From a virus: a DNA stretch of 62,231 nt. The notes under the pieces are model-generated. The model ran no database searches and was not told where the DNA came from. It worked only from the letters and a program-made list of their open reading frames with translations. Location of the stretch: positions 1 to 62,231 of IMG/VR virus record IMGVR_UViG_3300010348_000458; one strand, given 5' to 3'. Made by a program: the position numbers and the translations under genes. Numbering within the stretch: the first letter of the stretch is position 1; the number at the start of each line of letters is the position of its first letter. Positions 1 to 62,231 of this stretch are shown here, in pieces.

Positions 1-11920: not shown

Positions 11921-11948
11921 AGTATAGCGGATTCCCGCGTTAATACAA
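11921..11948 (-). promoter_or_regulatory. Module A minus-strand promoter TTGTAT-N16-TATACT
   Basis: The reverse complement reads cacTTGTATtaacgcgggaatccgcTATACT. The same architecture occurs at 12533-12560 and 13082-13109. Confidence 0.65.
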
Positions 11949-11985
11949 GTGACATTTATCACGTCTTTTTTATGACATATGTTAC
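11949..11985. promoter_or_regulatory. Two operator-like palindromes (gtgacatttatcac, atgacatatgttac) between divergent promoters
   Basis: Each site is adjacent to one -35 hexamer. The arrangement is conserved in modules B and C. Confidence 0.6.
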
Positions 11986-12014
11986 TTGACAAGCATCACC
12001 GGTTCCGCGATAAT
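11986..12014 (+). promoter_or_regulatory. Module A plus-strand promoter TTGACA-N17-GATAAT
   Basis: Consensus -35, 17-nt spacer, 5/6 match at -10. Points away from all nearby CDSs. Confidence 0.65.
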
Positions 12015-12040
12015 CCTGCCATTGACCAGGTAAGTGAGTA

Positions 12041-12104
12041 GAACGAATGTTCGACGTGGGGACGTAGAACGAATGTTCGACGTGGGAATGTAGAACAAAT
12101 GTTC
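12041..12104. repeat. Three GAAC-N4-GTTC hairpin units at 26-bp spacing
   Basis: Boxes at 12041-12052, 12067-12078 and 12093-12104. The first two lie within cgtagaacgaatgttcgacgtggg repeats. Confidence 0.9.
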
Positions 12105-12112
12105 TATTCCGG

Positions 12113-12145
12113 GACAAAAGAAAACCCCGCCGGGTTAAGGCGGGG
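12113..12145 (-). terminator. Intrinsic terminator of 12165-12479
   Basis: CCCCGCC gggttaa GGCGGGG. On the minus strand it is followed by TTTTCTTTTG. Confidence 0.75.
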
Positions 12146-12164
12146 GGGAGGTGGGGGAGGTATA

Positions 12165-12479
12165 TTACTGGCGCCAGCACTCCTCAGGTAAATCGTCTAG
12201 GGTCGTGGTCATCACCACGAGCTCAATGATACCCTGCCGAATCTCGTCTAGGGTGCTGTTAGAGGTATCCCCGTAATTGCCCTCCTCGACGCGCTCGATG
12301 AGGATTTCGTCATCGCTGAGCGGTGTTAGGCTGGAACACCAGCCGAATTCTCCAGTCTCAGTGTTGTAGTATACAATTGGGGTTCCCATGACGCGGGAAC
12401 CGCCGTGGTATTGATTGACATATGCATCTGCGACTACTTTGGCGAACTCCTTGATGATGTAAGTGTGAGCAGTGTTCAT
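12165..12479 (-). CDS. Hypothetical protein, paralog of 10421-10744
   Basis: ATG 12479 preferred over TTG 12485. See the paralog entry for shared sequence. Confidence 0.65.
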   Translation of the reverse strand: MNTAHTYIIKEFAKVVADAYVNQYHGGSRVMGTPIVYYNTETGEFGWCSSLTPLSDDEILIERVEEGNYGDTSNSTLDEIRQGIIELVVMTTTLDDLPEECWRQ

Positions 12480-12532
12480 TTTCAAAATCCTTTCTTTTGA
12501 TTTGATTTGGTTTGGTTTGAGTTGATAGTCAC

Positions 12533-12560
12533 AGTATAGCGGATTCCCGCGTTAATACAA
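12533..12560 (-). promoter_or_regulatory. Module B minus-strand promoter TTGTAT-N16-TATACT
   Basis: Same sequence as module A. Operator gtgacatttgtcac at 12561-12574. Confidence 0.6.
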
Positions 12561-12597
12561 GTGACATTTGTCACAAAAAGAATATGACATTTGCCAC

Positions 12598-12626
12598 TTG
12601 ACAGACTTCTCCGGTTCTGCGATAGT
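12598..12626 (+). promoter_or_regulatory. Module B plus-strand promoter TTGACA-N17-GATAGT
   Basis: Hexamers and spacer read directly. Operator atgacatttgccac at 12584-12597. Confidence 0.6.
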
Positions 12627-12655
12627 CCCCCCATTGACCGGATAACGGAAATATA

Positions 12656-12693
12656 GAACGAACGTTCGACGTGGGAATGTAGAACGTTCGTTC
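12656..12693. repeat. Two GAAC-N4-GTTC boxes at 26-bp spacing
   Basis: gaacgaacgttc at 12656-12667 and gaacgttcgttc at 12682-12693. Confidence 0.85.
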
Positions 12694-12768
12694 TGGTTTA
12701 CCTGGAAGGTTCGCGCAGCGAAAAACTTTCCGCGAAAAACTTTCCTAAAAACTTGCTAAAAACAAAAA

Positions 12769-12800
12769 CCCTGCCACAAGCGTGGCAGGGTTTCTTGGGA
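12769..12800. terminator. Bidirectional intrinsic terminator
   Basis: CCCTGCCAC aagc GTGGCAGGG, with TTTCTT on the plus strand and TTTTTGTTTTT on the minus strand. Confidence 0.75.
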
Positions 12801-12818
12801 GAGGCGCGGCGGTTATTC

Positions 12819-13052
12819 TTAGGATGCCACACGAACCGGGATGCCCTCGATGCCGACGTATAGCCAGCCGATGAATATCCCCCGGCGCTGGCGGCGGACT
12901 CCACAATTGTGGTCGTCCCATTCCGCTCGCGAGCGGTATGGACGCCACCAGGCTTTATCCAATGCAAGCACAATCAGCAGGGGTTTAATCCCCCACCGAA
13001 TCTGCTGGTCAAATGAAAAGATGTTTGGGATTCGCAGGATGAACCTCTTCAT
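12819..13052 (-). CDS. Hypothetical protein
   Basis: 77 aa with an AAAGGAG RBS, placed directly after the module C minus promoter. Confidence 0.45.
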   Translation of the reverse strand: MKRFILRIPNIFSFDQQIRWGIKPLLIVLALDKAWWRPYRSRAEWDDHNCGVRRQRRGIFIGWLYVGIEGIPVRVAS

Positions 13053-13081
13053 TTTCTATCTCCTTTTTTGTTGATAGTCAC

Positions 13082-13109
13082 AGTATAGCGGATTCCCGCA
13101 TTAATACAA
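13082..13109 (-). promoter_or_regulatory. Module C minus-strand promoter TTGTAT-N16-TATACT
   Basis: As in modules A and B. Operator at 13110-13123. Confidence 0.6.
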
Positions 13110-13146
13110 GTGACATTTATCACGTCTTTTTTATGACATATGTTAC

Positions 13147-13175
13147 TTGACAAGCATCACCGGTTCCGCGATAAT
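13147..13175 (+). promoter_or_regulatory. Module C plus-strand promoter TTGACA-N17-GATAAT
   Basis: Identical to module A. GAAC boxes follow at 13204-13215 and 13238-13249. Confidence 0.6.
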
Positions 13176-13273
13176 CCTGCCATTGACCAGAGGTAAGTGA
13201 GTAGAACGAATGTTCGACGTGGGGACGTGGGAATGTAGAACGAATGTTCTGGCTTACCTGGAAGGTTCGCGCA

Positions 13274-13350
13274 GCGAAAAACTTTCCGCGAAAAACTTTG
13301 CGAAAAATTTTCCTAAAAACATTCCGAAAAACTTTACGAAAAATTTTACC
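13274..13350. repeat. 12-14-bp A-tract tandem repeats (gcgaaaaactttcc family, about 6 units)
   Basis: Read directly. A shorter copy of the same family lies at 12718-12765. Confidence 0.8.
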
Positions 13351-13687
13351 CCCTCCTTCTTCGTAACAGGAAAGACGAATTGGAATGGATGAACAGATGA
13401 ATGAATCCGTGTTCATCCATCCAGGCGCTCCCGCCCTTTAATGAAAAATCGCTTGCATCGAAATTAATAAAACCGTCCCGAATGTCACGGTTCTGCATCA
13501 TCCAGATTCCGCCGGTGACATTTTTCCAGGTTGGCGCGGAGATTCGCGCCGGGAGCCATTCAGCGCCCCCGGTGGTGTCCGTGTCCATTTGGTAATCATA
13601 GGAATAGAGACAACGCGCCTCCATTAACCCCTTCTCCACCTGTCTTTTCAGCCATCCCCGGTTAACGGTATTATTTTTTGGTTCCAT
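13346..13687 (-). CDS. Hypothetical protein
   Basis: Internal ATG 13687 with an AGAAAGGA RBS inside ORF 13346-13738. Confidence 0.5.
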   Translation of the reverse strand: MEPKNNTVNRGWLKRQVEKGLMEARCLYSYDYQMDTDTTGGAEWLPARISAPTWKNVTGGIWMMQNRDIRDGFINFDASDFSLKGGSAWMDEHGFIHLFIHSNSSFLLRRRRG

Positions 13688-13701
13688 GGTTTGATCCTTT
13701 C

Positions 13702-13989
13702 TTACAATCCCATTAAGAGATTTGTCAATTCCTGGCACGCGCCAAGGTAATCTTCCGCGAAGATGTTAAACCGTTGCATCTTCTCGCCAATTTCCGATTC
13801 CGACAGTTCCCGAAGTCCAAAGCGCAGAATCACGCCTTGAATGTACCACACGCCTTCAATCCGGCAATCAGGAAAATCCATGCAATGCTTTTCCCACCAA
13901 TGATTAATGTTGTATTCGTATACCTGTTTCGCGGTTTCGGCAAACCGATCCAAAGCATTGAAAAATTCATCCGCGCTATAAATTGGCAT
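13702..13989 (-). CDS. Hypothetical protein
   Basis: 95 aa ORF in the operon, coupled to its neighbours by overlapping ends. Confidence 0.5.
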   Translation of the reverse strand: MPIYSADEFFNALDRFAETAKQVYEYNINHWWEKHCMDFPDCRIEGVWYIQGVILRFGLRELSESEIGEKMQRFNIFAEDYLGACQELTNLLMGL

Positions 13990-14377
13990 TGGATTCCTCC
14001 TCTATGATGGTTTTATATTCCATCCTGATGAGAATTTCAAACTCGTAAATCCCATTCAGGAACCTCTGGTAAAAATCGAAAAACGCAAGTGGAAGAAGAA
14101 ACGGCAAACCGTGAATAATCCACGCCGGAATGATCAGGAAGGCTGGTTCCAGTTCTCCCGGTTCCTCGTCCTCTCCCCATTCATCCGAATAGTAGAGAGT
14201 TTCGGTTGGGGTTCCGCTTGCCGGGTCGTGAAGGCGATTCCCATTGGCATCATACCGGATTTGGAGTCTTACATCTTGCGAAGAAGAGATTTCGTTGTCA
14301 AGGATTTGAGACACTTCCCGCGCCCCTCCGGGAATCTCTTTTCCGTTGACCTTTGTCACATAGATTCTATACTTCAT
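13976..14377 (-). CDS. Hypothetical protein
   Basis: ATG 14377 has an AGAAAGGA RBS. The upstream ATG 14446 has no RBS. Confidence 0.5.
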   Translation of the reverse strand: MKYRIYVTKVNGKEIPGGAREVSQILDNEISSSQDVRLQIRYDANGNRLHDPASGTPTETLYYSDEWGEDEEPGELEPAFLIIPAWIIHGLPFLLPLAFFDFYQRFLNGIYEFEILIRMEYKTIIEEESNANL

Positions 14378-14456
14378 TTTCCTGATCCTTTCTTTTTGAA
14401 TTGTGCTTATATTGTAAGTAATTTCGGACGATTCAGGGTTTGCCATGGGGATTATA

Positions 14457-14468
14457 GAACGGACGTTC
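14457..14468. promoter_or_regulatory. GAAC-N4-GTTC box next to a minus-strand TATAAT
   Basis: gaacggacgttc. The minus strand reads TTAGAACGTCCGTTCTATAAT. Confidence 0.5.
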
Positions 14469-14500
14469 TAAACCGGGTGGGAAGTACAAGGAAAGAAAAA

Positions 14501-14530
14501 CCGCCGGATCACTCCGGCGGTTTCCTTTCC
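14501..14530. terminator. Bidirectional intrinsic terminator
   Basis: CCGCCGGA tcac TCCGGCGG flanked by an A-run and a T-rich run. Confidence 0.7.
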
Positions 14531-14542
14531 GAAAAACATTCC

Positions 14543-14872
14543 CTAAAAAAATCTTGCTTCCAGCTTCCACCCCTCCCATCCATACCGCCCCAAGATGAGC
14601 GGAACCATTTTCTTTAATTCCCCCTCATAATGCGCCACTTTGATTCCTTTCCGGTATTCTTCAACCGTGACCACCCCGCCGCGGTTCCTGATAATGACAT
14701 CCCCCAAACCCAAAATGAGGGCATTATATTCCCATGCTATGAGAAGGTATATTCTCATAGCCATCACCCGTTCCGGCGTGTACTTGCTTAATTCAGCCTT
14801 CGGCTTTTTTCTCCATTGTGCCAAGGCGACCACCACCACCACCACCACGATTATTATCGTCAATGTGTCCAT
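14543..14872 (-). CDS. Hypothetical membrane-anchored protein
   Basis: 109 aa with a hydrophobic N-terminus (IIIVVVVVVALAQW). Confidence 0.5.
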   Translation of the reverse strand: MDTLTIIIVVVVVVVALAQWRKKPKAELSKYTPERVMAMRIYLLIAWEYNALILGLGDVIIRNRGGVVTVEEYRKGIKVAHYEGELKKMVPLILGRYGWEGWKLEARFF

Positions 14873-14875
14873 GGC

Positions 14876-16099
14876 TCATTCCTGAAAGTGCATTGGCATA
14901 ATAATATGGGAACAATCGTCACTTTCGATCAAAACCGGATGGGTGTTTCTCACGATTTTCATCGTGATAAATTCCGAGTCGCCAACGGATTTCAGCGCAT
15001 TGACCAGGAAATCCAGGTTAATCTTAACCCGGTTGTCGGCGTCCAATTTGCGTATCATGTATTCCGCCCCGACCATGGACTCGACCTTGAAACCTTCCTT
15101 GTTTGCAATAGTCAAATAAATGGAGGACTTATCATTGAAACGAAGCTCAACGGTCAGATTTTTACTGGAATAGGTTAACGCGTTTAGCATTTCGCGCCGA
15201 TTTACCAGAATTGACATCCGAATCGACACATCCCGCGGGATAATCGGGGTATATTCCGGGAATTGGTGTTCTGTTTCTTGACAAATCACATTCCATCCAT
15301 TGAATTTGATTCCAAGGAATTGACCGCCGTTGGTGATTCCATCCGAATTAACAAATCTTCGGGTGATTGCAACAGATTGATCACTGTAAATCCCAAGATC
15401 ACCATTGCCGGAATTACGACAAAAGAACTTGACCAGCGCGCCGGGAATTAACCCCTCCTGATCCTGTTCCAGATTCCACCCGGCATAATTCCACCCGGCA
15501 CACATTTTCCGAGTCGCCAAGGTAAATCTATTGGTTGCCGCCAGCTTGACAACACCATCAGCCAATTTCCGATAATGAACATCCATTAACTGTTCCCGGA
15601 ATGGATCATCGGAAACCGACCAAACCACGGAGGCAAGCGATTCCCGCAAATTGGTTTGATCCATCCATGAGTAAATCTCATTCCCCTTTACAATTTCGGC
15701 AAACAACCGAATCATGGACTCATCGTGAGGGCTTGAAATATCGCCGCCCATGGTGACAGAACCAACATTCCCGCCGTGCTTGTCCCTCCCTTGCAAAGTA
15801 ACATTCCAGAAATTTTGCGATCCAACCGGCGCAACATCCAAAGCAAGGTCAAATTCCGTTGCACCTTTCAGGGTGTCAATTGCGCGCTTAAGCTGTCCAA
15901 CCTGCACAACCGCCCGACTATACGCCGGAGCGCGCGCCGTCCCCACGTCATTAATATTCCCAACCGTTGCACGTCCCCTGGCAAACCAGGCGGTTAATGA
16001 CAACCGATTACCAGAATTGACATCCAGAATCAGGGGAGCGGACTTGTCGGTTAATCGTTGCAATTCTGAAACCGACCTTTTTAATAATTTCGCGTTCAT
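14876..16099 (-). CDS. Divergent second sliding-clamp (DnaN-like) protein
   Basis: 407 aa. N-terminal APLILDVNSGNRLSLTAWF resembles the clamp LPILS...L.L.ATD block. C-terminal HIIMPMHFQE parallels YVLMPMH of 4062-5198. Confidence 0.65.
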   Translation of the reverse strand: MNAKLLKRSVSELQRLTDKSAPLILDVNSGNRLSLTAWFARGRATVGNINDVGTARAPAYSRAVVQVGQLKRAIDTLKGATEFDLALDVAPVGSQNFWNVTLQGRDKHGGNVGSVTMGGDISSPHDESMIRLFAEIVKGNEIYSWMDQTNLRESLASVVWSVSDDPFREQLMDVHYRKLADGVVKLAATNRFTLATRKMCAGWNYAGWNLEQDQEGLIPGALVKFFCRNSGNGDLGIYSDQSVAITRRFVNSDGITNGGQFLGIKFNGWNVICQETEHQFPEYTPIIPRDVSIRMSILVNRREMLNALTYSSKNLTVELRFNDKSSIYLTIANKEGFKVESMVGAEYMIRKLDADNRVKINLDFLVNALKSVGDSEFITMKIVRNTHPVLIESDDCSHIIMPMHFQE

Positions 16100-16163
16100 G
16101 TTTTATCTCCTTTAATTCGCGGTCTTACCGCCTACCGCGAAAGGGCTGTTTATTTGTACACTT

Positions 16164-16209
16164 ATTCTACGCGGATTCCTGTCACAATTGCAATTGTGAC
16201 ATTTGTCAC
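16164..16209 (-). promoter_or_regulatory. Promoter TTGCAA-N18-TAGAAT with upstream operator gtgacaaatgtcac
   Basis: Hexamers at 16188-16193 and 16164-16169. Operator at 16196-16209. A 20-bp palindrome gtcacaattgcaattgtgac overlaps. Confidence 0.6.
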
Positions 16210-16345
16210 ATTCCCCACGCCCCGCCGACCACCGGAGCCGGAGCCGGAGCCGGTCAGGTCGGCAACCAGGCGGAGCCGGAGGGAACCCCCCCACCCATGG
16301 CGCTAAAACAACGCTAAAACAATGCAAAAACAACGCAAAAACAAT

Positions 16346-16377
16346 AAAAAAGGCGGGGTTCCCAACGGAACCCCGCC
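16346..16377 (-). terminator. Intrinsic terminator
   Basis: 11-bp stem GGCGGGGTTCC/GGAACCCCGCC, followed by T6 on the minus strand. Confidence 0.8.
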
Positions 16378-16383
16378 CCATGG

Positions 16384-16493
16384 CGCTAAAACAACGCTAA
16401 AACAACGCAAAAACAACGCAAAAACAACGCTAAAACAACGCTAAAACAACGCTAAAACAACGCTAAAACAACGCAAAAACAACGCTAAAACGC
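16384..16493. repeat. 11-bp tandem repeat x10 (cgc[t/a]aaaacaa), phased A-tracts
   Basis: Counted directly. A 4-unit copy lies at about 16303-16345. Both copies are preceded by ccatgg. Confidence 0.9.
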
Positions 16494-16509
16494 TGGATAG
16501 TGACATTTA

Positions 16510-16701
16510 TCACTGTTTTTTTGTGTCACGTCTCTCCACTGTCCGCCAGGCAAGCCATATCAGGAACGCGCACGCCTGCGCGACCAGAACCAGCCAGAAT
16601 TTGTCCACCAGAATACCATATCCGGCAAGCAAAAAACATAAATACCAGCCAAAAAACAGTGAAAATTTCAAGAAAATGACACGGCTGAATTTCTTGATCA
16701 T
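16510..16701 (-). CDS. Small membrane protein
   Basis: 63 aa with two hydrophobic segments. Confidence 0.4.
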   Translation of the reverse strand: MIKKFSRVIFLKFSLFFGWYLCFLLAGYGILVDKFWLVLVAQACAFLIWLAWRTVERRDTKKQ

Positions 16702-17003
16702 TTCAGATATTCCGCCAAAACATTTCCGCCCATGGCAAACGCAGAAAGAATACCGGCAACAAACAGGGACGGAAAATCATAAAAAATTCCCAATACACAT
16801 AGAGACGCAATCACAGCAAAAACAATCCTGTTATACAATGCAACGCGCCTCCAGCCCTGGACTCGTTTCCGCTTTCTTCCCATTTCATCATAAAACAAAA
16901 TAATCTTTACCCGAATGTAAATCAAGTCCTTTTGAGCATCCGCAATCCCGCCACTTTTTCCGCATAAAACCGCGATTTCGTGAATTTGCTTTTCTGTGTC
17001 CAT
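16698..17003 (-). CDS. Membrane protein
   Basis: ATG 17003 with a GGAGGTG RBS. C-terminal transmembrane segments. Confidence 0.55.
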   Translation of the reverse strand: MDTEKQIHEIAVLCGKSGGIADAQKDLIYIRVKIILFYDEMGRKRKRVQGWRRVALYNRIVFAVIASLCVLGIFYDFPSLFVAGILSAFAMGGNVLAEYLK

Positions 17004-17061
17004 GCACCTCCAACGCAAAACGGGGCAGGAATACTCCTGCCCCATTTTTCCTAGAAACCAC

Positions 17062-17220
17062 TTACTTGTCTGCCCGCCATTCCACCCAGAGAATGGCGAT
17101 TGCGACAAACAAAATCGCCGCTCCGACCAGCACCCCCCACTGGTCGGCAACAACCGCAAAAACTCCAATGGCAATGGCGATAATCTCGCCAATCGCCGCG
17201 CACCAATCTGCCAGCCACAT
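17062..17220 (-). CDS. Small membrane protein (52 aa, below the ORF-track cutoff)
   Basis: Translated by hand as MWLADWCAAIGEIIAIAIGVFAVVADQWGVLVGAAILFVAIAILWVEWRADK. Strong GGAGG RBS. Confidence 0.55.
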   Translation of the reverse strand: MWLADWCAAIGEIIAIAIGVFAVVADQWGVLVGAAILFVAIAILWVEWRADK

Positions 17221-17240
17221 GATGTTTTTCCTCCTTTCTT

Positions 17241-17663
17241 TTAGTATATGACCGCGCCGCGCTTTTCAAGATACGCGAGCGCATTTTCATCGAATACATG
17301 AATCCCGGTGTCGTCCATCCAGCCCACCGGACTATTATTAAAATAGGCGACATAATAAGCACTGTTCTCTACGGGAACAATCAGCAAAATGTCGTCCACC
17401 ACGTCACTTTTTTCCACATGATGAGACCGTCCGGAAGCCTCCCGAAAAACGGTGTCAATGTCTCCGTCATTTGCGAAGTAACACTCCGCTCCCTCAATCA
17501 TGGCGCCAATCTTTTTAAGCGCCTCCGTGATTGTCGGAGCGCTCTCTTGGAACCGAAATTCATTTTCATACCCGACAATTGCCGGAAGCTGGACTTCCAC
17601 AGTCCAGCGCCCGCTCGAAGCTGTGGCTGTGATCTCCATTCTTTCTACCTTTGCTGTTTTCAT
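17241..17663 (-). CDS. Hypothetical protein
   Basis: 140 aa ORF, coupled to the upstream gene by overlapping ends. Confidence 0.6.
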   Translation of the reverse strand: MKTAKVERMEITATASSGRWTVEVQLPAIVGYENEFRFQESAPTITEALKKIGAMIEGAECYFANDGDIDTVFREASGRSHHVEKSDVVDDILLIVPVENSAYYVAYFNNSPVGWMDDTGIHVFDENALAYLEKRGAVIY

Positions 17664-17971
17664 TTTTCCTCCTCTCCGAAACCGAACAATTCCATGAGCG
17701 CAATTTCAGCCCGAATCCTATCGCAAAAATATCTCAACTCATAACAAATCATCAACTCGCGCTCAAGGTAAACAACCGCGCTTTCAAGTTCGCCTCGCGC
17801 TTGTTCCAATTTGAAAATCTCTTCCTGGCATTCCAAATAACAAGCCGCACGGTTGAGGCAACCGCGCCCTTCCCGATATAACTGCCACCAATCCGGTTCA
17901 GCCAGAGCGGTGGATTTTCCTTCCAATGCTTGCGCCATTTCCTCAATTCGAGATTTGATTTCGGCGTTCAT
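17660..17971 (-). CDS. Hypothetical protein
   Basis: ATG 17971 with an AGAAAGGA RBS. Confidence 0.5.
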   Translation of the reverse strand: MNAEIKSRIEEMAQALEGKSTALAEPDWWQLYREGRGCLNRAACYLECQEEIFKLEQARGELESAVVYLERELMICYELRYFCDRIRAEIALMELFGFGEEEK

Positions 17972-17990
17972 ATCTTGTCCTTTCTGTATA

Positions 17991-18635
17991 TTACAAGTAT
18001 AAGGTATCCTCGCGCTTTTGAATAGTGACATTTGTCATATCTTTTTTGTGACATTCGTCACCATCCAGCGCGGCAGAAGCAATTCTGTCTAATACTCGAT
18101 AGGTCGCCATGGTATCTGCCATGGAGCGATGATACCGTCCTTCTGGCGCAACCCCAAGCCGCTCACACGCCTCCGCAAGCTTGAACCACTTATATCCGCC
18201 AACCGAATTGAATACCTGAAAGTAATTGGACGCTAAAACCATGGCGTCCACCATCAAGACCGGTACCGGTGGAAACTTGATGGAATGAATCAGAAACGTT
18301 TGGTGGATCATGCGCAAATCAAACGAAACGTTATACCCCACCCAAACCTTTTCGTTGAGAAAATTCTTGATTTCCAGTTCGTAATGAAAAACATCATTTT
18401 CCACCGACAGGACTTTATTCGTGATTCCCGTCAGCATCTCGATGCTTTCCGGAACGAACGACGCCGGACGCAATAGGCGGGACACTGTTTTCCCGGACTG
18501 CACGTGATAGGCTGATATTTCTATCATCTCCGCACCAATGTCAAACCCGGTGGTTTCCGTGTCCAAAACAACCACGTCCCCATACCGCCCCCCTAAAACG
18601 TCCCGCGCCATCTGGATTGCTTGTTCTTTTGTCAT
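17991..18635 (-). CDS. DnaQ-like DEDDh 3'-5' exonuclease
   Basis: Exo I VVLDTETTG, Exo II YNVSFDLRMI, Exo III HRSMADTMAT. Confidence 0.85.
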   Translation of the reverse strand: MTKEQAIQMARDVLGGRYGDVVVLDTETTGFDIGAEMIEISAYHVQSGKTVSRLLRPASFVPESIEMLTGITNKVLSVENDVFHYELEIKNFLNEKVWVGYNVSFDLRMIHQTFLIHSIKFPPVPVLMVDAMVLASNYFQVFNSVGGYKWFKLAEACERLGVAPEGRYHRSMADTMATYRVLDRIASAALDGDECHKKDMTNVTIQKREDTLYL

Positions 18636-18666
18636 CAGCCTTCCTTTCTTTTATGAGACTACCCCT

Positions 18667-18695
18667 AGTCTACCAGAACACGTCCCAAAATACAA
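18667..18695 (-). promoter_or_regulatory. Promoter TTGTAT-N17-TAGACT
   Basis: Hexamers read on the minus strand upstream of the exonuclease gene. Confidence 0.55.
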
Positions 18696-18699
18696 GCAT

Positions 18700-18738
18700 T
18701 AAAAAGGAACAGACACACCGGGGAAGTGTGCCTGTTCC
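18700..18738 (-). terminator. Intrinsic terminator
   Basis: 13-bp stem GGAACAG.CACAC / GTGTG.CTGTTCC (one mismatch), followed by T5 on the minus strand. Confidence 0.75.
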
Positions 18739-18836
18739 CGCCGCCCTGCCAGTTTCAGGGAGGCACCACAAGGAGAGAAAGGAGAGAAAGGAGAGAAAGG
18801 AGACTTATTTTCATAAACTGGCACCCTTATTATATA

Positions 18837-19487
18837 CTATTCTTTCTCAATTTGCAAGCGCGTTCCAATGTCCTCCAGAAGGCTGACAACCATTAACAGA
18901 ATTTCCCGCACCTCCGCAGGAGGATTGCTTTCCAGTATCATGTCAATGGACGACCTCGCTTGCCTCAACGCATAAACAACCGTTCTGCTGTCTCCGACAA
19001 TGGCGGTTTCTTCATTATTGTTATTGTCATCTTCACGCCCAACCTCAACTGCGTCAGGCTTTTCCTCGCCAACCTCACGACCAAACGCAAACCTGGCAAC
19101 CATGGCGTCCACCGTTGCCGGTCTCCCACCATGGCTTTCCGCATATTCCATGCACCAATCCAGTGCCTCGCGCCAATGATCGTTCAAACGCATGGCTTCC
19201 CGGAAATGGTCAAACGCTAAAATCTCATAGGTCTCCCGATGTTCCACCGGATAAAACGCCGACATCATCGCATATTCACGCACAGTCCTGGACGCCTTGC
19301 CTACCAGGTTTCCAACGGCAGAGTAAATAACCTCTTTCGTAATCCACTTGCCGGATTCGGCATTGTGCCGGATAACATAATTTGTCAGATCGCCAACCGT
19401 CCAGCCAACCTGCGTGATGACGTCCCGCAACTGGATTAACTGTTGCTGGACTTCCTCTGGAATAATATCATTATAACTCGTCTGCAT
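18837..19487 (-). CDS. Hypothetical protein
   Basis: ATG 19487 with a GGAGGTG RBS. 216 aa. Confidence 0.6.
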   Translation of the reverse strand: MQTSYNDIIPEEVQQQLIQLRDVITQVGWTVGDLTNYVIRHNAESGKWITKEVIYSAVGNLVGKASRTVREYAMMSAFYPVEHRETYEILAFDHFREAMRLNDHWREALDWCMEYAESHGGRPATVDAMVARFAFGREVGEEKPDAVEVGREDDNNNNEETAIVGDSRTVVYALRQARSSIDMILESNPPAEVREILLMVVSLLEDIGTRLQIEKE

Positions 19488-19488
19488 T

Positions 19489-19608
19489 TCACCTCCATAA
19501 TATAAGAATAACAAGAATCGCAATCACCGAAAGAAAAATCATCATCACACGCTCCGAACCTTCTTCCACCATCTCAATCGCCCACTTCGGGATCGGATAC
19601 AGTTTCAT
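19489..19608 (-). CDS. Small membrane protein (39 aa)
   Basis: Internal ATG 19608 overlaps the upstream stop (ATGA). C-terminal transmembrane helix. Confidence 0.35.
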   Translation of the reverse strand: MKLYPIPKWAIEMVEEGSERVMMIFLSVIAILVILILWR

Positions 19609-19994
19609 TTTATCCCCCGAATGGTAACAGACGGTTCTCCGGTTTTCATCGCCCCCTTGATTTCCGGGTGAGCCAACGCAAGCCCCTTCAACATCGTTGA
19701 GTCCCACGTATCACGCCCCTTGTTATATACCGCCATCAAGGTTGTTCCCTTGATGGTTTCACCAAGCGTAATCACCATGGACTTTATCTCTTCCGATAGT
19801 TTCGCTTCCAGTTCGCGCAACTTCCCAATGGGATCAAGATACTGCAACTCAATCCGGTCAATCTCCGCCATGACCGGCTTCATCGCTTCGCGAATTGCCG
19901 CCTGCCTTTGCGCCTCCATGTCGCTGATTTTCTGGCGCAACTCTGAAAGATTATCCAGTTTGGCTTGAATTTCATTTGCTTCCATTGTTTCCAT
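19605..19994 (-). CDS. Hypothetical coiled-coil protein
   Basis: ATG 19994 with an AAAGGAGAA RBS. Confidence 0.5.
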   Translation of the reverse strand: METMEANEIQAKLDNLSELRQKISDMEAQRQAAIREAMKPVMAEIDRIELQYLDPIGKLRELEAKLSEEIKSMVITLGETIKGTTLMAVYNKGRDTWDSTMLKGLALAHPEIKGAMKTGEPSVTIRGIK

Positions 19995-20418
19995 TGTTCT
20001 TGTTCTCCTTTTCAAAAAATTTTATCATGATGTCTAGGGCTTCCCCGGAGTCCACCATGTTTGTCGTGAAATTAAACTGCTTCCATCCAGCCATCGTGGT
20101 TCGGTTGAGCTTGCGACAATCTCTGGTAATACCGTTTCCGGTGTTATGACCGGATTTTCGCATCCATACCCCACCCTGCAATTCTACCACGAGTCGATGA
20201 TCCTCCCAGCCAAAATCGTATGGAGAACGCCGATACTCTTTCAGCCGATATTGCGGAGTTGGTTCCGGCAACCCAGCAACCCGCAACTGCCACAAGAATT
20301 TTCTTTCCAGGTCGGTTTCGCATCCAGCAAACGCATCGTCACCAACCAACGCGGAAGGGTCTATCACAATTTCCCGCCTTGACCGTGGGCGGCGGTGAGG
20401 ATTACTCTTTCGCACCAT
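19972..20418 (-). CDS. Putative PD-(D/E)XK (Vsr/DUF559-like) nuclease
   Basis: Pattern YDFGW..HRLVVELQGGVW...H.....D..K.N....GW. Weak assignment made by eye. Confidence 0.45.
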   Translation of the reverse strand: MVRKSNPHRRPRSRREIVIDPSALVGDDAFAGCETDLERKFLWQLRVAGLPEPTPQYRLKEYRRSPYDFGWEDHRLVVELQGGVWMRKSGHNTGNGITRDCRKLNRTTMAGWKQFNFTTNMVDSGEALDIMIKFFEKENKNNGNNGSK

Positions 20419-20821
20419 TCCTGATACCTCGCTCAATATCAGCCGTTGCTTTTTCCACCGCCGCCTCCACGATGTCAAATGGCTGTCCCGTCAGTCTTTC
20501 CAAGGCATGAGCCGCATTGAACAAAACAACCTGACAATCAGCCAGTTCTTGCCTGATTCTATCCATTCCGCCCTTGCGAATGGATGACCCCCAACGGTCT
20601 CTCGGCGCATCAAACTGAACACGCGCCGCACTTCCGGCATCCCGAATCAGATTCTGCAAATACCTGTCCCGATAATTTCCAGATAGGTCAATGCTGTCGG
20701 CAAGTTCCGCAAGTTCTTCCTGCAACTTCGCGCATTGACGCGCTAAAAATTGCACGTCCGACCAGCCATCCAGATACCCGCGCCTGGCGGTTGCCTCTGC
20801 TACCTTCTGTTGTGGCTTCAT
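20402..20821 (-). CDS. Putative MazG-like nucleotide pyrophosphohydrolase
   Basis: 139 aa, apparently all-helical, with LQEELAELADSI and a later E/D-rich helix. Low-confidence family call. Confidence 0.4.
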   Translation of the reverse strand: MKPQQKVAEATARRGYLDGWSDVQFLARQCAKLQEELAELADSIDLSGNYRDRYLQNLIRDAGSAARVQFDAPRDRWGSSIRKGGMDRIRQELADCQVVLFNAAHALERLTGQPFDIVEAAVEKATADIERGIRNGAKE

Positions 20822-20910
20822 AAAATTCCTCCGGGAATGGATGTATTGGAAGGCGCGTATAAAATCGCCTTCCCGGTTTCCACGTTACGGACTCCAATCA
20901 TTCCGTTTAC

Positions 20911-22200
20911 CGTCAACTACCACCCGCTAAAGCGGGTGGCTTGTCCCTGACGCCATCGCAGAAGTAGCGGCGGTGGTCGAGACGTTTGGCAGGTTGACTA
21001 CTGCCCGGCGAGCGATATTGCTCGCCGCGATGTGATCGGCAAATCCAGCAAATCCGCACGACACACAGGAGAACTGACTTTGAGTAGGGCGATTGCGTTT
21101 GTCTACGTGACCACAGGCGGGACAGGTGCGGGACGTATTACGAGGGTCTACAAAGACCACCGGAACACCCACGCGCTGCGCCTTGTAGGAGACAAACGAC
21201 CGGAGTTGGAAGAAAGACCAACTATGCAGCGTGGCGCGCTGGCGGCGACGAACCGTAACCCGCTGGCGAATGCCTTCGAGGTCTTCGAGAGCAATCGCCC
21301 GCTTCGTGTCTTTCGCCTTCGTCACAAGCTGCTTGGAGATAACGTGATTCACATTTCTGGCAAAGCGAGACTCTTTGCCGGACAACTGACGCAGCCGACG
21401 CCGCGCCGACTTGGTGCCTTTGCGCTGCAACTTGGCGCGCAGGCGGCGGTGACGTTGCCTGACGCTATTGACCTCACTGGACGAATGCACTTCACCGTCC
21501 GAGTCAACGGCGATATTCGTCACGCCCAAGTCAACGCCCAACGCGCCCTCAACGTCAATCGGTTCCGGTTCCTGCACTTCGCAGGTGGCAGACAGGAAGA
21601 ACGCGCCGCGGAACGTGACCAGATCGGTTTCGCCCTGGCGAGATTCCAGAAGCGCGCGCTGCCTCTCTCCACAGACGAACGGGATGTGCAAGCGACCCTC
21701 TACCGTCCAGATCGAGACAGTAGACTTGGCAAGCTGCCAGGAAAGGATACGGTCATCGTAGGCAATGCTCCCTGTGGACCGGAACATGCGCTTACTCTGA
21801 CGGTCGAGCTTGTAGGCATCGGCAACCTTGCCAATCACCCGCACGGCGACCTGAGCCGAAAGCCCGAATTGCGACCGGATAGCCTGATAGCACAGGTGAT
21901 GCAGGTCGTACTGCCGGAAGGTCTTGGTTTCCCACGCCGTATCACTCACAAACCGACAGGCGGCGTTGGCCTGTTCCAACGTCCGCTTGAGCGCGTCGGC
22001 TTGTTCGGGAGTAGGGAGCAGTTTGACTTGAGCTATCAGCTTCATGCCAATAATTATAGCACAAACACCCTAAAACTTCAAGTAGGGAAATCAGACCTTC
22101 TGGCATTCTTCGATGTATCGATTGTACCACGAAAGGAGGGAAGCGGCTTCCTCCACCCTTTGAAAGGGGGGGTTTCCGCCGCCGAACCTCATGAAAACCT
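20911..22200 (-). mobile_element. tnpB-only IS200/IS605-family element (approximate ends)
   Basis: Subterminal hairpins at both ends (CCACCCGC taaa GCGGGTGG at 20920-20939; GGAGGGAAGCGGCTTCCTCC and CCCTTTgAAAGGG at about 22135-22170). No tnpA. Confidence 0.6.
20927..22045 (-). CDS. tnpB: TnpB (RuvC-like RNA-guided nuclease family)
   Basis: 372 aa. N-terminal KLLPTPEQ...L. RuvC D (GVDLGVTNIAV), E (AIALEDLEGI), zinc ribbon CPACGH..CVSCG, D (FADHIAASNIARRA). Confidence 0.9.
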   Translation of the reverse strand: MKLIAQVKLLPTPEQADALKRTLEQANAACRFVSDTAWETKTFRQYDLHHLCYQAIRSQFGLSAQVAVRVIGKVADAYKLDRQSKRMFRSTGSIAYDDRILSWQLAKSTVSIWTVEGRLHIPFVCGERQRALLESRQGETDLVTFRGAFFLSATCEVQEPEPIDVEGALGVDLGVTNIAVDSDGEVHSSSEVNSVRQRHRRLRAKLQRKGTKSARRRLRQLSGKESRFARNVNHVISKQLVTKAKDTKRAIALEDLEGIRQRVTVRRRQRATLHSWSFFQLRSFVSYKAQRVGVPVVFVDPRNTSRTCPACGHVDKRNRPTQSQFSCVSCGFAGFADHIAASNIARRAVVNLPNVSTTAATSAMASGTSHPL

Positions 22201-22251
22201 CATACCCCAGCATAACCAGTAAATTGAGATACCTAGCGGCTTCCGTTTCCT

Positions 22252-22452
22252 TTACTTTTTTGTCTCCGCCAGAGCCTCAATTTCGCTTCCGAGCCGGTCA
22301 GATATGATTTCGGTGTCATCTGACTTGCACTCCACACATACCGCCGTTGGGTCACACGCAATACGTAGCGGTATCAACTTCGCAAAAACAACGCTACCGC
22401 AGTTAAAACAAAATGCGGTAACGATGACATCATCCTTTTTTATCTCGTCCAT
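22252..22452 (-). CDS. Small zinc-ribbon protein
   Basis: ATG 22452 with a GGAG RBS. CFNCG...CVEC. Confidence 0.45.
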   Translation of the reverse strand: MDEIKKDDVIVTAFCFNCGSVVFAKLIPLRIACDPTAVCVECKSDDTEIISDRLGSEIEALAETKK

Positions 22453-22637
22453 GGAATCTCCGCCGAACAAATGGCAATAAAAATTGCCATAAATATAACC
22501 ATCACAAAAAAGGCAATAAATCTCCATGCCCAAGACAGGTCTGCATCAATCGCCGCGCCAGAGGCGGTAATTGCCACGAAAAACGTGACAATCATACCAA
22601 TCACCTGCATTATTCGTAAAAAAATCCTTTTTTTCAT
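22440..22637 (-). CDS. Small membrane protein
   Basis: ATG 22637 with a GGAGGATAAG RBS. Two transmembrane helices. Confidence 0.5.
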   Translation of the reverse strand: MKKRIFLRIMQVIGMIVTFFVAITASGAAIDADLSWAWRFIAFFVMVIFMAIFIAICSAEIPWTR

Positions 22638-22729
22638 CTTATCCTCCAAAAATTACCTCCGCGCCGTTGTCCCGACTCAAAATCCGGGCTTGTTCGTGAT
22701 TACGTTAACCGCGCACGCGGAAGCGACTT

Positions 22730-22844
22730 TGGCGGTCAGGATTTGAGCCTGATTAGCATAATTTCTGGATTTCCCTGTTCGTCGTTATGATAGACGCCAT
22801 CGAGTTATGCTGCCGATTCACGTGTTCCCACCACGCCGCCGCCA
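22730..22844 (-). ncRNA. tRNA-like cloverleaf mimic, unit 2 (115 nt; not a canonical tRNA)
   Basis: Minus strand: TGGCGG / CG / GCGTG-GTGGGAA-CACGT / 7-bp AGCATAA...TTATGCT arm with a 43-nt insert / TCAGG-CTCAAAT-CCTGA / CCGCCA pairing with the 5' TGGCGG. Confidence 0.5.
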
Positions 22845-23101
22845 GCAAAAACCAGTATCGCCTGGCGATCCGTAGCTTGACAGCCACTACCACTCATTAC
22901 CCTCACACGGAGGAACGGATTCTTACTAGGCTGTCAGCCAGGTTCCCACTGGATGTTGCCTGTCAATCAATTGGTAAGGTACTAAATCCCGGTTACACTC
23001 TCCGGCTCGCCGTCTTTTCGCCTTTCGGTCGGGCTGCAACTTATGCCCTGCGGACGATGCTGATATCCCGATTTTCGACCAGCCTTTTATCATGGGCATG
23101 A

Positions 23102-23290
23102 TAGGCGGCCAGGATTCGAACCTGGTTATACCCGTTTCATACTGCCGCGCTATGCTCTCCTGGGCTTCGAAGGGTTTCCAGGGCTTCCAGCGTCCTCCCG
23201 CATATCTATCACCTGTGTTACCACAAGCCGGAGGACATCGACAATCGGTATTTGCGTATGTACCAGCGTGTTCCCACCACGCCGCCGCCA
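23102..23290 (-). ncRNA. tRNA-like element, unit 1 (189 nt)
   Basis: Starts with the same 24-nt module (23267-23290). Ends with CCAGG-TTCGAAT-CCTGG directly followed by CCGCCTA (GGCGG/CCGCC pairing). About 135 nt lies between the D-like and T arms. Confidence 0.45.
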
Positions 23291-23327
23291 AATCTGTTAC
23301 CAGCTTGTCAGCCAGTCGAGTTAAAGT

Positions 23328-23711
23328 TCAATGCCAAAATGCTTCGCCAAAATGCTTCTTTGCCGCCACCAACGCCCATCGCAGTTCATCGGCAAACTCA
23401 TTTCTTGGCAGAAATACATGACAGCCGTTAGCTGTAACGGCGTGGATTGCACCAATCCATTTTCGCAACGCCCGCAATTGACAGATTTTCAACTTCGACA
23501 AACCCGCAACATCCGGAGAGTCAAAATCGAACAGATATGCGATCAAAGTATGCCGGTCTCGCTCATCGAGACCTTGGTTCCGAAACTGCATGTATATTCC
23601 AGCTATCATCGTTTCCGGTTGCCCGGTTGTGTAAATTTCCTCACATTGAACCGCATAATCACGCAGGAATTTTTTTAATTCCTCTGGCTTCATGGCAACA
23701 TTTTCGCTCAT
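23328..23711 (-). CDS. Hypothetical protein
   Basis: ATG 23711 overlaps the upstream stop (ATGA coupling). Confidence 0.55.
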   Translation of the reverse strand: MSENVAMKPEELKKFLRDYAVQCEEIYTTGQPETMIAGIYMQFRNQGLDERDRHTLIAYLFDFDSPDVAGLSKLKICQLRALRKWIGAIHAVTANGCHVFLPRNEFADELRWALVAAKKHFGEAFWH

Positions 23712-23908
23712 CTTACCCTCCGCTTGTTGTGCATGTCCAGTTCTTCTGCAAGGATTATCGCGTCTTGCAGTTCGTTCATTTGCTTTTCCAGACGGAGCAA
23801 CACCCCGTCCGGTTTGCCCTGCTTGTAGGCTATACGGTATTCCCGGCAAGCCTCTTCATAAGAGGCTCGCAACGCCGCCAAGCCACTCTTGCGCTTATTT
23901 TTGGGCAT
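23708..23908 (-). CDS. Hypothetical protein
   Basis: 66 aa, coupled by overlap in the operon. Confidence 0.45.
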   Translation of the reverse strand: MPKNKRKSGLAALRASYEEACREYRIAYKQGKPDGVLLRLEKQMNELQDAIILAEELDMHNKRRVR

Positions 23909-24140
23909 GATACTTTCTCCTCGCCTCCCTTAACTTCTTATCAAGAGATAGCATCGCGTTCAATTTGAACGCGACGTTATTTTGGCTTTCTTCCGTTGGA
24001 TTCGCCTCGTGCTGGTCACTGGCTTCATTGAACGCCACAACCGCATTCTCAAACTCTATCTCCAAAGCGGAAATTTCAGCGGGCTTTCTTCGATAATGCC
24101 CATCCTTCTTATTTTCCTCGTCCAACGTGTACCAGTCCAT
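23895..24140 (-). CDS. Hypothetical protein
   Basis: 81 aa with an ACGGAGGAAG RBS. An operator/promoter lies at 24162-24204. Confidence 0.5.
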   Translation of the reverse strand: MDWYTLDEENKKDGHYRRKPAEISALEIEFENAVVAFNEASDQHEANPTEESQNNVAFKLNAMLSLDKKLREARRKYHAQK

Positions 24141-24159
24141 GCTTCCTCCGTTTTTTTAT

Positions 24160-24435
24160 TTATTCTACGGGGTTTTCGAACTGTTGACTAGTGTCATTTG
24201 TCATGTTTTTTATAATACTTTCGCCCCACTCTTTCAGCTCCGTTGCCAGCTTATTTCGCAACCGAATCACTTCGGCATATAAGTCAGCAATCCTGCTGGT
24301 ATCCTCATACCTGGCGATTGTATTCGCGTTTTCCATCGCCCGTTGATATGCGCGTTCTGCAATTGCGCAATTCCGGGCGGTTTCCCGAATATACTCCGGC
24401 ACGTGCCGAGAAATGTCAACGACTTTTGGTTCCAT
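24160..24435 (-). CDS. Hypothetical protein
   Basis: 91 aa ORF. Confidence 0.5.
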   Translation of the reverse strand: MEPKVVDISRHVPEYIRETARNCAIAERAYQRAMENANTIARYEDTSRIADLYAEVIRLRNKLATELKEWGESIIKNMTNDTSQQFENPVE

Positions 24436-24628
24436 CTAATCGTATCCCAACAGCACCAGGATTCCCATGATAATCGTCATGGCTATCGCAAAAATCCACC
24501 ATCCCATGATCCCTCATTTCTACGGCTTTTCGCCGTTGCTGAAACTTGATTTCCAACAACCCCACCCGCACCGCTTCCGGCACGGGCGGGGTTTCTGGAC
24601 GGCTAATCAACACCGCTTTTTTCGTCAT
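24416..24628 (-). CDS. Hypothetical protein
   Basis: 70 aa ORF overlapping its neighbours. Confidence 0.4.
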   Translation of the reverse strand: MTKKAVLISRPETPPVPEAVRVGLLEIKFQQRRKAVEMRDHGMVDFCDSHDDYHGNPGAVGIRLDGTKSR

Positions 24629-24945
24629 GCCACCTTACCAAGTCTCTTGAAGTATTCCTGCCAAATGTGACGGCGGAATATTTTGGACTTGCAAAAATCA
24701 TGCTTGCCGTTTAGAAGGGCGCGGGTTAATGCAATCTTGCGCCCGCTCGCCTTGCTCCAAACTCCATGCCGCAAGTCGTTTGGGTGAACAATACACGACC
24801 CCTTCGCTATCTCAACCCATCTGTTGTTAATCTGGATTGAGATGACAGCGACAGTTGCGGGGCGCGGTTCCGGTTCATCGCAAAGCAACCTCACATGGAC
24901 AAAATTTACCTCCACCGGAACTCCCAGGTAATTGGTCGTAAACAT
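24625..24945 (-). CDS. Hypothetical protein
   Basis: 106 aa, ATGA-type coupling. Confidence 0.5.
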   Translation of the reverse strand: MFTTNYLGVPVEVNFVHVRLLCDEPEPRPATVAVISIQINNRWVEIAKGSCIVHPNDLRHGVWSKASGRKIALTRALLNGKHDFCKSKIFRRHIWQEYFKRLGKVA

Positions 24946-25607
24946 TACGCCTCCAACCTTACTACGTTCCGATATGGCTTTCCAGCGGAATTCATTTTAT
25001 CGCTGTTGCGCCAATAGGCGTTGAAACTTACCGGATACTCCGTTGCAACCATGAAGTGTTCCGGAGTCCATCCACCAATCGCGCCAAAAAGATTTGCCAA
25101 CGAATCCGGCGTCATCACACTGGACAAGTCGGCGTATTTCCGACCCGCCCCAAAAAACTCCACCTTGCTCTTTCCGTCCGTCCTGGGCGTTACCAGGACT
25201 TTGACAACCCGAATAACGCCACCTTCGGGCTGGTTCTCGTTCTCCTGAACGGGTTGAGAGGGCGCAGGTGCAGGTGCAGGTGCAGCGGCGGAATTGGTTA
25301 CATTGGGGTTCGGTTGATTCGTCACTGGCGCGGGGCGATTCGGGGTTTGCGGCGACAGCGGGTTAAACGGTTTGAGGTGATAAACCTCATTGGCATACCG
25401 CATCCCGGCAATGATTTGGTCAATCGCTCCCTGAACCGTCTCTGCACGCGCAGTGACGTTGATTTTGAACGCCTCCCGGCGTTCCGTTGCAGAGTCTGTA
25501 ACCGTCCCCCACAACTCCATAAAAGCCACGCCTCCCGCCTCGGGGAGGTAGCTCGGAGTTTCAATGGACTCAACGGACTCAATCGGTGTTTCTTTTTCTT
25601 CTGACAT
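24945..25607 (-). CDS. Hypothetical protein with a central Pro/Ala-rich linker
   Basis: 220 aa with an AAAGGAAC RBS. Two domains joined by PAPVTNQPNPNV..APAPAPAP. Confidence 0.6.
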   Translation of the reverse strand: MSEEKETPIESVESIETPSYLPEAGGVAFMELWGTVTDSATERREAFKINVTARAETVQGAIDQIIAGMRYANEVYHLKPFNPLSPQTPNRPAPVTNQPNPNVTNSAAAPAPAPAPSQPVQENENQPEGGVIRVVKVLVTPRTDGKSKVEFFGAGRKYADLSSVMTPDSLANLFGAIGGWTPEHFMVATEYPVSFNAYWRNSDKMNSAGKPYRNVVRLEA

Positions 25608-25638
25608 TTTTTAGTTCCTTTCTTTTGAATTGGTTTGA

Positions 25639-25767
25639 GGTGAACTACCACCCGCTGAAGCGGGTGGCTTCCTGGTTCGATGAGCGAGTAATCCCACTCT
25701 CCCCAGACGTATGCGTTCCTGGCGTTCCACCAGTACGTTCGGCACAGCCGAAAATCTCAATATTTAT
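25639..25767 (-). ncRNA. Orphan copy of the tnpB-2 3' end / right end (omega-RNA-like scaffold)
   Basis: 129 bp matching 60439-60567 with 1 mismatch, in reverse orientation. Homology stops exactly at the element end ...GGTAGTTCACC. Confidence 0.6.
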
Positions 25768-25780
25768 TTGAGATAAATTG

Positions 25781-25824
25781 ATTTTAGCACTATCCCGCTA
25801 AAATTACAATATGACATTTGTCAC
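25781..25824 (-). promoter_or_regulatory. Promoter TTGTAA-N17-TAAAAT with upstream operator gtgacaaatgtcat
   Basis: Hexamers at 25804-25809 and 25781-25786. Operator at 25811-25824. The predicted start lies about 7 nt upstream of the orphan scaffold. Confidence 0.55.
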
Positions 25825-25827
25825 TAT

Positions 25828-26823
25828 TTAACGGTTCCATCTGGCATCCGCACCCGCCTGGCGGGTTTCCATTTCGTCCAGCCGGTTGTAAATCGGGTCA
25901 AACTTAACCCAATAATGGACATTATCCATTCCCATCTTTTGTTTAAGGATAGATATTACCATCTGGTTGCTTCCAACAACATCCCGCCCCAAAAACTTTT
26001 CCCCCTCATTCCGATATTTGCGGGGACGCACAAGGCTAAACACCTTGTCGCTGGATTGTTCACAATTGGATGTCCATTGACCATCATCCAGACCGGGAAC
26101 GGGTTCATCCCTTGCATCAACTTCCCGTCGCGCTTGTACCCCCACCACAAACGGACATCCAAACGCAAGCGCACCATCTTTCAGGCGGTCTAAAATATCA
26201 CTGGTTGCAATCGCCTTGCTTTCAACCCTTCCCTCCGCTGGAATGCGTTGCAGGTAATCTATAAAGACCATGTCAATAATCTTGCCATAGTCATCCTCGA
26301 TTTTCCGTAATGCCTCCGCCAACGTTGTAACATTCATGGCTGGACGCTTCTTCCTGCGTTCCAGGCTGTGACCAATAAACCATAACGGTTGTAAGATTCG
26401 GTCAACCCCGGAACGAAGAATCCGGCTCCATTCATCGTCCGAAATCTCACCACGCGCCATGTTGGTAACGGACAGTTGTTCGTCTGCGGCAACCATGAAG
26501 CTGTGCAATTCCTCAACAGATTGCTCCCATGTCGCATATACGACAATATGATTTTCGGCGTTGGCGCGCTCCGAAATTTGATTCGCCCACCAGCGCGCCC
26601 ACCGCATCATAAACCCGGTCTTTCCACCGCCGGGTCGTGCAATAATGCTAATCAGTTCACCCGGCAACAACGGCAACATGGTTTTGTCGAGCGTTGGTAG
26701 CCCCAACGGTATCGCCAATGCGGTTTTGTCACGCTTCCCTTTCAGGTAGGCGGTTCCAGCGTTGGATGCCTGTTCCGGCGTGAAAATCAAATCTTCCGCG
26801 TTCGTATCAGCCAGCATAATCAT
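25828..26823 (-). CDS. DnaB-like replicative helicase (RecA-fold C-terminal domain)
   Basis: Walker A ARPGGGKTGF and Walker B MVFIDYLQ. 331 aa. Confidence 0.8.
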   Translation of the reverse strand: MIMLADTNAEDLIFTPEQASNAGTAYLKGKRDKTALAIPLGLPTLDKTMLPLLPGELISIIARPGGGKTGFMMRWARWWANQISERANAENHIVVYATWEQSVEELHSFMVAADEQLSVTNMARGEISDDEWSRILRSGVDRILQPLWFIGHSLERRKKRPAMNVTTLAEALRKIEDDYGKIIDMVFIDYLQRIPAEGRVESKAIATSDILDRLKDGALAFGCPFVVGVQARREVDARDEPVPGLDDGQWTSNCEQSSDKVFSLVRPRKYRNEGEKFLGRDVVGSNQMVISILKQKMGMDNVHYWVKFDPIYNRLDEMETRQAGADARWNR

Positions 26824-27769
26824 CTCCCTCGCTTTCCGTAAAATCCGTGGTGCTGATTCTTTTCGCAGAAGTCCTGTTCACGGCGCGCATATCAAGAATC
26901 GTTTTTGTCAACGAACGCGGACTTCCGATTGTAATTCCAGATTGGCGAAGTTTGCCAACCGCCGCTTGAATTTCCTCAACCTTTACCTGCTGGGTTTGCC
27001 ACTCCAAATAAAACTTTGTCCAGGCAACCCTTTCTGATGGCAACGACTCCCTTCCCGTTGCCTTCACAAACGCATTGTGTAATCCCCATAATGACTCATA
27101 TAGCCAGGATGGGTTGTAATCCGACACGCCGCTCGCCCGGCGTTCCATCTCCCCCTTTCGTATAGCCTCCAAAACGCGCGGGTTTTTCACCTCCCTGCCC
27201 ATTCCGATAATTTCCCATGTCGAAACTGGTGGATTTTGCGATTCATCACCGACAAGGAAATCAGTTTCTTCTGCCGGTTCATCTTCATTTTCAACGATTG
27301 GCGTATTTGTTGTAATCTCTGTTGTAATATCTGTTAATGATTTCGCGGGAATCGCGATATCGTTTTCGCGATAATCGCGAAAACGATTTTGCGAAATTGC
27401 AATTATCCTATTCGCGATTTCTTCCAAATTGGGTTTGTAATGGGTTGTCGGGTTCCCGTTCGCCTTCTTCACCTTCGTCTCCAACAATCCCATGACGACC
27501 AACCGCTTGACGGCGCTTCGGAATTTATAATCACCCATGGCAACTTCATCCGCAAACTCTGCGGTCGTTTTCCAGAACCATCCATCTTCAGCCCTGGACC
27601 GGCTGCTCCAATAGATGCATTGAGATATAATCAATGCCGTTTCAATATCCCCGGTCATTTCAATGAATATCCTTGGGACTACGAGTAAGTTTAACTGTCC
27701 AGATACAGCTTCAATCAACCCAAAAATTTCTTTTTGATTATCCACTCTTCCTCCGTTTTGATGGTGCAA
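26807..27769 (-). CDS. Putative replication initiator / replisome organiser (winged-helix N-terminus)
   Basis: 320 aa, between primase and helicase. N-terminal wHTH-like segment. Contains a TCGCGA-rich palindrome cluster. Confidence 0.45.
   Translation of the reverse strand: MHHQNGGRVDNQKEIFGLIEAVSGQLNLLVVPRIFIEMTGDIETALIISQCIYWSSRSRAEDGWFWKTTAEFADEVAMGDYKFRSAVKRLVVMGLLETKVKKANGNPTTHYKPNLEEIANRIIAISQNRFRDYRENDIAIPAKSLTDITTEITTNTPIVENEDEPAEETDFLVGDESQNPPVSTWEIIGMGREVKNPRVLEAIRKGEMERRASGVSDYNPSWLYESLWGLHNAFVKATGRESLPSERVAWTKFYLEWQTQQVKVEEIQAAVGKLRQSGITIGSPRSLTKTILDMRAVNRTSAKRISTTDFTESEGDDYAG
27353..27385. repeat. 33-bp sequence shared with 60567-60599 (1 mismatch), including a 25-bp palindrome
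   Basis: cgcgatatcgttttcgcgat[a/t]atcgcgaaaacg. The arms cgttttcgcgat / atcgcgaaaacg are perfect. Confidence 0.9.
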
Positions 27770-28871
27770 TATCCTTGCTTTTCAACAATTGTAACAGTTT
27801 TTCTCCGGTCAATGCCCCGCCGTTGATTAAGTCGTCTATCTTGTCGGGAAGTAATAAATCCACTGCCCGGACTCCAAGTTGTTCTTTCATCCGGCGGGCT
27901 GGAGATTTCCAGTCCTGACGCGCCCCCTCTGGCACCTGGTAGGTGTCCGGATCAAGCACAATAAATATCCTCCGAATATCCGGAGATGACAATTCTTTAA
28001 TCAAGTCTCCACGGATGTTCTTGCCGGATATTCCTAATACATGCAACCATGGCGCCAATGGATAATGGTCTGGCGTCCATAGATTCGCGTAAACGACCAT
28101 TGCCTTAATTTCCCCCTCAACCAACAGAATATCCCCCCAAAGCGTTTGTATGGTTGGGTTGGTGTAAAACAGCCGGTTATTGATACCGGACATTTCCGGG
28201 CGGTACTTTCCATGCTTCTGCATTTCGGGATTTAACAGGCGGTGCCTCAATCCAACCAGCTTCCATTGGACGTCCTCTCCGTTTTCCGTTTGGCGGTGTT
28301 CTGTCCGCCAATAAGGAATAGTCAGAGAATCGGATAGTATTTCCGCATCATCCATAAGGTATGATCGCCCCGGACAATATCCAACACCATACGCATCCTG
28401 CCAAAAATCGTTGATTCCACGCTTTCTCCATTCCGCCTTGGCATGAGCATATTGCAACCGATTCAGCGATTCGACATATCGTTCCTGCGCCCCGGACTTC
28501 CGAAGTCTTTCGATCACTTCGGCATCATCCTTGACCGGATCCTCAATTATAATCGGTTGAGAAATCTCAATGGACGACTCTTGGACGTATCTCTCGCCAG
28601 TCAGCCTCTCAAAGGCTTCCTTGAAACTAACGCCATCAAGCCACATCAAGAAATCCAACGCGTCGTTCCAATGACCGCCTGCACCAGGTTCTCCCGTGCA
28701 TTGTCGGCAGAACCAGCCACGCGGCGAAACGCGAAAACGGTCAACCCCGCCGCACTTTGGACATGCACCAGCCCATTCCTGCGCCGATACACGACGCAAT
28801 GCTGTCCTTGTCTTTACCAGGGACATCAAATTGACCCTTTTAATGGCGTTCCTTGCTGAAGGGGCTATCAT
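27738..28871 (-). CDS. DNA primase (zinc-ribbon plus Toprim-like)
   Basis: CPKCGG..CRQC zinc ribbon. LLVEGEIKAM and IFIVLDPD acidic motifs. Confidence 0.7.
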   Translation of the reverse strand: MIAPSARNAIKRVNLMSLVKTRTALRRVSAQEWAGACPKCGGVDRFRVSPRGWFCRQCTGEPGAGGHWNDALDFLMWLDGVSFKEAFERLTGERYVQESSIEISQPIIIEDPVKDDAEVIERLRKSGAQERYVESLNRLQYAHAKAEWRKRGINDFWQDAYGVGYCPGRSYLMDDAEILSDSLTIPYWRTEHRQTENGEDVQWKLVGLRHRLLNPEMQKHGKYRPEMSGINNRLFYTNPTIQTLWGDILLVEGEIKAMVVYANLWTPDHYPLAPWLHVLGISGKNIRGDLIKELSSPDIRRIFIVLDPDTYQVPEGARQDWKSPARRMKEQLGVRAVDLLLPDKIDDLINGGALTGEKLLQLLKSKDIAPSKRRKSG

Positions 28872-28899
28872 TAGCCCTCCCCTCTCAAAAGTTTCGATT

Positions 28900-28942
28900 A
28901 TTCTATCAGGTTCTCGAATGGATTACAAGTGACAAATGTCAC
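28900..28942 (-). promoter_or_regulatory. Promoter TTGTAA-N17-TAGAAT with directly adjacent operator gtgacatttgtcac
   Basis: Hexamers at 28923-28928 and 28900-28905. Operator at 28929-28942. Confidence 0.6.
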
Positions 28943-29880
28943 GTTTCCCGGAAATCGCTTTCATCATCATAAATCCTGCCGGAGTAAATTTCTCCAGATT
29001 CGATGCTCATTGGCTCCGGCGATTCAATATTGGAAATCACTTGGATTTTTATGGTGTGGTCTGATTGATATAATCGGACATAAAATCCGCCAATCGGTTT
29101 CGGAACCCCGCCCCTGGTAACATCCCACCCGCTTGCACCATCCCCATAAGACAGTTTGTATCCGGGAGTCCGAATATGATGCTGGGTATCAAAATACATG
29201 ATGCCCTTATTCGACAATCGCTCTCGCGTGATGGGGACATAATATCCATTATGATTATGCCCGTTCACAACAATATTGGCATCGGGAAGATAGACCGCTT
29301 GCCGGTTCGTATGGATGACGCCCCTTGTTACCGGAGCATCCCCACCGGCGCCATGGAAATACTTGACGCGCACGCTTGTTTTCGTACCCCCCATATCTAT
29401 CATATAGCGGACATATCCGCCATAACCGCCATGCTGAATCTCTGTGCTTTTTCGGCGGTTCAACTCAAACACCAGCCTGTCCATCAATGACGTATTGCTG
29501 TTTTTTAGAACAGAAATTTCATGGTTTCCGTCAGAAATGACATCCAGATTTTCTGCATATTCTTCCAAAAAATCCGCCGAGTCCTTGACTACGAAATCAT
29601 AATAATCAGGTCTACGGTACTCCGGGCGCAGTTCTGACATATCGCGTCGCGGATCAAATCTTCCCTGCATGGCATCAAACCAATCTCCAAAAATTGAGAT
29701 GGAAGCTCCAAGCTTCTTCGCCTCATCCAGATGTCTTTTTAGCGATTCGCGATAACACCGCGCGCTATCAAAATGAACATCGCTCGTAAAGTATAAGAGT
29801 TTTTCCCAACCAGCCAGCGCATCATCAAAATAGAAACTTGTTACCGCCCCCTCAACTTTTTTGGTTGTCGGTTGTATCAT
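28939..29880 (-). CDS. Calcineurin-like metallophosphoesterase
   Basis: Motifs DVHFDS, GDWFD, GNHE and GHNH in order. ATG 29880 with a GAAGGAGAA RBS. Confidence 0.8.
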   Translation of the reverse strand: MIQPTTKKVEGAVTSFYFDDALAGWEKLLYFTSDVHFDSARCYRESLKRHLDEAKKLGASISIFGDWFDAMQGRFDPRRDMSELRPEYRRPDYYDFVVKDSADFLEEYAENLDVISDGNHEISVLKNSNTSLMDRLVFELNRRKSTEIQHGGYGGYVRYMIDMGGTKTSVRVKYFHGAGGDAPVTRGVIHTNRQAVYLPDANIVVNGHNHNGYYVPITRERLSNKGIMYFDTQHHIRTPGYKLSYGDGASGWDVTRGGVPKPIGGFYVRLYQSDHTIKIQVISNIESPEPMSIESGEIYSGRIYDDESDFRET

Positions 29881-30334
29881 TGTTTCTCCTTCGTTTCGTT
29901 TTCCGTTGCGGCTTGTCAACTGGCGCGATTCCATTTTCCGCCAGTTGTTTTATCAGCCGCTTGATATATTCGTTTGCCTGTTCCAAGTCAAGCCGAACTT
30001 CTTCAAGCTCTTCGGAAAGCTTTTCGCGCTCCTCGCGTTCAAACTCGATTTGCGCTTCAAGTTCTTCGCGTTTTTGTCTTTCTATCGTCAGTTTCTCCTC
30101 TAATTCGGTTATTCGTTTCATTAGCGGCTCGTTGAGTGTTGCCATTCGTTCCGCTATTCCGGCAAATACATTGCTGGATTCTGACTGAATCTTTCTCTTT
30201 TCCTCTTCTAGCTTTTTGTTTTCCGCCTCCTTTCTTCGTTTTTCAACTCTAGCATTATACACATATAAGAACGCGGATACAATACCTGGAACAGAAGCGG
30301 CGATTGCAATAATGATAGTCCAAAAGTCATTCAT
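29852..30334 (-). CDS. Membrane-anchored coiled-coil protein (lysis-cassette neighbour)
   Basis: N-terminal transmembrane helix (WTIIIAIAASVPGIVSAFLYV), then a long E/K/R-rich helix. Confidence 0.5.
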   Translation of the reverse strand: MNDFWTIIIAIAASVPGIVSAFLYVYNARVEKRRKEAENKKLEEEKRKIQSESSNVFAGIAERMATLNEPLMKRITELEEKLTIERQKREELEAQIEFEREEREKLSEELEEVRLDLEQANEYIKRLIKQLAENGIAPVDKPQRKTKRRRNNDTTDNQKS

Positions 30335-30647
30335 GGTTTGCGTCCTCGCTATCCGCCTTATATCGTGCAATTTCCAAAACAAGCACTGTTATGAGTCCGT
30401 GCAACCTCAAGATGCTTGACCACGTTCCAAGCGATTCGATAACCTGATGAACATCAACGAATTTTGACAGAACGACCATGGAATAAAACAACAATCCATG
30501 AGCCATCCAGACCAAAATTGGAATCGCGAATAAAAGGATTTCCATGCGTCTAAACGAACTGGTATAGCGCCGAAGCCAAACAATTTGGACAACAACGATT
30601 GCTACAATGACCGTCATTGCAATTGACTGAATAAATATTCTGTCCAT
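30327..30647 (-). CDS. Multi-pass membrane protein (holin-like)
   Basis: 106 aa with 3 hydrophobic helices. Confidence 0.5.
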   Translation of the reverse strand: MDRIFIQSIAMTVIVAIVVVQIVWLRRYTSSFRRMEILLFAIPILVWMAHGLLFYSMVVLSKFVDVHQVIESLGTWSSILRLHGLITVLVLEIARYKADSEDANHE

Positions 30648-30696
30648 CGTTCCTCCGTTGGATCGGCGCTATACGCTAATTCCAAAAATACAATCG

Positions 30697-31017
30697 CTAA
30701 TATTCGCCAAGCACGCGCTTGACCGATCTTGTCTTTGGGGTAATCCGATGGACTCCCTGGTTGGCAACGATAGCGGCAATATAAATTCCGACGAGTTGGA
30801 AAATTCCCGCCTTGTCACAGGTGAATCCGTAATCCCATAAGCCAAGATAACACTGTCCGACATATACCCCAACCGCAACAAGGGCAAGCACGCCAGCCAT
30901 GATTAACTTTTTTGTCTCGTCAGAGAGGGCGGCAAACCATACGTTCAGTTTCGGGATATAGGAAAACGCCAGTGACAGTATTGCGCCAGCGATTCCAGCT
31001 AAAATTTCAGGTGTCAT
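30697..31017 (-). CDS. Putative holin
   Basis: ATG 31017 with a GGAGGAAT RBS. 3 transmembrane segments and a basic C-terminus. Lies downstream of the endolysin gene. Confidence 0.6.
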   Translation of the reverse strand: MTPEILAGIAGAILSLAFSYIPKLNVWFAALSDETKKLIMAGVLALVAVGVYVGQCYLGLWDYGFTCDKAGIFQLVGIYIAAIVANQGVHRITPKTRSVKRVLGEY

Positions 31018-31019
31018 TT

Positions 31020-31220
31020 TTATTCCTCCTTTTGTTCTAATTGCCACGCGGTGAGCGTGGATTCGGATACGGTTTGGTTTGGTTGTTTTGTGTTCATTAT
31101 TTCATAGTGATATTCGCTCCCGATATATAAGATTTTGACAACGGTTCCCCGTCCCATCGGGGTATTGACAACATTACCCAACTTGAAGGCATATCGCTCC
31201 ACTATATCTTTGCCATCCAT
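31020..31220 (-). CDS. Hypothetical protein
   Basis: 66 aa ORF between the lysin and the holin. Confidence 0.45.
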   Translation of the reverse strand: MDGKDIVERYAFKLGNVVNTPMGRGTVVKILYIGSEYHYEIMNTKQPNQTVSESTLTAWQLEQKEE

Positions 31221-32068
31221 TCCATGCTACACCATTCCCCAATCCCAATTCTTCCCCATCCGTTGCGGATTTCATAAACCTGCCGAACGGTTCCAAATGG
31301 CATTGTATATAACTTTGGACAATCTGTGCCTGGACAGGAACGAACACGCAGACCAAGCGGAGCAATCACGCGGTATTTTGGGCTGGTAGTTGGCGGTTCT
31401 ACCGGTGGCGTATCCCCAAACATTTCATCCCACGCGTCCTCCCTAAAAAAGTTTAGGTCAATCAAGCCGCTAAATCCTGGAAGATAAAACTTGTCTCCAG
31501 ACCATTGCCAGATGATCGGGTCACCGCCTCCGCGCAAGGAATTAACCCATCCAGAAGGATAATAATTGACCAGTTGTTCCCACGAACAGGAAACGCGCGG
31601 ATAGGTTGGTAACGGGTAACGCGCAAGCCAGAACCTATCTTCAACCTGCCATGACGGATATGGACTCATGTGAGCGTCCCACCACCATGCTCCGGTATAG
31701 AAAATCATGTTCTGATATTCCCATTTTAGGGCATCCCGCATTTCTTTGACCTTGGCGCGCATCGTTGAATTGCTATATCCCCTGTCCAATTCAACGTCAA
31801 GAACAATTGGGATGTCAAGGTTCGGTGGACAATAAGAACGAATCCGCGCCATGTGTTGCGCGGTTGTGTACCATGGGTCAAATACATGATAAAACGTCAA
31901 TTTCCAGTCCGGCTTGTGGCTTCTGTAATTTGCCCAATCTGCAATAAAATCAGCATCTTGCCAGTTTCCTTGACCACCGCGCAAAATCGCGAATTGTACA
32001 TCATGAATCAGCGAATAATCAGTAACCTGATTTCCAGCCCAGGTGTCAATTCCTAATATCCTCGTCAT
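31202..32068 (-). CDS. Endolysin: GH25 muramidase with C-terminal SH3-like domain
   Basis: ILGIDTWAGN...FAILRGGQG...D.DF...FYHVF fits the GH25 pattern. C-terminal YRVIAPLGLRVRS...GWGRI is SH3-like. Confidence 0.8.
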   Translation of the reverse strand: MTRILGIDTWAGNQVTDYSLIHDVQFAILRGGQGNWQDADFIADWANYRSHKPDWKLTFYHVFDPWYTTAQHMARIRSYCPPNLDIPIVLDVELDRGYSNSTMRAKVKEMRDALKWEYQNMIFYTGAWWWDAHMSPYPSWQVEDRFWLARYPLPTYPRVSCSWEQLVNYYPSGWVNSLRGGGDPIIWQWSGDKFYLPGFSGLIDLNFFREDAWDEMFGDTPPVEPPTTSPKYRVIAPLGLRVRSCPGTDCPKLYTMPFGTVRQVYEIRNGWGRIGIGEWCSMEWMAKI

Positions 32069-32076
32069 GCAACCTC

Positions 32077-32736
32077 CTATTTGAAAAGCCAGCGGCTATG
32101 TTGCCATAGCGACCATATCAGATAATCTGGAACAATTGAGGCGGCAACAAAGCACAGTGCCGCCTGTCCGTCAAAATAATTTGCTCGATTTGTCCTCCCG
32201 ATTTCAAATGGCTCCGTTGAGTTGTAAATCGTTGCCGCCGCCGGACTTGACGTTGCCGTATAGGAAGCAATTGTTGTGTTTACCCACAGCTTCAATTCTT
32301 TTCTCGGTGTAAACCTTCCGACAATAAAATACCAGTTATCGTTTGCGATTCCGTAAGTTGCTCCCGCAATGGTTGTTGTGTCAACTGCGGCTCCATCTCC
32401 GGAAACCTGAACGGAAATCGCCCCGGTGTTTGTGGAGCGATAAATCCGGTAAGCGCGCTGGTTTCCTGTTTCATACCATTTTGAGATAAGACCTTCTGAA
32501 GCCGTTGCCGCAAAGCTATCAAAGTTGAACCATCCGCCAAACGTCAAACCACTATAAGTAACGTGCGACTCGTTTCCGATAACGTCAAAGTGTGAACAGT
32601 CCGGATGGTAAAGATAATTCGTGTTCGCCCTCACGAAGTCCATGACCGGCGCAAGGCGATCATACGTGATATTTGGAGAGCCCAACCCTGCTGTAATCAG
32701 ATGATAACCATTGGCAACATCAGAAACGTTTGGCAT
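32077..32736 (-). CDS. Tail fibre / receptor-binding-like protein
   Basis: 219 aa, last gene of the tail block. The jelly-roll/LamG-like impression is low confidence. Confidence 0.5.
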   Translation of the reverse strand: MPNVSDVANGYHLITAGLGSPNITYDRLAPVMDFVRANTNYLYHPDCSHFDVIGNESHVTYSGLTFGGWFNFDSFAATASEGLISKWYETGNQRAYRIYRSTNTGAISVQVSGDGAAVDTTTIAGATYGIANDNWYFIVGRFTPRKELKLWVNTTIASYTATSSPAAATIYNSTEPFEIGRTNRANYFDGQAALCFVAASIVPDYLIWSLWQHSRWLFK

Positions 32737-32744
32737 GTTCGCTC

Positions 32745-33260
32745 CTATATCTCATAAAACCCCTGGCAATAAATACGCTTGCTATTGGCGTTTGTCCATG
32801 CACCAGTTCCCATATTTGTATAGAAATTAATGGTTGTTGATGCGGACGGAATGTACCAACGTGACGCAACGGTAAGGACTGCTCCATTATTAATGGCATA
32901 TCCGTTAGCTCCAGTCCAGTTCATGTTTGCGATAGTTGCCGCCTTGATCGGCAGGGCAATGCTCGCGCTAGTGGCGTTGGACGTTCCGGCGGTCATTGCA
33001 ATCGCGAACAGAACGATTCTTCCGAAGAGAACCGCGAATTTATAGATTCCCGTTGGAATGTCCGTCCACCCGGTTTGTGACGCAGGAGTCCATGATGTCC
33101 ACGCGCCCGAAGTCTGTATTCCCATGGGAAAAAACGATGCCAGACCAGGTACTTCCAGAAATTCAGAACAAACATTCTGCCACGCAAAATTAGGCTCGTC
33201 CCTTCGCTGGAAATAGCCATTCAATGAACCTATCATGGAGTTATTTGGAGTTCCCGGCAT
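32745..33260 (-). CDS. Hypothetical tail protein
   Basis: ATG 33260, coupled to the upstream gene. Confidence 0.5.
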   Translation of the reverse strand: MPGTPNNSMIGSLNGYFQRRDEPNFAWQNVCSEFLEVPGLASFFPMGIQTSGAWTSWTPASQTGWTDIPTGIYKFAVLFGRIVLFAIAMTAGTSNATSASIALPIKAATIANMNWTGANGYAINNGAVLTVASRWYIPSASTTINFYTNMGTGAWTNANSKRIYCQGFYEI

Positions 33261-34432
33261 TATACAAACCCTCCCATGGTTAACTTCTGTACATATTGGC
33301 TCAATTTGTCTGTTTTCCCGCCCATCAACGACACCGTCCATGGAGCATCATATCGCATGGACTCGATAAACTTCATGCGCGGGTCTTTACGAAATTCAGC
33401 CGGTCTTTCTGCTATTCCCGCATTGAAATCAGAAATCAAAATCCATTGTCCGGGAAGAACATCATAGGGGAAGATATTCGCCCCGCTTATTTTGTCTGTA
33501 ATATGTTGCAACGGGTCTGATAGTTTGTGAACATATTTTACGGTGTTTGGAATGGTATCATAATAAATCACATTTCCATAAACGCCAAATAATCTTCGCT
33601 CGTCACTTGTGTCGTTTCCATACGAAACAAGTTCTTCTATAATATCCCATGCAAATCTTGTTCCATCTTCTCCAGCAGGAACAAGCAATAAATTGTCTTT
33701 GATATTGGAACGATCAAGCGAAAAGATTCCATTCGGATCTGCTGCGATAACGCTCATCAACTTTGTGTATAAACTGACTGCGCCAGACGTAAAATCATCG
33801 TAAATGTAAAATCGAAACCAGTGAACCCATCCCATACACTCTAAAGAAATTTGAAGCTCTGACGCCGCCGAGTCTGAAAGGTTCAAGTCACCCGTGCTTG
33901 CCGGATATGAATTTTCCGTCAAATATACATCTCTAACCTCAATCGCTTCTGCGTCTGTAATACTTCCGCCAGAATACATTTTTTCGATGACGCCAAACTT
34001 TTCCTGACTTCCGGTGTCCTCTGTAATCAATGTAAATGTTGATGTTCCAGAAACGGGAGGATAAACCGAGTAATCAATTGGTGTGTATTGGACACTGACG
34101 CGATTTCCGATTTCTTCAATCGCCCCAGAACTGTGTTGCAATCCGCCAATGGAAACGGTAATTTTGTTAACGAACCCATCCCAGACCGGGACTCCCTGAT
34201 GCCCGACAATGCAGATGCGCCGCCCCAATCCATTAGACAGCCAATCCTCTGCCATTACAAAACTTCCATTCATGCTTATATCTGCCGACCAATCTCCTCC
34301 CATAGCTAGCTTCTCAAAGGATAGCCCCGTAATTTTGTCGGTTAAATCCTCGATAAAATAATTTTTCATTACTCCGAACTTTGGATTATAGGAATTAACC
34401 GAAATGCCAGTTGGCGCCAAAATCGTTTTCAT
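33260..34432 (-). CDS. Distal tail / baseplate protein
   Basis: 390 aa. Assigned by position only. Confidence 0.6.
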   Translation of the reverse strand: MKTILAPTGISVNSYNPKFGVMKNYFIEDLTDKITGLSFEKLAMGGDWSADISMNGSFVMAEDWLSNGLGRRICIVGHQGVPVWDGFVNKITVSIGGLQHSSGAIEEIGNRVSVQYTPIDYSVYPPVSGTSTFTLITEDTGSQEKFGVIEKMYSGGSITDAEAIEVRDVYLTENSYPASTGDLNLSDSAASELQISLECMGWVHWFRFYIYDDFTSGAVSLYTKLMSVIAADPNGIFSLDRSNIKDNLLLVPAGEDGTRFAWDIIEELVSYGNDTSDERRLFGVYGNVIYYDTIPNTVKYVHKLSDPLQHITDKISGANIFPYDVLPGQWILISDFNAGIAERPAEFRKDPRMKFIESMRYDAPWTVSLMGGKTDKLSQYVQKLTMGGFV

Positions 34433-37107
34433 TACCGCGCTCCTCTCATCCCAAGATACCGCTGTGCTTTCTTGGCGGTCAACGTATGTCCCATTTCAAA
34501 GTGACTGGATTCATAATTATCGTCAACCAGCGTTGAATAATCCTGATAGTTATTATAAGCAAAAAACCACATGCGATGGGCTTGATTTTGTGCCAGGATC
34601 GCGTTTCCATAACAGAACTCGCCCCATCGCTCCTTATAATAAATGGGGTCGCCGACAGAAATTCCGGATTCGTCTGCTACAATTGCAGAAATCGCTTCTC
34701 TTCCATAAATACTGTCAATCATCAGGGAACGGTATGCGCGTTTGTCGAATTGCGGGGCAAGGGATGAATAAACGTTGTCCTTGTTCATATAGAAATCGCC
34801 AATCCACTCATCTGCTGGCATGAGAATAATGTCGTATAGATACAGAGTCGAAGCGCCAGTCCTGATGGAAATCAAATCAAAATTTAATGCAATCGCGAAA
34901 TTTCTTCCCGGAACCTCCCGGTAAGGTGGCATGATGGACAGCCGCCCCAACTCGCAAACATACGGTTGCGGATCAAGCGCCATATCAGAATCGTATCGAG
35001 TTGGAGCGAATGCGGTTGACCCGCAAACTGTATTATTTGTACTTGCCTGCAAACGCAAATAATGAGTATCTGGGCTTGTTTCCAGATAGCGCACAAAAAC
35101 GCGATATTCTCCAATCCATTGATTTCCATAAATCGGATTGATTGTTACTGTCAGAATATCGCGTTCTGCTCCCACCGCACCGCCCCCGGTGTCCTGAATA
35201 TATCGTCCGGTTGTTGAGTATGGCGAACTCGCGAATGTTGCGAAACCAGCCGCAACATCCACAGAGTAAACATTTCCGCCAAGGCTATCATAAAATGGAA
35301 CGTCAGTTAAATTCAGGTATGGGGTATATTCAGAACCGCGCCAATCAGAGCGCAACCCCATAATGACGCGCCCGGTATCATAAAAGGACGGATAAATAAA
35401 GAACGGAGACCATGTGTTACGGATCAACCAGTTTGCTTTTGCTGGAATGTCCCCGCCAACTTCGGTTTCCTCGATGTCAACATAAGGAGTATTTACCGTG
35501 TAAATCTGGCGGTTCTGCTGTTGCGCCCGTGCCGCCGCTGACATTACGCTCGTCAAACGATAGCGAACCCAATATCCGGTTACGCCATTAACTGTGGTTG
35601 TAGCCCAATTGGACGGGCTTCTCCACCAGACACTTCCGATCCCATCGTCGGAAAATGAATGGTAATCGAACCCCAACCCGATTGCTGTATCCATGGCGGT
35701 CTTATCCTGTGTGTTCAGGCGAGTCCATGCCGCGCCCGTCCAGTATTCCCATCGCCCCTCGTCATTGATAGCGATACTGGTATCAAGATCAAATACGGCG
35801 TTTGTGAAAATTCCGGGGCTGGGGGATAGATTGTCACAGCCAAGATAAAGTATGTCGCCAGTTGCGATTGGATTCGGTAAAATATCATAAGGCAGGGACG
35901 ACAACATAAGGTTTGTGCTATAAGTCCCCGTAGATGCGTCATAATAAATGGCGTGTGTGATGTTCTGTTGTGTATGTTTGTTGCAAATAAACACCGATAA
36001 ATCATCGCACGTTGGCTCCATGCCATAGATGCTCCATCCGCCCTCCAGTGTATATATCCATAACTGCGGTGCATCATAGGTGGCATGGTCATAAGATGCA
36101 ATTCTGCGGGTCGCGTTTACCGATGATGCGTTATCGTCAAAGAATATAACCAGGTTTTGTGGATTAGGCGCCCCAAATACAATGTTATCAATGTAAGATT
36201 GAACAACCGTTGAAATATCTGGCGTCCATCCAACTGTTCCGGCTCCGGTAAAGGCTGGAACCGTCCACGATACTTTTGTTGATGATCGTGTTCTTGCTCC
36301 AAAATCAGCGTATGTGCTAAACGTATTAACTGGAGTGGACATTTGATGGCTGATGGATATATTACAATTCACGTTGGCATCAGCCGCATATTGAATATAA
36401 CGAATATAAGCCTTAAGAATAACCCATCGTGTTGTAATAGAGCCAACAGACTGAAAACGCATCCCGGCACTTTTATCATAACCAAACATAAGATAATTTG
36501 AGTTCAGTGAAATTACGACCCCGAACAAATGAGCATCGTCCGTGCTGCTCTCGACTTCATAAGATTCAATCGCTGGCGCACCGTGCTGGTTAGATATTTT
36601 CACACAATCCGCAACGGTTTTCGGCTTGTAGCTTGTCCAAACTCCATGTTCAACCTGAATCTCCAGGTCATCCATGGCAACCATGGAACCGGCACTGAAA
36701 GGAGGCTCGTGCGGGTTGGCATCGTAGGGAACAGAAATATCATAAACAAGCGCGTACCTTGTATTTGTTTCGCGGTCTCCCCTTGCCTCAATCCATACCG
36801 GGTCGGATGGATACGCCGCAACCCAAAACGAGCGCGCCTTCTCTCCGAGCCGCTTCAACTCCTGCATTTGTTGTATCAAATCGTCCTGACATCCGCCATG
36901 TAGTTTGGACGAAAAAACATCCCGGACATTGGCAAACTTCGCCATAACCAGGCGGCGACCATCTGACAGCGAAGAGTCTTGCCAAATCCCACCGTTTTCA
37001 AGTTCCGGGTTTGCCGGACTCCACCCGCCATCATCAAGCTTAAACTTGGCGTCTATTAAAGAAATAGTCGTCGTTCCGTCCGTAATTCGTAAAATTCCAC
37101 TTGTCAT
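34432..37107 (-). CDS. Large tail-associated protein
   Basis: 891 aa, immediately after the tape measure gene. Confidence 0.7.
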   Translation of the reverse strand: MTSGILRITDGTTTISLIDAKFKLDDGGWSPANPELENGGIWQDSSLSDGRRLVMAKFANVRDVFSSKLHGGCQDDLIQQMQELKRLGEKARSFWVAAYPSDPVWIEARGDRETNTRYALVYDISVPYDANPHEPPFSAGSMVAMDDLEIQVEHGVWTSYKPKTVADCVKISNQHGAPAIESYEVESSTDDAHLFGVVISLNSNYLMFGYDKSAGMRFQSVGSITTRWVILKAYIRYIQYAADANVNCNISISHQMSTPVNTFSTYADFGARTRSSTKVSWTVPAFTGAGTVGWTPDISTVVQSYIDNIVFGAPNPQNLVIFFDDNASSVNATRRIASYDHATYDAPQLWIYTLEGGWSIYGMEPTCDDLSVFICNKHTQQNITHAIYYDASTGTYSTNLMLSSLPYDILPNPIATGDILYLGCDNLSPSPGIFTNAVFDLDTSIAINDEGRWEYWTGAAWTRLNTQDKTAMDTAIGLGFDYHSFSDDGIGSVWWRSPSNWATTTVNGVTGYWVRYRLTSVMSAAARAQQQNRQIYTVNTPYVDIEETEVGGDIPAKANWLIRNTWSPFFIYPSFYDTGRVIMGLRSDWRGSEYTPYLNLTDVPFYDSLGGNVYSVDVAAGFATFASSPYSTTGRYIQDTGGGAVGAERDILTVTINPIYGNQWIGEYRVFVRYLETSPDTHYLRLQASTNNTVCGSTAFAPTRYDSDMALDPQPYVCELGRLSIMPPYREVPGRNFAIALNFDLISIRTGASTLYLYDIILMPADEWIGDFYMNKDNVYSSLAPQFDKRAYRSLMIDSIYGREAISAIVADESGISVGDPIYYKERWGEFCYGNAILAQNQAHRMWFFAYNNYQDYSTLVDDNYESSHFEMGHTLTAKKAQRYLGMRGAR

Positions 37108-40100
37108 ATTGACATTCCTCTCCGCACAGACCGTTGAATCCGTGCATCCAGTTTCGTTGCGTCCGTTGTTCCATAAATGTTCACGCCACCCATATTGATA
37201 ACAACCTGCTTTCCGGCAGAGACGGTAACCGGCATCGGGGTTTGTGGAACAGTAAACATTGATCGTACCAATTCGTTGTGCGGAACAATTGTACCACCCC
37301 GACTCGGAACAAACAACTCCGCTCCGCGCTCTCCGACAAGATAAGGGCTTCCGGATTCGACATAACCGCCCATTGCCTTCGGCGCAAACTTAACTCCGCC
37401 ATTCATATTTAATAACCGTAACAACCAGTCTGGAAGCACCATTCGAATTAGCTTTTCGATTTCCCTTTTCACGCCGTCAACCGCGTTTGTTACTATTCTG
37501 GAAATTTCATTCCATGTATTTGTTATGGTTGATACCAGACCACTCCAAAACGAATCCCAATCTCCCTTAATCCCATCACCAAACGCTTTGAGTACGTCTT
37601 TAATATAGTCCGTTGTAGCTTTCCACAGGGATTGTATTGCAAGAACTTCCGTGGCGGCAATGTTTGTTACAGCCTTCCAAAGAGCGCCCCATTTTGCTTT
37701 CACGTCAACCTCTGTTTTTGCCCATTCCGTGTCCCAATCGACTTTTTCCCTTTTCCACCATTTCGATAGAACGCCCTCTGTGGCACCGCGAGTTGAGAAC
37801 CAAGCCAAGAGCGAACTCCATTTTGCTTTCATGTCAACATCTGTTTTTTTCCATTCCCCGTCCCAACTAACTTTTTCCTCTTTCCACCATTTCTCTAGAA
37901 CGCTCCCTATGCCACTGCCAGTTGCTAAGCCAGTCCAGAGCGAACCCTTCATTTTTTCGGCAATGCGCGCACCAGTCGCAACCGGGTCAAACCCCTCGCC
38001 CTCTGGATTGAAAAGGATATTCCATATCTCATTAATGGTTTCGCGCCAACCAGGTCCAAACGCATTATTCAATTCAGCGCGAAATTGAGCTACGGCAATC
38101 CAGAATTTTATCTTTGCCTTTTCCCATTCAATGACGAGCGGCTTAAATGCATCCTTCATCAGGCTCGCAAATCTCAATTTCAACTTTTCAGCCGCTTCGT
38201 CAACGTCCTTATTGAACTCTGCAAAGGCATCGCCAATTCCTCCACCGAGACCTCCAAAATCTTCCTCGTCAAATTCGCCGCCACCACCGCCGGACTTCCG
38301 CTTTCTTTCGATATCCTCCAGTAGCTTTGCGTATTCCAGCAACGCATCTACCAGCTTTTTTTGCATATCGAGTTGCTCTTTTGCGATTTCCAAAAGCTGT
38401 TTTCTGACCTCTAAATCTGCTTCCGCCTGAATGCGCGCCTGCTTTGCGGCTTCTCTTTCTGCATAAGCCGCATCTATTTCTTTCTTCTTCGCCGCCAACT
38501 GTTGACGACTTGCTCCCTTGCGTAGCATATCATTGTATTGTCGGATTCCCATATTGACAGCGGCGCTTGCGCGCTCTTCGCGCTTTTTGGCTTCTTCAAT
38601 TCTCTTTTCTGCTTCGGCAACAAGTTCCTCCGCAACGGCAAGCTCTGTTTGTCGGCGCGCAAGCAGGGCAATCTCTTCCCCGTATGCACCAGCCGCCAAC
38701 CTGACTTTTTCGTAAAAATCTTCGCCAATTTGTTCACCTCGACCAAGCGCTTCTATCATTTCCTTGTAAACAGCGGCATAGGTTTTTATCGCCTGTTCAT
38801 CGTCATCAAAAATGATAGTCAGGGCATCTTTCAGCGGAGCCTTGATGGAGTCAAAAACATCCCAATCTATATTTGTAAACCCATGCAACCATTCTGCCAT
38901 GGTTGCCGCACCCCATTCATCAATATATGGAACGATCAATGGCGGCGAGTGGGGACGAAACCATTTGGCAATCAGATTTCCAACAAATCGGATGGCAGAA
39001 ACCAGAACTGTTGTTGCGCCCCTCACAATCCCGGTTGCAAATTCAGTAATGAATCGAAACCCCCACTCAAACGCATCCGCCATGTATTCTTGTAATTTCA
39101 GGAGGGTATTTCCCAAATCATTAACAAACACATCACTGTTTTCTGCTGTCAACTTGAACGCTTCAGCAATAAATTGAATTGCGCCAGCTAAATTAACAAT
39201 TGCTTGATACAGGCTTCCGCCCTTGTTGAAACTTTTGCCAAGCTGACTGCCTTTGGCAAGCGCCTGTGTTATAGCGTCAAGAAAACTCTTGATACCCTGC
39301 GTGACATACAGCCATGCCCGCAAGAACGGTTCACCAAGAACCTCTTGGAATTCCAGAACTTCACGGCGCAATGAGCGCCATTGTTTTGCTGGTGAAAGCA
39401 TGGAGGCTTCATAGACTCCCTTCAACTCTTCGTCGCCAACGCGTAGAACTTCATTGAAGGCGACTTGGACCTTTTCCAATTCTGTTAATTCGGCAGAAGT
39501 TTTCCCAACCGATTCGGCGTATTTCTCAAAGCTTGCTTGCAGGTCAACGTTCAACCCAGCTGTGCGAAGAACGCGTTTATTGTAGGTGATAATACCATAC
39601 ATCATGTGTTCTAGCGCAATTGACGAATCTTGACCCATTATCACCGCCGCGCCCTGCGCAACCCTGGCAAAATCAGTCGCTTTCGCAAGGTCAAGTTGGT
39701 AACGCGCCATATTTGCCAGCAAATAGTTCGTCGCGTCTCCCGTGACATTGAACGACCTGACCTCTTTTTCGTATTGGTCGAGCTGTGTCTTGGTATATCC
39801 GGATCGAGTGCCTAACAGGTCAACCACAATTGCAAGCTCTTGAATACGACCTGCATACGCCGTTGATTCTGTGATAAGCTCTGTCATTGCCTTGGATGCA
39901 ACGGTGATTGCGCCAACGGCGGCAGTTGCGGCTATCGCAATGAGACCAAATCCAGCCGTTATTCCAGCAAGACCAATTGCGCCACCAGTCGAAAGCCCGC
40001 TGACAGCATTGGTGACATATTTTGTTCGATCCTTGACTTTGTCAAGGACGCTCATGTATTCTTTCGCACCAATCTTAAATGACTTGGTGTTGAAGATTGC

Positions 40101-40136
40101 GTTGATGCCGATTCGGTTTGTGCCAACGTAGGGCAT
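37104..40136 (-). CDS. Tape measure protein
   Basis: 1010 aa. Gly/Ala-rich hydrophobic N-terminal segment, long A/E/K-rich helical core. Position after the chaperone pair. Confidence 0.85.
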   Translation of the reverse strand: MPYVGTNRIGINAIFNTKSFKIGAKEYMSVLDKVKDRTKYVTNAVSGLSTGGAIGLAGITAGFGLIAIAATAAVGAITVASKAMTELITESTAYAGRIQELAIVVDLLGTRSGYTKTQLDQYEKEVRSFNVTGDATNYLLANMARYQLDLAKATDFARVAQGAAVIMGQDSSIALEHMMYGIITYNKRVLRTAGLNVDLQASFEKYAESVGKTSAELTELEKVQVAFNEVLRVGDEELKGVYEASMLSPAKQWRSLRREVLEFQEVLGEPFLRAWLYVTQGIKSFLDAITQALAKGSQLGKSFNKGGSLYQAIVNLAGAIQFIAEAFKLTAENSDVFVNDLGNTLLKLQEYMADAFEWGFRFITEFATGIVRGATTVLVSAIRFVGNLIAKWFRPHSPPLIVPYIDEWGAATMAEWLHGFTNIDWDVFDSIKAPLKDALTIIFDDDEQAIKTYAAVYKEMIEALGRGEQIGEDFYEKVRLAAGAYGEEIALLARRQTELAVAEELVAEAEKRIEEAKKREERASAAVNMGIRQYNDMLRKGASRQQLAAKKKEIDAAYAEREAAKQARIQAEADLEVRKQLLEIAKEQLDMQKKLVDALLEYAKLLEDIERKRKSGGGGGEFDEEDFGGLGGGIGDAFAEFNKDVDEAAEKLKLRFASLMKDAFKPLVIEWEKAKIKFWIAVAQFRAELNNAFGPGWRETINEIWNILFNPEGEGFDPVATGARIAEKMKGSLWTGLATGSGIGSVLEKWWKEEKVSWDGEWKKTDVDMKAKWSSLLAWFSTRGATEGVLSKWWKREKVDWDTEWAKTEVDVKAKWGALWKAVTNIAATEVLAIQSLWKATTDYIKDVLKAFGDGIKGDWDSFWSGLVSTITNTWNEISRIVTNAVDGVKREIEKLIRMVLPDWLLRLLNMNGGVKFAPKAMGGYVESGSPYLVGERGAELFVPSRGGTIVPHNELVRSMFTVPQTPMPVTVSAGKQVVINMGGVNIYGTTDATKLDARIQRSVRRGMSI

Positions 40137-40145
40137 ATATCACCT

Positions 40146-40409
40146 CTATTGTTTTTGCTTACCGCGTGCCGCTTTGCTTTTCTTTTCCGCTTCTTTTCTT
40201 GCCTGTTCTTGTTCGACAAGTTCCATCTTCGAGAAAACCTGGTCGTGCGCTATCATATAAGCCAAATCCTCTTCTGGTCTACAAATCCCGAATTGAGATG
40301 GGCGCATTGACCATTTTGAAACTGTGTGAACGGCAGAAAAAATCAGCGAGTGTTGCCAATTGCCCTGCTCATCCAGTTCGACTTCTTCAATCGGTATTCC
40401 CTGCTTCAT
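40146..40409 (-). CDS. Tail assembly chaperone, downstream ORF
   Basis: 87 aa. Overlaps the upstream ORF by 23 nt in another frame. No clear slippery site seen. Confidence 0.5.
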   Translation of the reverse strand: MKQGIPIEEVELDEQGNWQHSLIFSAVHTVSKWSMRPSQFGICRPEEDLAYMIAHDQVFSKMELVEQEQARKEAEKKSKAARGKQKQ

Positions 40410-40971
40410 CTGTGGCGGCGCGTATGTTACCGCGAAAGGTGGCGGAGGCAGATTTGATTTCTTCCTCCGTCACAGCACCTCGCACAGAAAGCGTCATAAT
40501 GGCTTCGATTGCCATTCCAATATCTTCCGGAGTCCGCAATATCACAGTATTAATGTAGTGGATTCTCCGGTCATTTTTATCTTCCGGTATCTCAATCCCA
40601 TACCGGCGCTGTCGCTGTTCCCATTCAGTATCTGCATCCGGGTCAGCGATAATTCCGTCCAGCATGATTTCTGTTCGGATGTTTGTTTGTTCTTCTTCCA
40701 TTCTGGCAACCGCGTCGCGGTGTTTCCGCCAGTTTACCTTGTCCTCTTCCGTAACAAGCGTTGTTTCGTCGTGCTTGTGAACTTCCTTTGCACCGCCAAC
40801 GATTTCAACCTCATAGGTTGGCGGATCAATCGGCTCTCCAGCATCGCGATACCGCTTTTCAACTGCGGCGGTTGCCATGTTCATTTCCATGATGGAAATT
40901 GGCTGAAATTCTACTTTGCGCCCTGCGGCGGTGTAAAAGTAGTTTTCTTGCTTTTCTGTTCGTATTGCCAT
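40387..40971 (-). CDS. Tail assembly chaperone
   Basis: 194 aa, acidic. Lies between the tube-like and tape measure genes. Confidence 0.55.
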   Translation of the reverse strand: MAIRTEKQENYFYTAAGRKVEFQPISIMEMNMATAAVEKRYRDAGEPIDPPTYEVEIVGGAKEVHKHDETTLVTEEDKVNWRKHRDAVARMEEEQTNIRTEIMLDGIIADPDADTEWEQRQRRYGIEIPEDKNDRRIHYINTVILRTPEDIGMAIEAIMTLSVRGAVTEEEIKSASATFRGNIRAATDEAGNTD

Positions 40972-41076
40972 TTTAATCCTCGCTCGCTTTATTGGGAACA
41001 GGAATCGGGCGGCGTTTGGCGGCGGGGGGAGCGAGTTTCCCCGTCACGCCGCCCGGTTCCTATTCCCTGAAATGTG

Positions 41077-42543
41077 TTATCCGTTTACGCCAACAATCAT
41101 GGCGGTTCCGGAAACAGCCGCTCCGGTAGCAATTGCCTTATTCGGGCTGGACATCCACACGGAGGCAAGCCCCGTATTTGTCGGAACCGTTACGCTGCGC
41201 CAGGTTCGTCCACCGTCAATGGTCATGGCATATAAACCAGCCGCCGCGCCATTAACATACGTTACCGCGCCAACCAGGTCGTTTACAAAATGCATGTCCT
41301 TGACAGTGCCACCGGCTGTCATGCCCGGCAAATTAATGGCAATCCAGCTTGTTCCGCCGTCCATCGTCATATACAATGGCTCATCTGCGCCGCCAACCAA
41401 AATGCGATAGCGGCTAAATGCCTTGAGAGCGTTCAGGTCTGCGCCACTACCAGTCGCTGGGAAAGTTGCCCAAGTAATGCCGCCATCTTCGGAGAAGCAA
41501 ATCTTGTCGGCTTTAGCAACACCAAAGACAAGGTTTTCGTCAACGGCGGATAATGCCAGAACGTCAATCGCACCAAATGCACCAACGGCGGCAGTTACGG
41601 TAAAGGTCGCACCGCCATCTTCAGAGAAATAAACGTTGCCAATGCTTGTGCCAGCCCAAATATGTTCGCGATCAAGCGCAATCAATGACTTTGGATTCGG
41701 AACAAACTCCCCATTCGTTGAACCAGCCACAACGGTCGTCCAGGTTGCTCCGTTATCGTCGGAGTAAGCCAGCGTACAAGGAGTTGCGGCGTTCGTAGCG
41801 CGAGCGCAAAGAATACGCCGAACGCCAGGAGATTCATCAAAGACAACAACCCCATTGATGTTAAATGTTGCGCCAAACGGATCGGCGGCGGTTGCTGCCC
41901 ACGTGACTCCGCCATCCGTTGAAACTAAAAGTTTCGCGGTTGCGGCGGCAGCGGGGTCAGTTCCAATATACCAGTTTGTTCCTTCTTCCAATTGCTTTCC
42001 ACAATCAGAACCACACAAGTAACCGGGAGGAGAATACACAACGGTTCCGGCGCCGGTTTCCGTAGTTGGCAACCGCGCGGCGGCAGGAAACCGAACATCG
42101 ATTCTGTCTGGCGGAGCAGAGAACTCAACCTCGTGAGTAACCTCATTGTCGTCCACATGGTTAGCAATATTGCTCAACGTATCATTGGTGACTTCTGCAT
42201 GCTTGACAATTGCCGCGCGTTCCCAATTTGCAAATACACCGGCACGCCCACATTGGCTATAAAGGACATAAATGTTCATCGGGCATTTTCCGCGCTGTTC
42301 AAGCCAGCTTGCGGCGGCGTCTACAAGTTCTGTAATGCTAAACGTAATCATGTCCGGGGTTGAGATTTTGCGCGCAACAGCAATATGACCGTTTCGGTCA
42401 CGGTTCCAGCAGTAAGCGTATTCGCGCCCACCCTGCGGGCTTGGGATGCTGTCAAGGTCTGCGCAATCCCCCAGGTAATAGGCAATCCCACCATCCTCGA
42501 ACTGGACGAAAAGGGACGCATTTCGTTGGGTAAATTTACTCAT
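41077..42543 (-). CDS. Tail tube-position protein with C-terminal BNR/Asp-box repeats
   Basis: ATG 42543 with a GGAGGTAT RBS. Six S/T-x-D-G-G-x-T-W/F motifs (STDGGVTW, SDDNGATW, SEDGGATF, SEDGGITW, TMDGGTSW, TIDGGRTW). Confidence 0.65.
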   Translation of the reverse strand: MSKFTQRNASLFVQFEDGGIAYYLGDCADLDSIPSPQGGREYAYCWNRDRNGHIAVARKISTPDMITFSITELVDAAASWLEQRGKCPMNIYVLYSQCGRAGVFANWERAAIVKHAEVTNDTLSNIANHVDDNEVTHEVEFSAPPDRIDVRFPAAARLPTTETGAGTVVYSPPGYLCGSDCGKQLEEGTNWYIGTDPAAAATAKLLVSTDGGVTWAATAADPFGATFNINGVVVFDESPGVRRILCARATNAATPCTLAYSDDNGATWTTVVAGSTNGEFVPNPKSLIALDREHIWAGTSIGNVYFSEDGGATFTVTAAVGAFGAIDVLALSAVDENLVFGVAKADKICFSEDGGITWATFPATGSGADLNALKAFSRYRILVGGADEPLYMTMDGGTSWIAINLPGMTAGGTVKDMHFVNDLVGAVTYVNGAAAGLYAMTIDGGRTWRSVTVPTNTGLASVWMSSPNKAIATGAAVSGTAMIVGVNG

Positions 42544-42943
42544 GCAATACCTCCTTTTTATGTGCATGTCGCACAATTTTTGATGTCAATCGTCCGGTAA
42601 GCGATAGGACGACCTGTTGAATTACAATAGGATTTTTCTGAATGTCATCCACAGTCCAGATGCCGCTTTCGTGAAGTGCATCTGCTATCATATCTGCAGT
42701 CAACTGCGGAATATCCGACATTCGTTCCCAATCCACGCCGTATGGCACGCCCATAGCAATTGTCTTGCTGTTTACATCCCCAAAGAGGATATTGCCTTCT
42801 TTGTGCTGATCAACAACCTTGTTGGCGGGGATGGTGCAACGACGAAGCTTACCATCTTGACGGTATTCTATCAGAACGGATTTTCCAATCTGCCTGATAA
42901 TTTTTACCGTTTCTTTCGCGGTAGACGATTTTTCTTCTTCCAT
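42536..42943 (-). CDS. Neck / tail-terminator-position protein
   Basis: Assigned by position. GGAGGACT RBS. Confidence 0.5.
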   Translation of the reverse strand: MEEEKSSTAKETVKIIRQIGKSVLIEYRQDGKLRRCTIPANKVVDQHKEGNILFGDVNSKTIAMGVPYGVDWERMSDIPQLTADMIADALHESGIWTVDDIQKNPIVIQQVVLSLTGRLTSKIVRHAHKKEVLHE

Positions 42944-42951
42944 AGTCCTCC

Positions 42952-43479
42952 TCACATTCCATGTCCGCTCAATCGGATGCCGCGCTTAACGGCATTGTTT
43001 ATCTTGCGGACAAATGTTTTTTCGCGTTGTCTGGCAATATTGGCGGCAAAATTCCTTGGCTTAATTCCGGGATGAGTCACCTGCTTGAACGAATACAACG
43101 GTGGCTTTGCCTTCCTTCCGGCAAACGAATTGACGACGCCAACTCTTGTTTTAGGCTTATATCCATCTTTGCGAAATCGAAGCAATCCACTTTTGTTTCT
43201 AGGGGTGATAGGATGCTTTTTAGTTCCATTGTTGACCCATCCATAAATCACATCATCTGTTCCTACCAGGAGTTCCATGGATTGTCCGGTAACCGCCGTT
43301 ATAGACTCGAATCTTGGCTTATGTTTCCATGTCCTTGTTGTTTTCTTGAACTGTTTTTCGAGATATTTTGCCTCATTCTCCAGTTCTTTTTGAACTTCTG
43401 CGGTTACGGAACGTAAGTCAAACTTTGAAACGGTTGGCATGATTGCTTTTAGCGTGACAATGCTACTATTGCTCGCCAT
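42952..43479 (-). CDS. Head-tail connector-position protein
   Basis: 175 aa ORF. Assigned by position. Confidence 0.5.
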   Translation of the reverse strand: MASNSSIVTLKAIMPTVSKFDLRSVTAEVQKELENEAKYLEKQFKKTTRTWKHKPRFESITAVTGQSMELLVGTDDVIYGWVNNGTKKHPITPRNKSGLLRFRKDGYKPKTRVGVVNSFAGRKAKPPLYSFKQVTHPGIKPRNFAANIARQREKTFVRKINNAVKRGIRLSGHGM

Positions 43480-43651
43480 TGACTACCTCAAATATCTTTA
43501 GTCCATCCTCAACAATTTCCAGCATTCCGGGAACATCCCGGCTGTCCACGTATCCCGCCAGTCGAAACAACCCAAACGGGTATGCGCTTTTCGTTACAGA
43601 GCCAATATAAGTGTTGATGTCGCCAACGCCAATATAACGAATAACAGTCAT
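43466..43651 (-). CDS. Hypothetical protein
   Basis: 61 aa, coupled by overlap. Confidence 0.4.
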   Translation of the reverse strand: MTVIRYIGVGDINTYIGSVTKSAYPFGLFRLAGYVDSRDVPGMLEIVEDGLKIFEVVNGEQ

Positions 43652-43729
43652 GCCGTCCTCGCCAACACTGGCTTTTTGTTCTTTATGCTCGACACGCGGC
43701 GCGAATACAACTCGTCCACCTCAACCCAT

Positions 43730-44173
43730 TTATGGATTCCTTTGCATACGGTTCTGAATGATTTGTGCCTGCCCAAATTCAGTATAACCAATTTCGGCGG
43801 TTCCAAATGCTGGATATTCCGATCCTGTTTCGCCCTCACAAAGAACAAGCCTTCCAGATTGAATCATGTCGAACTGTTTGTTTAGCCAATCCAGCCAAAT
43901 TGATCTGTCCTCATCTTTCAGAGCGGCGCCACATGGGCAGTTTTGTAAGACGGCGGCATCAATGATATTCAGCTTGCGCAAATATGCATCCGCCCAAGAT
44001 GCCAACGTGCAATTACAAGCACCAACGGCGGCAAGGGCGGCATGAATATCAGAAGCGGCAATATCAAGCGCACTTTCAACTGCGGCGATTGTAAGTGGAT
44101 CGCCCAAGTCTAGCTTGGAACACATCAAGTCATTATATTGCTGTACGGTTGCGTATCTTCCATTACAAGCCAT
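43730..44173 (-). CDS. Head-tail adaptor-position protein
   Basis: 147 aa ORF. Confidence 0.5.
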   Translation of the reverse strand: MACNGRYATVQQYNDLMCSKLDLGDPLTIAAVESALDIAASDIHAALAAVGACNCTLASWADAYLRKLNIIDAAVLQNCPCGAALKDEDRSIWLDWLNKQFDMIQSGRLVLCEGETGSEYPAFGTAEIGYTEFGQAQIIQNRMQRNP

Positions 44174-44213
44174 GACAATACTCCTCTTGGGGCGGCTTGC
44201 GCCGCCCCTTGAG

Positions 44214-44408
44214 CTAGTCTTTTATGGATTTGGAAACAACCCGTTCTGTGGCTTCGTAAATTTCAAGCGGAGTTGGCTTTGGGTCTGCTGTCTCGACTAT
44301 GTGCCGAATGTCTTGCAAAGTTTCAGCCGTGAGCAAATCAGAATTGCGCTTGTACTCAACCACACTATCGCTATCGGCTTTCTTTTTTGTTCGGGGTGTT
44401 CTATCCAT
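44214..44408 (-). CDS. Hypothetical protein
   Basis: 64 aa ORF. Confidence 0.4.
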   Translation of the reverse strand: MDRTPRTKKKADSDSVVEYKRNSDLLTAETLQDIRHIVETADPKPTPLEIYEATERVVSKSIKD

Positions 44409-44422
44409 GAAAGCCTCCAGAA

Positions 44423-45391
44423 TTACGCGGCGGGAATGGCAATCGTGATGCCATTGTCGCCAACTTCGGCTTCCGCCGTATCTTCTGCAATGTTACCAAC
44501 CCACATATCATTCGCGCCAGAGATATAACCGCCAGCGTTGGAATAATCGCCCTCGAAGAAGTTACCAGTCACGATGTTGTCATCACCGGGTGACGCAATG
44601 AGATTGGTTCGCAAGTTGACAGTTGCCGTATGAGCATAACCAGTAGCCTGAATCACATTCCCCATGAATCGGCTACCATTACAAGTCATGTCAATGTTAT
44701 TGTCATTGTCCATAAAGGTGTTGCCGATTACATGATTGCGGTATGGAATAGCAAGCGGTGTCGTTCCGGTTAAAAGTGCCGTTGCAGTTCCACCGGCATT
44801 GTGAAACAGGGAAAAGAAGTTGTCTACAATCCAGACGTCATACGCACCATGGGTAATAATTCCTGCCAGTCCGGTTGTTTGACCATCAAAGTAACAGTTC
44901 CTAATTTGGGTTCGGATCGAAATGTCGTTTGCACCGGTGTCGGTATGACGCAGTTCGATACATGAAGCCCCGGTAGGGGCAAGGAATCGGAAGTTCTCTA
45001 CCGTCCAGCCAACACAGCGTAAGTCAAGACAAGGAAGGGCAGCGTTATCGCTTGCCCAAGATGGGGAATATCGCCCCATCCCAACAATCTTGACGTAACT
45101 TGGAGCGTCCGTATAAGCGGGGGTAACAACGCTTTCCGCCGTCATACTGCGAACAACAATAACTGAATGGTCGAGATTTTTTGCGCAAACCTTATCAACC
45201 GCCTCTTGAACAGTCGAGAGCGGAAAGTTTGGGTCTGTGCCATCGTTATTGTCGTTGGCAGCGGCGTTGTCATAATCCACATATAAGACAGTTGACTGCG
45301 GCAAGGAACGGATACCCAACTCGTTGTCTGAACCAGAAACGCCCCATTGACCCGGATAAATCGGGTACATGCGAAGCAAAGGCAAATTCAT
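44423..45391 (-). CDS. Parallel beta-helix repeat protein
   Basis: 322 aa with repeated G-N-x-(F/I/V) turns (IGNTFMDN, MGNVIQ, VTGNFFEG, WVGNIAED), as in pectate-lyase-like folds. Confidence 0.55.
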   Translation of the reverse strand: MNLPLLRMYPIYPGQWGVSGSDNELGIRSLPQSTVLYVDYDNAAANDNNDGTDPNFPLSTVQEAVDKVCAKNLDHSVIVVRSMTAESVVTPAYTDAPSYVKIVGMGRYSPSWASDNAALPCLDLRCVGWTVENFRFLAPTGASCIELRHTDTGANDISIRTQIRNCYFDGQTTGLAGIITHGAYDVWIVDNFFSLFHNAGGTATALLTGTTPLAIPYRNHVIGNTFMDNDNNIDMTCNGSRFMGNVIQATGYAHTATVNLRTNLIASPGDDNIVTGNFFEGDYSNAGGYISGANDMWVGNIAEDTAEAEVGDNGITIAIPAA

Positions 45392-45406
45392 AATTGGTTC
45401 CTCCTT

Positions 45407-45676
45407 TTAGTCGTTATCTTCGGCTACTGGAGAACCATAGCAACCTGGAACTGGATCAATTACCTTTGGCGTTGCGCGGTAGGCTTCAAGAAAAGCCTTT
45501 GCCTGCTCATATACCTCGTAGGGATATAGGGCTGGATTGGCGGCTCTTTCCTTGATAATCGCTTCTGCTTTCTCAACGGTCATACCGCCATATCCAGCGC
45601 CAAGATATGCCTCCATTTCTGGTGTTCCGGGTTTGATACTCCTTAAGCCAGTTTTTGTTGTTTTACGTGCCATCAT
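45407..45676 (-). CDS. Hypothetical protein
   Basis: 89 aa ORF. Confidence 0.5.
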   Translation of the reverse strand: MMARKTTKTGLRSIKPGTPEMEAYLGAGYGGMTVEKAEAIIKERAANPALYPYEVYEQAKAFLEAYRATPKVIDPVPGCYGSPVAEDND

Positions 45677-45708
45677 ACTCGCTCCTTTTCAGGAAGATTC
45701 CCCAAGGT

Positions 45709-46800
45709 TTAGGGAGTCGTTCCAGAACTATAATAGATACCCTGGTAATCGGTAACGCCAACATAAGTCGCGTCATTCCAACCGCCAATGACATCTTCAA
45801 CCAGATATTCAATATCGCCAGTTGCGAAAGAACCCATTTGATAAGGCGCGGGGCTTGTACCCATCACCATTTCAATGTCGGATTTCTTTTTTGCAACCCA
45901 AGGTGCAGGTGCGCCCTGCAAGCGAACAACCGTCACCGCGCCAATTTCGTTGGGGTCTGCAAAGAGATACCAAGGAACATTCGGCGCCGCAGTTGCAATG
46001 TAGGGATCAACATGGATACCGGCAATGTAGTCCGAAAGAACGTTCTTGTCATTGGTTGCTACTCCAGCCATTTGCAACGATTCAAGAATCGTGCGCGCCT
46101 GGATGAGCAAAATGGGCGGAATAACCAGATGAATCCGGCGAATTTGAATGGGATTGCCAAGCACGTCGGTTCTGGTCATCATGGCGTTGATTCCAATCGC
46201 AAGATTGGCGGCGGTCAGCCTGCCAGTTCCAGAATACGGCGCGCCAAGCGCAATCAAAGCCGCCTGGGTGGTTGCGTTGTCGTATAGTGAGGAAACATAC
46301 ATATCCTCGAACCGTGCGGCGGCGCGTGCCATCCGTGCTGGAGTTTCACGGATTTTCCCCAAGTCATCATTCAAAATCGTTTGCCAGGAAACGTCAAATT
46401 GCCGTGCAAATTCCTTAACGGCATACTGGATTTGGCTTTCTGCAATATAGGTTGCATGGGCTTCCGCTTTCTCCGCGCGGGGGTATAGGGTTCCCGGCTC
46501 GGTCATGCGATAGCGGTCAACGGATCGGAAATCAGGAGCCGTATCAGCCTTGGTGTAAAGCTTCCAGCTTCCACCCTGATATTCATAATCCTTCAAAAAT
46601 TCGCGAGAAAGCGCATCGCTAAAATAATATGGGAAGTGCGCCGTAGTCATGGCTTCGGCAAACCGTCCGCTATTGGGAGCAGAATGAAACATCTCATTCA
46701 GCGCTCGCAACCGGATTTCGGTCTGTTCATCGCCAAGCAACGGGCGTTCCGCGTTGATGTATTCGGACATCCAACTTAAAACTGAACCTGTCATTGTCAT
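45709..46800 (-). CDS. Major capsid protein
   Basis: 363 aa with a GGAGGTAAT RBS. Position after the scaffold and decoration-like genes. A Mu GpT-like head module is suggested by gene order. Confidence 0.7.
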   Translation of the reverse strand: MTMTGSVLSWMSEYINAERPLLGDEQTEIRLRALNEMFHSAPNSGRFAEAMTTAHFPYYFSDALSREFLKDYEYQGGSWKLYTKADTAPDFRSVDRYRMTEPGTLYPRAEKAEAHATYIAESQIQYAVKEFARQFDVSWQTILNDDLGKIRETPARMARAAARFEDMYVSSLYDNATTQAALIALGAPYSGTGRLTAANLAIGINAMMTRTDVLGNPIQIRRIHLVIPPILLIQARTILESLQMAGVATNDKNVLSDYIAGIHVDPYIATAAPNVPWYLFADPNEIGAVTVVRLQGAPAPWVAKKKSDIEMVMGTSPAPYQMGSFATGDIEYLVEDVIGGWNDATYVGVTDYQGIYYSSGTTP

Positions 46801-46814
46801 TACCTCCTTTAATG

Positions 46815-47300
46815 TTAGGCTCCGCGCTGCATAACTGCCACGCGTTGAGTGGACGCAGTAGCACCACCCTTCGGGAAAGTATCGCTTGCAATATCATCAG
46901 CAACAGCAAACCCAAATAAGGTATTTGCCGCACCAGTGTTATCGAGCGGCGATGTTGACAGGTACACACCCGCAGGCATAGTTGCGGAATTGTCATAGTA
47001 AACCGGGTCTCCGATGTTAATTGCGCCAAAAGTAGACTCCGATCCTGTACTATACGTGAGAACATTCCGCACATCGTGACGATAAACCATTGAATTTGTG
47101 AAATCAATCACAGCAATTGAACGGCTTGCGTCAACGGAAAGAATTGTACCGGTTAATTGAGTACCCGGTAAAACGCTGGTAACTTCCGCCGCATTGGTTG
47201 GAGTCGGGGTTGTGTCCGTCAACCTTGCGTATGGGATTTCCCAATGGCGTACTGCGCCCTCACTGGAAACCTCATAATCATTATGGATTGCTTCGGTCAT
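46815..47300 (-). CDS. Head decoration-position protein
   Basis: 161 aa. Assigned by position only. Confidence 0.45.
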   Translation of the reverse strand: MTEAIHNDYEVSSEGAVRHWEIPYARLTDTTPTPTNAAEVTSVLPGTQLTGTILSVDASRSIAVIDFTNSMVYRHDVRNVLTYSTGSESTFGAINIGDPVYYDNSATMPAGVYLSTSPLDNTGAANTLFGFAVADDIASDTFPKGGATASTQRVAVMQRGA

Positions 47301-47312
47301 GTTTTTTACCTC

Positions 47313-48776
47313 CTATGATAAATATTTTCTGTTGACAGCGTCTTTCAGTCTCTCAACCTCTGCCAGGTCAACAGCTTTTTTGGAATTGGCGTGATTCTCT
47401 GATAAGCCGAATGGCTCACCAGATTTTGCCACCTCTTTGATGTATTCGATTTCTTCCTCAACTGCCTCCGCCAATGCGCTTTCAGTATAAAAAACCTGCC
47501 TCGAAAGCCGTTCCCGGCTGATTGTCGGGAGCCGGGTAGCGGAAAGGAAGGCGGATACCGTTTCCGGTGTTAGCGGAATTGGCTCCGGCTCCGGTTCGGA
47601 TTCATGGATTACTACCGAATCCGCAACGGGAGAATCGCTTTCAACCGTTTCTGTTACTGCTTCTTGCACAACTTCTTCTTGCTTTTCTTTTTGCGTTTCA
47701 TCCATACTTTGTTCACCTCCTGTATTAGATTCGGATAAGCCAACAGCACGCCCGCCCGCGCCTGCTTTTGTTACCCAATCAACGGAACTGACTCCCGTGA
47801 TTTGCTCAACTAGTTTCCCCCGTTTCCCGTCTTGCTCAAATGGCTTTGCGCGCCCTTCTGCCAAAATGGAACATTCCATTTTTTCGATCAAGCCAGCCGC
47901 ATTTAGATTACGAATGCGTTGCGCAAAGTCTGGATCGTGGACAACAACGCGGGCTATTGGCGCGCCATCGTCCGTATAGCCTTTGATGGATTCAATCGTT
48001 GATACCCAAGTTCGAGTTGACTTTTCTTCCTGCCGATGGTCGGTTTCATACATTTTTGCGCCGACAAACCGACTGGAATCGCGCGCAAGCATTTCTCGCG
48101 GATAATAGTTATTATCCCGCGCATTTCCCCAGCCCGGACGGATAATCACCGTGTCCAAGTATAAAAGGTCTGATTTTCCGCCATCGCCTTCTACCAGAAC
48201 AGACGTTCCCTCAATAGTTTCAGCCAAGGATTGCGTTTCTGTTTCTGAAGATTCCATGTCATAATCTTGTGGTTCCTCGTCATCACCAATGTCAGCACCA
48301 TTAACTTCCTGAATACGAGAAATGAAATCTTCTGTTGCTTGCCGGATTGCAGAAACCTTGTCGATAATTTCTTGTGACCAGATGATATTTTCCTGAATGC
48401 GCTGGTAAACCTCAAACAATTCACCAATACTTTCCTTAATTTCATTAGCCAGCCTTTCCTGTTCCCACTGCTCAAATGAAGTGGCGGAAGTGGAATAATC
48501 TGGAAAATATGACTCAATGGATTCGTTTTCCGCGATACCATTCTCAATAGATTGCTCTGTTTCTTTGCTCACGCTTTCCTCCTTTTTTGGCTTCCGAACC
48601 CATCGCCCATCTTTCACAACGTGGGCTTTCTTGAAATTGGCAATGGCAAAAGCCCATGCCTTTTCGCCGCCAATAGTATCAGCCCAACTTGCTACAAGGT
48701 TCATTTGAGCAAGTGTCAATGGAGGTTCAATTCCTCGAAGAGCCTTATTTGCATCTGTTATCTTTTTGTATGGCAT
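47313..48776 (-). CDS. Putative scaffold / prohead protease-like protein
   Basis: 487 aa with highly acidic linker regions. Lies upstream of the capsid gene. Confidence 0.5.
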   Translation of the reverse strand: MPYKKITDANKALRGIEPPLTLAQMNLVASWADTIGGEKAWAFAIANFKKAHVVKDGRWVRKPKKEESVSKETEQSIENGIAENESIESYFPDYSTSATSFEQWEQERLANEIKESIGELFEVYQRIQENIIWSQEIIDKVSAIRQATEDFISRIQEVNGADIGDDEEPQDYDMESSETETQSLAETIEGTSVLVEGDGGKSDLLYLDTVIIRPGWGNARDNNYYPREMLARDSSRFVGAKMYETDHRQEEKSTRTWVSTIESIKGYTDDGAPIARVVVHDPDFAQRIRNLNAAGLIEKMECSILAEGRAKPFEQDGKRGKLVEQITGVSSVDWVTKAGAGGRAVGLSESNTGGEQSMDETQKEKQEEVVQEAVTETVESDSPVADSVVIHESEPEPEPIPLTPETVSAFLSATRLPTISRERLSRQVFYTESALAEAVEEEIEYIKEVAKSGEPFGLSENHANSKKAVDLAEVERLKDAVNRKYLS

Positions 48777-48870
48777 AATTCCTCCTGAAGACAAACAATG
48801 TGAGCGGTCAGGTATGAACCAGCAGTTTCACTTCCAAAATCGCTGTTGGTCAATCCCAAGTTTTTTATCA

Positions 48871-49317
48871 TTAGCTAAACAATGCCCTAACTCCCAACGT
48901 CCCTGGTTTTCCAACTGCACCGGCTTCGGCACATGGAATCCGAACGCGCTGGACTCCAGCATCAAGCGTTACACGGAAAACAACCTTTTCAACAGTCGCG
49001 CCAGTTGCGGTGTATTGCAACTCTTCGCGTTGAAATAAAGAGGTTGTATCAGACCCTCCTGCAACCGCACCGGCATCATATACCGTCGAACGATACCATG
49101 TATCACCAGAGGAATCCGGAGAAACTTCGATTTTCATTTTGAATGCCCCACCGGTATCGCCGCGCGTATAAGCTATGTATAATGTCATGAAATCATACTC
49201 CTGGCAGGGAAGCTCAATGGGAGTAGCGTCATACGCGCCAGCACCGGGAAGTACAACCGTCGCTCTGGCGGTTTGAAGATCAAGATAGCTTGGTGAAATT
49301 GGTCGAGTGTCTGTCAT
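48871..49317 (-). CDS. Hypothetical structural-region protein
   Basis: 148 aa with an AAGGAGGAG RBS and its own promoter/terminator cassette. Confidence 0.55.
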   Translation of the reverse strand: MTDTRPISPSYLDLQTARATVVLPGAGAYDATPIELPCQEYDFMTLYIAYTRGDTGGAFKMKIEVSPDSSGDTWYRSTVYDAGAVAGGSDTTSLFQREELQYTATGATVEKVVFRVTLDAGVQRVRIPCAEAGAVGKPGTLGVRALFS

Positions 49318-49336
49318 GTGACTCCTCCTTAATTAT

Positions 49337-49440
49337 AAAAGCCGTTGCCACTGGCAACGGCAGAATCGCTCAAGTAACCAATGTATATTATACATCATCT
49401 TTCCAAAGAATACAAGTGCTATTTGTGTATTCATTACACT
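49337..49440. repeat. 104-bp promoter-terminator cassette, copy 1 (copy 2 at 50479-50581)
   Basis: Minus strand: operator-like gaatacacaaatagcac, TTGTAT-N17-TATAAT (49387-49415), then GCCGTTGCC agt GGCAACGGC plus TTTT, then the RBS. Confidence 0.8.
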
Positions 49441-50213
49441 ATTGCCCTTGTCACGTCACCGCGAATTGTAATGGTTCCGATAACAACAGTTCTAATAATT
49501 CCAAGCGCCGTCAAGACCTGAATATCATATTTGTAATTGCCCGGAACGGTTAGCCTGGAAGAATTGGAGTCAAGCGTAATCGTGATGTTTCCTGCAATCG
49601 GATCAGTAACAACAATAGACCCATCTGCGGGGATTCCAGTTCCGCCATTCACAATCAAAAGTCCAGCCGTCCGCTCAATTTGCACCATCGCGCCAGCGTC
49701 AGCAAGCCGGTCATCGTTTTTGATGGTGAACCACAATTTCAGATTTCCTGTAATATCGCCAAGCCCGGAGAAAGAGAATCCCCAATCGTCTCCACGCAAA
49801 ACCTCAACGTAATTTTCCAGAACATTATTTCCGGTAAACAGGTTGGAATAATTTGTTAGCGTTCTGACAGAGTATCCCCAAATTTCCGAAGATGTTGGAA
49901 TGTCATCAAGCGTAATTGACGAAGGAAGCAAGTCAACCAGTAAATCACACCACTGCGCTCCTGCAACATCGGAAAACAAAACGGAAATTCTGTCTCCCGT
50001 CATCTCTGCGGCTGTCAAGGTGACGGTTACAATCTTTCCGGCAACAACAGGAAGATTTGTGATCGGCGCAGTTGCGCCGCCGTCAATGGAAATCAGAACG
50101 TCCCCAGCAACAATAGTGGGGGCATTTTGGAATACAAGCGGGTTTGCTTGCGAAACTAGGCTAACATCAAATGTGTATGTTACCCCGCGAATAGGGAATG
50201 TCAATTCTGTCAT
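49434..50213 (-). CDS. Hypothetical protein
   Basis: 259 aa ORF. Confidence 0.55.
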   Translation of the reverse strand: MTELTFPIRGVTYTFDVSLVSQANPLVFQNAPTIVAGDVLISIDGGATAPITNLPVVAGKIVTVTLTAAEMTGDRISVLFSDVAGAQWCDLLVDLLPSSITLDDIPTSSEIWGYSVRTLTNYSNLFTGNNVLENYVEVLRGDDWGFSFSGLGDITGNLKLWFTIKNDDRLADAGAMVQIERTAGLLIVNGGTGIPADGSIVVTDPIAGNITITLDSNSSRLTVPGNYKYDIQVLTALGIIRTVVIGTITIRGDVTRAIV

Positions 50214-50458
50214 GCGGGAATCCTCCTGATTTGCGTTGCGAATCCCGGTCTAAACATATAGACTCCGCACCGCCAAAATACAATATGAGATGATGGAGCA
50301 GTTGCAATTGGTGGCACTCCACCGCCAGCTTCAATCCTGGTTGAACTGTTGGCAGTTCCATCAACCAGTTTCAATAACTGAACATGCTCTCCCGTCAAAA
50401 GTTGATCGGTTGCAATATCTGTCCCGACTCCCGCAGTAATTGGTACATTATCTGGCAT
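50210..50458 (-). CDS. Hypothetical protein
   Basis: 82 aa with a GGAGGATAG RBS. Confidence 0.5.
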   Translation of the reverse strand: MPDNVPITAGVGTDIATDQLLTGEHVQLLKLVDGTANSSTRIEAGGGVPPIATAPSSHIVFWRCGVYMFRPGFATQIRRIPA

Positions 50459-50478
50459 TATCTATCCTCCATAAAAAG

Positions 50479-50581
50479 AAAAGCCGTTGCAAGTGGCAAC
50501 GGCAGTTCGCTCAAGTAACCAACGTTAATTATACGTCATTCAAGCCAAGAATACAAGTGCCATTTGTGTATTCGTTACACT
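50479..50581. repeat. Promoter-terminator cassette, copy 2
   Basis: TTGTAT-N17-TATAAT at 50528-50556. Hairpin GCCGTTGC...GCAACGGC plus TTTTCTTTTT. Confidence 0.8.
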
Positions 50582-51291
50582 AATCGTGGCTGAACCATCG
50601 TTTTACAAAGCCTGTCGCTCGCTTTCTCGAAATGTTCGATATTCTTTTCAATCCCGATAAAGTTGCGCCCGTTTTGTATGGCGGCAACCCCTGTGCTTGC
50701 GCTTCCCATAAATGGGTCCAAAACAGTATCGCCAGGATTGGACGAACGAAGAATGACCTCCGTCATAAGCTTGACCGGCTTTTGGGATGGGTGGATTCTT
50801 TCGGAAGATGAAACAATTGGATACTCAAAAAGATTGTGACAAAGACCCCCATTTCGCACGTTCCATGTATTTTTCTTTGTTTTTGTCGCCATGCAGATTG
50901 TCTCAATAGACGCTTGTGGTCTGCGCCCATTCCACACCGGGGCGGGATTGGTCTTGTGCCAATAATTCGGCATCCGATAATGCCAACCGGCTTTTTTTAG
51001 CGCCATTTGCACCAGCATAAATATTTCACAGGCGCAGAATATATAGATTGTAGATGTGTCTGTGCCTACCCTTAACGCTTCCGTGCAAAACATTAACATC
51101 AAGCGATAATATTGAGCGTTTGTCATGTTGTCCCAATCCTCATAGCGGTTGATCGGCTTCATTCCGCCTCGCCAAACACTTTCCTTGTTTGTCAGGATGG
51201 CATAGGGCGGGTCTGTCAGAATCAGATTGACAGAACCATCCGGGATGGACTTCATTTTTTCCAGGCAATCGCCTTGCATAATTTGATACAC
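50575..51291 (-). CDS. DNA methyltransferase (beta-class, DPPY)
   Basis: LTDPPYA then LDPFMGSASTGVA. 238 aa. Confidence 0.85.
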   Translation of the reverse strand: MYQIMQGDCLEKMKSIPDGSVNLILTDPPYAILTNKESVWRGGMKPINRYEDWDNMTNAQYYRLMLMFCTEALRVGTDTSTIYIFCACEIFMLVQMALKKAGWHYRMPNYWHKTNPAPVWNGRRPQASIETICMATKTKKNTWNVRNGGLCHNLFEYPIVSSSERIHPSQKPVKLMTEVILRSSNPGDTVLDPFMGSASTGVAAIQNGRNFIGIEKNIEHFEKASDRLCKTMVQPRLV

Positions 51292-51320
51292 AACTCACTC
51301 CAGATCTGTAACGATTCGCT

Positions 51321-52094
51321 TTACTGGCGCGGGGCGGGTGTAAGCGACTTCCCTTCGGCGGTATCCGCTTCGGGGGTGAATAATGCTTGTTGCGCGGGAG
51401 AATCCCCCGCGTCCATGTGCAAGCGGTTGTTAGGCAACGTAAAGACCGCTTCGGTTGTGCGGTAACGATTGCCGTGCATTTCAACCAGTGGGACAAAAGG
51501 CAACCAGTCGGCTTTTGTATTCTCGCAGACTATCACCTGCCCCATGCGCTCCTGTGACCATTGCGCCAAGTGGGTGTAATCAATTTTGCTGTGGACATAA
51601 TACTTGCCGCCTGTTTGATACGGGCTATCAATAAACCAAGTGGCTTCTTGATTTTCAATCTCTGTGTAATCGCCTTGCTTGATTTGCCAATGGCGGATTT
51701 TCCAAAGATTATCGGCGGCAAACTGTAACTTGTAATTCTGCGTGTTCGGGCGGATAACGGTTTTCCATTTGCTCGCTGTTTTCTTGGGCTGTGTTGGAGC
51801 TCCTACGATAATCATGCCTACAAACCACTTGGCTTCGATGCAGTCAAAAGTGAAATCATCGGTTGTTTCGCCACACTTCAAACGGGGCAAACCTAGAATG
51901 TCTGCGGGGGAACACTGTTGCAACCACTTCCAAACTCTGACAATCACTTCGTATTTATCCACAAGCAAAACTTCACGGTCAAAATACCGCAAGGCATATT
52001 GAGCCGTTCCCGCAAAAGGTTCGATAACCTTCCCAAACTGCGGGGCTGGATAGTGACGAATGACTTTGCTTTTACTACCGTAATAAGACCACAT
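51321..52094 (-). CDS. Dam-like (alpha-class) N6-adenine DNA methyltransferase
   Basis: N-terminal YYGSK...EPFAGTA (motif I) precedes IDSPYQ (motif IV). Confidence 0.75.
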   Translation of the reverse strand: MWSYYGSKSKVIRHYPAPQFGKVIEPFAGTAQYALRYFDREVLLVDKYEVIVRVWKWLQQCSPADILGLPRLKCGETTDDFTFDCIEAKWFVGMIIVGAPTQPKKTASKWKTVIRPNTQNYKLQFAADNLWKIRHWQIKQGDYTEIENQEATWFIDSPYQTGGKYYVHSKIDYTHLAQWSQERMGQVIVCENTKADWLPFVPLVEMHGNRYRTTEAVFTLPNNRLHMDAGDSPAQQALFTPEADTAEGKSLTPAPRQ

Positions 52095-52134
52095 TGTTTT
52101 AGTTGCCTAACATTTGCTTAACCTGCGCGAAGCG

Positions 52135-52902
52135 TCAGGTTGAAGCGATTGTTATACGTCTTTCTATTATCTTACAATATTCTTCTGATATTTCAGAACC
52201 TACCCAGTTGCGTTTATTCACAATAGCCATTTTAGCTGTGGTACCGCTACCCATGAAAGGATCATACACTAAATCACCTTCATTACTCCATGAGATGATA
52301 TGGTCATTTGCTAATTGTTCTGGGAATGGTGCATTATGTTCTGTCTTATCTCCTTTCCCGACATCATAATAGAATATATTAGGATGCTGTTTTTGAGTGT
52401 TTACTTCTGTTCTTTCTTCCCTCAATCTTTCTGCATAAGATGTCTCTTTTGCTTTACTACCACCTCTATTACGTTTGGTTCCAGCAGTGATACAATCAAT
52501 CATAATGGGATGAAATGTAGATGGACGCCCTTTGCTAAATACAAACATATATTCCCACGCTTGCTCGTATCTATTATGTCTCAACGGCATATAACTATTC
52601 TTTGCGTATATCATTGTATCATGTAAATTAAATCCAATTTCCTTGAAATACAGGGCTTGCTTAAACGAAGTACCTGTTTCGCTCCCCTTAATAGTAGCGT
52701 CCCCTACCACCCAAACTACCACGCCACCAGATTTTGTAACCCTATACAATTCTTTAGCTACAGCCTCAAAATCAAAGCTATAGCCATTATAGGTTCTCAA
52801 ATTGTCATAGGGTGGGCTTGTTACTGTTAAGTTAACAAAGTTATCCGGCATCCTTGCCATAGTATCAAGACAGTTTTCATTGTAGCATTTATTTATTTCC
52901 AA
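52135..52902 (-). CDS. DNA methyltransferase (beta-class, SPPY)
   Basis: VTSPPYD then [11 protein letters not shown]. 255 aa. The local sequence is lower in GC than its flanks. Confidence 0.85.
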   Translation of the reverse strand: MEINKCYNENCLDTMARMPDNFVNLTVTSPPYDNLRTYNGYSFDFEAVAKELYRVTKSGGVVVWVVGDATIKGSETGTSFKQALYFKEIGFNLHDTMIYAKNSYMPLRHNRYEQAWEYMFVFSKGRPSTFHPIMIDCITAGTKRNRGGSKAKETSYAERLREERTEVNTQKQHPNIFYYDVGKGDKTEHNAPFPEQLANDHIISWSNEGDLVYDPFMGSGTTAKMAIVNKRNWVGSEISEEYCKIIERRITIAST

Positions 52903-53053
52903 TTCTTTCCTCCTTTAGCACGAAGTCAGGAAACGATTTATTGTTTCCTGCGTAGTGTCCGTATAACAATGGAATCAACGCTATTTTCCGATAATCCAGA
53001 AAGAATATCCAAAGAATCGCCATTATACAATACAGCATAGTCCTCAACGGTTA

Positions 53054-53509
53054 TCATGCTGGAACCAGCCTTCCATAAGAAACTCTATATAATTTACCGT
53101 CAATATCTACGTCAAGACCTTCCGGCAAAAACCCGATTTGCCGAGTTGTGGCGTCATCCTGGCGAATCTTCTCAAGTTTTTTGAGAAACACTCGATACAA
53201 TGCTCCGTTGATTTTTATCAGGAGTCCTTCCGGCAAAAAACCGTTTTGACACTTCATTACCTCGCCAGCCGGAAGGTATTTGCCAACAAAATACCTGCAA
53301 TCTGGGTCTGCGCCATGCTCATACCCCACAAAGTAAGCAAATGTTTCCAGACCCGCAATAGCATGTCTTTCCTCGCGCTTGCGTTTATAATATTTTTTTT
53401 TGTAAGCCGAACGATATTCCTCCTCAAATTTCCTCTGGCATGAAGCGCAACGCGTTCTTGTCTTTGGGCTGTCCGGTATTTCAACACCACAAGTTTTACA
53501 GCATTTCAT
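53054..53509 (-). CDS. Zinc-ribbon protein with an internal duplication
   Basis: Start at MKCCKTCG (53509). CKTCG..CASC. Repeated GFLPEGL..I.G.LYRV. Confidence 0.5.
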   Translation of the reverse strand: MKCCKTCGVEIPDSPKTRTRCASCQRKFEEEYRSAYKKKYYKRKREERHAIAGLETFAYFVGYEHGADPDCRYFVGKYLPAGEVMKCQNGFLPEGLLIKINGALYRVFLKKLEKIRQDDATTRQIGFLPEGLDVDIDGKLYRVSYGRLVPA

Positions 53510-54230
53510 AATTGCCCTCGATTCTCCTCTTGGCAAGCTCAAAATAAATCTTGTGAAGTTCAATCCCAATAAATTTGCGATTATATTGTCGGCATACAAC
53601 TCCTGTTGTTCCAGAACCCATGAATGGATCAAGAACCGTATCGCCAGCGTGACCAAAAAGCCGGATACAGCGGTATACAAATTCATTGGGAAATTGCGCC
53701 GGGTGGTCTTTTGTGCTTCCGGCAGACCAATTCAGCTTCCAGTATCCCCTTGTCCACTCAACAAATTCTTCGCTGGTAATCTCATTCGCACCGCCGCGCT
53801 TGGTGCGCGTTCCCTTGTAAAACACATATAGCATGTGAAAATTTGGAATGATGTGGACATTATCAGATTTCATCCAACTCCCCCATGCACACTGATTCGT
53901 TTTTCTATGTTCCATTCCAATCTCTGCGAACAACCCGAAACCGGCGCAGTATGATGCCTCCTGCCATAAATACGTCAATGGAAAATCAAGCTTGCTTCCG
54001 CCAATATCAAGGCAGAAGCGTCCGCCATGTTTCAAAACGCGGAATAACTTACTGGCAACATCCATGGAAAATTCACGATATTCCGCAAGCGGAAGCTTGT
54101 CCATCTCTGACGGATTATCGGCATATTTAACGCCAACATTATAAGGGGGGGACGTAACAACCAAATCAACCGATTCAGTTTCCAGGTTCTCCAGTTCCTC
54201 TCTGCAATCCCCATGTATCAGTCGTATCAT
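53496..54230 (-). CDS. DNA methyltransferase (beta-class, SPPY)
   Basis: VTSPPYN then [13 protein letters not shown]. Start at MIRLIHGDC (54230). Confidence 0.85.
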   Translation of the reverse strand: MIRLIHGDCREELENLETESVDLVVTSPPYNVGVKYADNPSEMDKLPLAEYREFSMDVASKLFRVLKHGGRFCLDIGGSKLDFPLTYLWQEASYCAGFGLFAEIGMEHRKTNQCAWGSWMKSDNVHIIPNFHMLYVFYKGTRTKRGGANEITSEEFVEWTRGYWKLNWSAGSTKDHPAQFPNEFVYRCIRLFGHAGDTVLDPFMGSGTTGVVCRQYNRKFIGIELHKIYFELAKRRIEGNYEML

Positions 54231-54433
54231 AGCGCGCCACGCTTCCAGTCCGACAACTGCGCCTTCCATTCATCCAATTTGCGCAAGTTTGCCGCCATTC
54301 GGTTTCCAAAGCACCATGGACAACTGCCGTGTGAACGGCACGTAGCGTCAAATCTTTGGCTACGATAATACGGTTTTCGCCAACTCCTGCCCTTTCTCCA
54401 CGACTTTCTTCCTTTCACAATTCTGAACACCAT
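54227..54433 (-). CDS. Small Cys-containing protein
   Basis: 68 aa, basic. CRSHGSCPWC. Confidence 0.4.
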   Translation of the reverse strand: MVFRIVKGRKSWRKGRSWRKPYYRSQRFDATCRSHGSCPWCFGNRMAANLRKLDEWKAQLSDWKRGAL

Positions 54434-54449
54434 TCCTCCTTTCCTCCTT

Positions 54450-54698
54450 TCATTCTTCGTGAAATATGATAATCACCTCTGCTGTTGTTTGTTGCAAACT
54501 GATGGACGTATCCAGATTGGCGAAGTCCGCCAATGGAATTTGGACTGTCCTTTCGCTTCTGGAATCACCTCGCCTTCTGTCAAACTTCGGGCAAAACTCC
54601 AATGCCTTCTCCTTTATCTTGAATTTCATTGGTAATCTGTAATCATTGTACCAAACGAATCCCTGCTCGTCAACCCACAATCCGGGCGTATTTGACAT
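54450..54698 (-). CDS. Hypothetical protein
   Basis: 82 aa ORF. Confidence 0.45.
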   Translation of the reverse strand: MSNTPGLWVDEQGFVWYNDYRLPMKFKIKEKALEFCPKFDRRRGDSRSERTVQIPLADFANLDTSISLQQTTAEVIIIFHEE

Positions 54699-55319
54699 TT
54701 AGCCTCCCGATAACGATGGTGGACGCCCCTTATTTGGCTTGTTTCCCAATGCCTGCAACTCACATTTGCACTGAATCCCCTTGCACTCCAGCCGTGGGGA
54801 TTGGGGTCGCCATCCCCACCTTTCCCATGTTTTAGCACGATACGTCCTACCGGCAACGCGGGAACAATCTCCACAATGACTTATTGTATCACCATAAACC
54901 CAAGTTAAAGGAGCGTTATTGGACGCAGAAAGCCTCGCCTGGTTGACAATGTCTTTCCAGCGATTCCCCCACATTCCCAACCGTATTTGCAAACTGCTCA
55001 ACTTGAATCCGCTCGCTTTATTGTGCGCCAGAATATAATTACGCAATCCGGCAATGTAGCTGGACTCCCTGTAAATTGCATCCAGCATCGCGGCTCGTTC
55101 TTCCATGGTCATATCGGCAAGGCTCAAATTAAATTCCTTCAATCCAGCTTCCCATGCCCCACGGATTCCATACTCAATGGCAACCCGCATCAAGTTATCA
55201 AAGTCGTATGCGCCTATTTTCCCGTTCCAGAGGTTTTGCGCAATTGCATTAATGCGCGCCTGGTAATCTCCCTGACTTTTGAATTTTTCCTCAAAAGGGA
55301 GAAGCGGAAAAACCGCCAT
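54699..55319 (-). CDS. Minor head protein (Mu F / SPP1 gp7-like)
   Basis: 206 aa downstream of the portal gene. C-terminal CGDC...G....W motif. Confidence 0.5.
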   Translation of the reverse strand: MAVFPLLPFEEKFKSQGDYQARINAIAQNLWNGKIGAYDFDNLMRVAIEYGIRGAWEAGLKEFNLSLADMTMEERAAMLDAIYRESSYIAGLRNYILAHNKASGFKLSSLQIRLGMWGNRWKDIVNQARLSASNNAPLTWVYGDTISHCGDCSRVAGRTYRAKTWERWGWRPQSPRLECKGIQCKCELQALGNKPNKGRPPSLSGG

Positions 55320-56916
55320 CCTCCATCCCGCTACTTTGTGGAGGGGTTTCCGGAGTTCCGCCAGATGTCAACGGCTCATCCCCGTTCATTTCATCGCCAG
55401 GTCTGGAAATATAGGTTTTTGTCTCCGGATTAACCACAGGCTCAACGTTTTGAATATTCAGGGTTTGCATGGCGACCCTCATCAATTCAATCGTTGCGGC
55501 TTCCGCGCTTTCCACGCATAAGGAACCGGCAATCAAAGATTGGTTAATTGACTGCATAAAGAACCCCAACTGTGAAATGTCAGTCAGTACAATCGCCTCA
55601 ACCTGAACATCAACTTCGGTGGTTGAATATTCAACCGCGCCATATTTCTCCCTAAACCCAAGTACAATCTTTGCAATATCCTTGAACACAGAAATCCACC
55701 ACACCTGGTATCCATTGAACGCTTCCAGTGTTGGGCGTTCCATGGCGGTTGTGGTTGCCAGCCGGAATGATTCGCCGCGCCCAAGGTAGTGTGGAAATAC
55801 CCTACCCGCCAATCCAGCCTGCGCCAGAAGAGCGTTTCCATCAACGGCGGCATCTCCGGCGTTTGTTGGGCGACTCATCCAGTCTCTCGATACAGCATCA
55901 TTTTCAATCCACATTCCACCTGCCGTAGATGGCGGGTTTTTATCAAACGCGCTTCCAGAAGAAGTCACCAAAGAACTTTCCATCCGGGCGCGAATCAGGT
56001 CAATTCCACGACTACCGCTCTTTGCTCTGATTTTTTCGACCACAGAAGCGGCTGCACGCGCTACGCTTGCTCTATCCTGAACAAAATCCCGATAAGCGCG
56101 ACTCCACGCGGCTCCTGCGGTCATTAGAGGATAACCGCGACTTGATTTTCCAAGCCGGTTGTGGGCGGCGTGTAATATACAAACGTCCGTTCCAATCTGC
56201 ATATCTCCCCGAACACGATGCGCAAGAATGGCATCGTCCGGCAAATTCGCCTGGTCTAATTCGTCATCCGTGGCGCGCCAGTCTTTATAATACATCGTAT
56301 AAACCTGACCCTGTTCATCACGATATTCCCGGCGGTAATATAAAACGGTTGAAGAGTCCCCCGGCATGGTAATAATTTCCCGTATTTCTTCCGTTGGGAT
56401 GGTGCGGATTCTGGTAATCCTCCCGTCCTGCCTTGACGTAAAGAACACAAAGAAAATCTCACCATCTGTTAAAACAGTAGAAGAAAGGCTTTTGATGTTC
56501 CTGACGCCAAGGACGGCGTCATTTTCGCGGGCATTCCAAAACTCATTCCAGTCCGCCCGCGCATTGGTATCTATTGGGACAACCTGTGGGGCTGAACCAA
56601 ACGCATAATCCGTCCAAAGGTTGATAATTGTTTGCGTTACAACATCCCGGACATATAGAATCCGGGACTCATTCACCGCCTGCAAGCGGTTACCTTCTGT
56701 CAATTCAACGCCAAGTTCATTGTATCGCAGTTGGCGCAAGTAATAATCATACAGTTGTGGGTCAACTTCCTGCAAAGCCGCGATAACCTGTTCGGGATCA
56801 TTTTCCCGAATAATTGGCATATATCTATAACGGTCAATTAAGTCCTCTAAAACGTAGTTGATTTTTTCGAGTTGTGGTTTCAAGAGAAACCTGGCGAGTC
56901 TTTCCTTCCAGTCCAT
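55291..56916 (-). CDS. Portal protein
   Basis: 541 aa, directly after the large terminase gene. Confidence 0.75.
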   Translation of the reverse strand: MDWKERLARFLLKPQLEKINYVLEDLIDRYRYMPIIRENDPEQVIAALQEVDPQLYDYYLRQLRYNELGVELTEGNRLQAVNESRILYVRDVVTQTIINLWTDYAFGSAPQVVPIDTNARADWNEFWNARENDAVLGVRNIKSLSSTVLTDGEIFFVFFTSRQDGRITRIRTIPTEEIREIITMPGDSSTVLYYRREYRDEQGQVYTMYYKDWRATDDELDQANLPDDAILAHRVRGDMQIGTDVCILHAAHNRLGKSSRGYPLMTAGAAWSRAYRDFVQDRASVARAAASVVEKIRAKSGSRGIDLIRARMESSLVTSSGSAFDKNPPSTAGGMWIENDAVSRDWMSRPTNAGDAAVDGNALLAQAGLAGRVFPHYLGRGESFRLATTTAMERPTLEAFNGYQVWWISVFKDIAKIVLGFREKYGAVEYSTTEVDVQVEAIVLTDISQLGFFMQSINQSLIAGSLCVESAEAATIELMRVAMQTLNIQNVEPVVNPETKTYISRPGDEMNGDEPLTSGGTPETPPQSSGMEDGGFSASPF

Positions 56917-56931
56917 TTCGTACCTCCTTTT

Positions 56932-62231: not shown

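What the first reader, a model, noticed from the sequence alone, without database searches (positions are those of the whole stretch)
22730..23290. Two tRNA-like cloverleaf mimics with an identical 24-nt 5' module, in a phage that encodes Ro60
Region 22650-23327 has no credible ORF.

Structure on the minus strand:
- Two units each start with the identical TGGCGG-CG-GCGTG-GTGGGAA-CACG (23290-23267 and 22844-22821). This reads as an acceptor 5' strand, a 2-nt linker, and a D-arm-like 5-bp stem with a 7-nt GG-containing loop.
- Each unit ends with a 5-bp/7-nt T-arm directly followed by the complementary acceptor 3' strand: CCAGG-TTCGAAT-CCTGG-CCGCCTA at 23125-23102, and TCAGG-CTCAAAT-CCTGA-CCGCCA at 22752-22730.
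- Unit 2 (115 nt) also has a 7-bp AGCATAA/TTATGCT helix where the anticodon stem would be, but it encloses 43 nt.
- Unit 1 (189 nt) has about 135 nt between the D-like and T arms.
- Neither unit is a canonical tRNA.

The 255 nt between the units contain GGCTGGTCGA (23084-23075). As far as I recall this resembles the metazoan Y RNA 5' consensus GGCUGGUCCGA. That segment ends in a weak hairpin plus T5.

Interpretation:
- Bacterial Ro60 partners (YrlA-type Y RNAs) are known to carry a tRNA-like module, so these are candidate partners of the Ro60 ortholog at 84-1472.
- Alternatives are tmRNA-like RNAs, decoys for tRNA-targeting defences, or RNase P/Z punctuation that releases the central RNA.
Basis: partly seen in the sequence, partly recalled or inferred. 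Interest (0 to 1): 0.8.

Follow-up and report, generated by a model that had tools for sequence, protein, structure and literature searches.

The report
Phage tRNA-shaped RNAs with swappable middles
Two neighbouring genes in this phage encode RNAs with the ends and elbow of a tRNA but a large variable domain in place of the anticodon arm; they belong to a widespread phage RNA family absent from Rfam and are probably not the partners of the phage's Ro60 protein, whose own Y RNAs lie elsewhere in the genome.

Summary
Two minus-strand units (23291-23102 and 22845-22729) share an exact 24-nt 5' module and each ends in a T-arm plus CCGCC. They are neither tRNAs nor tmRNAs by ARAGORN, and they match no Rfam family.

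Pattern scans of viral, metagenome and genome collections found about 45 relatives:
- They share the 5' half N1N2-GGCGG-CG-GCGUG-GUGGGAA-CACGC, a covarying 5-bp T stem, a UUCRAAU loop, and a 7-bp acceptor whose first two pairs covary.
- Between the D and T arms lies an 8-167-nt body of roughly two dozen unrelated types.
- Unit 1's body shows 9 compensatory pair changes and no broken pair against its homologue.
- Each unit occurs alone in other phages. Some relatives sit inside phage tRNA gene arrays.

The Ro60-partner reading is not supported:
- A covariance model built from Ro60-adjacent YrlA RNAs finds three tandem Y RNAs at 60671-60925. They are on Ro60's strand, 1.26 kb upstream in this circular genome.
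- In the finding region that model matches only the two T hairpins.

Best reading: a new family of tRNA-chassis noncoding RNAs with exchangeable effector domains, probably matured by tRNA-processing enzymes. Its function is unknown.

The parts
23102..23291 (-). Unit 1, a 190-nt tRNA-chassis RNA. Acceptor 5' strand 23291-23285 (UU+GGCGG); C8G9 23284-23283; D-like arm 23282-23266 (GCGUG-GUGGGAA-CACGC); variable body 23265-23126 (140 nt, multi-helix); T arm 23125-23109 (CCAGG-UUCGAAU-CCUGG); acceptor 3' strand 23108-23102.
   Evidence: An identical unit occurs alone in L002 and L301. Against the diverged homologue L001 the body keeps 49 predicted pairs, with 9 compensatory changes and none broken.
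22729..22845 (-). Unit 2, a 117-nt tRNA-chassis RNA. Acceptor 5' strand 22845-22839 (CU+GGCGG); D-like arm 22836-22820 (closing pair G-U); body 22819-22753 (67 nt, with helix AGCAUAA 22811-22805 / UUAUGCU 22761-22755); T arm 22752-22736 (UCAGG-CUCAAAU-CCUGA); acceptor 3' strand 22735-22729.
   Evidence: An identical unit occurs alone in L004. A copy with one substitution lies in L312 between tRNA-Trp and tRNA-Met. The body has no covariation data because all copies are near-identical.
22988..23101 (-). Trailer module after unit 1.
   Evidence: 112/116 identical to the trailer that follows a different, 90-nt unit in L296 and L320. The terminal hairpin recurs as CUGG-AUAGUGUAA-CCAG and CCCGG-AGUCGUAA-CCGGG in other trailers. 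The three differences from L320 are non-synonymous or nonsense in the only ORF frame.
22846..22987 (-). Leader module before unit 2. It holds a long hairpin, CCUGGCUGACAGCC (22942-22929) with GGCUGUCAAGC...GCCAGG (22885-22860), then GGCGAUACUGGUUUUUGCU.
   Evidence: Matches the leader of L320 exactly over the 129 nt aligned. In L001 the hairpin reads CUGAUAACC/GGUUAUCAG in place of CUGACAGCC/GGCUGUCAAG, which is compensatory. The last 18 nt are also conserved upstream of L004's unit.
60671..60925 (+). Three tandem Y-RNA-like genes (60671-60742, 60752-60834, 60843-60925) that have the Ro60-binding stem but no tRNA-like domain. They are not part of the finding but bear on its interpretation.
   Evidence: YrlA covariance model R1 scores 27.3, 26.3 and 31.7 bits (E 4e-5 to 2e-6). 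The units are conserved in L365, L366 and L383 upstream of 96-97% identical Ro60. Unit 2 carries GGCGAAGG, which fits GNCGAAN0-1G.
60613..60641 (+). Sigma-70-type promoter TTGACA-17-TATAAT in front of the Y RNA cluster.
   Evidence: Read directly from the sequence. Identical in L366.
84..1472 (+). Ro60 orthologue (TROVE + vWA). Its start codon also appears at 62189 inside the 127-nt terminal repeat.
   Evidence: Pfam TROVE 4.8e-17 and VWA_2. PDB 'TROVE domain-containing protein' 9l5y/9kop, E 3e-32. Terminal repeat shown.
20927..22045 (-). tnpB (IS605-family OrfB). An incidental insertion downstream of the RNA locus, not part of the feature.
   Evidence: Pfam OrfB_IS605 + Cas12f1-like_TNB. Relative to L002 the downstream ORF is displaced by 2052 nt. 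About 446 nt of that is the unit 2 insertion and about 1.6 kb is the IS.

Best explanation
Region 22729-23291 (minus strand) encodes two tandem members of a widespread phage-borne family of tRNA-chassis noncoding RNAs that has no match in Rfam 15.

Shown:
- Each member has a tRNA-like 7-bp acceptor helix (two variable, covarying pairs plus invariant GGCGG/CCGCC).
- It has a near-invariant 5' half: CG linker, 5-bp D-like stem, and a GG-containing 7-nt loop.
- It has a canonical T arm (5-bp covarying stem, UUCRAAU loop).
- Where a tRNA has its anticodon and variable arms, it has a structured body of 8-167 nt that differs completely between members.
- The window's arrangement arose by recombination at the shared chassis. 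It equals the single-unit locus of a sister phage (L002) plus an inserted trailer, leader and unit 2.

Inferred:
- The RNAs are transcribed within the minus-strand early/replication operon.
- They are cut out like tRNAs by host RNase P at the 5' end and by 3' trimming, possibly followed by CCA addition.
- The acceptor/T-arm stack and the D-loop/T-loop elbow give stability and access to tRNA-binding machinery.
- The variable body is the specificity or effector domain.
- They are unlikely to be aminoacylated or to decode: there is no anticodon arm, the first two acceptor pairs and position 73 vary, and no CCA is encoded.

The biological target is unknown. tRNA mimicry directed at a host tRNA-binding factor is my leading guess.
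For: - Exact 24-nt repeat, with none in 100 shuffles.
- About 45 family members were recovered by 19-mer and T-arm-anchored scans, with bodies of 8-167 nt in roughly two dozen unrelated types.
- On 27 distinct cores, acceptor pair 2-71 is paired in 23/27 with 5 pair types and pair 1-72 in 18/27. The flanks were not used for selection. Slid controls give 29-39% cells paired, and 0/500 shuffles reach the observed covariation score.
- T-stem pairs 35/51 and 37/49 each show four pair types.
- Unit 1 body against L001: 9 compensatory pair changes, none broken. The 5' module, the T arm and CCGCC are unchanged; the ends differ only at N1 and N71.
- Unit 1 occurs alone in L002 with the window's downstream flank. 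Unit 2 occurs alone in L004.
- A different tandem pair of units occurs in L296.
- Members are embedded in tRNA operons on the same strand: L312 between tRNA-Trp and tRNA-Met, L195 after tRNA-Arg, and the cousin RNA in L483 before tRNA-Pro. In L259 a member follows an 82-nt mini-tmRNA-like element.
- Members often start 5-17 nt after a same-strand ORF (RecT or MBL-fold nuclease) and have no promoter or terminator of their own.
- No Rfam family matches the 20 family loci scanned at E<=1.
- A CRISPR spacer matches the 5' module, which shows the element is phage-borne and is targeted.
Against: - There are no expression data, so the transcript, its ends and its stability are all inferred.
- Folding energies of the two units are not better than shuffles.
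- Unit 2's body has no covariation support.
- In the window's own units acceptor pairs 1-72 and 2-71 are poor: no contiguous pair in unit 1 and one in unit 2. That weakens the case for clean RNase P-type processing here.
- Position 8 is C rather than the tRNA-invariant U, and the D stem has 5 bp.
- The invariance of the 5' module is partly an ascertainment effect, because most members were found with a 19-mer taken from it. The T-arm-anchored scan also found cousins with other D arms.
- Truncated copies (L087, L292, L293, L341) show the RNA is dispensable for some phages.
- General tRNA-processing enzymes do not need a sequence-invariant D arm, so the strict conservation points to an unidentified specific partner.
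Confidence: 0.6

Rival explanations
1. Ro60 partner. The units are Y-RNA-type partners of the phage Ro60, or they supply in trans the tRNA-like module that this lineage's three Ro60-adjacent Y RNAs lack (a 'split YrlA').
For: - The phage encodes Ro60.
- All three Y RNAs next to it lack a tRNA-like domain, whereas Chen et al. report at least one tRNA-like Y RNA per species.
- The two units hold the only exact GGTTCRAATCC T loop in the genome (unit 1) and one of five one-mismatch matches (unit 2).
- L483 (Ro60 53% identical) also has three Y RNAs without a tRNA-like domain, plus a cousin long tRNA-like RNA 2.7 kb downstream on the same strand.
- L312 has a unit-2-type RNA about 550 nt upstream of a DUF2828/DUF7788 gene that is a remote Ro60 homologue (HHalign 96.4%).
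Against: - The topology is not the YrlA permutation, and there is no Ro-binding stem. The YrlA model hits only the T hairpins.
- The units lie 21 kb from Ro60 on the opposite strand.
- 48 of 51 family loci show no Ro60-like gene.
- None of the 19 Ro60 loci holds the module within +/-10 kb.
- Ro60-like genes occur in about 8% of tRNA-anchored phage loci anyway (10 of 120), so L312 and L483 may only reflect tRNA-cluster neighbourhoods.
- No significant Y RNA-unit complementarity was found.
Confidence: 0.08
2. Decoy or sponge. The RNAs mimic the acceptor/elbow half of tRNA to sequester a host tRNA-directed defence or toxin, such as an acceptor-stem nuclease or nucleotidyltransferase toxin, or another tRNA-binding factor. 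This is a functional sub-case of the best explanation.
For: - The tRNA elbow and acceptor are conserved while the anticodon arm is absent.
- The family is accessory and moron-like, lies in early regions and can be lost.
- Strict sequence conservation of the 5' half suggests one specific binding partner.
Against: A simple decoy does not need some two dozen different structured bodies kept by compensatory change. No defence or anti-defence gene is a recurrent neighbour. No target is known.
Confidence: 0.15
3. Cis-acting punctuation. The tRNA-like folds are RNase P/RNase Z processing and stability signals that separate cistrons of the early operon. The RNA itself would have no trans function.
For: Members sit between same-strand ORFs with gaps of 5-17 nt and have no promoter or terminator of their own. 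Some members lie inside tRNA operons.
Against: Punctuation needs only a minimal tRNA shape. It does not explain the large, diverse bodies under compensatory evolution, the tandem units with structured leader and trailer modules, or the sequence-invariant D arm.
Confidence: 0.12
4. Relics. The units are tRNA or tmRNA gene fragments, or attP-type integration sites left by integrases that target tRNA genes. In that case they would be decaying pseudogenes or recombination scars.
For: Truncated 5' modules fused to unrelated sequence exist in L087, L292, L293 and L341. Cassette exchange occurs at the conserved ends.
Against: - No integrase is a neighbour in the window's flank or among the recurrent neighbours.
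- Full-length units carry covarying helices and a chassis conserved across many unrelated contexts.
- ARAGORN finds no tmRNA. Position 3-70 is G-C, not G-U.
Confidence: 0.03

Closest known systems
YrlA-type bacterial and phage Y RNAs (Chen et al. 2014, PMC4201824)
   Same: Both are noncoding RNAs with a tRNA-like D arm, T arm and acceptor-like helix, and both occur in phages. This phage encodes Ro60.
   Different: YrlA is circularly permuted relative to tRNA: T, then a closed acceptor hairpin, then D. Its 5'/3' ends form the Ro60-binding stem, and it lies within about 4 kb of Ro60 on the same strand. Here the ends form the acceptor helix, no Ro-binding stem exists, the D arm is GCGUG-GUGGGAA-CACGC rather than the UAGCUCAGUGGUAGAGC type, and the locus is 21 kb from Ro60. 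The window's real Y RNAs are at 60671-60925.
tmRNA (SsrA)
   Same: Same topology: a tRNA-like domain made from the 5' and 3' ends (acceptor plus T arm), with a large insert where the anticodon arm would be.
   Different: There is no G3-U70 alanine identity pair and no encoded CCA. The family has a true D stem, which as I recall the tmRNA tRNA-like domain lacks. ARAGORN finds no tmRNA and hence no tag reading frame, and the Rfam tmRNA models do not match the units. Bodies are 8-167 nt and unrelated to one another.
Canonical tRNA
   Same: 7-bp acceptor, 5-bp T stem with a UUCRAAU loop, a GG-containing D loop, and genomic placement inside tRNA arrays in some phages.
   Different: There is no 5-bp/7-nt anticodon arm, C8 replaces U8, and the D stem has 5 bp with a 7-nt loop. 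Neither ARAGORN nor Rfam RF00005 detects the units at E<=10 (window region) or family members at E<=1 (20 loci).
Phage T4 stable RNAs 'species 1 and 2' (rnaC/rnaD) in the T4 tRNA gene cluster (from memory, not checked here)
   Same: As far as I recall, these are 120-140-nt stable phage RNAs of unknown function that are co-transcribed and co-processed with tRNAs and have tRNA-like termini.
   Different: No sequence relationship was tested. A GenBank phage search with the 1.2-kb region found nothing. The invariant chassis combined with many different bodies is not described for T4.
Engineered 'tRNA scaffold' for RNA expression (Ponchon and Dardel; from memory)
   Same: The design principle is the same: keep the acceptor, D and T arms so that the cell processes and stabilises the RNA, and replace the anticodon arm with an arbitrary structured cargo.
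   Different: That is a laboratory construct. Here the arrangement is natural, evolutionarily conserved, and exchanged between phages.

Membership tests
Canonical tRNA | 7-bp acceptor stem formed by the 5' and 3' ends | tested here: met
   Family level: pair 2-71 is paired in 23/27 and pair 1-72 in 18/27, both with covariation, plus invariant GGCGG/CCGCC. In the window's own units the first two pairs give no contiguous extension (unit 1) and one pair (unit 2).
Canonical tRNA | T arm: 5-bp stem and a 7-nt UUCRANY-type loop | tested here: met
   CCAGG-UUCGAAU-CCUGG and UCAGG-CUCAAAU-CCUGA. The stem covaries across the family.
Canonical tRNA | Anticodon arm (5-bp stem, 7-nt loop with U33) and detection by tRNA finders | tested here: not met
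   ARAGORN finds 0 genes in the window and none at family members. Rfam tRNA gives no hit at E<=10 in the window region or at E<=1 in 20 family loci. Bodies of 8-167 nt hold no anticodon arm.
Canonical tRNA | U8 and a 3-4-bp D stem | tested here: not met
   Position 8 is C in all 27 core sequences. The D stem has 5 bp with a 7-nt loop.
YrlA / Y RNA (Ro60 partner) | Terminal stem formed by the 5' and 3' ends that carries the Ro60-binding motif (GNCGAAN0-1G; here GGUGNNRNG ... UUYUUCC) | tested here: not met
   Model R1, built from 9 Ro60-adjacent YrlA RNAs, matches only the two T hairpins in 22400-23600 with filters off. The same model scores 26-32 bits on three RNAs at 60671-60925.
YrlA / Y RNA (Ro60 partner) | Permuted module order: V, T, closed acceptor-like hairpin, D | tested here: not met
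   The order here is acceptor 5', D, body, T, acceptor 3', whereas YrlA is permuted.
YrlA / Y RNA (Ro60 partner) | Encoded within about 4 kb of Ro60 on the same strand | tested here: not met
   The window's units are 21 kb away on the opposite strand. 48 of 51 family loci have no Ro60-like gene. The partial exceptions are L312 (0.55 kb from a DUF2828 remote homologue) and L483 (2.7 kb).
YrlA / Y RNA (Ro60 partner) | Physical binding to Ro60 | not testable with these tools
   This needs a Ro60 pull-down or EMSA.
tmRNA | tRNA-like domain made from the two ends, with a large internal insert | tested here: met
   The topology matches.
tmRNA | G3-U70 alanine identity pair, tag-peptide reading frame with resume codon, pseudoknots, 3' CCA | tested here: not met
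   Position 3-70 is G-C in 25/27. ARAGORN finds no tmRNA or tag. No CCA is encoded in the 3' flanks. Rfam tmRNA models do not match the units.
ROOL / GOLLD / other large phage ncRNAs in Rfam | Match to the Rfam covariance model | tested here: not met
   No hit in the window at gathering score, none in the region at E<=10, and none in the 20 family loci at E<=1.
attP / tRNA-gene fragment of an integrative element | Adjacent integrase, and identity to the 3' part of a host tRNA gene only | tested here: not met
   Neighbours are replication and recombination genes with no integrase. The units carry both 5' and 3' halves with covarying helices.

The most novel reading that the evidence does not exclude
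Phages of several bacterial phyla share a natural 'tRNA scaffold' platform. It has one near-invariant chassis: a 7-bp acceptor, the 5' half GGCGG-CG-GCGUG-GUGGGAA-CACGC, and a T arm. The chassis is processed and stabilised like a tRNA and displays any of some two dozen unrelated structured RNA effector domains. Cassettes are exchanged between phages by recombination at the chassis. The two units in this window would then be two different effectors on the same scaffold. In the most adventurous form of this reading, the chassis delivers its cargo to a conserved tRNA-binding machine (ribosome, EF-Tu, RNase P or a defence nuclease), or serves in trans as the tRNA-like module for Ro60 complexes whose own Y RNAs lack one.
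Probability: 0.3. Interest if true: 0.8.

Novelty: new variant of a known kind. Interest (0 to 1): 0.62.

Why it matters
tRNA mimicry by noncoding RNA is known from only a few systems: tmRNA, YrlA, viral 3' tRNA-like structures and mascRNA. This family combines a sequence-invariant half-tRNA chassis with a freely exchangeable structured domain. It is spread over phages whose MAG hosts include Anaerolineaceae, Bacteroidales and Ignavibacterium, and a host CRISPR spacer targets it.

If the chassis-plus-cargo reading is right, four things follow:
- It would be a natural counterpart of the engineered tRNA scaffold.
- It would be a source of new stable RNA modules.
- It would offer a handle on how phages exploit host tRNA-processing or tRNA-binding machinery.
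- The strict conservation of the D-arm half predicts a specific, still unknown binding partner that can be sought by pull-down.

The work also corrects the annotation of this phage. Its Ro60 has three adjacent Y RNAs without a tRNA-like domain. It also shows that DUF2828/DUF7788 proteins, common in phage tRNA clusters, are remote Ro60 homologues.

Tried and rejected
- ARAGORN and Rfam (gathering scores and E<=10) on the window found no tRNA, tmRNA, Y RNA, ROOL or GOLLD. Rfam 15 also fails to report a Y-RNA family for canonical YrlA loci, scoring at most weak tRNA hits. Its silence is therefore uninformative for YrlA, and I built my own model.
- BLASTN of the 1.2-kb region against GenBank phages found no match.
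- The degenerate 14-base pattern GGCGGCG-N5-GTGGGAA in IMG/VR gave almost only chance coding hits.
- Many of the 19-mer hits in genomes and metagenomes were coding sequences unrelated to the RNA and were filtered out.
- tmRNA reading: rejected (no G-U at 3-70, no tag, no ARAGORN call).
- TnpB omega-RNA reading: rejected. The region is upstream of tnpB, not at its 3' end; tnpB is absent from sister locus L002; and no TnpB recurs near other members.
- Promoter or terminator of its own: none convincing.
- Small-ORF reading of the trailer: rejected. There is no obvious Shine-Dalgarno sequence upstream of its AUG, and the differences from L320 are non-synonymous or nonsense.
- Base-pairing between the three Y RNAs and the units or spacer is not better than shuffles.
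- The search for a universally co-occurring protein partner found none. Neighbours are RecT, exonuclease, MBL-fold nuclease and DnaB.
- Literature searches for a described equivalent found nothing relevant. One search timed out.
Full report
**1. The observation**

On the minus strand the 24-mer TGGCGGCGGCGTGGTGGGAACACG occurs exactly twice, at 23290-23267 and 22844-22821. No match appeared in any of 100 dinucleotide-preserving shuffles.

Each copy is followed by a T-arm-like hairpin and CCGCC:
- After 140 nt: CCAGG-TTCGAAT-CCTGG-CCGCC at 23125-23104.
- After 67 nt: TCAGG-CTCAAAT-CCTGA-CCGCC at 22752-22731.

The two 3' segments are 84% identical over 25 nt. MFE folds reproduce the terminal helix, the D-like hairpin, the T hairpin and unit 2's AGCAUAA/UUAUGCU helix. 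Their energies are not better than shuffles, with z = -1.25, -0.46 and -0.29.

ARAGORN reports no tRNA or tmRNA anywhere in the window. Rfam 15 reports nothing at gathering score in the window and nothing at E<=10 in the region. The ORFs that overlap the region are not conserved. Its significance had to be judged from relatives.

**2. Relatives: a family, not a local curiosity**

An exact scan of IMG/VR with the 24-mer found four loci.
- L002 has unit 1, identical, on its own. It is followed directly by the window's downstream flank (AAAGTCGCTTCCGCG...) and the same small membrane ORF.
- L004 has unit 2, identical, on its own in a different context.
- L001 has a diverged unit-1 homologue.
- L003 has a third body type.

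The window therefore equals an L002-like locus plus an insertion that carries the spacer and unit 2. Scans of genome and metagenome collections with the 19-mer GGCGGCGGCGTGGTGGGAA, followed by filtering, raised the count to about 45 members. A scan anchored on the other end (GGTTCRAATCCNNNCCGCC), which does not depend on the 5' module, recovered seven more loci with the same module. It also found cousins with other D arms: L391, L451 and L483.

All members have the same plan:
- N1N2-GGCGG-CG-GCGUG-GUGGGAA-CACGC;
- a body of 8 nt (L386) to 167 nt (L314), in roughly two dozen unrelated types;
- a 5-bp T stem, a UUCRAAU loop, and CCGCC-N71N72.

MAG hosts include Anaerolineaceae, Bacteroidales, Ignavibacterium and a gammaproteobacterium. 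The Anaerolineaceae copy sits in a phage-like replication module. A CRISPR array (L304) carries a spacer that matches the 5' module.

**3. Structure supported by covariation**

I aligned 27 distinct cores with their bodies removed and their flanks kept. The flanks were not used for selection.

| Pair | Result |
|---|---|
| Acceptor 2-71 | Paired in 23/27, with UA, GC, AU, CG and GU |
| Acceptor 1-72 | Paired in 18/27 |
| Third flank pair out | Paired in 14/27 |
| Fourth to sixth flank pairs out | Paired in 9-14 of 27 |
| T-stem 35/51 and 37/49 | Four pair types each |

Slid controls give 29-39% of cells paired. The whole-structure covariation score is 0.276, against 0.109 +/- 0.013 in shuffles (0 of 500 reach it) and 0.06-0.09 when partners are slid.

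The terminal helix is therefore a tRNA-like 7-bp acceptor. The D stem is invariant in this set, partly because of how the sequences were found, so it says nothing either way. The cousins do show alternative D stems: GCUCA/UGAGC, GGCGU/ACGCU and GCGU/ACGC.

For unit 1's body, the window and L001 keep all 49 predicted pairs, with 9 changed on both sides and none broken. The 5' module, the T arm and CCGCC are identical between the two; the ends differ only at N1 and N71. Unit 2's body cannot be tested because its three copies are near-identical.

**4. The spacer**

The 255 nt between the units are not a separate Y-like RNA. They are made of two modules:
- A 116-nt trailer (23103-22988), 112/116 identical to the trailer that follows a different 90-nt unit in L296 and L320.
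- A 142-nt leader (22987-22846) that matches the leader in front of that unit in L320 exactly over the 129 nt aligned.

The leader forms a long hairpin with compensatory changes in L001. The 'hairpin + T5' lies in the leader just upstream of unit 2. Tandem pairs of different units recur (L296). Truncated 5' modules fused to unrelated sequence also exist (L087, L292, L293, L341). Both point to cassette exchange by recombination at the conserved chassis.

**5. Is it the Ro60 partner?**

The ORF at 84-1472 is a Ro60 orthologue, by Pfam TROVE + vWA and by PDB TROVE entries at E 3e-32.

YrlA RNAs have the permuted order 5' Ro-binding strand, V, T, closed acceptor-like hairpin, D, 3' strand. They lie within about 4 kb of Ro60 on the same strand (PMC4201824). 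I fetched 19 Ro60 loci from IMG/VR. Canonical YrlA genes sit right next to Ro60 in most of the 40-54%-identical ones. Rfam reported no Y-RNA family for these, so I built a covariance model from nine of them.

- In the window the model hits three tandem sites on the plus strand: 60671-60742, 60752-60834 and 60843-60925 (27.3, 26.3 and 31.7 bits). It does so through the Ro-binding stem, with the tRNA-like domain skipped.
- These sites follow a TTGACA-17-TATAAT promoter and are conserved upstream of Ro60 in L365, L366 and L383.
- The window is a circular genome with a 127-nt terminal repeat, so this cluster lies 1.26 kb upstream of the Ro60 start on the same strand.
- In the finding region the model, with filters off, matches only the two 17-nt T hairpins.
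- No Ro60 locus holds the 5' module within +/-10 kb.
- Among 51 loci holding family members or cousins (336 kb), HMM searches find a Ro60-like gene only in the window, L483 and L312.
- Y RNA-unit duplex energies are no better than shuffles.

The Ro60-partner reading therefore fails the defining YrlA features.

Three facts keep a weak form alive:
1. All three Y RNAs of this lineage lack a tRNA-like domain.
2. L483 (Ro60 53% identical) shows the same three-Y arrangement, plus a cousin long tRNA-like RNA 2.7 kb downstream.
3. In L312 a unit-2-type RNA lies about 550 nt upstream of a DUF2828/DUF7788 gene. By HHalign this gene is a remote Ro60 homologue (96.4%, E 1.3e-9, 335 columns).

However, 10 of the 120 phage loci retrieved through a tRNA-type T arm carry such genes. 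This may therefore only reflect tRNA-cluster neighbourhoods.

**6. Context and likely mechanism**

Members lie in early, replication or recombination modules. They often start 5-17 nt after a same-strand RecT or MBL-fold nuclease gene. None has a convincing promoter or terminator of its own.

Several are embedded in tRNA operons on the same strand:
- L312: the RNA sits between tRNA-Trp and tRNA-Met.
- L195: it follows tRNA-Arg.
- L483: it precedes tRNA-Pro.
- L259: it follows an 82-nt mini-tmRNA-like element.

No protein co-occurs universally, so the partner is probably a host factor. The two tnpB genes of the window are lineage-specific IS insertions that are absent from L002 and L366.

I infer three things. 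The RNAs are excised from polycistronic transcripts by the tRNA maturation machinery. The acceptor/T stack and the D/T elbow give stability and tRNA-like recognition. The variable body is the effector.

Charging and decoding are unlikely, for three reasons: the RNAs lack an anticodon arm, the first two acceptor pairs and position 73 vary, and no CCA is encoded. The strict sequence conservation of the 5' half exceeds what RNase P, CCA-adding enzyme or TruB require (established knowledge). It therefore predicts a specific partner that has not been identified.

**7. Comparison and novelty**

- The topology is that of tmRNA: a tRNA-like domain from both ends with a large insert. None of the tmRNA identity features is present.
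- The tRNA mimicry resembles YrlA, but without the permutation or the Ro-binding stem.
- The design resembles the engineered tRNA scaffold. As far as I recall, the T4 stable RNAs of the tRNA cluster are also similar (both from memory, not tested).
- No Rfam 15 family matches the window region or the 20 family loci scanned. No GenBank phage carries the locus.

I classify it as a new variant of a known kind: tRNA-like noncoding RNA.

**8. Verdict**

- The feature is real and conserved.
- The Ro60 link is not supported, because better Ro60 partners exist elsewhere in the genome.
- The function remains unknown.
- Interest is moderate to high, because of the invariant chassis, the many different bodies, and the wide spread among uncultivated phages.

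Noticed in passing
window 60613-60925 (+): A strong sigma-70-type promoter is followed by three tandem Y-RNA-like genes. They carry the Ro60-binding stem (GGUGGCGAWG ... GAUACUUCA ... UUCCCC) but no tRNA-like domain. They lie 1.26 kb upstream of Ro60 on the same strand and are conserved in L365, L366 and L383.
   Followed up: yes
window 1-127 and 62105-62231: The first and last 127 nt are identical, so the window is a complete circular (or terminally redundant) genome of about 62.1 kb. The Ro60 start codon appears at both 84 and 62189.
   Followed up: yes
window 20927-22045 (-) and 59311-60561 (+): There are two IS605-family tnpB genes. Both are absent at the corresponding places in close relatives L002 and L366, so they are recent IS insertions. 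The second landed in a block of cgcgatatcgttttcgcg-type repeats just upstream of the Y RNA promoter.
   Followed up: partly
window 60881-60958 and 61731-61812: A direct repeat of about 75 nt, which includes the 3' part of the third Y RNA, flanks a 261-aa ORF (60957-61742) with no Pfam match. That ORF is missing in L366, which looks like a gene-cassette insertion that duplicated its target.
   Followed up: partly
L304 10366-10400: A CRISPR array with repeat GTTTTTAGTCTACCTATAAGGTATTGAAAC holds the spacer AAGACAGAAGTGGGCGGCGGCGTGGTGGGAACACG. The spacer matches the invariant 5' module of the RNA family, so a host targets phages at this conserved site.
   Followed up: partly
L312 2036-3490 (-); also L453, L480, L455, L434, L484, L416, L406, L428: DUF2828+DUF7788 proteins, common next to phage tRNA arrays, are remote homologues of Ro60 across both the helical and vWA parts (HHalign 96.4%, E 1.3e-9). 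Several of these loci also give YrlA-model hits nearby.
   Followed up: partly
L259 121-202 (+): An 82-nt element matches the two ends of the Rfam tmRNA model (tRNA-like domain, 34.7 bits) but has only 34 nt in place of the roughly 326-nt middle. It sits 70 nt upstream of a family member.
   Followed up: no
L087, L292, L293, L341: Truncated copies of the RNA keep only the 5' module plus 5-7 nt of body and then run into unrelated coding sequence, behind the same upstream gene as full-length copies. They look like scars of cassette replacement.
   Followed up: partly
L395, L414, L439: Other phage loci hold 100-150-nt tRNA-like RNAs with a canonical tRNA D arm, a GGCGG/CCGCC acceptor and long insertions. 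One (L439) has an encoded CCA. This suggests a broader class of expanded tRNA-like genes in phages.
   Followed up: no
window 2462-3169 (+), 5274-9495 (-): There are four N6/N4 DNA methylase-domain genes, one of 947 aa, which is an unusually heavy methylase load for a 62-kb phage.
   Followed up: no

Follow-up and report, generated by a model that had tools for sequence, protein, structure and literature searches.

An orphan omega-RNA scaffold in the leader of a phage gene: a candidate scar of an aborted homing-type copy of a tnpB insertion sequence

Standalone omega-RNAs have been described, and we know of no role that has been established for them. Homing by TnpB of the "cut-and-copy" kind has been shown in laboratory constructs, and structures exist of ISDra2 TnpB with its omega-RNA (PDB entries 8H1J and 8EXA). 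For ISDra2 TnpB a 116-nt scaffold suffices, the 5' part of the RNA being dispensable (PMC10097598). Standalone omega-RNAs (Altae-Tran et al. 2021) are reported, in the summary given in PMC10691335, to be functional in trans with compatible effectors, and the concept of a trans-acting standalone omega-RNA is thus already known. Palindrome-associated transposable elements (PATEs) are protein-less derivatives of IS200/IS605 elements that often encode an omega-RNA (Meers et al. 2023, PMC10055086), and phage homing endonucleases are accompanied by co-conversion of flanking markers (PMC13565253). Here we describe an orphan omega-RNA scaffold in a phage-like genome, which we read, with a probability of roughly 0.55, as the scar of an aborted homing-type copy that left behind a probably functional guide module.

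The stretch of DNA analysed (62,231 nt, hereafter the window) was assembled as a circle and represents a complete phage-like genome, to which the GenBank phages include no close relative. Positions 1–127 recur exactly at 62105–62231, and this terminal direct repeat of 127 nt fits a circular assembly of a 62,104-bp genome. A blastn search in distant mode of 50,697 GenBank phages with positions 24600–27000 as query gave no match, no Rfam family matched anywhere in the window at gathering thresholds, and a search for tRNA and tmRNA genes returned none. Short tandem repeat arrays with periods of 15, 13 and 11 nt are found at 10087–10266, 11128–11400 and 16288–16504, in a region dense with GTGACAWWTGTCA operators and with duplicated blocks of ~120–160 nt (11909–13190; 10566–10728 and 12304–12466). 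Segments of ~100–210 nt with 63–95% identity to each other, in both orientations (3011–3221, 5231–5430, 8083–8282, 8703–8913 and 9377–9494), are shared by the ORFs 2462–3169, 5274–8117, 8126–8746 and 8755–9495 and look like paralogous gene copies.

The window carries a full-length, IS1341-type element with tnpB as its only gene (the tnpB-2 element, 1299 bp, 59268–60566, plus strand). Its ends were fixed by comparison with two contigs, L002 and L003, which encode 92%-identical homologues of TnpB-2 on short MAG contigs, and with the sibling phages L090 and L101. Homology begins directly after TTTAT, the junction TTTAT/AGGAAAT being found both in the window and in L002 (a slash marks the junction here and below), and ends at ...GGTAGTTCAC, window position 60566, beyond which the three right flanks are unrelated. 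The comparison with L002 places the putative TAM of the left end, TTTAT, at 59263–59267 on the plus strand. The element, which has its own promoter, comprises a left-end hairpin (59288–59307), the tnpB gene (59371–60561) and the omega-RNA scaffold (~60454–60566), all on the plus strand, and is followed by its own guide position CGCGATATCGTTTTCGCGAT at 60567–60586. The ORF 59371–60561 matches the Pfam families OrfB_IS605, Cas12f1-like_TNB and HTH_OrfB_IS605, and the closest natural homologue of TnpB-2 with a solved structure is ISDra2 TnpB (E 6.5e-90). The motifs GIDVGLK, AEDLNVKGM and HDRDKNAAINI align with the RuvC motifs of that protein, which suggests that TnpB-2 is catalytically intact; unlike the TldR proteins, in which RuvC is inactivated, it has D, E and D motifs that line up with the catalytic ones of the active homologue.

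The guide of tnpB-2 recurs in full (20/20) at 27353–27372, inside the O-like initiator gene of the phage, with the 5' flank GGAAT, not TTTAT. This gene (ORF 26807–27769, minus strand) encodes a lambda-O-like/DnaD-like replication initiator and contains an origin-like block of short repeats (27307–27393) together with the palindrome CGTTTTCGCGATAATCGCGAAAACG, which is conserved in the related contigs L001 and L087. In L090 and L101 the same guide 20-mer occurs twice in tandem, each time after ATTAT, and a second origin-like block lies at 2513–2640 between an HTH gene and a PAPS-reductase-like gene. It is this second block that the tnpB-2 element adjoins in the window (60567–60599), where 94 nt of the sibling sequence are missing. 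A second and different tnpB gene, tnpB-1 (372 aa; gene 20927–22045, minus strand), lies in an element region at 20912–22100. The right end of tnpB-1, ...AAGCCACCCGCTTTAGCGGGTGGTAGTTGAC, has the TnpA hairpin of tnpB-2 over its last ~33 nt, the scaffold upstream is unrelated, and the flank of its left end is suggestive of a TTCAT target that precedes a hairpin by 19 nt.

Read as its reverse complement, the region 25639–25767 equals 60439–60567 at 128 of 129 positions, far beyond chance, and identity collapses directly outside the copy on both sides; the pair was also scored as inverted repeat I3. The near-identical repeat of the tnpB-2 tail with a single mismatch, which had been reported in an initial annotation of this DNA, is therefore real. 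Its extent requires a small correction: the homology to the element terminus ends one base earlier than had been proposed, because L002 and L003 stop at 60566 and the following C belongs to the flank, shared by chance. The orphan fragment is thus 128 nt long (25640–25767, minus strand), is identical at 127 of 128 positions to 60439–60566 and corresponds to the 3' terminus of the tnpB-2 insertion sequence. Within it are a complete omega-RNA scaffold and the TnpA-type hairpin CCACCCGCTTCAGCGGGTGG of the right end (RE), which is sub-terminal and is followed by the end at GTTCAC exactly as in tnpB-2, L002 and L003. Only the last 41 codons of tnpB are retained, so that no tnpB open reading frame is present, and there is no left end: a search of the window with our covariance model R1, described below, places the left-end hairpin only at 59287–59306, in the full-length tnpB-2 element, and between TTTAT and the orphan fragment lies CTCAA with no left-end sequence. 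The single mismatch, C to T, falls within a stem, where U-G replaces a C-G pair; L002 has this T as a natural variant, with A as its partner. No effector or transposase gene adjoins the fragment, the neighbours being a DnaB-like helicase gene and the 220-aa gene discussed below, which agrees with the description of the scaffold as stand-alone. An assembly artefact was ruled out by the clean, inverted 128-nt insert and the 5-nt duplication between correctly ordered flanks.

Model R1 was built on the last 167 nt of tnpB-2, L002 and L003 and was searched against 80 loci of TnpB-2 relatives, of which more than 60 match it over its full length, exactly at the tnpB 3' end; the orphan fragment scores 163 bits. 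In the alignment, which was itself fitted to the model, standard pairs fill 92.8% of cells as against 38–48% with slid partners, and compensatory changes are seen in 38 of 38 pairs. All seven helices with covariation support lie at 60454–60559, within the retained 128 nt, and the conserved helices span 113 nt, so that the assignment of this segment as the tnpB-2 omega-RNA scaffold can be upheld. Between L003 and tnpB-2, wobble-spaced substitutions end at ~60451 and the sequence downstream is constrained at the nucleotide level. As in ISDra2-type systems, a conserved multi-stem scaffold overlaps the 3' end of tnpB. A search for a pseudoknot partner of the nearly invariant AGUUCA tail gave GAAC in the loop of helix 3 as the best candidate (83% paired, with weak covariation). 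The predicted RNA is strongly structured (z = -4.3), and an Rfam search of the tnpB-2 3' region returned chance-level matches only, with E of 0.6 or higher. The locus thus combines a distinct guide with a complete scaffold that has its match at an effector locus of this genome. Use of the orphan RNA by TnpB-1 was rejected, as the 3' region of tnpB-1 shares with it only the last ~33 nt, which form the TnpA hairpin.

The insert lies in the 5' leader of the 220-aa gene (24945–25607, minus strand), a gene of unknown function in the replication module which has no Pfam or PHROG match and which is syntenic, after the DnaB-like helicase gene, in all relatives. A promoter and operator precede the insert on the minus strand (25781–25824). 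The promoter TTGTAA-N17-TAAAAT, sigma-70-like with a TG extension, was recovered by a consensus scan at 25809–25781 (-35 TTGTAA at 25804–25809, -10 TAAAAT at 25781–25786), and the operator GTGACAAATGTCA (25812–25824) is a member of a palindromic family repeated across the genome, with 26 matches against 0.33 expected. A transcription start ~7 nt upstream of the scaffold, as first suggested, is a reasonable prediction. The promoter had also been regarded as the scaffold's own, and here the relatives speak otherwise. It belongs to the 220-aa gene, because siblings without the insert have the same promoter and operator in the same place: the promoter region is identical in sequence in L082 and L083, and in L084 the promoter hexamers and the operator are identical. 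Relatives found through the 220-aa protein likewise have promoter and operator equally spaced from the helicase stop codon, with the insert absent. On this comparison the promoter is ancestral to the 220-aa gene and was not brought in by the scaffold.

Downstream of the scaffold, the guide-position 20-mer CTCAAACCAATTCAAAAGAA (25620–25639, minus strand) runs up to the Shine-Dalgarno sequence AGGAAC of the 220-aa gene, in agreement with the initial annotation, and in the predicted fold of the leader the Shine-Dalgarno sequence and the start codon are largely unpaired. An intrinsic terminator was rejected, there being no U-tract after the right-end hairpin. A guide position that ends directly at the Shine-Dalgarno sequence and an RNA of such pronounced structure could suggest that the scaffold has been co-opted as a leader that acts in cis on the translation or stability of the mRNA of the 220-aa gene, for example through binding of TnpB-2 beside the ribosome-binding site, and a co-opted structured 5' UTR had indeed been put forward. 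We consider this very improbable, however, since the insert is absent from the sibling and cousin phages recovered and conserved in no relative, matches no Rfam family and has just the structure of the transposon's omega-RNA, and since the predicted fold does not mask the Shine-Dalgarno sequence.

With the end of the element at GTTCAC, the guide starts one base before the version given previously and reads CTCAAACCAATTCAAA. As had been observed, it differs from that of tnpB-2 (CTCAAACC... as compared to CGCGATAT...). Upstream of the insert, the motif TTTAT (25773–25777, minus strand), a putative TAM and TnpA target motif, is contiguous with target nucleotides 1–5; its assignment as a TAM rests on four junctions, of which three have TTTAT and one, that of a mini-element in L090, has TATAT. 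The proposed search of competitor genomes for the guide 20-mer next to a plausible TAM was fruitful, as TTTAT followed by a 20/20 match to the guide is present in three sibling phage contigs (L082, L083 and L084). In these the site is intact and reads ...TTGTAATTTTAGCGGGATAGTGCTAAAAT-CAATTTAT-CTCAAACCAATTCAAAAGAAAGGAAC...ATG, that is, TAAAAT-CAATTTAT/CTCAAACC. In a more distant clade (L001, L087 and L088) the corresponding sequence is ...TACAAT-AATAGAAA-TCCAAACATACC..., with no TAM and a diverged target. The insert is missing from all of the relatives recovered, namely L082–L084, L001 and L085–L089, of which L085, L086 and L089 cover the leader end only. The guide sequence is just what flanked the original site of insertion, a canonical homing target, and has no acquired specificity, so that the notion of a guide that retargets TnpB is not supported. 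No second target of the orphan guide was found in the window, the next best match having two mismatches. In the window allele itself the guide matches at positions 1–6 only after the retained TAM and TAM-proximal mismatches follow; this allele should be immune because the insert splits the target.

Compared with L083, the window shows a clean 133-nt indel that consists of a 5-nt duplication, CTCAA, and the 128-nt fragment, and the blast segments on either side of the indel overlap by 6 nt, CTCAAA. The upstream copy of CTCAA (25768–25772, minus strand) duplicates target nucleotides 1–5, where the siblings have a single CTCAAACC after TTTAT; the duplication grows to 6 nt (CTCAAA) when the fragment's first base is included. 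The allele, on the minus strand, thus reads -10 TAAAAT, CAA, TTTAT, CTCAA, 128 nt of the element 3' end and CTCAAACCAATTC.... The scar junction is TTTATCTCAA/ATAAATATTG, as against AATCAATTTAT/AGGAAATGCC expected for a full-length fill at this site. The left junction is therefore of the empty type, with TAM and target nucleotides 1–5 contiguous; on the right, RE/CTCAAACC is a filled-type junction, such as TnpA would make after TTTAT. The right junction is canonical in this sense, yet the fragment is flanked by a 5–6-nt duplication, CTCAA(A). When viral contigs were scanned for exact matches, none was obtained to the right-end 29-mer or to the junction of right end and target, and a filled full-length allele at this site was not recovered; one match to the predicted full-fill junction (promoter, TAM and left end) falls within a gene of L102, an AT-rich phage that is unrelated, and was attributed to chance. 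The orphan 5' boundary (60438/60439; 25767/25768) coincides exactly with an opposite-strand TTTAT of tnpB-2 (gcg/ATAAAT), and two overlapping hairpins, ATTTAT-CTCAA-ATAAAT and ATCTCAA-ATAAATA-TTGAGAT, form at the orphan junction; none of the mechanisms considered accounts for this arrangement.

The flanking markers were examined at those sites only that differ between L083 and L084, with positions given relative to the insertion point. From -750 to -53 the window is of L083 type at 36 of 38 sites, from +26 to +109 it is of L084 type (10 of 11 sites), and from +112 to +250 all 15 sites are again of L083 type. The L084-type patch of ~85 nt thus abuts the insert on the side of the right end only, the left flank being of L083 type. 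Such a tract beside the right end would be the expected trace of one-sided repair synthesis templated by a filled donor. The region of the 220-aa gene is mosaic regardless, with the type switching every 100–150 nt, and the patch could be a coincidence.

A copy of the element that had once filled the site TTTAT/CTCAAACC in full and then lost its left end and most of tnpB through an internal deletion, with neither an empty allele nor a cut by TnpB involved, would account for the canonical TnpA-type right junction after TTTAT, and internal deletions of the tnpB-2 element do occur, as the L090 mini-element illustrates. A deletion cannot, however, place CTCAA between TTTAT and position 60439, given that the left end begins with AGGAAAT and that 60439 is preceded by GCCGCG, and it leaves the donor-type marker tract on the right side alone unexplained; this course of events is improbable. 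The earlier view of the locus as a decayed IS copy was accordingly right as to its origin, but the architecture is that of an incomplete copy into an empty site and not that of a simple deletion. Several other origins were tried and set aside. None of the TnpA routes considered (a pseudo-left-end, one-ended strand exchange, and the same-strand TTTAT at 60438/60439 with the leader) reproduces the junctions, and no path of template switching through the junction hairpins yields the observed sequence. Reverse transcription of the omega-RNA is not favoured, as the fragment ends exactly at the DNA cleavage site and has no guide from the source locus.

As judged from its junctions, the allele resembles the product of recombination between an empty and a filled site, illegitimately joined 128 nt inside the element. 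In the aborted homing-type copy that we favour, an allele with an intact TTTAT/CTCAAACC would have suffered a break within the target or immediately 3' of it, as would result from cleavage by TnpB, and been repaired from a co-resident allele filled with the element at that site. Synthesis would have proceeded from the right flank into the right end, covering 128 nt of the element before it halted, and its product would have been joined to a left end that still bore the TAM and CTCAA(A). ISDra2-type TnpB cuts 15–21 bp from the TAM. Since only 5–6 nt of the target remain to the left of the fragment in the window allele, additional trimming of that end must be assumed. The leader transcript may then supply a second guide RNA that is loaded in trans by TnpB-2, and TnpB-2 with this guide would be expected to cut the uninterrupted TTTAT-CTCAAACCAATTCAAA of sibling phages, with conversion of the siblings to the insert allele, or harm to a competitor, as the outcome. 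Scaffold, promoter, intact nuclease and natural target, all that a trans-acting guide would need, are present.

A strong rival to this reading, to which we give a substantial but lesser weight, is that the fragment is inert: a recent, neutral IS remnant that is transcribed only as part of the leader and has no effect on TnpB-2, on the phage or on its relatives. The insert is seen in one genome only, with three close siblings (L082–L084) all empty and the distant clade also without it, so that there is no sign of the insert spreading or of selection. If the event was recent, an identity of 127/128 to tnpB-2 requires no selection and fits a very recent, still-neutral scar equally well; with the Shine-Dalgarno sequence and start codon largely unpaired the gene need not be disturbed, and other decay products of the element are known, namely the L090 mini-element and a 5'-truncated copy in L047. 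Against inertness, a full scaffold, a promoter, an intact nuclease and a perfect target flanked by a TAM in co-circulating relatives are all present, and in view of the trans activity ascribed to standalone omega-RNAs in the summary of PMC10691335, inactivity would itself need explaining. A more far-reaching reading, which is possible but doubtful, takes the 133-nt cassette as a non-coding hitch-hiker that is driven by a phage promoter and, in co-infecting siblings, uses TnpB-2 in trans to cleave the empty allele. If this were true, the cassette would be copied into siblings as a protein-less gene drive, or the siblings would be excluded, and in its junctions we would see the first footprint left in nature by homing that TnpB initiated between phage genomes.

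The tnpB-2 element appears dynamic in this phage lineage, where it behaves as an active, decaying family. L090 and L101 are 97% identical to the window around tnpB-2, and neither has the element at the tnpB-2 position; L090 carries instead, ~150 bp away, an inverted PATE-like mini-element (2125–2356 of IMGVR_UViG_3300025748_000049, at a site that corresponds to window 59114/59115) made up of ~137 nt of the left end and the last 98 nt of the right end. Its left end, with the tnpB promoter and ~10 first codons, is joined at CCGCA/CGTACTGG and helix 1 of the scaffold is missing, and its own-strand flank, GCTTATAT/.../TTGTCAAC, has two extra bases compared with the empty site. The copy in L047 (660–873; Sebaldella sp. 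MAG) is a 5'-truncated fragment of the tnpB 3' region with the terminal sequence GTAGTTCAC (also written ...GGTGGGTAGTTCAC); an unrelated short ORF is fused to it, and a full-length tnpB follows ~600 nt downstream. One phage population thus offers a natural allelic series of empty site, partial fill, full-length source and PATE-like derivative, in which the partial fill retains exactly the guide-RNA module. Should the locus be a repair scar, it would constitute field evidence for TnpB-guided breaks and recombinational copying between phage genomes, and it would illustrate one route to orphan guide modules, a step from one-guide nucleases toward multi-guide systems. One protein, one RNA and two phage alleles would suffice for a direct test.

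Among the systems described, the standalone omega-RNAs of OMEGA systems, in so far as they are characterised in the summary cited at the outset, are like the orphan in that a scaffold without an adjacent effector or transposase and with a different guide is found together with a compatible effector in the same genome. In that account they are "evidently mobilized", whereas the orphan copy, having no left end, is not movable by TnpA; in contrast to them it sits in the leader of a phage gene under the promoter of that gene, and its junctions point to an origin by repair and not by transposition. Like a PATE, the orphan is non-coding, keeps the right end and the omega-RNA and would depend on TnpB in trans, but PATEs keep both ends and the orphan has the right end only, which sets it apart from that class. 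The omega-RNA is derived, as in ISDra2, from the tnpB 3' end and the right end, with a scaffold of ~116 nt there and helices that span 113 nt here, whereas the putative TAM is TTTAT here and TTGAT in ISDra2 and the scaffolds are unrelated at the nucleotide level. The relationship to restorative homing by TnpB (Meers et al. 2023) lies in a guide that equals the insertion-site flank, a target that is the empty site recognised by its TAM, and a filled allele that is immune, and the short donor-type marker tract beside the orphan insert resembles the co-conversion associated with homing endonucleases. Different from known homing, the nuclease gene is not part of the copied segment, which is truncated, and homing between phages is here deduced from allele structure and not observed. 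What this locus adds to the known systems is a scaffold with no left end, its context in a phage leader, a natural allelic series and the architecture of a repair scar.
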